64,000 bases of DNA from contig NW_024704743.1 of assembly GCF_018977255.1 (NCBI RefSeq), positions 23,934,001 to 23,998,000 of the forward strand, in the 5' to 3' direction. The stretch comes from Callorhinchus milii. Taxonomy: Eukaryota. Of this stretch, positions 1 through 64,000 are shown piece by piece. The stretch's first letter is position 1. The number at the start of each line of letters is the position of its first letter. The position numbers and the translations under genes are program-made. The notes beneath the pieces were generated by a model. The model saw only the letters and a program-made list of their open reading frames with translations. It ran no database searches and had not been told where the DNA came from.

Positions 1-3000
1 TTCATTTCTGCAGAAACCCACTACAAATCCCTGTGTAATCCAATTACTCTGCTCATAACCATGCAGAGGTGAGAACACGTATATGTAGGTTTATACCTCT
101 AATGCACAGCCTTCTGCCGTGTGTGCACATATATAGACTGGATTTGCCCAGCCTATCTGTTAAAGGTTGCAAAGCCCGCTCCACCTTTTTTAAATTCAGT
201 TTGGGCGTCACAATGCGATCTGCACCGTTCAGCCTGTGCTGGTTGCAACCATTTCATTTTGTACTACATGAGAAGTAATTTTCTGACTAGCCAGTGCTTT
301 TTCTTAACGCCAGTTGCTTAGTGCCAATTTGATCTGAAGTTGTACCTGGTAGTTTATCAGTTGGGAGCAGGATACTTTTAATCCCTTTTCCACAGCTAAG
401 CCTTAACATCGCCACTTTCTTTAAAAGCTACTTTAGAGTCTAATAGAAGAGTTTTTCCCAGTGTCCCAGCCAACAATTCCCCAAATAAAACTGGTCATTC
501 ACTTCATGGTTATATGTGGAACTTTGCTGTGTGCAAAGTTGGCTGCCCCATTTGCCAACAAAAACACACAGCCACTACACTTTATGGTATGCCTATTAAG
601 TGTTTTGAGATAACCTCTTGACGTGACGTATAGTTTTGCTATGTGGAGATTATTATTATTGTTATTATAGACAAATGTTCACTGGCTGGATTTGTTGTGT
701 TAATTCTGTTTGAGAAAGTCGTAGGTAGTGATGTGTGGGTGATCAGCCAGGTTTGGATTGTCATTCAGTTTACCAGAGAGGGTGGTTGAGGCCAGGACAC
801 TGAATTCTTTTGAGAAACAGCTTGATGCTGTAATTGGGAAGATGTTAGAGTATTCTGAAAGGACGAGATCAAATTGTTTTCTTTGTGTGAACCTTTCTTG
901 TAGTGTGGAGCAAAAGAAAAGTATTTCATGTCCTCAGATGATGGTTACAAAACATTCTCTTCTTAAGCGATCATCCTTTACCTTTCACCCTCACCATCCA
1001 CCTGAGCAGGGGATATCTTTGTGATTAATTGGCTACAGAACACTTCACTCTGAAATCGTGGCATCATTAACAGCAGTTCCTGGCACAAATTGGGATGTGT
1101 GTAGTGATCACAACACATCTGCTTTTAGCTTCAGAATTTAAACATCTCCCCATTTGTATGCTTTAAAAAAAATCTCAGAATCAGAAGCTTGTGAGTTCAA
1201 ACCCCTTGTCAGGACTTCGAGCTCACAGGCTGGCTGACACTCCGACGTGGAGGGTGTGCTGCGTTGGAGGTACCTTTCTTCAGAACAGACATTACACCTT
1301 CTGCTTATTCAGGTGCATATTAAAGGATTCCATGGAATTATTTGGTATCATGGCCAAAAATTGCCCGGGTTTTAAAAAAATGGTCATTTACCTCATGGCT
1401 GTTTCTAGGACATTGCTGTGCTAAATCGGTTATCATGTTCACATACAAAAATGCAGGTTCTACACTTTATACAAACTTTTAGATATTTTGGTGGTAAGGC
1501 TGTATATCAAATGCAACATTTATTATTATCTGGACTTTCAGACTCAACAGTCCACTGAAGATGTTAGTTTTTAATGTATTTTGAGATACAAATCGCTGTA
1601 ATTTTAATTCCAATCTTCTGGACATCGGTCGTCTAATTAATCTGTGTTTTCTGCCCCGATATTTTAAATGAGTGAGTGGGGAATAAAGAGCATGTTTTAT
1701 AAAAACCTGAAAGGAGGAGGAAATTCAGGAATGGTTAGCTTCAAGGGAAGTAACAGCTTGATTGCAGGTGGTGAAGCCAGCTGATGTGAATAACAGGCAG
1801 TGCTGGGATTTAAGCAGAGACCACAGTGTTTGCTGTGGGATTTTACAGCTTTATCTGCGCGTATTCATTAAAATGTTAGTTTACCTCGCTCCTCACAAGA
1901 TGCATCCGATCTCATCATTCTGGGCTTTTCTTTTATCCGTGTTTACAAAGACTGTGACTGATGTCTAAAGTCTGTCTAGAGTTCAGGGATTTCTTGTGGA
2001 GCAAGATAACAGAGGATTCATTTGCTTGTGAAGAAAAATGCTTTAATCCAGAACAGAGTTCATGGTCTTTTCTTTTGGCAATGGAACAGTGTGGGGAAAT
2101 TACAGGCATCCTCCAGACTGCAGGGCTGACAGCACAGATTACCTGCCGAACAAAACAATTGAAAGATGCACAGTCTGCTGGGGAAATTGAAGCATGGAGT
2201 TTACCGGGGAGCTTTCAGTTACCAAGCACACCTCGCTATTTAACTAACTCAGTTGTGATCCCTTGTCAGACAATGAAGTGGAATCTGCCACTGAGAATAA
2301 GTTTGAAAGCACAGTCATTCTCAGACCAATAGGCAGAGATTGAAATTTACAGCACAGAAGAAGGCCATTCAGCCCATTGTGTCAAACTGATAGATGGCAT
2401 TTTGCACGCAATGCCACAAATGGTTATGGGGGAGGGGGTTACCAGATCTCATCTAGAATTTGACAGGAAGGGCACAGTGCATGGGATTTCTGAGCTTTCC
2501 GCTTTTCAGTCTCTTGTTTGAATAGGTGATGCAAGTAGAATTTGACGAGTATATGAAACTGCATTGAGGAGATGTCATCTCACCCAGGAATGTTGTTTCA
2601 CACACGGCAATGAGTTTTGATGGAACAGCTGACTGTGAGGGCTTTGGAGGAGAATAAGAAAATTAGATGAGACAGAATGGAGCTTGAGATTGTTAAGGGC
2701 TGAGAAAGCCAAGCCTAACAATATGAAGAGCCACTTGTCAGGACCACTTGTGTCTTGCCAGTGTCTGTAGAAGCAAAAAGGAACAAGCTAGTTTGTTTGA
2801 TTGAGAAACCCAAAGGCCCATCAAGCCTATTCTGTTGCCTATGTGTCAATGCCAGAAATTCTGAACTGTGCCTTCTTTTTATATTTTTATTGTATTTTTT
2901 GTATTCCAAATGTTCTCCCTTTCCTTCCTGAAGGTCCTGAAACATGCTGAGGTATCATTCCACAGGCACCGTTCACCCCTTCCTCTTGCCACTTAACTGG

Positions 3001-4164
3001 ACATTCTTCACACGTATGCTCGCCCACACAGGGAGCTAACAGGCTATTCAGCTGCGGGAGGCTATGCAGTCTGATCCTGCCTTGACGTGAAGTTGGATTG
3101 GTTGTAATGATATCATTCAAGGCACCTGTAATTCTCTCTGAACACTTGGGTTTACACAGTTTACGCATCACTGACATAACAATTCCCAATGTGCAGATGC
3201 CAGAGGCTAGGAATACTATCTCGTCTTAGCCTGAAATACTTTTTTCTACCTTATGATTTAAGATCACATTTGCCACAATTCTCAAGCAGACGTGGTTTCC
3301 AATTTTAGATTCAATCTAAGATTCTTTAGCAATTTAGCGTGATGTTAAATATTAAACCAAAATATTCTGAAAGACTAAATCCAGGTGGAGTTCAGCTCTC
3401 AGGTACATTCCCTGAAGGAGATTAGACAGCTCTCTTGCACCTTCTAGTGGTTGGCTAGAGAACAGCATTAGCTGAGCCCTGGTCATCTCCAGCTGTCATC
3501 TCAGCGATGCGAGGCGGGGGCAGGAGGAATGGGGGAGATTCAAGAAGGGAGATATTTAATGATGCTTGAAGCTAATTATGGATCTTGGGAGTTTTCCGAA
3601 AATCAAAGCATCAATTTCATTGCGTTCACAAATGAGCTAGTTTAAAATACAAGAGAGATTTAATGAATGTGTCTTTTTGGTGGTGGGGGCGGGGGTGCGG
3701 GGTTGAAATGCTTATGACTTTTAAAAGAAAGTTCACTAAGTTCAGGGACTCTGCTGTGAAGAAATTAGACTGGAGAAAGGCCTCATTAAATGAAAGCGAT
3801 GTATCTCCAATTGTTTCAGTATCCTAATTCATCAAACTAAACAGTTAGGAATACTCATGGGAATGGTCTACACTTCATGAAGAATTACTTGAAGTGATTG
3901 TCAGTGAAGAGTCAAACTGAGCAGCGCTGAGTGGGTGGGAGAGTTGGCATCTCAATACCCCCGTTGTCTTGAGAAAATGAAGTGTCCTTCTTGAACCCAC
4001 TGAGAAACCCAGCCAAAGCTCTGTGAGGAGCTAAAAGGGGAAGAGGATAGTGCAGATTGAAGATGAAAGAAGCCTCCGAGGATTACGAGCCCAAGAAGAA
4101 ACAGAAGACCTATCTTAGACATATCTGCATGCACAAACAGTCGAAGGGGGATGGGCAGGAAGGG

Positions 4165-4590
4165 GAAAGCTAAATAATAGCTCAGTCAAAGAGGTGGTCT
4201 TGCAACAGACTTTGAATGAGGTGAGGGAGGGAGCGAGTCAGAGCGACTCAGGGAAGGAGTTCAAGAGAGTGGAAGCAGAAAGGCTGAAAGCCCGCCTGCT
4301 GATGGTAGGGCAGGTAGTGTGGGGTACACAAAGCAAGCCATTGCCAGTTGAGTGAATGAAGTGCCCATATTGGTAGGGTTTGAGGAGGGCACAGATGTAG
4401 GGTGGAACAAGACGATGAAGGGATTTGAAAGTGAGGGCTAGGATCTTGAACTCGATCCACTGGGAAATGGTGGTGATAGGCTCACAAAGCCTTGTGCAGG
4501 AAAAGATGCGCTGCAAAATTCTGTATAGTCTGTAGCTTGTGTAACAAGAGCTGGGGAGTCCAGCAAGCAGTACATTGGTGTACATTGAAT
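4165..4590 (-). mobile_element. L2-clade LINE fragment
   Basis: ORF 4238-4615 contains LLAGLPS...IEFKILALTFKSLH.L.PPYI..LL, the L2 ORF2 C-terminus. Confidence 0.85.
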
Positions 4591-6104
4591 TAAATGGAGC
4601 TAAATGGGCCACCAAAATGTATGGTACCTTAGCACTTGAGACACTGCTCCTGGGGACCTGAGGGGTCTTCTCTTTAGGTATAATGTAATTTATTATTTGA
4701 TCCAGAAAGTGTCTCCGCCGAACTTTCCTCCCCCTTTAATTAGTGAGTGTCAAATTCAGATAAACTGTAAGTGAATGTAAAATAAAGAACCATTTCTGGT
4801 TGCATTCTAAGGATAAAGGATTTAGAAACAAAAGGATAATCCCAATAGACACTCGTTTGCAAAGCAGGATTGTGTCTAAAATACCTTACCGTGTGAGTAC
4901 TAGTTTGGCTGGTAAACAAGAATCATTTCCACACGGCTGCTTTTATCTCTCAGATTAATTACACTTTCTAATGTTGATTTGGTTCATTTTGTGTTCTTTG
5001 ACATTGATTTAGCATTTACATGATTTAGCATTCATTTTTATGGCAGGATTGTTTATTAAGAGACAGTTTAGTGACAGTTGGCAACTGGATGTTTTTTTTC
5101 GTTGTCAGGATGTGATTGTTCATTAAATCCAGCTTTATGTATTTATAATGTAATTTGCACGTTCGAAAGTGTGACTCATTTTGACTTTTCCACGTCTTGT
5201 TTTGGAAATAACCGATAATTTTGGAAGCCTTACATTTTAGCTTGAGTCTCTTTAGTATTTATGTGCGAGTTACATGATTCTTTACTCGCACTTTGTGCAG
5301 GAGCAACACAAATCATACACAGCTGTATCATGTTTATAGCGTTAACCGTTCAATACCCGAATCAGTGAGCGGTTAATAAGAATCTGTGCAATTAATTTCC
5401 ACTGCCTAACTCAGAGCGGTAACGGGTGACACCTCTACAAGTGTCAGACGGTAGTAATGAATATCGTAAATAGCTGCTTGTAGCTGACAGTTTCATCATC
5501 ACCCAGTGTAAGGTGAGACAAGTAACCAGATCTTAATCCCTACACTAAACCTGTACTAAAGAACACTTATCGCATCCTTCTGGGACTGGTTACCTGCAAC
5601 AATTGCAAAATGAAACCAGACATCAAAGGTATGCTTCAGAACTAAGTGCCTGATCATTCCAGAATATTATTGTGAAGTGGGAGATAATTAGGTGGTGATC
5701 TGAAGGTTTTATTCCAATTCAGTCAGAAGCGGAGGAAGACTTGAAGTAGGGAAGTCAAACATTGCACACAGCACTGATTCTTTAATCAGTGGCATGAAGT
5801 ACTCTATCTTGTGTTCTCATGTTGAATTCTCATCCAACTGAGAAGTTTCTCATTCCTAATCACTGTAAAGTGCATGTGCGCAGGTCAGGAGAGAGCAGCA
5901 TCCAGTTCAGTTGTGATATCCCAGTTCCCATTGTTTGGGCTTCTACATGAGGAATGGTCCATTGGGCAAGGAGTTCATTCTTAAAACATTTTGTCATCAT
6001 TGAATGAATATTACAGTGATAAAGATGTTTGTAACATTTCACTGATATTTTTACTGAAATAATAGAACTTGCAGTATCCTACAAACTGCGGGATAAAAAT
6101 GTAA

Positions 6105-6525
6105 GTCTCAGCCTGGCTTAGTTGGTAGCACTCTCGCCTCTGAGTAGGACGATTGTGAGTTCAAGCCCCAAATCAGGTTTTTGAACTCACAGTCGAGGCT
6201 GACTCCAGACAGTGCTTGTTGGAGATGCCCTCCTTCGGATGAAATGTTAACCCGAGGTCTTGTCTGCCAGTTCAGGTAAATGTTAACGATCCTATTTGAG
6301 AAGAGAAGGAAGATTCTCCTGGTATACTGGCCAACAGCCCCCAGATAAAATTGGCCTTTAATTTCATGGCTATTCTTGGGATATTGTTGTGCGAAAATTA
6401 GCTGCCATGTTTGCCTAGAAATACACAGTCATTACACTTTACAGTGTACCCTGTCAAGTGCTTTGCGACGTCCTCCCGATGTAAAAGGCGCTATATCAAA
6501 TGCAAGGACTATTTTTATTTATTAT
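6105..6525 (+). mobile_element. Long Deu-domain SINE (SacSINE1/AmnSINE1-like), near full length
   Basis: Head ggcttagttggtagcactctcgcctctgagt...gagttcaagccc; central ggagatgccctccttcggatgaaatgttaacccgagg...ctggccaac; L2-type tail aaaggcgctatatcaaatgcaag. The family name comes from my recollection of DeuSINE consensus motifs. Confidence 0.82.
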
Positions 6526-7065
6526 TCCCAGTAACATTTGCAAAGGACTTGATGGAAGTCACTGCTGCCGTTATCTACTTCTGAGCGCAAGAGCAGAGTT
6601 TCTGCAGTTCAGTGTGATCCAGTTCTGGTTACCGGCACGATTCAATATGCACAAATCCTATAATAATCCTTACTTTTGATATAGGACCTTGCGTGTTGGG
6701 AGGACATCTTCACAGGCTTCACAGGATACACGTATACATGTAAGTGAACGTGCAGCCAATTTATGCACAGCAGAATCCTGTGACAAACCACATTGCAAAT
6801 ACAGGAGCTTGGACCCCAATTTTAAAGAACATTTCTTAATTTGCTTGTTTTGCTATCTGTTCAGTGGTTAAGACACTGGTAGCAAATTTGAAGTGAACCC
6901 TGGTGAGGTGGTGCCACCACCAGATTGACTACCTTAGAATTCCTTGAACTTCAATTCCTTGAATATGATATATCTGCAAATAATAATAAAAATAATAATC
7001 CTTACCTTTAGTATAATACTTTTCATGTCGGGTGGACATCCCGACGTGTTTTACGACAGCATTTT

Positions 7066-7560
7066 ACAACAACAATAATTTGCATTTATATAGCGCCTTC
7101 AAGCAGGATGGTGTCCTGGAGTACTTGACAGTAGCAGAGTCTGACCCCGAGCCAGAGAGAAAGGGAAGGGGAAGAGGGGGGGGAAGGGAGAATGAGAGTG
7201 AGGAAAGGGAGTGAGGGGAAGGGAGGGGGAAGACGGAGTGGGGTGGGAGGTGACCATAAGCACAATCAAAATGGTGGAATTTGAATTTGGGGAGGGAGTG
7301 GGCAAGGCGGAGGGATTCAGGGAGAGAGTTCCAGAGTTTCGGGGTGTAGTGGCTGAAGGCGTGGCCACTGATGGTGGAGCGGAGGGGACTAAGGGACAAA
7401 CATGAGGATGGAGGCAGAGGGTGGGGAGGAAGCAAATCGGATAAGTAGGGAGGTGCGAGGGCAAGAAGGGATTTGAAAACGAGTGAGAGGATCTTGAAAT
7501 CGATTGGTTCAGTAATTGGGAACCAGTGGAGCCTGGCAAGGATTAGTGTGATCGGGTGTC
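7066..7560 (-). mobile_element. L2-clade LINE 3' end
   Basis: AFSHYTPKLWNSLPESLR motif, purine-rich 3' UTR complement, and caacaacaataatttgcatttatatagcgcc tail. Confidence 0.85.
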
Positions 7561-9584
7561 TTTACAGTGTTTCAGTTTTACTGTAAAGACTGTATATTTT
7601 GTGAGCAAACCCATTATAACACATGAGAATCAGTAATAATGGCCATAGGATTACATAATTCACCACCTTTTACCCAAAGCTTTTAATTATCGTGGCCTAA
7701 AGTATTTTACAAAAGCATCGCATTGAGTTGTATATCTCTGGAACAAGCATCATGAGGAGCCTGTTTGCAGGAATTACAGATACAGAAAGGGTCTAAGTCA
7801 GAGCCTACTGCCAATGGCAGATGCTGATAGCTTCTGTTTTGCTTTGCTCCAGCAATACACCATCACTGAACAGCTCAAACCTATGTAGATCTGGGGGGTT
7901 TTCTCGCTCAACAGATGTTCAGTATTTAAATACAGGTTTTCAGTGGAGCGTTGTGAATTTTGAACAAGCGTGTTTGCTCGTGGCTTGATTGACTGTGTCA
8001 TTGACTTCTTTCGTAATTATGCTTTTGCTGCAGGGGCCTATTACTGATTCAAGCGTTACGAAAGGCAAAAAAAATCTTTGTTGAAAAATGATTTCAGCAG
8101 GACATCCGATAATGACACAGATTTCTAAATAAGCGTTACAGTTCTTAGCAGAAAAAATCTGTGATCAGTTTTTTTGATTCATTATTCTGGCACTAATGGT
8201 ACAGCCTGCTACTTTACTTAATGCAGCTAGCTCAGGTCAAGTACACATTATGAAGTGACCTCCTTTGTGCAAACAGCGTAATGGATAATTAACTGGATAA
8301 TTGTTCATCAACAGCACTGTGTCTGTATGCTTATTTTATTATAGTATTGACTGTTACCTGCTGGTGTATTTTTGAATTAAAGTTGCAATTTACACAGGGC
8401 TATCCATTAACGGAAATCTCATTATATTTTACTCTGGGTTCAAAAACAGGGCAGCCTGCAACCGAACCATTTACATGGTTGGCTTTTATCCAGAGGGCTG
8501 TGAGCTTGATTCCATGAGCTGTGTGCAGCAGATTCAAGCTCACACTCCTCTGGATAAAAGCCAGAGGAAGCTGATTTGCCTGCTACTCAGGTATACTTGG
8601 CTGGTCACTGAATTTCTTCATTTCTTAGTCGGGCAACGAGTTGGTGAGTCACATAACAAGCAATAGCTTACCAGGTTGGTGCGCTTAGTCAGTCACACCC
8701 CAACCAGCAGGTCAAAGTGTTAAGCACCTCAGGACATCCTCCTGACATAAATTGGGTTGTATTGCAGATGGATAATTGGTGTCTCGGTTTGATCTGGAAT
8801 TGGTGTGCTTCAGGTATTAAACCTGAAGATCTTTGAACCTCACTCTAGATTCCTTCCTACAGTACTGTTTGAGTTCCTTCAATCCATTCAAAGGATGCCT
8901 TTGCTTTACCTAACTCCTCAGCCATCCAAGCCAGAATAGTGCCACTACTGTATAGACTGAAAATGATCCTCACCGTTCTAAGTGGAAAGGGCTGAATCTC
9001 TGTGTGAAACAAAACAACTTTTTGCCTCTTGTGAGAAGTGTTCTTTGGCCCTTCAGTTCCTAGCCGTAGACCAGTCAGACAGCTAGTGGAATACATTTCA
9101 CATTGCTACCACGTGGTTGGGAAGAAATGTCCGATTGGATTAAGAGTCATTGAGCTCACTGTACAGCATAGGTGATCCTTAAACATTATCTTACACTGCA
9201 ACTGCAATTCTTCAATTTGGAGCAATCTTTCTCTTTTCACTGAACGTTGTTCTCTTCATCAGTTGCCTGGTGACATGTACAGGAGACATCGTTCCATAAA
9301 TAGGAAGGAATGATAAAAATGCCCAGAGGTCATCGAGTCACTCCCAGAAAAATAAGCTTCATTCCCCCATCCTTCCACTTACCAAAAAATGGCACATACT
9401 CATTACTCCAGTTGCTGGCCAGTCAGATGCTACTCTGTGAAGAATATCCTGGAAGATATTCCATATGAAGAAATGTATCCAGTCTTAAAAGAAATGGTGA
9501 AACTCATAAGCAATATATTTTGTGAAAATGGGTGTGCTGTGAGCCAGAGGTCTGAGATGCTATCTTGCGTGAATGGCACTTGCA

Positions 9585-9905
9585 GAGTCCTGTAGTTCAG
9601 TGGTTAGAGCACTCGCCTCACAAGTGAGAAACCTCCACACACCTCTGTTTACCTAGCAGTAAGTAAGGAACCCAGTTGTTAGTTGATTCACGGATCGCTT
9701 TTCCGGAGGTAATAATTCCTTCACAAAAAATAATGATAATAAATTGGTCACTCAATCCACGACTACTTGTGAGACATTACTATGTGCAATTCGCTGCCAC
9801 GTTTCGCCCACAAAATATAGTCAACTCACTTTACATATTCTGTGAAGCGCTTTGAGACTTCTCAAAGACATGATAAGGCGCTATATCAAATGCAAGGATA
9901 ATTAT
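9585..9905 (+). mobile_element. tRNA-headed SINE, long variant, with an internal deletion in the head
   Basis: Same head and tail as 15294, plus the segment cctctgtttacctagcagtaagtaaggaacccagttgttagttgat. Confidence 0.88.
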
Positions 9906-10195
9906 ATATAAATGCGAGTTGTTGTTGTTGTGCCTTTCTCCGTTTTTGCTCGGGCGGCTAGCTATAAATGGTTTGCACTTCTTTACTCATGAACCGTACA
10001 ATCACCTAACATGTGGAAATAAAAAAACTATATCACACAGACCTGACAAGATTTCTCAATGTGCTTCATCGTTTAACTTCACTATTTGAATCTGATCTTT
10101 GTTGCTCTGTGCAGTCAGTAGAGACTCACTTGCCTGATAGGATCAGAAGCGTCAGAAAGGATCCGTCGGTCAAAGCTGATTTATTCTTTATTATT

Positions 10196-10440
10196 AACAA
10201 CAACAACAACAACAAGATTCCATTTATAAAGCGCCTTTCACGTCAGGAGGACGTCCCAAGGCGCTGCACAGTTGGGTCATGACCTGAGCAGGGGGGAAAT
10301 GGTCAGGGTGAGGGGAGGGAAGGGAGGGAGCGAGGAGGGGGGAAATGGTCAGGGTGAGGGGAGGGAAGGGAGGGAGCGAGGAGGGGGAAGAGAGTCGAGA
10401 GGGGAGCTGAAGGCTCGGTCAAAGAGAAGATCTTTGAACC
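10196..10440 (-). mobile_element. L2 3' UTR fragment containing a 46-bp tandem duplication
   Basis: (CAA)n tail and gcgcctttcacgtcaggaggacgtcccaagg match the L2 3' ends at 13800-13870 and 37141-37210. Confidence 0.8.
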
Positions 10441-11247
10441 TCACTATTATTATTATGGTGTTTATTATTAAACACCATAAAGAAACAAAGAATGAAATCT
10501 GGATGAGAACCTTGGAGAAGAACAAATTAATTGTTTTTTTCCTGACATGTTTGTCCATTCCGAATCGTTTTGCTCACAAGCTCCTCTGCCCTTTGGCAAA
10601 GAACAAGATTGAGAACATTTAGAACATGGGCGTCTGAGTTCAGCTTCTTGAAGAAAATTAACTGTGCGGATGTCAACTGATTATGAAGCTCATAAAATTG
10701 TAATATTGTTGCAAGGTTTTTTTCAGCATTTTTAATCACTCCAGAGATCATTTCAATATTATACCAGTAGCTGCTGCAAAATGTATCATCGAACATGAAA
10801 TAAGAAAGTAGAGTATCTGCTATGATTGCATATGTTTCTGTGGCAAGTTGGATGCTGGAATTCATTCCAATGTCAGAAATCAGGAACATTTGTGGCAATT
10901 AAAGTATTGCTGCGCTTGATTTATCCTGTTATCATTTTGATGAAGTATCGCACAGCAGTAGAGCTCAATGAGAATAAAATATGAAACCATCAATAATGGA
11001 GCCTAATAGAATTACCTTAATAAACCAAAGCATTGAGGCCAATCATTTTTTTCCTTGTCTGCTCGTCTTGGTGTGAAACTGTTTCAGTTTGGCACAATTA
11101 GATTTTTTTTTACTTGCCCTAAGTTCGTCATTTGCACAACTTAAATTTTAATACCACACATCTAATACCTCCTCGACCAGTTTGACTCCTTTATCCTTCT
11201 ACAGAGCCCCAGCTCTATTGAGGCCCTCTAGTCTTTATTAGGTCATG

Positions 11248-11310
11248 ATTTTATGATATATTTATATATATATATTTATATTTTATGATATATTTATATA
11301 TTTATATATT
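11248..11310. repeat. (TA)-rich microsatellite with an internal duplication
   Basis: ttttatgatatatttatata occurs twice within an (AT)n run. Confidence 0.8.
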
Positions 11311-12202
11311 GACAAGGTATACCACATAGCGAGTTCTGATCCATTTCATGCCTGGAGATCACCAATTTATCCTTCTAACCAGGAGGAATGGGGATACAAG
11401 TGGGGACAGGAATCGAAGTAGTGATCTAGGAGTGAAATTCCTGATTGATTTTATTTCAGGTTATTTTTATATTTCGGCTCCTTTATTTCAGGTGTGGAGG
11501 CCAATTATAGCACCCCTAATTTCACCCTGACTGAAATCAACTAACTCAACACAAACCTGGGATCTTCCCAATGTGTACAGCTTATCTACACATTGAATGA
11601 TCAATGGAGGCTTAAATAAACATTGAGAAGGGACTGGTTATAGAGTTTCTTTGCCCTTATTTCTCTGTGTCTGGTAAAACTGAACAGAAGCTTGGTTAGA
11701 ATTTATCCTTCACATTTCAAGCTTCTAATTTTGTTCTCAATTTAAACTTAATTCCCCAATATCTATTTTTTGGAGCCCACCATGAGAAGGCTTGAGGGGG
11801 CTAATGTATGGACTGGTGTCTGTGGCATATGAACCTTCTTCTGAGGGGGTAGGAGAGTGGCTTGGTTTCAAGGTGTAACATAGGCAGCACAAATATCCTG
11901 CACTCATCTTTGCCACTTCCCGTTCTGAGAGAATGGTTTCTCGTTCTAGCTTTTCAGAGTTGAAGATTTTTCCACACAATTTTGCATCACCTTAAATGTT
12001 AAGATAAAATGGATCCTATAGGCAACGATGTGGAAGTTTAGCCTTGAATGTCAAGAAGCCGACACATTCGCCCACAAATATACGGTCAATTCACTTTAAA
12101 GTGAATATTCTGTAAAGCGCTTTGAGATGTCTACAAGACGTGAAAAGCGCTATATCAAATGCAAAGATTATTATTATTATTTCAGTGTCATTTTGTGACT
12201 TA

Positions 12203-12660
12203 CATCAGCCTGGCTCAGGCTCTGAGTCAAATGGTTGTAGCTTAAAGCCTTGAACTTAAAGCAGTTGAATTCAAATAGTCCAGTTTGGCATTCCAATACA
12301 CAGTTGGGGCTACGTTGCTGAAGTTATAGAAGTGCCCTCCTTTAGATGAGATGTTAAACTGAGGTCCAGTCTGAATGCTTAGGTGAATGCTAATGATTCC
12401 ATGGCACTACTCGAAAAGAAAAGGGACTTTATCCCAATCTCCTGGACAATGATCCCCGAAAAATTGGTTATTTTGTTTGTGGTCATGGCTGTTTGTTGAA
12501 CAACATCTGTCTGACCAAAAAAATAGCTGTGTGCAATCAGGCTGCCATGTTTACCTACAAATACGCAGTGACTCCACTTCACAATACATCCTTTGAATTG
12601 CTTTAAGATGTCTCGATGATGTGATAAGGCACTATATCAAATGCAAGGATTATTATATAT
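12203..12660 (+). mobile_element. Long Deu-domain SINE
   Basis: gtgccctcctttagatgagatgttaaactgagg...gattccatggcactac plus tail, aligning to 6105-6525. Confidence 0.8.
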
Positions 12661-12951
12661 ATATTAAATATGCACTCTATTACTTTTGCAACTAAAGAAG
12701 CTATGCACTGGATTCCACAGAGAATCTCTGTTAATGAAATTTATTTTTAATGAATTCAACCTCCCGCCCTCCCTTTTGCAAAATACAACCAATTACCAAT
12801 TACGTCTCACAGGAATAAGTACATCTATTTATATTTAATTCAGCTCTAAATGTATTGGTGTTTTAGAAGCTTTTTGTCTATGAATATTGAGAAGAGCCTG
12901 TGTAACATACCCTTGAAGGAGAAATATGGAACAGAGTATTAATGTAGACAC

Positions 12952-13871
12952 ATGTATGCAGATGAACCCCAACTCTATCTCACTATCTGCCTGTCCGACA
13001 TCAAGTCTTGGACGAGGGACAACTTTCTCCAACTCAACGTCAGCAAGACTGAGGCCCTCCTGATTGGCTCACGCCAGCACCTCTGCACCTTGGGCGCTGG
13101 CAGCATCAACATCCACGGCTGCACACTCAACCTCACTAAGCCAGTCAGGAACCTGGGTGTCTTGTTTGACCCTGAACTGTCCTTTCTCCCTCACATCCGC
13201 GCCATGACAGGCACTGCCTACCACCACCTCCGCAACATAGCCAGACTCCGCCACTGCCTCACCCCTCAGGCTGACAAAACGCATTCGTCACATCAAGGCT
13301 CGATTATGGAAACTCCCTCCTCATCGGCCTTCCCAGCTCTTCCCTTCACAAGCTGCAGATCATCCAAAACTCTGCAGCTCGTGTATTCTCGCGTACCAGG
13401 CTCCGTGACCCCATCACTCCCACCCTCACCCGACTCCACTGGCTCCCCATCCCCCAGAGGATCGAATTCAAGATCCTTGTCCTCATTTTCAACGACATCC
13501 ATGGCCTTGCCCCCTCCTACCTTTCTGACCTGCTGACTCCCTATCAACCTGCCCGCTCCCTCCATTCAGCAGGCTCCGGTCTGCTCCATGTCTCCCGCCT
13601 GACCCGCCCTACTTTCAGCTCTCTGCCCCCACACTCTGGAACTCCATCCCACAGTCTCTTCACCTCGCTTCCTCCCTTGCCTCCTTCAAGGCCGATCTCA
13701 AGACCCTCCGCTTCGATCATGCCTTCATTCCCCCTCCCACCTCTCTGCCTTCCCTCACCCCTCCCCCACCCCTCCCCCATGCTCGGGTCCTGAACCCTGA
13801 TTGTCCAGCACCTTGGGACATCCTCCCAATGTGAAAGGCGCTCTGTACGTGTAATTTTGTTGTTGTTGTTG
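12952..13871 (+). mobile_element. L2-clade LINE, 5'-truncated and relatively young (RT C-terminus, 3' UTR, (TTG)n tail)
   Basis: ORF 12952 reads YADEPQLY...DIKSW..NFLQLNVSKTEALLIG...VRNLGVLFDPELSF.PHI, typical of L2 RT. It is frameshifted near 13275 and ends in gtgaaaggcgct...ttgttgttg. Confidence 0.93.
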
Positions 13872-14014
13872 TGGCTTACATAAAGCTGTGTATATAGAAT
13901 TACATAGAATGATACGGTTTGGAGACAAGCCATTTGACCTAACCAGTCATCAAAGTTTTAATGCAGATATTGAGTTTTCATTTTTATCACCTTTTCTCCA
14001 TTAGGATCTGATTA

Positions 14015-14415
14015 TTATAATAATAATAATCCTTGCATTTGATCACATCGTTGAGATGTCTAAAAAGCTTCAAAGGCTACACTGTAAAGTAGATTCACCT
14101 TGTAATTTGTGGGCCATGTGTACCGCAATGTACACAAAGAGCCATGAAGGGATTGACCAATTTTTAATTTGGGAGGATTGTTGGCCATGACACTGGGAAA
14201 ACTGCTTTTTCTTTTCGAATAATGGCATGAGATCTTTAGCATCCACCTGAACAAGCAGATTGTTTACCTCGATTTAACATAATATCGAAGGACAGTACTT
14301 CCGACAATGAAACACACCCCCAGCACTGCAGTGGAGTATCAGCTTAGACCATGTGATTCCAAGTCCCAGTGCGGAGCTTGTACCCACAATCAATGTCTCA
14401 ACTGCAAGAGTGTTT
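14015..14415 (-). mobile_element. Long Deu-domain SINE
   Basis: Reverse complement of the 6105 family, from the tail at 14015 to the head at about 14410. Confidence 0.8.
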
Positions 14416-15293
14416 ACCACTGTGCCAAGCTGACATTCAAACATTTCCCCCCGGAAAGCGATTCAGCAATCAGCTAAGTAAACAAAGGCGTTTGGAGTAA
14501 GGAAATTTGCCCAAGGTTTCAGCCCACCCAGGAATTGAACCCGGGTCCTCTTCGTTGCAACAAAGAAATTTATATAGCGCCTTTCGCCTCGGGAGACTGT
14601 CCCTAGGCACTGGACAGTCAAGATTTGCACCCGAGCTGGAACTGGGAGTCAGGGTGGGGGTTGGGGCGTTACTTCCATTTCATCATTGCAACAGTGAACT
14701 TGCAGCATTATCGTACTCTTTATCCATTTTCCACTTTCTGTTCCCAGAATCAGTCTTGGCTCATTTGGTAGCACTCTTGTCCCTGGTTCAGAAAGTTGTG
14801 GGTTTGAGAAAAGGCATTGGAGGAAAAGCACCAACTCAGGACCTCAGGACTGAGCTACAGGAGTTAAATAAAGGTCACCTCCTCTGGCCTGTAATCCATG
14901 GCTTCAAAAAGACACAGCATTATGTATCTCTTGGCAGTCTGAAGACCAATATTTGGACATTAAGAATTTTGGTGGCACTGGCAGATGGGAGCAGGGCAAT
15001 GAGCAAAGCAGCTTACACATTGGAGGCATTTGGTTTCCTCACAGCTCTGCTGGTTGACAAAGTGCAATGGATCATGGCAATAGGCCTTTTAATAATTGTT
15101 TACAAACGCTACATAGTTGTGGAATAATATTCATGTAATGAAAAGCTTTCCACTGAGAAACTCTGTCGCAACACTACAAAACCTATAAGAAGAAGGTTGC
15201 TAAAACCGTAACATCTGTTTGAGCAGACAGCCATGAACACTTACTGAGGAATTGATTGGTTTACTCGCTGGTTATAGTGGATGTCCTATTTGT

Positions 15294-15624
15294 GGAGTCC
15301 TGTAGCTCAGTGGTTAGAGCACTCGCTTTGCAAGCGAGAGACCTGAGTTCAATTCCACGCAGGGCGAAACCTTGGGCAAGTTTCCTTACTCCACACAGAG
15401 CCTAATAATAATCCCTCCAAAAAACTAAAAACAATAATAAAAAAAATTGGTCATTTTCAATCTACGACTGTTTGTGGGACATTGCTGTGCGCAATTGGCT
15501 GCCGCGTTCACCCACAAATGTACAGTCAATTCACTTTACAGTATATTCTGTGAAGCGCTTTGGGATGTCCTCCCGACTTGAAAAGCGCTATATCAAATGT
15601 AAGGATTATTATTATTATTATTAT
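15294..15624 (+). mobile_element. tRNA(Ala)-headed SINE with partial Deu-like body and L2-type tail (short variant), full length
   Basis: Head gtcctgtagctcagtggttagagcactcgctttgcaagcgag...gttcaattcc has A and B boxes and a TGC anticodon loop. Body is tgtttgtgggacattgctgtgcgcaattggctgccgcg; tail is aaagcgctatatcaaatgtaagg(att)n. Confidence 0.92.
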
Positions 15625-16224
15625 GTCACTTGAGAACAGTTTCACATATGGTTATACCTCGCTGTATGTTCCACTGGATCAGCTCTCTTCAGGCAAAATG
15701 TTGCTGCACATACTCAACAGTTAAATTGGATATTTTCATTCATTGTTTGTTACTTTTCTCGCTTGTCATTCCCACCTCAGGGTTGCAAAGTTCAAGCTCG
15801 CGCTGCTGAAAGGGTGAGAATTAGAAGCGTCGAGAGTGGAAGTGTGCAGAGAATTTGCCAGTTTGTTTCTCTGAATGAGACTTCTGCTGGAGAAATAAAA
15901 CTCTCCTGATATCTGTAGCTGCCTGAGGTAGACAGTACTGACAGTAGAAATGAAGGAAACACTCCCATTGGCCTATGGTTCAAAAGAATTCAGATCCTTA
16001 TGTCTTGTTTAGGCTGTAGAGCTGGTTTGAGTGGAGTTGCCTGGCAGAGCTATGGGATATGGCATTAAAAGCAGGAAAATATGCAGGCTTGAAATATAGC
16101 TTTTCAGCATTACCGATCTCAGACACAGTTTGGGAGGGGGAGGAGGGAGCGGGAGACCACCAACTTACTCCAGTCATAAACGAAAAGACAGATAGGGAGT
16201 CGTCTTGGACCATCCACAACTGTC

Positions 16225-16440
16225 AATGCGATCAGATTGAGGGATTGCTTTTCCAGGGGTAATAATTCCTTTAAAAAATAATAAATTGGTCACTGTTTGT
16301 GGGACACTACTGCGCACAATTGGTTGCCGCATTTTGTTTACAAAATATACAGTCAATTAATTTTACAGTATATTCTGTGAAGCGCTTTGAGACGTCTCAG
16401 AGATGTGATAAGGCGCTATATCAAACCAAGGATTATTATT
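16225..16440 (+). mobile_element. SINE 3' half (long variant)
   Basis: Body and tail motifs of the same family. Further partial copies lie at about 12065-12182(+), 23335-23575(-), 47221-47340(+), 51880-52072(+), 61089-61335(-) and 61345-61410(-). Confidence 0.8.
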
Positions 16441-19186
16441 TTTAACCTATGTTGCAAGGGTCTCTAGTAGTGATCAGGAGCAGGAACCTTGGCAACTTTT
16501 CTCCTTACTGTCCTTGTGTGCTAAAGCAAATTTGAGGTGTTAACTCAGAACCGAGACCTCTGGTTGGGATAGTTTATTGTCGAACCCATTCAACCATTGG
16601 GGGAGATTATACAATGTGAAGCACTTAGAGATGATGACTCAAAGACACGATAAAGCACTATATCAAATGCAAGGATTATTATTTTTATTATTATAACCAG
16701 GTATAGAATTGCCAGGTCATCTACCCACTCTGTTGGCTAGGACACAGTGGAGGGGGGAGACCTGACAGGAGAGCATGTCTCAGTGGAAGCAAAGTAAGCT
16801 TGGAGTGATGGGGCTCAGCTAAGTCATATGTTTGATATTTTGATCATCCAATCTAGTGTGTTTGCATGTGTGGGAGGGAGACTGACCCCCCCACCCCCCC
16901 TTATACACCATGACTGGCAGCTCTGATTGCAGGAACCAATTCCTCTGCGATCAGGGTTGAAAAGGTAAATTTGAAGTGCAAAGAGTGGATGCATTTGGAA
17001 GCTTTGCCAACTAAGACTTGAGAAGATAGCTCCCCCGACATCTGCAACTGCCTATGGTAGAAGCAGTAGAGAAGCGGAAGAAACAAACTGCCCCCAGGAA
17101 GTTTTCTTTAAAGTGCTTTAGAGGCTCTTTGTACAAAACCACAAGTAGCTCTGAGTGTAAGTTTTGCTTATAGCTTATTGGGGATTCAAGGCAGAAGCAC
17201 ATTAGAGGCAAATTGAATCATCCGTGGGATATAGTCAACACAACATCTTCTTGAATAGGAAATTCCGACATAACCAAATGCCTTGCTCAGCTATTGAGGG
17301 CTGGAAATGTTTCAACAGTCTGCAGCTTCCCTAAGCATTACAAGTCTTTGGGGATCAATTGGCGTAAGGGGATACTGTTCAGTTATTGACAAAGTGTTCA
17401 GTTTGAACAATAACATTGCTGCTTGTCTTGAGTTATGGATTAGGTTGGGTTTATACTAGTTTATTCAGCACTGCCTCAGTTTGCAAGGTATTGGGACATG
17501 AGAGAACTAAATAATTGAGTAACTATGGAGGGTTGCATCTATTCAAATAATATGAATAATCAATATCGCAATGGTGTAATCACATTTCACCCTACAATGT
17601 CACGTTCCAGTGACACATGACAGTGTATTAATTTTCAAGCGAAGGATTGACCTATATCCACTGGCCATGAATTGTTTCTGGATACACAATGGGGGTTCTT
17701 ATCTTAAAAGAAATATCTTGTCTGCCAGGTAGTTTGGGACATATGTGCATGCGACCGTCAGGAAGGTGGAAGGCGAACTAGATGGACCTTGGTCTTTTTG
17801 TGTCTAGCATTTCTTATGTTCTTAGATGTCCTATTTGTCATGGTTCTCAGTGAGACACTTCCTGGAAAATTAGACAACAATTAAGGAAGGTGTTGTATTT
17901 TGGTAGACTGTAGTGATCTATATACTGCTCACCCCAAGCAACTCACCATGATTTGAATCAATAATGAAGCCAAGATTTAGCCACATGTGGAGTTTATGCT
18001 ATTTTAGATGACATCTTGGAATACCTTAGTGTAGTGCCAGATTCCAGCTGGGCTTCATTCTGTGAGAGCTTCTTCCCGTTATTAAAAGCAGCAAGCAAAC
18101 ACTGCAAGGTTTCTGTTGCGCTTTGCTTCTGTTTACTTTGATAACATAAGCTATGTTGTCCAGCCTGTGATGTAACCTGTAAGACTCTGGATTCATGCCA
18201 ATGGCATTAAGCTCTCTGTGTCATAAAATTCTTAAGTTCGTGAGTGACTATCCTCCTTGGGGCGGGGGGGTAAGCAGGGTCTCCTTGGAGCTGAACTGGC
18301 TGCTATGTGACTCGCTTGGCAATGGAATGCCAGAATCGACTTCTGTGGCAGTCTTGGTAGTCCAGTTCCTGAGTCAGGGAGGTCCACAGTATTCCAAGGC
18401 AATGCTGCTGACGCACAGCCAGTCTGGTTCATCGGCAGGACTTGGAAGAGCAGACCAAAACCAAAGCCCTAATGGGTAGGAAAGTCCTAGCTAGAGAAGC
18501 AGCGGGAAAGGTTGCTAGACTGTTTTCAATGGCAAGCAGAGTGTGTTTAGCTGGTTAGACTCCAGCAGTACCCCCAACGCACTCTCTTGGGTTTTCAAGC
18601 ATTGCCTTGAATTAGGTAAGCAAGGTGTGTGCCTCAGGGAGTTTCCATGTGTAGGTGGGTGCATGGTACTCTGTTTAGTTTGGATACTCTTAAGCATGGG
18701 GATGGGATTCTGCAGATCAAAAACAAAATTATGAACATCTTAAATTCAATGGCAATTTGTAGCAAAGTAAACAGAAGCAAAGCCCAATAGAAGGCATGCT
18801 GTATTCACTTATATTTTTATATATAATATATACGTTTTCTGTTTATACCTATCAATTCAACAGTAAAATGAACTCGGCAATTGTCTGATATATAATGTGC
18901 CATTTGGCCAGGGCTGCCAATTGGATAAACAGCAGGTGGCAATGCGTGCAATGAGCTATTAGAAGACAACCATTACAGTTCAGCCTGCTATTGGAGAATT
19001 CATTGTTGAGGAGAATTCATTCATTGTTTATTTCAGCGACTGTTAATGTCCTTTGTTCATAGACTTTAAAATACAGGATAAATGCATTGGCAGATTATAC
19101 TTGGAGTAGATAAAAACTTTATTTATTCTGCCTGTGTCAGTTGAGGCAGCAATTCAGTGTTTGCTGTTTATACGAGCTCATGCTAA

Positions 19187-19360
<174 letters not shown>

Positions 19361-20649
19361 TGACTTTTTTAAAATTTCCTTTCCCCACCCCATGTTCCCA
19401 GATGTGCCAAATTGATAAAACTCTGGGGAGAAAAAAAACTGAAAGGAAACAGGTAAGAGGTTAACTCTTTACTGTTATTATAAAATACATAGGGTGTCTG
19501 CTTCATTTGTTTTTATAATTTTTAACAAATAATATTATACTTTTTTTGTGATTTTTCAAGTACAAAAATTGCCGACTTCCAGGGCATCAGATCACAGCAG
19601 TTGTCACTTTCTGATCACGGGGCCTCCATGGAGACCTTACACCCTAGAAATGGTCCATTTTTATCACTGAAAAAGATTTTTTTAAAAATGTTTAAATTAT
19701 GGTTCATTTTCTTTTTCACCTTCTTGCACTTCGAGAAAATTGAAAGCCAAATGCTGATTTTCACCAATTAAAATTACAGACAGGCAGACCTAAAACGTAA
19801 ACAACATCTTTCTCAAAACCCTTTTTGCCTTTCTGCAAATGGTTGGAAAGAAACTGCCAAACCATGGGGTACAGATTGCAGTCATTTTTAACGCATTCCC
19901 TGTAAAACACACCTTTCTATAACCCGATTCAATGCTTCTCCTTGTGCTGCCTTGTTGCTTGTGTGAACTACTAATAAGGTACAAAAGGGAACAAATGAGC
20001 ATAATTAAGACTAATTTCAGAGCGCCTCCATCCTCAAGAGGAAGCGTTTGGCAAACCTTGATTTTGTTTACAAATTTGCAATGTGACAGAGTGAATCGTA
20101 GCGAAAGACAACACGTGTTCTATTGGATATCACACAGTTCTTCACACAAATCTTTCTCTGGCTCTTTCTCTTTCTCTGTTCTCCATCCCCCCCCCCCGCA
20201 CACACACACACACATAAACATACACTCAAACTACAACAACATGCAGCAACTATTTAGCACTCTGCACTCCAGGTAACATCCCAGAGCGCTTGACAATGGC
20301 AGAGCACAATGCTGAGTCGGGGGGAGGGGACCAGAGGCGCAGTTGAAGAGGAAAGGCTTAGGCACTGATTTGTGCAGTTACCATGTTTTTGTAAACTTTA
20401 TCAAGTCAATGGGGTGAAATTTCATAACCTGTTAGAAATCGTTAATGTGTGGGAAAAATGAAACAATTACATACGTTAATTACATATGTTTCATGACTTA
20501 CATAGACTGTACAACTCCAAAACAATCCAAAACATGGCGTGTTTATAAAGAAACACAAGATCTGCTGTGAAACCAGTCTTATTTTAGGCTCATTTGTTCC
20601 CCTTTGTATTTTATAAGTTTTCCAAGCAAGCAACAAAACTGTAAGTACA

Positions 20650-21155
20650 TATTCAAGACTGAGGTTGATAGTTTTCTAAAGGATAGAGGGATTAAGGGAT
20701 GTGAGGATAGGGCGGGTAAAAAGAATTAGGTTAGAAGATCAGCCATGATCTTATTAAATGGTGGGGCAGGCTCGAGGGATCAAATGGCCTATTCCTGCTC
20801 TTATGTCCTATGGTCATACGTCCACATGAACTTCTCCTCTTCATCCTACTTCCTATTCCCTGCCTTCGCTTCTCAAATCCACCCTCTGTGTGAAAGATCT
20901 TCCTCCTAAACTCTCTTTGAAATCTGCATGTTTCTGCCCCATTGTTTTAGACTTGCTAACAAGTGGAAACAATCTATTAATAATCTTTACGATCTTAAAC
21001 GGATCCATCAAGTTCCCTCTCAATCAGCTCATCTCCAGAGAACATAAGTTCTAATTTTTCTTGATAGCTATATCCACACATACCTGTCATCCCTGTCAAA
21101 AGTCCGTTCTCTCCACTGCTGCCATACCTTTGCTGTAGTATGGCAACCAGAACTG
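20650..21155. mobile_element. Two CR1 fragments tail-to-tail (+ at about 20650-20812; - at about 20850-21155)
   Basis: gatcagccatgatcttattaaatggtggggcaggctcgagggatcaaatggcctattcctgctc is a typical CR1 3' UTR. The downstream complement resembles CR1 ORF2. Confidence 0.7.
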
Positions 21156-21954
21156 CATGTAGAATGTATGTTTTTTGGTCAGCTGGGTGTCTTACGCATG
21201 CAAAAACCCATCACCATGCTTGAGTATCCAAACCAAACTGAGAGTTCCATGTATCTAACCTACACATGGAAATTCTGGAGATTCTTAGTAGAATGGATTG
21301 CACACAAACTCCCTGGAGGGATGCATTCTGCTTACCTAATTCCAGAAAGTATTAGGCACATGTTGGCAAGAGCCAAGGCTTAGGGGTCCCAGAATATGAG
21401 TTGTGGTACTGCTGGAGTCTAACCAGCTAAAACCGTATAGCCTGCTATTGAAAACACTGTCTGACAAGCATTCCTGTTGTTTGTCCAGCTACGACCACTC
21501 TACCCACTATTGTCCGAATTTCTGAACTGTTGCCTCAGAGTCTGCGAAATGGATTCTTTACAACTGATTGACAAGCTAACTGGAGATCAGCTTAGCAACT
21601 CCCCCAGTTGTAACCAGTTAAGGATCTTAATATTCACTCAATTTGCCCCTAATAATTTCTAGGTGGTTTCAGCAGCAATGCCGCAACAGAGGATGCAAAT
21701 CAAATCAGATTCTACTCCATCAAAGCTCTTGGGGGGATCCATCGGACAAGATGTTTTAATTAAGACACGTCTCAGTTTTCTGCTATCAGGAGCGGGTCAT
21801 TTCAATCAGGTTTCTCATTGGACTACAGCAAGATGAGAAATCGCTTAATTTTCAAAAATATAAACAAAGCATATGTTTAATTTACACTTATATTCATGTA
21901 GGATAATGATTCAAAGTGCTTCACAAAAACAGTGTGGATCACCACACTAGGTGC

Positions 21955-22500
21955 AAGGAGCACATCATTCTATCCTCGCCTAGCTCCACTGGCTCCTTAT
22001 CTCCGAATGAATCAACTGTAAGATCCTCCTCCTTCCCTTCAAATGTCTACAGAGATTTGCTTGTCCTGCCTCTGTGATAATAATAATCCTTAAACTATAA
22101 TTGGTACAGCGTATTCCACGTCAGGAAGACAGATCAAAAAGGGATTCATAGGATTCACTTTAAAGTGTATTTGCAGCCGATTTGTGTACACAGTCCCTGT
22201 GACTCCCTTCTCCTAGCAGCTTCATCTGCTTTGCCAGCTCTGGCCTGCTATATACCCCTCTCCCGCTCTGCCCCACCATCAGCAGGTGAGCTTTCAGCCG
22301 ATTTGCCCCCGCCCTCTATAACTCTCTTCCCAAATCCCCCCCACTTTCAAAAACCTCTTAAAGACCTATACCTTTACTTTGCCTTCACCCAACTCCCTCT
22401 CCCATATATCTCTCCCAGCTCATGCTTCTATTCAGTAAAGCTCTTTGAGATGTGCTCCGTATGGGAAAGCGCTCCATAAATGCAAATTGTTGTTGGTGTT
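21955..22500 (+). mobile_element. Interrupted L2 fragment
   Basis: ctccactggctcc...aagatcctcctcctt (LHWL..KILLL) and a 3' end gaaagcgctccataaatgcaaattgttgttgg. SINE-tail debris interrupts at about 22075-22200. Confidence 0.7.
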
Positions 22501-24119
22501 TCCAGTTAATTCCTAAAGATTATTAAAAAAAACTAATACTCTAATACCCTACAGGACTCCACGATATTCATAAAGTGGCATTAGCACTGAAACACAATGA
22601 AAACAGGACTTACATCGGCCCTTTTTTGCTACTGTAATTGCGGAAATACAGGAAACACAAGTATTCTAAATATAGTAATAATAATACTTACATTTGATAC
22701 AGGGCCTTTCAAGTCAGGAGGACGTTCACACGAGTATTTGATTATAAACTGAAAATTGCGATATTTCTTAACAGATTTAAATCTGTTCAGCAACAGTTAT
22801 GGTTTTCGCCCCATGACCTCAATGTATGCAAGAGAACAGAAGACTCACACCGCTCTTTGATGCCTCGTCCTTTTTTAAAAGGAAAATAAATCAGCAGCGG
22901 AACTGTTGGTTCTATTGATTTTTCTTTGCTGTTAGTATCACAAATATAAAAAGGCTAATACAATTTTGAATTTGTTTGGTGCTCACACAGGTATGTCTGT
23001 GTGATTGAAAGAGCATTCTTCCTTTATCACTGTGAACCAAGACTTTCATGGAGCCTAGCCTAAGCTGCAAATTTGATCGTTGCAGAGATAGTCAGCTTCT
23101 GTTTATCCGTGTACCAAGTACAATGAGATCATATGCAAGGATTATTATTATTTTTATTATCATCATATTTTGTGATGAACACACTCTTCCTTTGTTACCC
23201 GAGGCTCAATCTGACGAGCAGCAGGAATTCAGAGTTCAGAGAGCATTTCAGTGAAAATTTGATTCTCCAATTTCTACATTTGCAGAATTGTTCTGTTTGT
23301 TTACGTTTGTGGCATGAAGGGGGTGAAGGCCCTATCATAATAATCCTTGCATTTGATATAGCGCCTTATCACGTCTTTGAATCATCTCAAAGCGCTTCAC
23401 GGAATATACTGTAAAGTGAATTGACTATATTTGTGGACGAAACGCAGCAGCTAATTGTGCACAGCAGTGTCCCACAAATAGTGTGGATTGAAGTGACCAA
23501 ATTATTATTATTATTATTATTTGAAGGCATTATTACTCCTAGAAAAGTGATCCTCTGAAAGGCATGTTTGATGCACTTGTCTCCCATCCAAGTTAACTCA
23601 CTTAAAGAAATGCTTGAATTCTGGCTTTTCCACACACAACTATACAGAACAGCTGAACAGTTTTACGTTCATAACATGCAATACAAGATCTGCCCACATT
23701 TAATGTAAGAATATCAGAAAGGTATTGCTAAAGATTGGGCACATTCATTCTGACACAACAAAAACAACTTGCATTTATATAGCTTCCTTCACGCCAGGAG
23801 CCGTCTCAGAGCATTTAAATGTGCTGAAGGCAGGATCTGTGCTGTCTTTTGGACTGACTGAGCCTCAGTGCACAAGTTCAGGATTGAAAGTCTCAATCTG
23901 GGTATTGGGCTTGTAACACTTTAACATAAGAACATAAGAAATGCTAGATGAAAGAAGATCTAGATCCATCTAGTTCACCTTCCACCTTGATGGCGGTCAC
24001 ATGCACACATGCCCCAAACTACCTATATACTTTGATGTCGGCAAGATATTTCTAAGCGCTTTGACATATCTCCTGATATGAAAGGACTTCTATAAATGTA
24101 AATCATGCATACTATGTTG

Positions 24120-24344
24120 TAAAAAAATTTTATGCAGCGAGTTGTTAATGTCTGGAATGTACTGCCTGAAAGGGTGGTGGAAGCAGATTGAATAATAATT
24201 TTCAAACGGAAATTGGATATTTACATGAAAACAAAACATTTGCAAGAACATGGGGAAGCAGTGGGGGAGTGGGACTAGTTGGATAGCTCTTTCACAGGCA
24301 CTATGGGCCGAATAGCCTCCTTCTGAGCTGAAGGATTCTATACT
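24120..24344 (+). mobile_element. CR1 LINE 3' end
   Basis: gtctggaatgtactgcctgaaagggtggtggaagcaga...atgggccgaatagcctccttctgagctg...attctat, the same family as 55992-56285. Confidence 0.88.
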
Positions 24345-24573
24345 GTAAACAAAAACAGAAGTCACTGGGAACACTCAGCAGGTCAGGCAGCATCTATGGA
24401 GAAAGGAAAGTGAATCAACTAGTATTGGATTCTGACAATTCTGATGAAGGGTTGTGGACCCGAAACGTTGACTCACTTTCCTTTCTCCATAGATGCTGCC
24501 TGACCTGCTGAATGTTCCCAGCGACTTCTGTTTTTGTTTTCAGATTTCTAGCATCTGCAATATTTTGCATTTT
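24345..24573 (+). mobile_element. Penelope-like-element-derived fold-back repeat
   Basis: 73-bp inverted arms at 24347-24419 and 24467-24539, flanked by an 11-bp direct repeat gattctatact (24334-24344 and 24574-24584). A hammerhead-like core lies in the loop. Confidence 0.75.
24436..24474 (+). ncRNA. Minimal hammerhead ribozyme-like motif, probably decayed
   Basis: CUGAUGA (24441-47), A, stem GGGU/ACCC, GAAA (24462-65), C, GUU. Helix I is imperfect. Confidence 0.55.
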
Positions 24574-27143
24574 GATTCTATACTATGTTGTATTTATGCA
24601 AAAGCCAATCTGATGACATATCCATTGAAAATCTCTGTTTTAAAGTTCAATGGATCTCTCCGTGTTGCTGTTTGATAATATCATTGTCATTCGTTTTCGA
24701 TATCTAAGCAAATATGCTAACATATTTATATATGGATTTATTCATTGTTGCTCTTTTTTATATATTACTGTAGCATATGAAAGGGGGGAAAGACAGGAAC
24801 TGAGTGCTGTGAGTGTGGCATTCCTATGATCACTCACTGGCCCAAATGTCGAAAAATCACCAGCAGCTGATTCATTCTTGTGAAGCAAAACTGAGTGTTG
24901 CTACCGTCTGGTACCAAACTACAAAACTGAAAAATAGGACAAAGGCCAATATAGCTGGTTATTCCTCAGTAAAGGAGGAACTTTAATTAACTCTGAGTCA
25001 AACCCGATGTTAGTGATTTAAACAAAGGGGAATAATTTAAAGGATGTCCAGAGCAGAGAATGAACAGTACAGAGAGAGTTCTGAGAGCATGATTTTAATG
25101 CTAGTTGACAGGGTATATCACGATGGCAGAGGAGATCGAGCACAGAAGACACAGCAGTTGTGCTCACATCTGGCATTTTACTTACAGACAATTTCTCGAC
25201 TGAGAAAAGGTCCAAGAAGTCTGACGGAAGGTTGAAAATCAAAACAGACTTTACCAGCGTTCAGGATCACAGTGAATTGTTTGACAGTGAATTGGATTGT
25301 GAATTGTGCAATTTCAGGTGCAGAACAGAAGTCACTTTCTGTTTGGGAGCTTCAGACCTCATAAGCTGATGTTTGGGATAGAGTTTGTGCTCTTTGAGAT
25401 GAGGGAATTCAGACGCAGAGAATGGAGATTCTTTCTAATCCCGAGTACAGCATCAAACATTCGTCAGGATAGATAGAATGTGTCAAGTACTGAAGAATGA
25501 TCACCGTACTATGTCCCAGTAATCAGGCTTGACCCTAAACCAAAGAGCAGTTCCTACTTCCTCACTGTGAACGTTTCCATTTCCCACATCAGCCTTGCCT
25601 CTCTGAGTGAGATTGACATTTTGCTGCCCGTTTACACTGAGTTTAGGCCTGTTTTGTCATGCCTTGGTGCCCTCATTAGGAACAAATGCGAGACTTCCCA
25701 CACTGATATAACATGGACTATTTATAGCAGCGCAGAGACTTCCATTCTGTCAGTCTAGATAAGATTCAAACTCAGAGGTAAAGACACTGCTCATCTCAGT
25801 GCACCTCATCCCCAATCTATAGCTCAGAACTCGCATTTGTAACATTGCAGTACCATTGCAACTAATCCACTGTAGTTAGAATGATATGGCACGGAAATAG
25901 GCCGTTCGGCCCAACTAGTTCGTGCCAATGTTTACACTGCGCACAAACTCCTGAATCCCTCTCGCGTACCATGGCAGGAGAGTATTTATTGTACCTCTCG
26001 GTAATTTCCCCCTTTTTTTCGAGAGCGTCTAAGGCTTTTATGGCTGACTTGAATGTCCATTCAATCCAGTATCTGATCTGACAATACCTACTTGAAGTGC
26101 CATGACCAGCTTCTTTGCATCACATGTTGTGTTTTTCATCCCAATGTTTCAGGTTTAACCTTCGATACCATTTAATCTTTTGTAAGCTTCAAGGTGGAAA
26201 ATCCTTCTTGCCAGCTTAAACACGTGTGACTATCACTCTTCTCTGTACCCTCTCCAATGCTTATGTATGCTTTTTGTGGGGCAGTGACGAGAATTGATCA
26301 TGAGTCTGGTCTAACTAGTACTTTCTCCAGCATTACTCTACATAATCTTCAGTCTTTGCCCACAAAATACCCAGTCACTCATATGAAGTGTTTTGCTACA
26401 TCCTCCCAAAGTGAAAGGCACAATATCAAATATTATTATTACTAATACCAATAATCCATACATTTAAGCCTTTCATTCCTTTATGTTACACTACTTTCAA
26501 TTACTTCAGGCATTCCAGATAATGAACCACAAAGATCCCTGCCGAAACCGAACTCAAAAAGTTCCAATTCAATTTGAAATGAATGTTATGAAAAGATCTT
26601 GACGGTTAATGTCATAGTAAAAATGCTACATCAAAATAACTCACAACTCAGACCAGTTGTTACACTTGTTTTGTATTGTATTTGCATTCCATGCTGAGCT
26701 GTGTTATCCACCAGGAGTGTTTGGAACTTGCTATCCACCTAGTGAGGGTGGAAACCCACGCCTCTCCAATTTCAAATGACCAACTCGTGACTGTCCTCCT
26801 TGAGGGGGATGTAAACAGAGTCTCCTTGGAGCTGAGCTGGCTCCAAGGTGACGTGGGGTGTGTCACTCCGGGCAGAGAGTACGCATTCCATTCCAGACTC
26901 TGGGAGATTCCCATGTGTAAGTGGCATACATACGTGGAATTCTCAGTTTGGTTTGGATATTCTTAAGCATGGTGATGGATTTCCACATGTGTCAGACACC
27001 CGGCTGAGCAAAAAATATTGGATTATGTTGCGGGTTGGGAAAGGGGAGGGGATTTGGATTCCAGCCGATTGAAATTATCAAACCATTTTTGAACAAAACT
27101 ACAAAGCCAAAACCAATTAATTTTACCTCTTCCCCCTCTACAG

Positions 27144-27326
27144 ACGATTGAAAATTGTGTCTGCATTTTGAGAAACCTCTCCTACCGTCTGGCAGCAGAA
27201 ACGGCTCAGGGACAGCAGATGGGGACGGATGAGTTTGACGGATTGCTGTGTGAAGGCACCGGCAAGGACGCCGAGAGCTCAGGGTGTTGGGGCAAGAAGA
27301 AGAAGAAGAAGAAATGCCAAGACCAG
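27144..27326 (+). CDS. CTNND2: Delta-catenin coding exon (2nd), with the poly-Lys ARM insert loop
   Basis: Acceptor cctcttccccctctacAG and donor GTgagg. 183 nt, phase 0->0. Encodes [61 protein letters not shown]. Confidence 0.98.
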
Positions 27327-30300
27327 GTGAGGCCGGCAATTCATTTCTGTAGCTCCTCCAGTGAGTGTGGCCAAGGCTCTCAGGAACACTGTCAGACTGA
27401 TACCGTACAGCGTCCCAGAAATGAACTGTTGCTTTTTCATGAGGATGCTCTCAGTCACCTTGGGTCTAATTTAAGTTACGCAGCAACTGTCACATAGGAG
27501 GAACATAATACTTCAGCGATTACAGGTGATGGAAAGGTGATGCATTTTGTTCCACTAATGAGCCAACATTGCTTCCAGCAGCTCCAGGGTGGTTTTGAAG
27601 TGTATTCAGGGTGATCCAACCAGGAGCTGCCTGGTAAAATGGTTTACTAATGAGCAATGTGATGCCTAACAGTGGGTAAGAACCTCCACCCCTCAGGCCT
27701 GGCTAAATGGTTCTCATTATCTCAATATCATATTGTTGGGATTATGTGATAATGAAGAGTAGCAGGAGCTAAATAAACAGCTGCATCTTCTCCCCTCTCT
27801 GCGGTCACCCACACCTTCTGTCAGTCACTTCAACCAATTAAAAAGCTAGAACAAACTAAAGCTTGCAATGCCAGTTTCACTGATGCAGCATGACACGTAG
27901 GGGGAGGAGACCTTTCAAAGACCCCAGTTTGAAGCATTGTTATTTCTTGCTGGGTACAGCATGCAAGACAGGTGTTCAATAACCTGAAACAACATGTAGC
28001 TCGTAGGTGTATTTTAGGAAAAAGTAATAAATACAAATTTGAGGCAAAGATGCTGACTTTAGCTTGCCCTGCATTTTGTATCTATAATGTCCAAACGATT
28101 GACAGAGATTTGCTTCAGTGAGACATTGTGTGCAAATTGGCTGTCGCATTCACCTACAAATGCACTTACATTACAAGAATGCGACAGCCATTTGCACACA
28201 ACATGGTCCCACTAACAGCCATGAAGTGAAGGATCAATTTTTCCATAGGATTGTTGGCCAGTACACCTGGAGAAGAACTAGCTTTTCTTTTTAACTTGTG
28301 TCACAGGATCTTCAACATTTACCATCTTCTGAATCATCTTTTGATCAAAAATATTTTTTTAACACTTCTACAAAAAATGGAACGATGAGAGGTGCCAGGG
28401 CTAATGATCATTCTTTGGAAGTGGTTGATACGAGTACTGAAGATCTTTGTTTATATCTGTGAAAAGAAATACCATATGGGGCACTGCCACCATGGAACTG
28501 TAACTTGGGGGAATCACTGCTGAGCAGAGCACTAACCAGCCAAAACAAAACAGGCAAGGGGAAACAGCAGCCATGATTCCACCTTGAAAACCAGTTGTAG
28601 CATAAACAGGCACAAAGTTAATCTAGTGTCTACGTTGAAGCTAAATGAGGTGTTAAAACCTGATAACAGCTTGAGGTCTCTTGCAACCGGCTGTAGAATG
28701 AGCAGGACAGACGAAGTGCAAGAGGTGTGGTGTCACATCCCAAGGCAGATCTCATGGTCAATGAAGGGACAAGACTAATTCTCAGAGGGGGAAATTGTCA
28801 GGGTTAATAATATGGGTGGAAATCTGTGACAGGAAAAGTAGCAAAGTACTAATGGAAACTGCTGCAGACCTCTTGAACAAAGTGATCAAATTGACATATA
28901 ACAGTTTGAGCACATTAAAGGGGATTCTGAGAAAGAGAAAGTAGGAATGGTCAGTGACAGAATTGCATAATTAAAGAGGATAGAAAAGGGGTCACACCTA
29001 AGAGGCGACGGCAACTCATGGAGCTTGACTTGACATGTTAGATTCCGCATCAGGGAGCTAAGGCAGAGGCCACAGCATATCTGACACCGAGCAATAAATA
29101 TGGGAAGTTACTCAATTTGAAAACTGAGGCACACTGGTTAGTTGTCATTCAAATTGAATGTTGACGTCCAGATAACTGCAAGCCATTATGAACAGGCCAA
29201 CATCAAGAAGAGTAAATGTTGCTGTTGTGAAGGGAAACCTGAAGGGGAATCACTGGGGAGATATGTTTGACAAGAGGAAATAATTACTTTTTTCAGGCAT
29301 GCAGTGCAAGAGGCAAAAAACTTTAAGGGACCAAAAAGAAAAGCAGTAATAGATTACAGTGTCCTCGGGATTACAGTGTCCTAGGGAAATGTCATTATGT
29401 TGGCATGCTAAAGGCAGACAAAGTATTAAAGAACAACTGTGACCCTCTCAAGGGTGGGAGGGGAGCTGAGGGAGGGGAAAGCAGCTGCATGGCTAAACCT
29501 TTTAAGTAAATTCTCATCAGCATTCGCAACAGAAGAGTGTTGCTAAAGCCTGTGAACAAGTTGTCAGAGAATACTTCTGAGAACATAATAAAAAAACGAG
29601 AATCGTGAAAGGACTTGTAATCAAGACATTAGAGTAATTGAAGGGCAGCAAGGCATCCGAACCAGATGGAAAACATCCAAGATGACTGAATGAAATGAAG
29701 GGTCACCGAGCCTGTTCTAGCTCACATTGGAGCTGTTTTAACCTTTGCTGTGCTGTGCACTGCTGATCTTAACAGTGGGGTTACCACCACTGAGAAACAC
29801 CAGGAGGTAGCATTTCTCGATTTGAAGAATGGCTTCATTTTATCATCGATGATACCAGTTTTTCATAAGTGTATTGCTAGGCAGGTGGTGGAATCCAGGA
29901 TTTAGAGGAAAAAGTTATTTAAAAACTAAACGAATAGGCCTAAATTAGGATATATTCAATGGATATGAAGGAAAATTTCAGATTTAAAATTAACACAAAG
30001 CAAATCTGGTTTGTGACTATCAAAGTAGATCTACTTTGTCCTGTGAATTTAAAACAATAATAATAATTCTTACATTTCAGAGGATGACTGAAAGTGCCTC
30101 ACAGGATTCACTGAAAAATACACTAGAATACATTAGAATATACAGCACAGAAACAGGCCATTCGGCCCAACTGGTCTATGCCGGTATGTGTAGTGACTGT
30201 GTATTAGGTAGCAGAACTCAGCAGCCATTGTGTATGCAGCAATATCACACAAACAGCCATGGAGTGAATGATCAATTTTATCTTGACCAGGAAAGTGGGA

Positions 30301-32114
30301 GAAATTCCCTTTTTGAATATTGCCATTGGGTAATGGGGTCTGTACACCTAAACAGACAGATGTTTATTGGCAGACTTAACATTATTTTTTCACTCATGGA
30401 ATAAAGAATATCTTAGCATGAGTGAGCAGTCTATGTTGGACCTGAAAATTCAGCTGGTGTTAATTTTGAGACAATTGTCTTACAACTGAACATTGTGCAG
30501 AATTTTGACAACCCTGTTTGAGTGATAGTTTTCTGCAAGTCTTTTTAAGAACTGTGAAAAACTATTTTCCAAAATAGGATTAATTTAAGAATTTTTCCAA
30601 AATGTTGGTCTTAGTTTTTTAAGAGCATAATCATAAGGCTAAGACCAGGTGAAATTTTAAACTTCTGAGCTGTCTGCTTTAATTGTCCCCTTTGAATGCA
30701 TCATCTATGTATGCAAGTTCATGAATTTTAGTTGACATTTCTAACTGCAATATCATCATGGACACAGTGATAGACATCTCACACATCAGTAATAAATAAC
30801 TCTGAGCTGCATTGAACTAGTGAATGAGTCTTGTGATGAGAAGGTGTAGAGGTTTGCCCTGGTACAGGCTGTGAGCCTGACACCAGAATCAGGGTCACTA
30901 TTTCCTGACTGCTAGGTTGATAAATAGCCAGACGACCAGAACCTCAGCGTCCAACACAATGAAAAGATTTTCCAGATATAAAAGAAAGTAAGCTTGAAAT
31001 TGTTCCTGGTACAAGCTCACAGTAAACCTTTGTTGATACTTTAACATTTTAAGCAGATTGGAACGGCCGCCCTCAGCCAGCACAGCCCCGACAGGAAATT
31101 TAATTTCATGGCCCGTGGAGATGCATTTTTTTTTCAGGTGGCTGAATTATGTTTTTATTGAAATTTCAGAAGGCTGCTTGAATTTCTAGCTAAAGGTCAG
31201 GTGGATTTACTACCTTTGAAAAGTCTAGCATTTCTTGGCTTCTGATAAATGCCAATAGTGGCCATAGTTGCATTTGAATCCTTGGATTTCAACTCAAGAG
31301 GCTCTGAAATGTGAACGTTACTCACACAGACTTGTGTTTCTACTCGTTGCCCTCCTTTTCTCGGGCAATATTTGGCTGAATGTAATAACAGACATTTTAA
31401 ACTTACATGGATCAATTCACAAGAGGAGGCCAGGAGATTTGCTTTGCTTTTTTTGCTTTAATCATTTGTAACTCTTGGCAATAAAGTACAGAGGAGAATG
31501 ACAACTGTAAAGAGAGAAAAAAAGTAACAGGCCAAGAAAAAAGTCACAGCCAATCACCTTGGAAGCAATCACCTTCAGTTTTCTTTGTGATTTATAATAA
31601 TAATCTTGCGTTTGATATCACATTGTCAAAATGTCTCAAAGCGTTCACAGGATATACTGTAAAATGATTGACTGTTTTTGTGGGCGAAACTTGGCAGCCA
31701 ATTTGCACAGAACAATGTCCCACAAACAGTCATGGAGTGAGTGACCAATTTGCTTTGAGGGACTTGTTGGCCAAAACACCAGGAGGAACTCCCTTCTCTT
31801 ATTAAATAATGCCATGGGATTATAAATCTAATGCCATGGGATTATAAATTATAAAACTCTTATTAAATAATGCCATCCACCTGAACAGGCGGACAGATGA
31901 CCTCAGTTTAATGTTTTTCCGGCCAAAGTAGGCAGGGATAACATAACAAACATCCACCAAACCCAAACCAATCAGTCAAAACCAAAAAGTATCAGACATA
32001 TCTAAATAGGTCTTTGGGAAGTATTTAAGAAATTATACAACCTTGTAATACTGTGCCCCTCTACTCTCAGATTTCCAGTAGCTTTTTCTCTTCATCTCTT
32101 CAAATTTTTGTAGG

Positions 32115-32710
32115 TGTGTCAGCCTGGCCCAGATTGTAGGGCTCTTGCCCATGAGTCAGAAGGTTGTGGTTTCAATTCTCACATCAGAACTTCAGACTCA
32201 TACAGTCTCAGCTGACACTCCAAAGCAATGCTGGGGAACGTGCTGCATTGTTGGAGGTGCCATCCTTCAGTTGAGACGTCAAACCATCTTCTGTTTAGGT
32301 GGTTAAAGATCCCGTGGCATTATTCGAAAAGAGGAGGGTGTTTCTTCTGATATCCTGTTGGGAACCCCCCCCCCCCAAATAAAATTGATCATTTACTGTT
32401 ATTGTTTGTGTGTGTAAATTAGCGGCTGGGTCCACCTACCAAATACAATCACAACATTCTGAAGTGAATTCTGTGCAGTGCTTTGAGATATCTCGACAAT
32501 GTGATAACCTTGACATCAAAATTCAAGGGTTATTATATAAAAAATAATCATTCATTTGATACAGTGCTATTCACATCAGTAGGATGTCTCAAAGCACTTC
32601 ACGTAATTTACTGTAATATCTAGTGACTGTGTATTGTGTAGGCGAATTGGTGCACAGCAATGTCCCACAAACAGCTAAGAAGTGAATGACCATTTTATTT
32701 AGGGGATTCT
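32115..32710. mobile_element. Long Deu-domain SINE (+, 32115-32540) tail-to-tail with a second SINE 3' part (-, 32545-32710)
   Basis: Head tcagcctggcccagattgtagggctcttgcccatgagtcagaaggttgtggtttcaa, followed by the central and tail motifs. Confidence 0.8.
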
Positions 32711-34934
32711 ATCTGTGAGTAGTGTCCCCACATCTGAGTCTCTAAGAAGTGCCCTCATAACCCTAACATTGATATTGAATGCTTTGTTTAGTTATCCATG
32801 TGTGCTGTTTTCCAATTTAGATTAAACATCACTGAACTATTGTTACTTCTATGCCCAGATTGGTGTCTGAGTTATTGAATGGAGCTAAATCTTGGAGAGA
32901 CCTGCCCCTTGTAGACCCCTGACATATTCACTTAGGAAACGGCCATGAACTGCATTGACCTTCCCTGGCAATGAGGTCTTCCCTAAAGAAGTAGATTGGT
33001 GTCCACAGCTCCTGCTTCTCTTAAAGTCCAAAGTTCTTTTTTCCTCCTTAACCCTTTGTGTTTCCAACACCTAATGGGAATGGTATAAGGACAGGACAAG
33101 GAGACAAAGAGACTGCGAAATGGAACGTACTCGCTGAATGTGCTAGAGAGAATGTTTTGCTGTCCCATGCCTCATATTTCTTGCAGTAGGCCCTTATTTG
33201 CAGTATTCACAAAGGGATTGGGAATCAGGAAACAGATGCCTTGGTTGGCTTCAGCAGTAAAATTACATCAATGATTTCCAATAGGCAACCAAAGTGCCAA
33301 AGAGAGATCAAAGAGCAACAGAACATCTTCCCTTTGATTCTTCCGTCTTTTTTACTGTACACACTTTGACTTCTATCAGAAGACGCCAAATGCATTCTAA
33401 CCTCATAGACATGGAACTCACGTCATCCAGGCTGACACTTCAATGCAATACTAGGGGCTGTACTGCATTGTCAGAGATGCCGTTCTTTAGATGAGACATT
33501 AAACCAAAGTGTTGTTTCCTATCCAGGTAGACGTTAAAGATGCCGTGGCACTAATCGAAAAAAGAAGGGAGTTTCTCCCAGGGTCCTGGCCAACAATCCT
33601 CCAAATAAAATTGATCATTCTCCTCATGCCTGTTTGTGGAAAGAATTGTGGGACAAATTGGCTGCCGCATTCACCCCCAAAATACGCAAATACTTATGCA
33701 CCATGTATGCTCTCAATGTGAAAGGCACTATATCAAATGTAAAGATTATTATTATTAATAATGGTATTATTATTTTGATAACTTCTGAGACTGACCAAGA
33801 AAGCTCATGTATCACTTCCCACCTCATTTGTGACTATCCCAAATTAGATATCACTCTCCATTACCTTGTAGACCTTCCTTAGTGATAAGCTGGACTTCTC
33901 CAATGAGACTGTGATGTGTGCATAGTATCTCAAGTACATTGGAGACTTGCAGTGATAGAAAAAGGTCACTCCATCAAGAGAACTCAGTTCTTTAGAGCAG
34001 TACGAGTGGAAATCATTATAATTCCACAGCCACCTACCACATTAACAGACTGAGAGTAAGCTTCTGTCTGATTGAGACAGTGATGGCCTACTATGGCATA
34101 TGAAAAGAGGAGGGATAATTTGTTGAGTCAGGCTATAAAGCAAGGAGTTACAGCATGAAAGTACCATGCTTTACAAATGTAATTTTGTATTGTATTTTAG
34201 TTCCATTTTTCTAGTTATAACTCGGCCTTCTTGGTGATTTTTGTAGGCAAACAGAGAAGTCTATTTGCACCCCACAATGTTTCGCAAACAGCCTGGAGTT
34301 AACGACCAATTTATATGGGGGATTGTTGGCCAAGACACTGGGGGAAAACTTCTTTTTTATCACATGATGTTAGATACCTGGGAAATTAATTAAAACTGCT
34401 TGTCACCGATAAAGTTAAAGAAGAGGGTATATAGTAGACCATTGTCATGTCTCCACCTTAAGCTGTAGTTTCCTCTTCCTTATGATTTTATGATTCTAAT
34501 GGGCTGAAATTCCATAGCTGCATTGATGATGTCAGCCACAAATGGGATTTCTCCATTAAAATCACATATCACCCCAGAGACGCTACGCAGAGCAGGGTAA
34601 ATAGTGAGTTGTCCCAGGCCTCTCCTCGCAAGTTAGCTGCTGAAAGAGTGACCAGGAGGTGAGTTGTTTCCCAGTTTTCCCACCATCTGGGGAGAAGTGG
34701 CCCTTTGCCTCCTAAATTTACGTTTCAAGGCATTTATGCATATTGTAGAAAGCAGTTTGCTTTGCTACAGGACCACCAGTTCTGTCCCTTCTCATACTAA
34801 TACACAGTCACTACACTCACCAGTAATTACTGTAAGGTGCTTTGAGATGTTTTGACATTATAGGGACCATCTTAAATGCAAGGATTACTTTTTCTTTAGT
34901 TTGAAAGTTCCCCACATTCCATGAGAAGCACATG

Positions 34935-35348
34935 TTCAGACACAAACACGCACTGACACATACACAACACATACACAATGCACACAAACATACAGAACAC
35001 CACACTCACACATACACAACACACACACATATACAACACACACTGACACGTACACAACATGCACACATACACACACTGACATGTACACAACATAAATACA
35101 TACACAACACACACATATACACAACGTATATACCACAGCGTACATACACAACACACACATACACAACACACACATATGTACAACGCACACTAACACATAC
35201 ATACATACATAACACACACATATACACAACACATACATACACAAGACACAAACAAAAGACACATACACATGCACAACAAATACACAACAAACAAATACAC
35301 AACACATACACAACATATATTCACAAATACACTCAAAAACACACACAA
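34935..35348. repeat. Degenerate (CA/TA)-rich low-complexity array
   Basis: About 410 bp of variants such as acacatatacacaac. It produces the His/Thr and Val/Cys pseudo-ORFs in the track. Confidence 0.95.
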
Positions 35349-36396
35349 ACGAAGCTGTGCCTTACGCATCGCCCATAATTCACACTCGCAGAGGTTGCTC
35401 GGCCAGGAAGGATTGCTTCATTTAATCCGTGAGTTTGTGATAGAACAAACTTTACCATGTTTGTTCATCAATTGTATGTTTTTATTCAGACAACTTTGAG
35501 CTGTGAAATAAACAAATCCCTCCAATGTAACACAAAGGGGTATAGGGTGCTTGACATTGTCCATGACATCAATAAGGGAATAATTACTGCATACATATGT
35601 TTATCTCCGCACTGGCAGCAGCAGATTGTGTAGGAGATGGCAGGAGAGTGACGCAGGGAATATGATTCACATTGTTTGATGGAGCGGCTTAGACGTATCT
35701 CTTTATTATTGGTATGAAAAGTGAAGATGCAAGTTCCTTCACCACAGCAGTCTTACAAATTACAAAGACTTGATCTGGGTCTTCTGAACCAGCCAAAGAG
35801 ATTGAAAAAAAAATCTAAATATAGATCCTTGCGAGAGCATCTCTTTCATGGCTTGGAGTAGTTACTGAGTTTGAATTAATGCATGCAGAATGGCTCTACT
35901 GAGATGCCACATTTCATGTGGAACTTTTAGTTGAAGTGAAATTGGAAAATTATTTTTTGATGTAGATCTGAGAGTTTTCCTTTTATTTTGAAACTGGTTT
36001 TATTTAATCTCCTCCTACCCTGTAACCATGCAGTATTCTCAGGCCAAGGAGGGAACTGTGGACCTGCTCCCAGGCATCTGCTCTAGCAGCTCCAGAGCTA
36101 GTGACTGGAGATGAGAAATCACTCTCCTACTCTCTCACCTGGCCTGTGGGAAATCCTCTGGTTTTACTCGGGGTCTCCTCCTGTTGGTATGAGTTCATTG
36201 AATCACTGCATTACCTTACCTAGATATGAGGAGGCAGGGAATAGACGGGCATGGGAGAGGGGATCAGGAGAGGTGGAGGCTCATGTGAAACATGAACAAT
36301 GACACATATTAGTTGGACTCAAGGACTGTTTCAGTGTTGTAAACTTCCATGGAATCCAATGAAATAGTTTGAGATGTTTTGATGCTTTGTTTTGAT

Positions 36397-36743
36397 GGAG
36401 TCCTGTGGCATAGTGTTTTAGGGCATGTGCCTCGCAAGCGTGAGGACCTGGGTTTGATTCCTGGCAGGGCAAAACGTTGGGCATGTTTCCTTACTCCACA
36501 TGCCTCTGTTTACTGAGCACTAAGTAGGAACCTGGTTGTTTATCGATTGGCGGATCACTTTTCTGGGAGGAATAATTCTTTCACAAAAAAAAGTGGTCAC
36601 TCAATCCACGACTGTGTGTAGGACACTGCTGTGTGCAGTTGGTTGCTGAGGTTCACCCATATATTCTGCGAAAGGCTTTGAGACATCTTGAAGACATGAT
36701 AAGGTGCTATATCAAATGCAAGAATTATTATTATTATTATTAT
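36397..36743 (+). mobile_element. tRNA-headed SINE, long variant, full length
   Basis: Starts ggagtcctgtggcatagtg and ends in an (att)n tail. atgcttt on both sides may be a decayed target-site duplication. Confidence 0.9.
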
Positions 36744-37140
36744 ATGCTTTATATTAGTGGTAGTATGTGTGGCTAGAAATTAGCATTTGCCACTCAGTGG
36801 TATTATGCTTTGGATCACCAATTCTGCAACATCATACCAAATCTATATTTAAAATCATTTGGTCATTAACTTCAAGCCTGTGTGTAGAACGTGGCTTTCC
36901 ACAGATTGGCTGCCATGTTCATCTACAAATACACAGTTAGTTACACAGGTCCAAAACACTGACTGTCCAGTGCCTTGGGACGTCCTCCTGATGTGAAAGG
37001 CGCGAAACAAATCTAATTTTGTTGCTGCTGCTGTTGTTACTTTGCTCTACGATAATTATCTTTGAAGCGCTTTGAGCCATTTCAAAGTGGTTGGTATTAT
37101 GTCAATTGAGGGATTATTAGTTTGGTGGAGTTTGTCTTGA

Positions 37141-37806
37141 ACAACAACAACAACAAAATTACATTTATGGAGCACCTTTCACGTTGGGAGGACATCCCAA
37201 AGCGCTGAACAGTCAGGTTTCAGGGCCCGAGCATGGGGGAAGGGTGGTGTAGGGGTGAGGGAAGGCAGAGAGGTGGGAGGGCGACCAAAGGCATGGTCGA
37301 AGAGAAGGATCTTGAAATCGGCATTGAAGGAGGCAAGGGAAGAAGTGAGGCGAAGGGACCATGGGATGGAGTTCCAGAGTGTGGGGGCAGAGGTTGAAAG
37401 CCCGGCCACCAATGGTAGGGCGGGTCGAGCGGGAGACATGGAGCAGACCGCAGCCCGCTGAACGGAGGAGCGGGCAGGTTGGTAGGGAGTCCGCAGGTCA
37501 GAGAGGTAGGAGGGGGCAAGGCCATGGATAGCCTTGAAAATGAGGACGAGGATCTTGAATTCGATCCTCTGGGGAATGGGGAGCCAGTCGAGTCGGGCGA
37601 GGGTGGGAGTGATGGCGTTATGAAGCCTGGTGCATGAGAGTACACGAGCTGCAGAGTTTTGGATGATCTGTAGCTTGTGAAGTGAAGAGTTGGGAAGGCC
37701 GATGAGGAGGGAGTTCCCGTAGTCGAGCCTTGATGTGACGAATGCGTGGGTGAGTGTTTCAGCAGCCTGAGGGGTGAGGCAGTGGCGGAGTCTGACAATG
37801 TTGCGT
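37141..37806 (-). mobile_element. L2-clade LINE 3' fragment, same family as 12952-13871
   Basis: ORF 37179-37826 reads HAFVTSRLDYGNSLLIG...KLQIIQNSAARVL...LDWLPIPQRIEFKIL. (CAA)n tail at 37141. Confidence 0.93.
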
Positions 37807-37856
37807 TGAATCAAAAATTTAAGCATTCCTCATTTGCAGAAGACATTGGAAAGTGA

Positions 37857-38276
<420 letters not shown>

Positions 38277-39279
38277 TGAAGTGCGTTATATGAATACAAC
38301 TTGCTGTTCTGCTGTTATTACTTTGTTCAGGTATTACTTTTACACATGGCTTATACATGGCATATAATAGACCTTGTCTGTCTCCAAAAGACACGCACTT
38401 GACACATATTTTCATGTGGGACACACATCTGTGGGTCCTAACCCTCTTTTTCTTGAAGTAAACGTCAGTCCTGTTACTCTGCTTGTAAAGAATGTGAATG
38501 GATCCAGTGGAGCGAGCAAGCTGTGCTTCATTTCGTCATACCACAGTTGTCTCAGAATAAAAATCTTGAGGTTTCTTTTGTTGTTTTGTTTTATTTCACC
38601 CTTGTGCCCTTGGCGAACATTTCCCCAGCTTTGTGGGGTCATTGAGTAGAGGGTTTGGTCAGAACAAGTTATTGGCAGAAATATTTTTTAAAAAAAAGAC
38701 TCCAAACACACAGCAGGTCAAACAGACCCTGAGAATATTACTGTTGAAAAGTCCCACCCAAATCATTTACTTATTGTTTTACCTAAGATGCTGTTTACAG
38801 TGGTTTTCAACCATTTTCTGTTATCGTGTCAGATTTAATTTCCAACTCTCAAAATAGTTTACAATCCTGTTTTTCATTATAACAGGTAATGACTGTGTTT
38901 CATGTGACAACTTTTTCTGGAAAATTACTGGAATGCATCAAAACACAGATAAGGATATATGCTTGTATGTTTCTGTCTATCTGTTAGTAAAGATGAAATA
39001 ATGTTATCCGGCTCTATTTGGGCATCAGTTCCTGACACATAATTTTGCACCAAATGTTGCACTAAATTGGCAAACTCACTCAGACAGCCATGAGAATAAC
39101 TGAAGTAGGAACTGGAAAGATTCTTATTTGTGCAGCAGGGAGTGTTCTTCTAAGAATAGGGTAAAGGCACCTGGCTGGCCCTGAGAAGAGGGGACATTCC
39201 ACTCCATCAGCCTGGTTGACCAGGTATTGCTAAATGCAGATATAGCTCCAAAAATCAGAATAGAATCTGCTAATAGAAT

Positions 39280-39992
39280 AATAATAGTAATAATAATCCT
39301 TACATTTGATGTAGCACTTTATTGAGTCTTCAAGACGTCTCAAAGCGCTTCACAGAATATATCGTTAAGTAAATTGACGGTATATTTTGTGGACATTTAT
39401 ATTCAATACAGTGGCTTTCACATTGGGAGAACGTCTCAAAGCACTTCACAGGATACACTTCACAGGATATACTGTAAAGTTAGTGACTACGCATTTTGTA
39501 GGCAAACACAGCAGCCAGATTGCGCGCAGCAGCCAGATTGCGCACAGCAATATCCCAGGAACAGCATTTCTTCTTATTATTATTTATTCTTATTCTTATT
39601 CTTATTATTATTTCTTCTTATTATTATTTCTTATGCTCTTATGTAGAGAGGCACTGAAAGTAATTTTGCAGACATCTTCCAGACGTCAACGCGCTTCACA
39701 GGATATACTGTAAAGTGAATTGACTGTATATTTCTGGGCGAAATGCGGCAGTCAATCGCGCAGCGCAGTGTCCCACAAACAGTCGTGGATTGAGTGACTA
39801 AATTTTTTTTTGAGGAATTATTATCTCCGGAAAAGCGATCCGTCAATCAACTAACAACCGGGTTCTTACTTACTGCTAGGTAAACAGAGTCGTGTGGAAT
39901 GAGGAAACTTGCCCAACATTTCGCCCTGCCGGGAATAGAACCCAGGTCTCTTGACTGCAGGCTAGTGCTCTAACCACTGAGCTACAGGACTT
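39280..39992 (-). mobile_element. Cluster of three same-orientation SINE copies: two tail fragments and a near-full copy at about 39670-39992
   Basis: Repeated gtctcaaagc(g/a)cttcacag(a/g)ata motif, with the head complement ctctaaccactgagctacaggact at 39968-39991. Confidence 0.88.
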
Positions 39993-41652
39993 CATGACTA
40001 TATTCAGGATTATATTCATGAGGATGTCAAACCTATAATTCCTGCTTTATCTGAAATGGCATTAAAGAGGGATCCGCTGAAAGCTTCTTGTATTTTATTT
40101 GTGGTTACTGATTTATCTGGCTTTGTATTAAACATCTGGAAAGGCGGTGACAGGAATACACGAACATCAGCGAATAGACACAGTGCTGCTACTTCTTCAG
40201 CAAAGGAGCAATAGTGATCAGTAGTGAGCAACATTGCTGGAGAGGAGATATGAGGATGGACTCCCAAGTTTCATAATGCTTACTGCTCCTATTATAAATA
40301 GTCAATATTTTTATAAATTTCATTTGTTTCTCTTCCCAGCGCTCCCCTGTCAACACACACGCAAACGCCACAGTACTGACCGAGTGAGATCTTGTCTGCC
40401 TACTGAGTGACAAGTAATTCTTGTTGCATACACAGTATGTCAGTTCATGAGCTTTATTTCACTTGCTTTAAAATAAATTCACGCTTTTTTTCCCAATTTC
40501 CATGCAGCAATGAAGTGAATGATCAATTTTATCTGGGAAATTGTTAGCCAGGACACTATAAACCTGAAGTTGGGACTTGGAGCTCACGTAGTCTAGGCTG
40601 ATACACCAATACATTGCTGCATTATCAAAGGTGCCATCCTTTGGGTGAGATATTCAGATGGATGTTAAAAATCCCATGGCACTATTTGAAGAGAAGGAAG
40701 TTTCTTCCTATGTTCTGGCCCTGGCCCCTCTCATGTGAATTACAATAACACAAGTATTTCTCCCTTGGTCTGTGAATAACATATCACAAGTGTTCCTGCT
40801 TTGATCTGATAAAGGTTACCAAGCAGAATGCACCCTGAAGAAAACAAATCAAAATTGTGTGCTTTTTATATTCGACCGAGACCTCTGAATTAACATTGCT
40901 GGATACCAGGGTGTGTTTAGCTTGTGACTGAAGGACTCCAGGGGCAGCTGGCACAAGAGAGAACTTAAACTAAGACCAAACACTTATCTTAAGTTTTCAG
41001 AAGGTCTTACCTCAGGGTAAGACCAAGCTCAGAGGAGAATCTTATTGTCATTACTCTTGACTGACAACAGAACCGGCTATCCTCAACTACAAAATGACAA
41101 CTTCACTTCACAGTGCTGGCAGGGATTCCGAGCTGGGGGTGGGGAGAGCAGAGGAAGGAGGGGGAAGGTAAACAAAAGCCTAGTGAAAAAGAAACGTTTT
41201 TCTATTTTAGTTTTTCTACTATGCACTTGAAAAACAAAGCTGTCATCCCGATTGTTTCTGGCCAGCCCTGGGAGGTACACACACTTCGTTGGATAGCCCT
41301 CTGAGTTGTGTGTCAAGACCTATCCTTCCACTTAAGATTCCCAATATAACCTTGGAGCAAATGAAGATTCACATCAAGACGCTTTTCTTGTTTTTCTGTG
41401 TCTGTTGGTGAGCTCAGGTTTGGACAGATCCGCACCTCCTGCTGTTTCAAAAAAAGAGGAAATGAGGCCAGAATCTAATGGCACAGAAAATGGTCTCCCC
41501 TTTGCAAGTTTTAGCTTGTAAATGTAATGGTACTGTCAGTGTTATTATCTAAACTTAATAACAGTCAGAATATGGCCTGCCAGTGTGCAGTGTGCAGGTA
41601 CCCAGCGCTTTGAGACATCCACCCCCAAATGAAAGGTGTTATATAAATGTAA

Positions 41653-41850
<198 letters not shown>

Positions 41851-42247
41851 TAAGAAAAGTCGGGATCTCCCAGTCTATTAGAGAACAAATATTATACTAC
41901 ATATATACTACATATATGTAGGGGCGATGGTAAAAGTGGAAGGAAATATCTGAATACAAAATATAGCTGAGTGCCGTGATACCAAGGTTGCAGTGTAAGA
42001 TTGAACCTCGGGGGAACTTTAAATCCTTTTTGCTGTGTCTAAATTGTGTTAATCTTATGGAACACTCTTTTATTCCTTATTCCTTATCAAATAAATCTTC
42101 CATAGCTTCTAGGAGTCAATGTATGAAATAAAAAGAAATCTAGATCTCAGGGCAAGCTTGAAATTAATCAGTATTGATTTGTGATTTAAAAAAAAATTCA
42201 ATCTGGGGGTTCTCACTATCTGGAAGTCAGTGAATTGCTATTTGACG

Positions 42248-43185
42248 ACAATAGCAACAAATTGCAGTTATATATCGCGTTTCACATCAGGAGCAAGTCC
42301 TGTGGATTGGAGTCAAGAGGGGTAGAGGGCAAGAGGGGTGTGGAGTTGGGAGGACGACCAAAGGCATGGTGATACCAAGGCTTCAAGGAGATTGGGCTTG
42401 AAGGAGGTGAGGCAGGGGGACTCTGGGATGGAGCTCCAGATGGTGGGGGCAGAAAGGCTGAAGCCCCGATCCCCGATTGTGGAGCGGGCAGGGTGGGGAC
42501 ATGGATCAGGCTAGTGGCCACCAAGGGGAGAAAACAGACGGATTCGTAAAATTTTAGTAGGTTGCAGGGGTACAGAGGAGCAAGGTCATGGAGGACTTTG
42601 AAAGTGAGGACGAGGATCTTGAACTTGATCCTTTGGGGGATGGGAAGCCAGTGAAACCAAGTGAGGGAGGGGGTGATTGGCTCATGGAGCATGGTGTAGG
42701 AGAGGACATAGATGGCAGAGTTCTGAATAATCTGCAGTTTGTGGAAGAAAGAGTTGGGAAGTCCGGCGAGCAGGGAGTTAGCATAGTCAAACCTGGACGT
42801 AGCGGTCCTGAGGGGAGAGGCAATGGCAGAGCCGGACAATGTTGCGGAGGTGGGGGAAAGCAAAAGGGGTCATGGCATGTGGGGTTTAAAAAATAGCTGA
42901 GGGTCGAACAAGACACCAAGTTCCATGCTGACTCAATGAGGTGGAGTGTGCATCCATGAATAGTAATGCTGTCAGCGCCTGAGGTGAGGAAGCGCTGACA
43001 GGAGCTCATCATGAGAGCCTCAGTCTTTACAACATTCAACTGGAGAAAATTGGCTCTCGTCCAGGACTTGAAGTCTGACAGACAAGCAGTGATCCTGAAG
43101 TCGAAGATGGAGGCCGAGAAGTATCATTAGGTGTCATCTGCATACAGGGTGGAAGTTAACCTCATGCCTGCAGATTGTGTCACCA
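42248..43185 (-). mobile_element. L2-clade LINE 3' fragment, more decayed
   Basis: ORF 42282-42863 contains TSRFDYANSLLAGLP...KLQIIQNSA...HWLPIPQRIKFKIL. A YADD-type region lies near 43140. Confidence 0.9.
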
Positions 43186-43199
43186 CATGTTTTTCTTCT

Positions 43200-43980
43200 A
43201 AATAATATTAATTAAGATTCCTAAAAGGCCTACAGAATGAGCAGATAGGTGGCGAATAAAGTTTAAGTCTAAGTTCAATCGGGAAATATGAAGCGATTCA
43301 CTTTGGTAGGAAGAATGAAGAAGCCAACTGTGTCCTGAATGGTAGGAATCTGAGAGAGGGAAGATAAACAAGGGATCTGGGGATTCAGATTCACAGGAAC
43401 TCTAAAAGCCATAAATAATTCAAGTATAGTCCTTGGTTTTATGTTCAGAGGAATAGAGCATAAAAATAGGGAATTAATGCTAAATTTACATAAAACCGTG
43501 GTTAGACCACTTTTGGAGTACCGTGAGCAATTTAGGTTACCGCATTGTATAAGAGATATGATAGCAATTGAGAGAGTGCAATGTAATTTACAAGGATTTT
43601 ACCAGGAGTGAATGGATTCAACTATCAAGAATGATTGGACAGGTTGCAGATTTTCTCAAGAGTTGAGACGATTGAAAGGGGACCTGTTAGAAGGTGCTTA
43701 AAATCATGAAAGGATTTGATAGAGTGAATGTTGATAGGCTGTTTCCACTTGCTGGTGAGTCCAAAACTAGAACACATGAAAATAAGAGAGACAATACTAG
43801 ATTTAATGGGGAGTTTAAGAGGAGCTTTTTCATGCAGATGATGATGAAAATATGGAACTCACTGCTGAAAGCTGCAGTTGAAGGAAATAGCATCTGTGTA
43901 TTAAAGAGAAAATTTAATGTATTCATGAAGGAGAGGGGAATACAAGAGGAGATTAGGAGGGGTTGGGATACGTGTGAGTA
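43200..43980 (+). mobile_element. CR1-clade LINE ORF2 3' fragment
   Basis: Reads IEHKNRELMLNLHKTVVRPLLEY, then KIMKGFDRVNVDRLFPLAGESKTRTH...FF....KIWNSL...AVE, typical of the CR1 ORF2 C-terminus. It contains stops and frameshifts. Confidence 0.9.
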
Positions 43981-46074
43981 TAAACACTAGCCAGACTGGT
44001 TGGGCGTGTTTCATGGGGTAACACTCTCTGTAACAGATCACATACAAAAACAGTATTAAGCGAACAGTCAACATGAGTGCCAAGAATTCAGCATGAGTAC
44101 TGCACAAGTAACCACATGCAAATGTATGAAACCAATTTCATCGGGTAAGTCGGTGCTGAGTGTTGAGCTTTGGGGCCTGTTTAAGGTTATCAAAATGTAA
44201 TTAAGACATGTGTGTCAAAGATTGTAGTGACTATGTGTTGAGTATTGAGAGTGCAATGAAACATGCTGATAAAAAGCCTGTGTCAGACTGGCCTCGGTGC
44301 TGTTCATAGAATCAGGTCTCCGAATGCAACCTCAAATGTGATTCATCAATGCACTACTGGGACTAATGTCAATATGTACAGGAGTCACATTAATGGGATC
44401 TCCCGTTATAAGTTAGCAACAAAAAGATTGGCTTTTTAACGGTTGGCGTGTGATTGACCGTTGTGTGTATGAGAGCGAAACTGGAAAAGAGATGGAAAGC
44501 CAAGATATAAGGGAAAAAAGTGCGACTGGGAACAATTAGAGTTATCTCTTCCTTTCCGGGTGATAAAATAGTTTTACATCAGCAAGTCTTTGCACTTACC
44601 TTCACATTGGAAATGCAGCAACCTGTCCAGAAAACAGAGCTTTGAGATGGATGGAGTGGCGGTCTTACATATTATCCAAGAGCACTCATATAACAGAGTG
44701 TAGTTTCCCCAAAAGCAGATCAGTGCTCTGTCAGCTGACATCACAGAAGGAAGGCTGTTAGCTGCTTGAGAGCTCCACCAATGTGACAGAAATCTTAATA
44801 GCCATTTTAATTAAATTTAACTCAAGGGTACGATAAAACCAATGCTGCCTAGAGGTTCAGTGCTTTTGTGTGCTGAAATATTGCCCCTTGTCAGGCACCA
44901 GTGAGCTTGCACTTCAGGCACTGCAACAAACCATTGCTTATTTTCGCAACTTTTGGGTCCCCAGTGACAATAGAGTATGCAGATGGTGAAAATTGTGAGG
45001 TTTATGAAATCTCATAAATAAATGCTGTTGAGGAATTGGTAATCATTGGTGTAAGCTCTCCCCCCCCCCCCCAACTTTGTCACAAAATGGACTGTCAACT
45101 CCCAGTGGCAGCTTCAGTTGGGCTTTGGGCCCAACCATTGTGATAAAGTTGGGGGCGGTGACACACTGAGCCCATCGAAGGTTACTGAATTACTCAACCA
45201 CATATATCAATTATATAATAATACAGTAATAATAATAACCCTTACATTTGATGTTCGCCTTTCACGTCAGGATTACCGATTTTATTTGGGAGAATTATTG
45301 ACCAGGACACCAGGAGAAACTCCCTTCTCTTTTTGAATACAACTACAACAATAAAATTACATTTGTATAGCGCCTTTCATGTCAGGAGGATGTCCCAGGG
45401 TGCTGAATAGTGCTATGGGGTCTTTAACATCCATCTAAACAGGCTGACAGGACCTTGATTTAATGTCTTATATAAAGAACAGAACCTCCAGCAATGCAGT
45501 ATTATCCCCATTGAGAATGATCACATCAAATCTCACAATTTTCAACTTAGAACTTCTTAGATTTGATCTATTAAAAAAAGGTCAGGTCTGACCTCGATTT
45601 TGTGAATGTCAAATGCCCTATGTAGTTGATGACTTTTAAAGAGAGAATGATCACTTTCATCTGCACACGATATCACTTCTCTTGGCCTGAAACAGACAAT
45701 TGCAAACCAGGATTCGTTTCAGTTTCATCTTCATACTCCTTATATTTGATACAGCACCTTATACTGTACTGTGTACCACAAAGCCATGGCATGAATGACC
45801 AATTTTAATTGGGGGGTTTGTTTGTCAAGACACTAAGATAAATTCCCTTCTCTTTTCAAATAGTGTCATGGGATCTTTAATATCCACCTGAACACGCACA
45901 CAGAATCCCAGTTTAATATCTCATCTGAAAGATGGAGCCTCGGACAATGTAGCCCCAGCACTGCATTGGAGTGTCATCTTACATTATGTGGATTCCACGG
46001 CCCAATGTGGGGCTTAAACCCACAACCGTCTGACTCAGTGGTGAGAGCACTACCAACTGAGCCATTGAACAATA

Positions 46075-46365
46075 CAAATGTACTGCACAGAAGAAGGCCA
46101 TTTGGCCACTTGAGTGTGCCAACTCCCTCAAGAGCAATCCTTTCAGTCCCACTAAACTTCACTTTCCCCATATCCCTATAGCTGACTCTTTTTAAGGTAT
46201 TTGGTTCATTCTGAAATTAAATTATTGCCCTCTAGTAACTAACCCATCGACCACTGAAAATAATTTCTCCCTGTTGACTATCAAAACCTCTAATAATTTT
46301 AAAGAACTCTATCAGGTCACCTCTCAACCTCCTTTGTTCCAGCAGAAAAAGTCCCAGTTCCTTCA
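46075..46365 (-). mobile_element. CR1 fragment
   Basis: ORF 46232-46417 reads RLKELGLFLLEQRRLRGDLIEFFKIIRGFD. Confidence 0.85.
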
Positions 46366-46463
46366 GCCTCCACTCATCCCCGGTTTTATCCTCCGCGCCC
46401 CCCCCCCAACCCAACACGAAACCCTCTATCGCCTTGACATCTTTCCTAAAGTGAGTTAACCAT

Positions 46464-46775
46464 ATAATAATAATAATCCTTGCATTTGATATAGTGCCTT
46501 ATCACGTCTTCTAGACGTCTCAAAGCGCTTCACAGAATTTACTGTAAAGTGAATTGACTGTATATTTGTGGGCGAAACGTGGCAGCCAAATTGTGCACTC
46601 CAGTGTTCCAAAAACAGTCGTGGATTGAGTGACCAAATTATTATTGTTTTTTTTCTTGAGGGTTTATTATTAGGCGTATGGAGTAAGGAAACTTGCACAA
46701 GGTTTCACATTGCTAGGAATTGAACCCAGGTCTCTCGCTTGCAAAGCGAGTGCTCTAACCACTGAGCTACAGGAC
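46464..46775 (-). mobile_element. tRNA-headed SINE, short variant (part of composite unit A)
   Basis: Reverse complement of the 15294 family. Confidence 0.92.
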
Positions 46776-47524
46776 CAATACTGGACACGATATTCTAACT
46801 GCGGTCGAACTAACGAGTTATATACGTTTAGTATTACCTCTTTGCTTTCATATTCTAGATGCCTATTTATAGCATCTAAGAATCCTTTGTTCTTCTTGTT
46901 CTTCTTCCCATAGCCAACTAGTTACAAACTTGGTCAAGGCTCAGTGTAAACCAGCAACAATGTAAATTAATCCTGCTATTAAATATTTGATATTTAAAAT
47001 CACGGAAAATCTCCTTCATTTTCTAGTTTACATGGGGCAAGTGTAATTAATTAATGATTTCTTGTACATTCTTCTTGCCATTTTGTATAATTATAAAGCT
47101 CTGTTCAAAAGATTCCAATTACTAAGTGGTCACTTGTCCTTTGTTAGAGACAATTTTCACAGCCACCATTGCAGTGGCTGAGCTGCTCACTGAGTGCTGA
47201 TACCTTTGTGGAGTGATTCGCATTTCGCCCACAAATATACAGTCAATTCACTTTACAGCACATTCTGTGAAGCACTTTGAGACGTCAAGAAGACGTGAAA
47301 AGCGCTATATCAAATGCAATGATTATTATTATTATTATTAGCATGTGGAAATCCAAAGGTAGAAATTCTACCAGATCATGATTTACTCTACTTATGTATC
47401 TTTTCAGAGCATCCAAAATTTGGCAAATTCTTAAAACTCAGCCTTAATTTTGAACCCGGTTTTCTGAAACTTCCTTTAAAAACTACAGAAAACTGACTCG
47501 GTTTTTTGTTTGACTGTCTTTTGT

Positions 47525-47790
47525 ACCTCCACATTGGTGCTCTTACCCGCTCAGCCTTCCCTTACCTTCAAACCATCATCAGCCTCTGCTTCAGGCCACC
47601 AAGACCCTCATGCATGGCTTTCATTACTACTTCAATGTTCTGCTCGCCCATTCTTCCCCACACAGGCTGTAGGCTATCCAGAATTGTGTACCCCATATCC
47701 TCTCATGCACCAGGCTCTGGGAACCTATCACACCCATCCTCGCTCAGCTCTACTGGCTCCCCATCCCTCAGCGGTCGAGATCAAGATCCT
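47525..47790 (+). mobile_element. Decayed L2 fragment
   Basis: catgcatggctttcattact...ctctactggctccccatccctcagcggtcgagatcaagatcc aligns by eye to the L2 at 13280-13480. Confidence 0.7.
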
Positions 47791-49289
47791 AGAGAGCAAC
47801 CTGTACAACAACAATAACTGACTTATTCAGTATTAGTAAGTATCCAAACTAATGCTTGTGAATTGGGCTTGATGGATTAATGTGCTTTAAATAGAGTAAA
47901 ACAGTACGGAAACAGGCCATTCAACCCATGTAGTCCACACTCGTCTCCTAGTGCTGTGTGCAGGTTGTTTATCCTTTACAAGAAGTACCATTTCCATGTG
48001 TTTGAACCAGTCTTAGCCAAGCTGTTGCCTCAGATATTTATTGAGTTTATAGTTTTTTATTGCAACATTTTTTAAAAAGAGTTGCTGTTTTCTTTTCAAC
48101 GTGACTATACATGCTGCGAGACTGATTCCTTTTCCGGAAATATCAAAGTAATTCATCACATCTGACTTACTGCACTGATTTTCTGGATGGTTTCCCAGAC
48201 ACTATTTCACTTGCAGCAAATAAAATAAAGATAGTTATTGATGAAAGATGTCATAGATGAGTACTTATTCGTGATTAAATGGTTCTCCTGGTTCCTCCAA
48301 ACCTTCTCTTTATGATACAGCAACTTTATTTTTTTGTTTGTTTACTCACCATTATTAGATTTACTCTGTTCTCCTCTTTATGTGTCTGCTATGGTACTAC
48401 CGACAACAACAACAAATTATTTTTATATTGTGCTTTTCAAGACATGTTGCAAACAACAAGTAGACCAATTCTCAGAGTTGTTTTTGACCCAGCCTCTGGG
48501 AGATGATAGAGAGCAGTTTAACTGGCTCTCTGTTGCTTTACTTTCTCCACCCTGCCCTTGGTTGGCATCTTCACAGCATTGCATGATGGAAATTGGATCA
48601 ATATCTGTCAAAGCAGGGGATTAAGGGTTGCAGAGATAGTAACAGCTCTGTTTGACTATAATGGAGGTCAGGAAGGGAATAAAGGAACCTTGAGGTTAAG
48701 GGATGGACCAGGGAGGAGGAGAAGTCAATGACTGTGTAGTTATGCATGGGTTGTGGCAAGACAAGGCTTAATGGGCCAAACAGCTATTTGCTCATTCAAG
48801 GTTTTATGATGTTCTGACTGAGGGTGGGTACTTAGTAATGAGTGGAAATCTATAGTCTGTTCAGTGCATCAAAATAACTGACTTGAAATTGTTCAGGTTT
48901 CTTCAGCTGGAATGGATTGTGACCATTTGGGTAAATCTGCTGGTAGTTTGAGACCATCACTCATTCAATTCTGATTTCTGGGCACAAAGAGGTCTATCAT
49001 TTTGTCTCTCGTGTCTGGACCTCAGAGGTTCCTTTGTGACAATATTTCGATTTGGGAATCGGCAGTCAAAACTGTGAATATTGACTTTGTTAAATCAGTG
49101 TTGTGAAAACAGGATTGGATAATGGGGGCTTGATGTCAATCACAAGAGCTTCTGACTCACAGAGATTTGCGGGAGGAGGATGGACAATATAGAACCATAA
49201 AAATGGAGGAATAGGTGGCCATTCAACCTACTTTTTCATGTCAGTGTATGCACTTCCATAAGTATGCTCCTCCAATTCCCAGCTCTTTC

Positions 49290-49635
49290 CACATTTTTGT
49301 AGGTGAGCATGACAGCCAATTTGTGCACACCAATGCCCCACCAGCTACAATGAAATGAATGATCAATTTTTCAGGGGGACTCGGGATTATTGACCAGGCC
49401 AGCAGAAGAGATTCCATTCTCATTACAAGTAGTGTCATGGGATCTTTAATCTGAACAGGCAGACAGGACGTTGCTTTACCATCTCATTCAAAGGAAGGCA
49501 CCTCTGGCAATGCAGTGATTCCCCCCAGCACTTTACTGGAGTGTCAGCCTAAACTATAAACTGAAAGTTTCAACATGGAACCCACAACTTTCTGACTCAG
49601 AGGTGAGAGAGTGCTACCAACTGAACCAGGCTCAC
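49290..49635 (-). mobile_element. Long Deu-domain SINE
   Basis: Head complement cccacaactttctgactcagaggtgagagagtgctaccaactgaaccaggct. Further partial copies lie at about 440-668(+), 1175-1530(+), 30190-30380(-), 31595-31915(-), 33405-33760(+), 40560-40720(+), 45230-45510(-) and 45740-46062(-). Confidence 0.8.
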
Positions 49636-51056
49636 ATCCAATTTAAATGAGGATAAAGAGTCCTGCAAATATTCCTCCCCAATCCAAATTCACCTTGGAA
49701 AACTTTTAATTAATTGAACTGCTCATTTTGCTATTGTCTGTTCTGTTCTTGTTTTGGCATTTGACTATGTAACAGAGTTCCATTTCAAATGAAATTCATC
49801 CTCTGGTGCACTTCAATCGCTGTTGTCTAAACTAACAGGGACGGAACTGGGGAAAATGAGATGGACAGAAAGTAACCTGATATTCAAGTACATTTCTTAG
49901 TCTCCAAAATTGTTCTTCCGTAGCAGTTGAACAGAGACAAACTTCCAAACGCCTTGGAAATGTGCAAAATGGAAAAACTGAAAACTGAAATTGCAGGGTA
50001 TTCAAATGAAAATGTATCAGCTAACTACACTATAGAGCAAAACTCAAATACCAGCACTTCTGCTTTTTATTCCTCTGGTACTGCAATGCAGAATGCAATA
50101 TTAAAGATCACTTCTAAAGAAAAATTCTAAGTGGTCTCCATAGTGATCCCAACAATACCGCAATGAATCAGACGTGAAACGTACAATACAAATTTATATT
50201 TATATAGCGCCTTCCGTGGGAGGACCAAACAAGGTACTTAACAATCCTCACTTGGCATCTCACGGTGGAGTAGGGAGGAGAAAGATGAATGAAAACGCAG
50301 TCAAAAAGATGTATGTCTTGAGACAGACCTTGAATGAGGGGAGGGAGTTCACTCCCTCAGATTAAATGATGCACTTGTCCTGCATAGAGGCCTTTTGACA
50401 GTAAATCCTAACACCAAAGTGCTAATGACAATGGAGCTATCTCATCCAGTCTTTCTGTAAAGTTTATCTCAAACCACTTTCACTAATGGTATAAAAATAT
50501 AGGCTGATATTTTTATATCAGCCAGATATTGTAGCACCCATTCATGCAATTGTGGAAAGTCCTCTCTCAGGGGTAGGCACCAGCGATCATTTAGGAACAG
50601 AACACAAGGTCTGTGTTAACTGCCTTTTGAGGAAATAAAACTGTACGCAAACCAGTTAGTGTTCCTCTTCTTGCTTTGTGATGCTTTGTCGTACTTCACT
50701 GCCAAGCGGCTCAATGCAGTTTGGGGTTTTGTTGTTTGCCAGCTGTCTCCTACATGTGCTAAAACTAGTGTGCCTTGTCTTCAGGGACTTGGAAAGACGT
50801 ATTGAATTTCAGTCAGTAAAATATGCCCGAAGTGTTTGAGTGTTAAATTGATTGTAAGGCTTGATTGTAAGGCTGACTGGATTGGGCGATCAATGTGGCT
50901 GGGATGAAAAGAAAGCCTCCTTCAACCTCATGATGAAGGATATAATGGGTGAACGATTCGGACTGAGGGTAAAAGCATATTCTTCCCGAGGGGATGACAC
51001 TTGCTTCTGTTCCACATTAACCTTGCCCTCTTCTCTCTTTTTCCTTTTCCCTGAAG

Positions 51057-51315
51057 GCAAATACGCCATGCGTGATCTGGTCCACCGTCTCCCTGGAGGG
51101 AGCAGCAGTGGGAGTGGAGGAGGTGGTGGAGGTGGAGGTGTTGGCAACACTGGTACCAGCACGACCGTGAGCAAACCCATCTCTGATGAAACGATCACTG
51201 CCATTTGCTGCGCTTTGCATGAAGTCATCACTAAAAACATGGAAAATGCCAAGGCCTTACGAGATGCAGGCGGCATTGAGAAGCTGATCGGCATCGCGAA
51301 GAGTAAAGGAGACAA
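51057..51315 (+). CDS. CTNND2: Delta-catenin coding exon (5th), with a Gly/Ser-rich insertion
   Basis: Long polypyrimidine tract, acceptor ctgaAG, donor GTatgt. 259 nt, phase 1->2. Encodes (G)[85 protein letters not shown](K). Confidence 0.97.
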
Positions 51316-52941
51316 GTATGTAGCGGCTGGATCTGTTCGAGAGCAATGTTTTCCACTAGTTGCAGTGAAGTGGTGCACTTAACCCATTTTCTCTCAAACT
51401 GCCCCAGAATTACAGGAGAAACTCCACTTTGAAACCTCGGGACGTTTTGTTCTGTTCAAAATTCAGACAAAATTCACATATGTTCCAGGCAGTATTATGA
51501 ATGGAAATGCTTCAGAAGCTAAATTGAATGGTAGATTTTCAGAAATTCCACAGTCTCTTGTTTAGGTGACAAGGTCTTTGAGGAACAATCTGTAATATAA
51601 TAGAACCTTCTTTCAACGGTAGGAGGGGGTTCAAAATTGACTCTGCATTGCACCCATTGATTTATCATCCCTGGGGGAGAGGGTAACCTGCTCTTGGGCT
51701 TTTTAAGTCCTGTCTTAAAATCTGTATCGCAGGGTAGTCCCAAGAATCTACTAATGTGGGTGACAATAAATAATGAATGAAGAGTTATTGCATTTAGGGT
51801 ACACGTTATGAAAGCTTGGAAGTTTCATCCCAGTTTTTCAAAACAAATGCTAGGAGTCTACAGTCAACATGTTTAAAAAAAATTATAATAATAATACTTT
51901 GGTTACTCAATCCCCGACTGTTTGTGGGATACTGCTGTGCTTAATTGGCTGCCGCGTTTGGCTGACAAAATATATAATGAATTAATTTAGCAGAATTTTC
52001 TGTGAAGCACTTTGAGACGTCTCAACAGTGTGATATGTACTATATCAAATACAAGGAATATTATTATTATTACTTGAGGACAGGCCTGTATTGGGTAATC
52101 AACAGCTCAAGCAGATTGTTCGGAAGGGTAGTAGAAGCCAGGACAAGATTAAGAATGAGCTTGATGTTGTATTAGGAAGAAGGTAGGGTGCAAATTCTGC
52201 AAGTATGAGATCATGACACCCCTAGAAGGGGAATTTCTTTGAAAAGGACCATGAGGTCAGAGGAATATGCGGATAGATAGGGACGTTTCATCTGAGAGAA
52301 AGTTTGATTTTCAACAAATTGAGGAATTGAAAGTTTGGAACTGGTTTAAACTTTTAACTAATCCTTACTTATTGGCACCAATATAATGGGCACAATGTCT
52401 CACTTCCCAACATGGTGATGTGCTTGTCCAAAAGTCTGGGGTTGTGGAGTCCAACCCCTATCTAGTTGCTGAGGTCGATGGCCTTTTTTATTGGGAGCTG
52501 CACTGGGTAGAGTATCCAATGTGTCCGGACCTTAATTCATTTGTCGCCCCCTGTGCTTGGTCACTTTACTGAGCATTTGCTGTGCAGTTTTCTGTTAAGG
52601 TTCTGCATGAGTGCTGTGGCTGCTTGTTTTGCCGTTTTTCACAGCTTTCTGCAGAAGCTGACACACTGCTGAAGGAAACTAAAACTCGCTTGTACATCAC
52701 TGAACACTGGACACCTTCATCATGGTGATAAAAGAGCATCTATAAAAACTCAGCCGTGCACATCTGATCGAACTTTTACAGTCGAAAGGTTTTATTTTGA
52801 TGCTTTCTCATTTCAGAGCTGAAAGTAGCAATCTGGTTTCAAAGTAATTGCTATTGATTCATAGTAAACAAAACAAAAAACAGCCGTAGAGTATTTTCAC
52901 CCAAGTAAGTGCTGAAAGGGACTGGACACAATCACAGCAAA

Positions 52942-53105
52942 ACTAGTATTGTATTCTGCCAGTTCTGACGAAGGATCATGGGCCTGAAATGTTGATCCAC
53001 TTTCCTTTCTCCATAGATGCTGCCTGAGCTGCTGAATGTTCCCAGCGATCTCAGTTTTTGTTTCAGATTTCCAGCATCTGTAGTATTTTTTTTACTATTG
53101 TATTC
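52942..53105 (+). mobile_element. Second copy of the Penelope-type repeat, without the inverted left arm
   Basis: Aligns to 24418-24575 (actagtattg.attctg.ca.ttctga.gaagg...cactttcctttctccatagatgctgcctga.ctgctgaatgttcccagcga). Confidence 0.75.
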
Positions 53106-53466
53106 TACTGAGTTACCCCATAATCCCAAATGTTACGAAGCAAAATATGTGTAATCTTAACAAGAGGGACTTTTTAACATTGATTCCATTGTAAAAGAAA
53201 TATTGGATTTTAAAGATGTTGTGAAAAGATTTTCTTTAGTGTTACATGTAAGTTTAGACCCTCGATGTCCGATTGCTCCTTTGTCATCTTATTGTATTTG
53301 CCTCAACTCTTGTTTGGAGACTTTCAGATAGTGGACGTGTAGAAATCCCCCTTTTAACAAGATCACAAGATTAGTTTGGATGAAATGGCTCTTCAACCCT
53401 TCTGATCTCATCCATCTGGAATACACACCGTAATGTCCTCCCATCACAACATTAAGCTGTTTTTTA

Positions 53467-53805
53467 GTAATACAATAATAATAGTAATCCTTACATTTGA
53501 TAAAGCGCCACATCATTGATACAACTCAAAGTGCTTCACAGGGTATGCTGTAAAGTGTATTGACCGTATATTTTTGGGGCAAAATACGGCAGCCAATTGC
53601 ACACAGCGGTATCCCACAAACAATCATGGATTGAGTGACCAATTTTTTTTATTGAGTGATTATTATGCCCAGAAAGTGATCCGCCAATCGACTAACAACT
53701 GTGTTCCTACTTATTGCAAGGTAAACAGAGGTGTGTGTTGTAAGGAAATTTGCCTAAGGTTTTGCCCTGCCTGGAATTGAACCCAGGTCCTCCTGTTTGT
53801 GAAGT
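53467..53805 (-). mobile_element. tRNA-headed SINE, long variant
   Basis: Complement of the tail, Deu-like body and B box (ggaattgaacccagg). Confidence 0.85.
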
Positions 53806-53989
53806 GAAATTTTTAAATGAGTCTAGTGTCCTAGCCTCAGCCACCCATCCTAGCAACCTAATCATTAATTACCCACTGGGTATAGACTACTTCTTGGTGC
53901 CTACCTGACATTGCCCTTTGCAACTCTAAACTTATAACTTGTTGATCTACTGTCTTGGTGCATCCTAAGATAGTGTCCTGGTTTACTTT

Positions 53990-54335
53990 TTCAGTCTTAT
54001 TTAAAATGGTATACCCCTCTATAAGGTCATCTCTTAGATGTCTTCTCTCAAGACTGAAGAGCCCTAGCTTGTCTAATCATTGCTCATAGCAGAATACTCT
54101 TAACAGTGAGGATCATACATGTTGCTCTCCTCTGTACTCCTTCTGTGACCTGGACAGAGCTCTTATGTCTTGATGGCCAGAACTGTATGCAGTATTCTAG
54201 GTGCAGCCTAACAAGAGTACCATACAGCCTGAGTATGACTTCTTGGGATCTAAACTCAACCAATTTAGCAAAATAACCCACCATCCTGTTTACCTTATTT
54301 ATTGCTGCCTCACACTGTTTTAACATGGTGAGTCA
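53990..54335 (-). mobile_element. CR1 LINE fragment
   Basis: ORF 54084-54326 reads QCEAAINKVNRMVG...SQEVILRLYGTLVRLHLEYCIQFW. Confidence 0.9.
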
Positions 54336-55414
54336 ATTAACACCACTGGATCTCTTTCAACAACAACAACACTTAACACCACTGGATCTCTTTCAACAAC
54401 AACAACAAAATACATTTATGTAACGCCTTTCACGTCGGAAGGACGTCAGTTTTCCCCTTGGTGGAAATGGGGAACAGAGGGCTCTGCAGACATGTCATGG
54501 GTCAGTGACCAGCAGCTCTATGGATTAAAACAAAGTGCCCGGAGCTACTTGAGAGATATTAATACATGTACTAAAGATTTCATAAATTATGAGGAAAATG
54601 TTCAGTAGATTATATTTATGTGTACCTGAGGGGTGCATTTCTCCTTCCACACTCCTACACCTCAATCCAAATTTGTATCATTAAGTGTTGGCAAGTGCCG
54701 TAAGCATTTGAAATATCATTAATTGCCCCACTATAGGTTTGCAGGATGTATAATTCTTCATTGAGACATTAGATAAGAATATGTCGGTTCTGTGAGAATG
54801 CTGTCACAAATCAGCTGCTACAATCGCCTAAAAAATACACACTACAGTAAATCCTATGAAGTACGTTGAGACATTTTGACGATGTGATAAGGCATTATGT
54901 CAAATATAAAGATTATTACTGTTATTAATATTGAAGTACAGTTTGGTGGTGCATTGTCGTTTCTCCAAAAGCATGCATTAAGAATGCAAAAAGACAGCAA
55001 CAAGAAAACAAGAAACTATGTTTAGCTTGTAACTTTATCGTACATATTCTCTGGCAGCCAAGGGGACTGCATGTCAGCAATTTACACAGATACTTTCTCA
55101 GTATTGCAGTCACTGACAATCTAATAGAATAGGAAGGACAAGAAGTAGAAAAAACAAAATTAAATGTTAAAGCAGTGACATTCCCCGAGAAAGGTTTGAA
55201 CACTTTTTCTCCTCCCTAAAGCAGAAAGAGGAAACCTTCTTCTAAAATTGTGATCTTCTAACCTGGAAGTATCTTTGTTGTCAGAAACAGATGTATTTTG
55301 ATGCACTTGGTCATTGAAATGTGCTGTTCAGTGTTTCTGTAATTTGTGCACATCATATGCACACAGTTTTCAAACACAAATTCTGTCAGATAGTTAAGCT
55401 TTGAATGAGTCATT

Positions 55415-55760
55415 ATCTGCCTGTGGCTCAGTTCCCATCTGCCAACTTTATCCACATCTCTGCTGAAGGCTCTGACACAAGCTGGGGAACAATTCAGCAG
55501 GTGCTACCATTACTCTGTTACCTCTCCCTAGTGACTGTTCATGTGTGACCCCAGACATTCAGTCTTGGCAAGCGGTTTGACTGTCACTTCCATCACAACT
55601 AACCCCGTTCCTTGCACAGCACAGGAGGCGTCACTGATAGTGATAGGGAAGCCTGGCTGAATCCCCCCTCCCCAGCCTGGAGATGCTAAGGCCAATTATA
55701 ACATCTCGACAGCAGTCAACTCAGCACACACTGGGGATTGAACCCTCTGGTCTGTGTGAC
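55415..55760 (-). mobile_element. Older SINE-like element of a different family (unassigned)
   Basis: B-box complement ggggattgaaccc next to aactcagcaca and ggccaattata. Related decayed pieces lie at about 11410-11590 and 16455-16560. Confidence 0.55.
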
Positions 55761-55761
55761 T

Positions 55762-55988
55762 TTGTTGACTATATTTGTGGGTGCAACGCGGCAGCCAATT
55801 GCGCACAGCAGTGTCCCACAAACAGTCGTGGATTGAAGTGACCAAATTATTATTGTTTTTTTTTCTTGAAGGATTATTATCAGGCGTGTGGAGTAAGGAA
55901 ACTTGCACAAGGTTTCACCCTGCCGGGAATCAAACCCAGGTCTCTTGCTTGTGAGGCGAGTGTTCTAACCATTGAGCTACAGGACTCC
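55762..55988 (-). mobile_element. tRNA-headed SINE, short variant, tail missing
   Basis: Head complement ends ...ttgagctacaggactcc; the body matches the 15294 family. Confidence 0.88.
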
Positions 55989-55991
55989 ACA

Positions 55992-56432
<441 letters not shown>

Positions 56433-56999
56433 TAGACTAGGAAAAAGATTCACTAGTGTATTCATTTCACAGTTCACTTCTATTTGCCCTGTCATACATT
56501 TTACACACATTATTCAATCAGTGGCAATCAAATAATTTTGCAGCAAAAGGCCATACCGTGCGCTTTCCTCTCCTGACTGCATTCGTTGTCACCGTAGAAT
56601 ATATTAAGACTGTATCAGCACATCTATTGTATTATTTTCAGTAAATATGTTGGTTTGGGTTTGATTTGTTAAAGGTTTATGAGCAATTAGTTTGAAGTTT
56701 ATATTTAACCTATATTAGGAGCAGATCACTGTAATACTCTACAATGTCCTCCATTCACCCCCTCCCTCTCTCACCCCATTCCTCTCCCCCCCACCCCCCC
56801 CATGCCCCTTGGCTGCCCACAAAACATGCTGGAATTGCAAACCATGGTCCTTTAATCTGCACTTGTTTAGCTTGTGTTCTACACACCTTTGCTGACTTAC
56901 AATTTTGCTAATTCAAATGGCTTGTCCAGTTCTAGTCAGAGTTGGGATAGTTATTGAAATATAATGGTACTTCAGCCATTTCCTTCAATTGCCTGTTAT

Positions 57000-57270
57000 C
57001 GAGAGACCTGAGTTCAATTCCAGGCAGGGCGAAACCTTGGGCAAGTTTCCTTACACCACACACCTAATAATAATCCCTCCAAAACAAAAAACAATAATAA
57101 ATTTGGTCATTTTCAATCTACGACTGATTGTGGGACATTGCTGTGCGCAATTGGCTGCCGCGTTCGCCCACAAATATACAGTCAATTCACTTTACAGTAT
57201 ATTCTGTGAAGCGCTTTTGGATGTCTAGAAGACGTGAAAAGGGCTATATCAAATGCAAGGATTATTATTA
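57000..57270 (+). mobile_element. tRNA-headed SINE, short variant, 5'-truncated
   Basis: Very close by eye to 15335-15610, sharing the diagnostic ggtcattttcaatctacgactg. Confidence 0.9.
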
Positions 57271-60200
57271 ATATTATCATCATAGATAAGGCTGGACATT
57301 TTACTTCTAAGTATTTCCCCGTGTTCCTTTTCAATTTTTGCTTTTTTTCAATAATTCCTTTCCCCGAACAGTTGTTTAATGATATTGTATTATGCACGTA
57401 GTAAGTAGTATGAGTGAGCAAGCTTTATTAAAACAAAGGTCGTACCTCTGTGAAGCATGGAGACCAAATGCTCCCTTTCCTGCAGTTCAGGCAGGTGTCT
57501 GAAGCAGGACATCCAGAATTCTTACAAATGAGCACAGCCTGAAATGTGAGCAGCTTTGTTGGAGAACGTATACCTTGACATATGACATGTGGCATTTTCG
57601 TTAGACTGCAAACATTATTAAACTAGAAGAGAACATTGTGCTGCACAGTATTGCAAAGAACATGTTTGAAGGGAAATATATTCATCTGAATTACCACTTG
57701 CTGCAAAAGCTTATATATAGAGTTATTTAATAATAGAAATCATATTTGAACTTGATATAATAATCATCCTTGCATTTGACAGTGCATTATATTGAAATGT
57801 CTCAAAATCCTTTATGCAATGAGTGAAGATGATAGAATTTTACAGCACACCATACCTGTTTTCTGAGTATATTTAATAGTGACTTGTTTGCAGACCATCA
57901 GAATACAGCAACAAATCTCTATCAGCTTCAATCCACAAGCAGATACCCAATGAGTATTATGAGTGACCAATTCATCTGCTTTGAGAAATTTAAATGAGGA
58001 AAATTTACTCGTCAGCACACCAGAAGAACTCAGTGGGAGCACTCTTCGCCTCTTAAGCCTGAATTGTCGTGGGTTCAACTTCCACATGGGGTTTTGAACT
58101 CATGTAGACTAAGCTGACACTCCAATGAAGTGCTTTGGGGGTGTTGCAGAGTGGACCTGAACAGTAAGAAGAGATCTCTGTTTTACCTCATTCACAGAGC
58201 AGTACCAATAACAATGCAGCATTCCCTCACTGGAATAACCGGTCAAGGATGGGTCTAGATCATAGAACCAACTGACCCAGTAAGAGTGCCACTCACTGAG
58301 CCAAACTAATACACTTTCAACACTTCAACAGTAACAACTTGCACCTATATAGCGCCCTCCACGCAGGGTAGCAACTTAGAGCACTTAACACTTACTGGGT
58401 GATGGTCATCCCTTGGTTAATGCATATTTTATAATAATACTGTACTTATGTTTGGTATATAGCACTTTTTAGGTCAGGAAGATCTCCCAAAGCACTTGCG
58501 GGAATAATGAAAAATGCAGTGACTGCGTACTTTGTGGCCAAAATATAATGGTATTTTGGTTTAATATTACGATTGGAATTCTTGCTGCTTGTCCAACTAG
58601 GAACACTCTACTTGTTAACAAGAGGCAAGTGGGAAGAAGCCCTGCCCACAGGTTTCAAAGCACCTTAGAGAGGAATGAGAGTTAAGAATATCAAAATCAG
58701 ACTGAGAGTTCCATATGTGTATGTCACCTACACATGGAAATGTGCATGTCTAGAATTGAATGAGCCTTTTCTCCCCAGAGGCATCCACCCATACACCCTT
58801 CTTAACCTATTCCAAAGAGTATTAGGTGCAGGTTGGTGAGAGCCAAGGCCTGGGACTCCAGAATGTGTATTACTGCTGGAGTTTAACTGCTAAAACCACG
58901 ATGAGCTGCACTGGGAGCATCAGTTAGCATTCACTCCCAAACCAAACCAGTCGATAATTAAAGACCGTAATGTTCGACAATTTGATAATTATCATATCAT
59001 AGATCACATTTTGCACCTTCAGGTTTCAGTGTTGGAGATGTGAAGATGGATGAATATTTTGGTGCTCATTTGTTGGATTCAGGAACGAGTCCTTGATTAC
59101 ATGCAGCCTTGCCGCAGAATCAAACGCAGCCGCCAAGACAGCCCCAGTGGGGGAAGCCTTGCCCATTAGCATGAAAAAGACAGCAGTGCTATGCGCTATC
59201 AGCTCCAGCAAAATCTCTCAGAGGCAAAAGAGCAATTTAGCTTTAAAGTCTTTCAAAGATTGTTTTCCCTAGACTGACCTTTTAGTTTTTCCTTTTATTA
59301 CTGAACTTTGTGTTATAATTCCAAGACTTTCTCACTTTTGGATTCTCTTTGTATTAAGCATAGAGGAAGATGCACAGTCTCGCGATTTCTATTTACAAAG
59401 TTTGCCTGACCTCATTAGGTTACTGAAGCAGATCATTCAATATCCAAGTAATGTGGGAACATGTGACTTTACTTAAAACAGTGGTTCCTGCTAGGACTTT
59501 TCTTTGGAGATAGGATGAAAGCATCTCATCAATGAGTTGACGCTTAGCGGTGCAGAGCACCAGATGCTGATTTGGTATAATCCGAAGATCATGATGTATT
59601 TAAGCAGGGAAGGCACAAATGTTTCATAGAATATGGATGGGTAATAGTTTACTAGATGTGTTTGCAAATGTTATCAATTCCCACTTCTGTGGTTACAGTT
59701 GACTGTATCAACCCTGTTTTTCGCTTTTTTTAAGTGCAATTTGCTCTCTTTGATAGGAGAATTTTTTTGCTGTGGTTTAGAACCATGGAAATCATATAAA
59801 TAATCCTTGCATTTTGATATAGCGCCTTTCATTTTGGGAGGGCATCCCAAAGCACTAAGGAGTCCATTCAGCACCTGGTTTGCGCAGAGTTGAATAACCT
59901 CCTCCTGTCCTACCTGTGCCCAGTGAGTATATTATCAATTACAATTCCTGACATCCTGTGCACACGTGACCAGAAATGCAAAGTACATGTCCAGCAGGAG
60001 TCGTGCCTTTGGTGGCCTTTGGGTCTCAGCAAGGAATCCTGGGTCGCGAATATGAGTGAAGGCCGCTATATAAATGCAAGTTGTTGTTGTTGAGTCTCGC
60101 CTACCCTTCTCGTCACCTTATCCTTCAATCTTTCTTTTTAACTCATTTATGTTGCTCTACTTCTCTTACCTTCCCTGGTGACTTGTTCTGCAAGTCCATC

Positions 60201-61887
60201 AGCCGTTAAGCAAAAGATTTTGCCTGACTTTGCTACTTTGATTAAAAAAAACTCTCAGGGGATTACAGAGAACATGGATTTCACGCTGCTTTGCTATTAA
60301 TGCAAAGCATTTCCCCCGACAACAATGAAGGAATTTCACAGTCTTGAGTCATAGTTTGCTTGAAGAGAAAAAGTCACTGGTAAAATTTCTCTCAATTTAT
60401 CAGAACAGAGTATTGACTGACCACCATATCGCCTGAAAATAAGCCACAAGCATTACTTTCATTACAAAGTGAGTAGCTATTAATTTTGTCAGGCAGACAC
60501 CTTCCAGAATAATTGGAAGAAATGACTGCATGCTACAAGCACTGCTTAATGATTATGGGTCTTTTATATTCTTCTAAGGATCTGGTCTAATGGTCTGCTC
60601 TGCAGGATGTCTTTAGAATTGCTTTCATTGGCCAGATTTATCTTTTACAGGAACCTATGCTTCTTGGAATTTAATTGTTTTTCCTCTCCCATTCTTGCTT
60701 AGTAGTTCACCTACAAAATACTACATTACCCACATTACTTTACAATATATCCTGTGAAGCACTTTGAGATAACTCGACAACGTGATAAGCTGCTGTATTA
60801 AATTTGCAAGGATTATTATTGATTTTTATAGTTTTGTCTATTTCCCCTCTTCCCCAAATAGACAGTTTCTCCTGAGCCCATGTGCCAACTTTCAGTGGAT
60901 TTGACAAGTAGATGCCAATGATACTCTTTCTGGTGGGCATATGACAGGAGCATGGACATTTTCTTCACAGAAAGAGAGCCGTCAGTCTATCATGATTGTG
61001 CCACCACAGCTGTTGTTCTAATTTGCTTCCTTTTTATTAATTCTACTTTCCAACTATTTCTTAATATTCCTAATGATTTTACCACTTAGTAATAATAATA
61101 ATAATAATAATCCTTGCAATTGATGTAGCATCTTATCACGCCGTTGAGATGTCTCAAAGCACTTCACGGAATATACTGTAAAGTTGATTGATTGTGCATT
61201 TTGGGGTAAAAACATGGCAACCAATTGCACACAGCAATGTCCCACAACCAATGGTGGATTGAGTGACAAAATTATTTTTTTTTTAAAAAAGGAATTATTA
61301 CCCCCAGAAAAGCAATTCGCCAATCGACTGATGACTACTAGACAGATGTCTCAAAGCGCTTCAAAGGATATACTGTAAAGTGGATCGACTGTATTTTGTG
61401 GACAAAATGTTTGACCAAGTGATAAAGATTTGAGAGTGAGTTTCAGAACTAGGTTAATGTGTGTAGATCACACGAATCCCTCCAGAAAGAGATTAGCACT
61501 CAGTGAGCAGCTCAGCCACTGCAATGGTGGCTGTGAAAATTGTCTCTAACAGAAGACAAGTGACCACTTAGTAATTGGAATCTTTTCAACACAAAATACA
61601 AAATGGCAAGAAGAATGTACAAGAAATCATTAATTAATTACACTAGAAAATGAAGGAGATTTTCCGTGGTTTTAAATATCAAATATTTAATAGCAGGATT
61701 AATTTATGTTGTTGCTGGTTTACGCTGAGCCCTGACCAGGTTTGTAACTAGTTGGCTATGGGAAGAAGGACCAGGAGAACAAAGGACTCTTAGATATATA
61801 GGCATCTAGAATATGAAAGCAAAGAGGTAATACTAAACTTATATAACTCGTTAGTTCGACCACAGTTAAAATATCGTGTCCAGTATT

Positions 61888-62182
61888 GGTTCTGTAGCTC
61901 AGTGGTTAGAGCACTCGCTTCGCAAGCAAGAGACCTGGGTTCGATTCCCAGCAGTGTGAAACCTTGTGCAAGTTTCCTTACTCCATACGCCTAATAATAA
62001 TCCCTCAAGAAAAAAAAACAATAATAATTTGATCACTCAATCCACGACTGTTTGTGCGACACAGCTGTGCGCAATTGGCTGCCGCATTTCACCCACAAAA
62101 TTAGTCAATTCACTTTATAGTATATTCTGTGAAGCGCTTTGAGACGTCAAGAAGACATGAAAAGCGCTATATCAAATGCAAG
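61888..62182 (+). mobile_element. tRNA-headed SINE, short variant (part of composite unit B)
   Basis: ctgtagctcagtggttagagcactcgcttcgcaagc...gggttcgattccc...aaagcgctatatcaaatgcaag. Confidence 0.92.
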
Positions 62183-63267
62183 TGAGGTGACCATATAATA
62201 ATGATAATCCTTGCATTTGATATAGCGCTTTTCACATCTTCTAGACGTTTCAAAGCACTTGGATGTCAAGTGGAAAGATATCAAGGCGATAGAGGGGGTT
62301 GATGGGGGTGGGCGCGTGTCTTTAAAATGTAAATTTCTGCGAGCCAAAAGCCCACCCCACCCGTAGATGGACAATTCCAAATTTTTATTTACTCAATTTA
62401 ATTCAAATTCACTTTTATTCATTTTAATTGTTAAGGAGGATTTGTTTGATTTATTATGAATGTTAGGAAGGATTTACAATGTGAATTTTATTACACTATG
62501 TTTATTTTAAATGCATCAACACTTAGCCAGAAAATCTGGCAGGCTGGACCAGACTCCCCTGCCCCCCCCCCCCCGCCCCCCACACACCCATTTCCCATTT
62601 GTCTGGTTAGCTGATGGTGAAGTGTATTTGCTTCCGGTTCCTTTTTGAACAATTTCATTCATCCAACCTGAATAGCCCCATGTTTGTTCCAGGTCTCCTC
62701 TCTGGGTTTATCCCCAATGGCGCAGCCAAGATTGAGAACTTGACCCACAGAGATACTCCCATGGAATAATACTGTTGCATGTTGTCTATGAGACAGTCAG
62801 TTCTGCCTCTTTGTCATGGTTTCCTCAAAATATGTTGTTGAACACTATATTAATTTTGATCTTCTAATCTTATTTGTTCCACTCTTGCCATTTGTCTCAC
62901 TGTTATAGCTGAGAGCTACAGTGAGCAGGGGGTCTGCTCCCAGCCCTTTGCCAATAGTGGCCTGAAGATAGCGTCCATAATGAGATGAACGAGTGTCCAG
63001 GATTCTCTTCCTCTAGGTAGGAGGTATGTTGCTTCTGCTCACTGCCGCCTACAGCAGTGAAGCTATGATCAGGAGCTCAGCAGAATGTAGGATTGAACCT
63101 GGGTTCTCAGCAATCGCCTGGGGAATAACGCTGCATTGTTTTAGTTGCCAACCTTCAAATGAGACCTAAATGCTAGGTCCTTTCTGCCTCTTCAGATAAA
63201 TGTTAAAAGATCTCATGACATGATCAAAAATATTTTTTCCCAACTTCCTGGCCAACAATCCTTGCTT

Positions 63268-63570
63268 GTCACCCCGTCCCCCAGTGGATCAAATTCAAGA
63301 TTCTCGTTCTCACCATCAAATCCCTCCACGGTCGCACCCTACCTTACATTCACAATCTCCTTCAACCCTACCAACCCAGTTGGCTGCTTTGCACAGCCTG
63401 CTTTATGTTGCCCCACCCTATCTACTTTGCCATTAAGGGGTGAGCTTTCAGCCATTTTGCGCTTACCTTCTGGAACTCCATCCCCAAGTCCCTCAGACTC
63501 CCTCTCTCTCTCACTCCCCTCATTCAAGGTCTGTCTCAAGACCTACCCCTTTGAACGCATTTTGGTAATT
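63268..63570 (+). mobile_element. L2 3' fragment
   Basis: cagtggatcaaattcaagattctc...ctggaactccatcccc...ttcaaggtctgtctcaagacctac resembles the other L2 copies. A further L2 appears to begin at about 63935 and run off the window. Confidence 0.75.
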
Positions 63571-64000
63571 TTCGTCTCCCACCATCTTCAGTTTTCAATG
63601 CCTGTTCTGGTACCCAGCCAGCACCGTTAAGCACTTTGTTTGTAGTTTGTTGTTTGCAAGGTAGCTACAAGTTCACCTACAAATAAAGTCACTACACCTT
63701 GCAGCAATTATATGTTGAGTGCTATGAAGCATTTCAATGTAGTAGGCATTGTATCATATGTAAAAGATATTATATATCATCATTGGTCCTATGGAATGAT
63801 AAAGGGCATTTTCAAGACATATTTCATACATACCGCAAGTTATTTCTTTACCCAGAGGGAGTAATTAATGATTGGAACAGGTTACCCCTTACCCCACCCT
63901 ACCCCTACACAACCCTTCCTCCATGCTCTCTACCTCTCTGCCTCCACCCTGAACTCCAGGATTACTGGGGTCCTGACCAACTGCCTGTCCGATATCAAGT

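Follow-up and report, generated by a model that had tools for sequence, protein, structure and literature searches.

What has placed the same chimaeric stretch of non-repeat DNA, CR1-type sequence and a SINE twice, 14 kb apart and in opposite orientation, within the introns of one gene? A preliminary description of the 64,000-nucleotide stretch of DNA analysed here (hereafter the window) had offered two readings, an undescribed composite retroelement, in which a SINE carries a long 5′ extension, and an old local inverted duplication. The coordinates of the features discussed below are given in Table 1.

Table 1. Positions in the window of the two copies, of the sequences around them and of the exons between them
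Feature	Positions	Strand	Remark
CR1-type ORF2 and 3′ part after SINE (A)	46050–46463	-	only 46394–46463 common to B
Copy A	46394–47220	-	likely parent; CR1 runs on past 46394
tRNA-headed SINE with ATT tail, in CR1 (A)	46464–46775	-	head ~5 bases short; target TGGTC duplicated
CR1-type ORF2 remnant 5′ of SINE (A)	46776–46895	-	
Non-repeat part of copy A	46896–47220	-	two genome matches
Fragment P, 5′-truncated SINE 3′ end adjoining the inner boundary of A	47219–47340	+	candidate template-switch partner of Q
Host-gene exon between the copies, 259 nt	51057–51315	+	p120-catenin family
Host-gene exon between the copies, 85 nt	56318–56402	+	
Fragment Q, tail half of older family-X repeat interrupted by B	61345–61409	-	
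63-base spacer at left end of B	61410–61472	.	no second genome match found
Copy B	61473–62316	+	likely daughter (templated insertion)
Non-repeat part of copy B	61473–61772	+	
CR1-type ORF2 remnant (B)	61773–61888	+	
SINE of B, forward part	61889–62182	+	tail absent in forward orientation
Fold-back: inverted last 51 SINE bases, tail and 16 CR1 bases	62180–62260	-	81 bases
Junction filler	62261–62271	+	11 bases, with 9-base repeat of following CR1 sequence
CR1 continuation in B	62272–62316	+	cut in mid-ORF2
AT-rich body of family-X repeat, other half split by B	62318–62570	-	

Two inverted copies and their number in the genome

BLASTN of the window against itself paired positions 46479–47220 (copy A) with 61473–62182 (copy B) on opposite strands over 743 columns, with 89.0% identity including gaps and a score of 961 bits. 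This agrees well with the inverted copies of about 90% identity that had been described at 46464–47220 and 61473–62182. The extra stretch of approximately 15 bp mentioned there was found in A (15 bases), and the unique stretch of ~330 bp was recovered as a non-repeat part in which A and B differ at 17 of 300 aligned bases. The unit is real but longer than the ~0.75 kb first given, approximately 0.83–0.85 kb, with CR1 sequence resuming beyond the SINE tail in both copies; likewise, ahead of the SINE both copies have a CR1 piece, but one of about 115 bases rather than 81.

Over the ungapped columns, A and B differ at 48/706 positions (6.8%), plus indels. The CR1 part contributes 6 differences in 115 bases and the SINE 25 in 290, 10 of the latter being CpG-type, and the non-CpG difference is similar throughout: 5.3% in the non-repeat part, 4.3% in CR1 and 5.2% in the SINE. 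The longest identical run of 76 bases is not unusual (p = 0.16), and recent gene conversion between the copies was rejected on this basis. Judged from these alignments, the duplication is old and has been decaying evenly, as neutral DNA would. Longer hidden homology was sought in the flanks. The inner ones scored 31, where shuffled sequence reached 32 at most. In the outer ones there was a single 99-column match (score 50 versus 33) some 800–900 bases off the ends, which was read as an unrelated repeat rather than as an extension of the pair, and no further A/B homology was found in 40 kb of adjoining DNA.

The two readings had been linked to a search of the host genome with the non-repeat part: many dispersed hits were to indicate a composite family and exactly two hits a local duplication. 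We searched the animal's own genome (992 Mb), with candidates found and then scored. The non-repeat part gave two candidates, both of which (2/2) were scored and lay inside the window. For the CR1–SINE junction we used a spanning pattern of 23 bases that tolerated one mismatch. It gave two hits (1 + 1), again both in the window, and its reversed control gave none; we estimate that it would recover about half the members of a family at 7% divergence. As controls, the same genome search returned 1609 candidates for the CR1 part, with CR1 copies recovered at 80–87%, and 4799 for the SINE. A blank in such a search is not proof of rarity; a family as young as the A/B pair should still have appeared. 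With exactly two genome matches each for the non-repeat part and for the junction, the results support the second of the original readings, and the A/B pair is almost certainly a local inverted duplication.

A SINE inserted in an older CR1

The CR1–SINE junction lies at the same place in A and B, as originally reported, and the SINE interrupts the CR1 at the same base in both copies, which argues for one SINE insertion that predates the duplication. The CR1 reading frame runs to ...RVQYW before the SINE and continues as W.THFRKD.KAIEG after its tail, and the target TGGTC flanks the SINE on both sides. When CR1 relatives were aligned across the SINE site, 4/6 read through with the TGGTC target; the other two showed a deletion in one case and substitutions in the other. 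In addition, the loose ends of other CR1 contigs aligned on B carried uninterrupted CR1 sequence, CACCCCACTTTAGG, at 61890. The head of the SINE is without its first ~5 bases in A and B alike. On the evidence of the sequence, the SINE is an insertion into an older CR1 and is not fused to it.

The SINE carries 13 changes private to A, 15 private to B and 9 common to both, and several of the common ones are also present in other copies. This excess of private over common changes dates the SINE insertion, as read from the alignment, to shortly before the duplication. The SINE sequence itself could not be used to pair A with B: the two differ at 26/292 positions, compared with 24–35 between A and 29 A-like copies, which had been chosen for their likeness to A. 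The pairing is thus by the junction only.

The element has the marks of a tRNA-derived SINE, namely a tRNA-like head (Rfam tRNA, 53.7 bits at 61888–61959), the 4799 candidates noted above and ATT tails. In the Rfam scan the tRNA head alone passed the threshold; nine other matches fell below the gathering score and reflect the hairpin described below. When the SINE tail was compared with LINE 3′ ends in the window, one of the two tested scored above shuffles. We take the remnant to be CR1, by a motif and as in the preliminary description, and the SINE tail to be L2-type. The remnant, which lies behind the RT domain, gave no Pfam hit and the Atlas was uninformative; an ORF of greater length in L008 matches it at 49% identity. 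Among cartilaginous fish, the SINE/LINE pairs HE1/HER1 and SINEX-1_CM (SINE2-1_CM)/CR1-2_CM have been described (PMC3747384). Like these, the present SINE has a tRNA-like head, thousands of copies and a LINE-like tail; unlike them, it is here a passenger and not the mobile unit.

Probable landing site of B and proposed copying of A

The right flank of B had 27 matches in the genome, 5 of them beginning at 62318, and 20 of the 26 other matches were fetched for comparison as an older repeat (family X). A Q-like tail stood directly before the family-X body in 11/20 fetched copies and was absent from that position in the other 9/20; among the 11 matches that reach the first 14 bases of the body, 10 had the Q-like tail, at a gap of 24–34 bases. 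Q lies on the same strand as the family-X body. The family-X majority matched Q at 57/67 positions and the right flank of B at 126/148, both 85%. Since Q has diverged from the majority as much as the right flank has, and tail and body follow one another in 11/20 copies, B most likely landed in an older family-X element, as far as its paralogues tell. These paralogous copies (11/20) point indirectly to an empty landing site in the ancestor, and compared with them ~35 bases between the two family-X halves are missing at B. A clean insertion of B with a 2-base CG duplication was dropped when family X showed this loss. The likeness of Q is only modestly nearest to family X (57/67, versus 53/66 for P and 55/66 for the SINE of A). 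SINE tails are dense in this region, so Q could also be an unrelated fragment.

In the runs of two outgroup organisms, B and C, contigs cover the left flank of copy B, and in organism B also the right flank; none joining the empty site was seen among the joints listed. The outgroup runs X7, X12 and X9 had no contig on 61400–61790 at 84%, a gap that proves nothing.

The CR1 of A matches its relatives down to ~46050, about 340 bases past the shared part, and that of B ends at 62316. Because the CR1 of A is continuous and B splits an older repeat, A is very probably the parent and B the daughter, as judged from the two insertion contexts.

The right-hand part of B contains a structure that the preliminary description had not resolved: positions 62180–62260 are an inverted re-copy of the SINE end, its tail and 16 CR1 bases. 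The first switch into this fold-back has a 3-base microhomology (AAG, 62180–62182) and the return a 5-base one (CACTT, 62256–62260), and the fold-back forms a 51-bp hairpin with 62132–62182 (z = −11). Its arms differ at 5/51 bases, three of them at CpG sites, in keeping with the age of the A/B pair. Both the fold-back and the filler were found in B only. The last junction of B (62316/62318) has no microhomology and one extra base. A fold-back of 51 bases dates poorly and may have arisen independently at about the same time. We also considered a second SINE inserted tail-to-tail. Such pairs were found at 153 places in the search, and of the 50 listed almost every one has a tail on each arm; B is without the forward tail and has host bases of CR1 inverted as well, and this origin of the hairpin was rejected.

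We favour, with a probability of roughly 0.7, a multi-switch templated insertion in which A was copied into B in one repair event, as the junctions suggest. A nearby template is present in A, 14 kb off and the sole other match in the genome. The complexity expected of several switches is seen in the fold-back and the filler, whose similar age suggests that they belong to one event. Homology at the junctions amounts to 3 and 5 bases at the fold-back, to 53/66 between Q and P with the 63-base spacer, and to none at the last junction. On the SINE, the ends of P and Q fall no more than 2 bases apart, with P inverted relative to Q. Many SINE fragments start near this position, which weakens the coincidence. 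The spacer (61410–61472) had no second match in the genome.

The order of events would be as follows. A CR1 would first have inserted at site A, and the SINE then into this CR1. Soon afterwards a strand would have been broken in the old repeat at B, and the end at Q would have annealed to P, an inverted SINE tail about 80% alike, from which copying would have proceeded leftward through A, 14 kb away, during repair or replication; such annealing would, we infer, have led to the copying of exactly the inverted stretch that is seen. Near the end of the SINE, the copying would have switched to the opposite strand at AAG, with 81 bases copied back, and returned at CACTT with a short templated filler. 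A further 45 CR1 bases would have been copied before the rejoining of the family-X body, and A and B would then have decayed evenly to their ~5% non-CpG difference. The 63-base spacer may have been lost from A later, which is a guess, or have come from a lost template. Template switching between diverged repeats is reportedly the subject of one paper. No function is needed to explain the A/B pair.

Precedents for the features of B are found in the FoSTeS/MMBIR template-switch rearrangements (PMC2621351) and the MMB-TI templated insertions (PMC8421209), and similar features in complex insertions (PMC5120786). As these reports describe them, such insertions resemble B in their inverted nearby DNA, several switches, junction microhomology or imperfect homology, templated filler and small loss at the landing site. 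They also differ from it. The template of B is 14 kb off and its insert is ~0.9 kb, whereas MMB-TI templates were sought only within 100 bp; compared with the clinical insertions, B is far smaller and is an old event read from its decay, not a fresh mutation. For the fold-back, short-range template switching offers a precedent (PMC7954356). Like the four-point switch of that report, it is a reverse-complement fragment forming an inverted repeat; by projection its switch order would be 3-1-2-4, with point 2 ahead of point 1, which by the logic given there must be inter-strand. In contrast with the cases described, it is nested in a larger duplication, has an 11-base filler at the return and takes its ancestral state from the paralogue A rather than from an outgroup. 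If read correctly, the A/B pair preserves in good detail the traces of an old multi-switch templated insertion in a vertebrate outside the mammals: the repeats by themselves show which copy is the parent and which the daughter, where the insert landed and in what order the events took place.

A plainer and rather unlikely route leads from A to B as well. A copy of A together with the spacer would have been captured by end joining at a break in the family-X repeat, P would have inserted beside A later, removing the spacer of A, and the fold-back would have arisen separately. This explains both the unmatched spacer and the last junction without microhomology; moreover, P seems to be of later date than Q and has a 2-base CG in common with its flank, and 5′-truncated insertions often share short bases with their flanks. 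However, P would have to be truncated within 2 bases of the end of Q and in matching orientation, and a second rare event of similar age would have to fall within 60 bases of the breakpoint.

It is very unlikely that the parent was instead B, with A arising from it, say, as a retrocopy that bears a 5′ inversion and whose forward part is P, and with the rest of the CR1 lost from B later. The inner end of A does coincide with the truncated end of P, and P has 2 of the 7 derived bases of the SINE end of B and A has none; nevertheless, 2/47 unrelated SINE ends also share two, the rarer variant occurs in 221/4162 pattern hits, and it is B that splits an older element and A whose CR1 is continuous. 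P may have served as the template for the SINE end of B, a reading that was not adopted since 2/47 control SINE ends match as well.

The composite retroelement or 5′ transduction would require that a transcript running from non-repeat DNA via CR1 to the SINE was retrotransposed whole. The identical CR1–SINE junction in A and B, and a visible match that has the SINE on its 3′ side, are what it would predict, yet it is not supported, because no dispersed copies turned up, with only two found, 14 kb apart, and because no retroposon 3′ tail closes the unit: the SINE sits in a CR1 that continues past its tail, and the common sequence extends ~70 bases beyond that tail into CR1 ORF2 and ends without one. 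No target duplication was found around A or B, a weak test, since such duplications can be short or absent. LINEs with SINE partners have also been described as needing the RNA 3′ end (PMC3747384), which counts against this reading. We consider it highly improbable, and with the present finding what had looked like a lead to a new composite retroelement falls away.

Contigs came from two samples of one study (runs X1 and X2), and the assembly may derive from one of them. In each run the contig that spans the left junction of B has A-type bases at 61552 and 61554. These mixed contigs are compatible with graph cleaning as well as with conversion or inversion. Inverted copies on either side of a segment are the expected geometry of an inversion via staggered breaks, and a breakpoint duplication of a 14-kb inversion would join the left flank of B to A-type bases, as the X1 and X2 contigs do. 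Graph cleaning, when two copies are nearly identical, would produce mixed contigs of this kind too, and both exons between the copies lie on the same strand as the others and splice in frame with them, so that an inversion is scarcely credible. An assembly artefact, for which only the repeat-rich setting speaks, is more improbable still, as A is set apart from B by indels and by differences at 6.8% of bases, contigs of the A type and of the B type each lie over 61677–61827 in X1 and in X2, and contigs bridge the left junction of B (X1 and X2) and the right one (X1).

Host gene and a possible effect on splicing

The copies flank two exons of a gene of the p120-catenin family, which we take to be delta-catenin (CTNND2). 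It gave a match to catenin delta-1 (E = 6.9e-5) and to Pfam Arm. Its exons, at ~19.3, 27.1, 38.0, 41.7, 51.1 and 56.3 kb and past the window, share the plus strand; splicing was tested for four of them and keeps the reading frame. Skipping of both exons between the copies (259 + 85 = 344 nt) would shift the frame.

Among the 276 inverted matches in 104 kb none is as strong as A/B (961 bits), which also leads the 10 inverted pairs that flank the two exons; old LINE inverted pairs approach it, with 926 and 904 bits. The predicted duplex of A with B has −1200 kcal/mol, compared with at most −388 for five other SINE pairs tried. Where introns around exons contain reverse complementary matches, these can promote back-splicing or skipping of the exons (PMC8330042). 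The A/B pair resembles these in lying inverted around two exons; the likeness is one of geometry only, with 3.8 kb and 5.1 kb separating the arms from the exons and with even decay. It is conceivable, at low odds, that A and B would pair in the RNA and loop out the two exons, giving a lineage-specific circular RNA of 344 nt and a frame-shifted, skipped mRNA. The odds are low because A and B decay evenly, without a sign of constraint. The pair would matter more if it altered splicing of the host gene; were this model true, it would mark the datable birth of a splicing switch from a single repair error. Finally, the 51-bp hairpin of B could, as a predicted structure, serve as a small-RNA or editing substrate.

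Family X and the duplicated unit

The dispersed composite that carries a SINE tail is family X, the older repeat most likely split by copy B, and not the unit duplicated as A and B (the two inverted intronic copies). Family X consists of an AT-rich body of 200–250 bases or more fused to the final ~165 bases of the common SINE; its body gave at least 27 matches, and no tRNA head turned up in the 12 loci scanned.

Features and their positions (window coordinates unless prefixed G000, the C. milii genome)
Feature	Locus	Position
Family X, body	window	62318-62570
Family X, probable tail	window	61345-61409
Family X, further loci	L080-L099	
SINE with inverted internal piece before head	L040	G000:C8:3334774-3334820
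SINE with inverted internal piece before head	L045	G000:C1:86051321-86051370
LINE 3' fragments forming long intronic pairs	window	12979-13872; 37141-37805; 63973 and beyond
Host exon (within ORF 50858-51382)	window	51057-51315
CR1 remnant region	window	53858-54332
Short tandem duplication within CR1 remnant region	window	54330-54400

SINE ends in B and in the genome

Two derived bases were common to P (47219-47340), the truncated SINE end abutting A, and the forward SINE end of B (62083-62182). Neither was seen in A or in the inverted arm of B, which spans only one of the two sites; as many derived bases as in P were shared by 2 of 47 controls. Genome-wide, SINE 3' ends were paired tail to tail, 15–45 bases apart, at 153 places, and the six pairs inspected (L073–L078) had arms of 36–270 bases with 78–97% identity. 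One of these, L073, is possibly a fold-back (arms of 270 bases, 96.7%). In two full-length SINEs a short internal piece, inverted, immediately precedes the head, an arrangement resembling 5' inversion.

At 61374-61706, in contigs of two samples from one study (X1 and X2), A-type alleles were connected to the left flank of B, for which an assembly-graph effect, gene conversion or an inversion allele are alternative explanations.

Other features of the window

LINE 3' fragments (650–900 bases, 83–86%) form additional long intronic pairs, both direct and inverted. Within the CR1 remnant region, the short tandem duplication repeats the peptide NTTGSLSTTTT. The host exon codes for a Gly/Ser-rich insert between armadillo helices, including a run of eight glycines.
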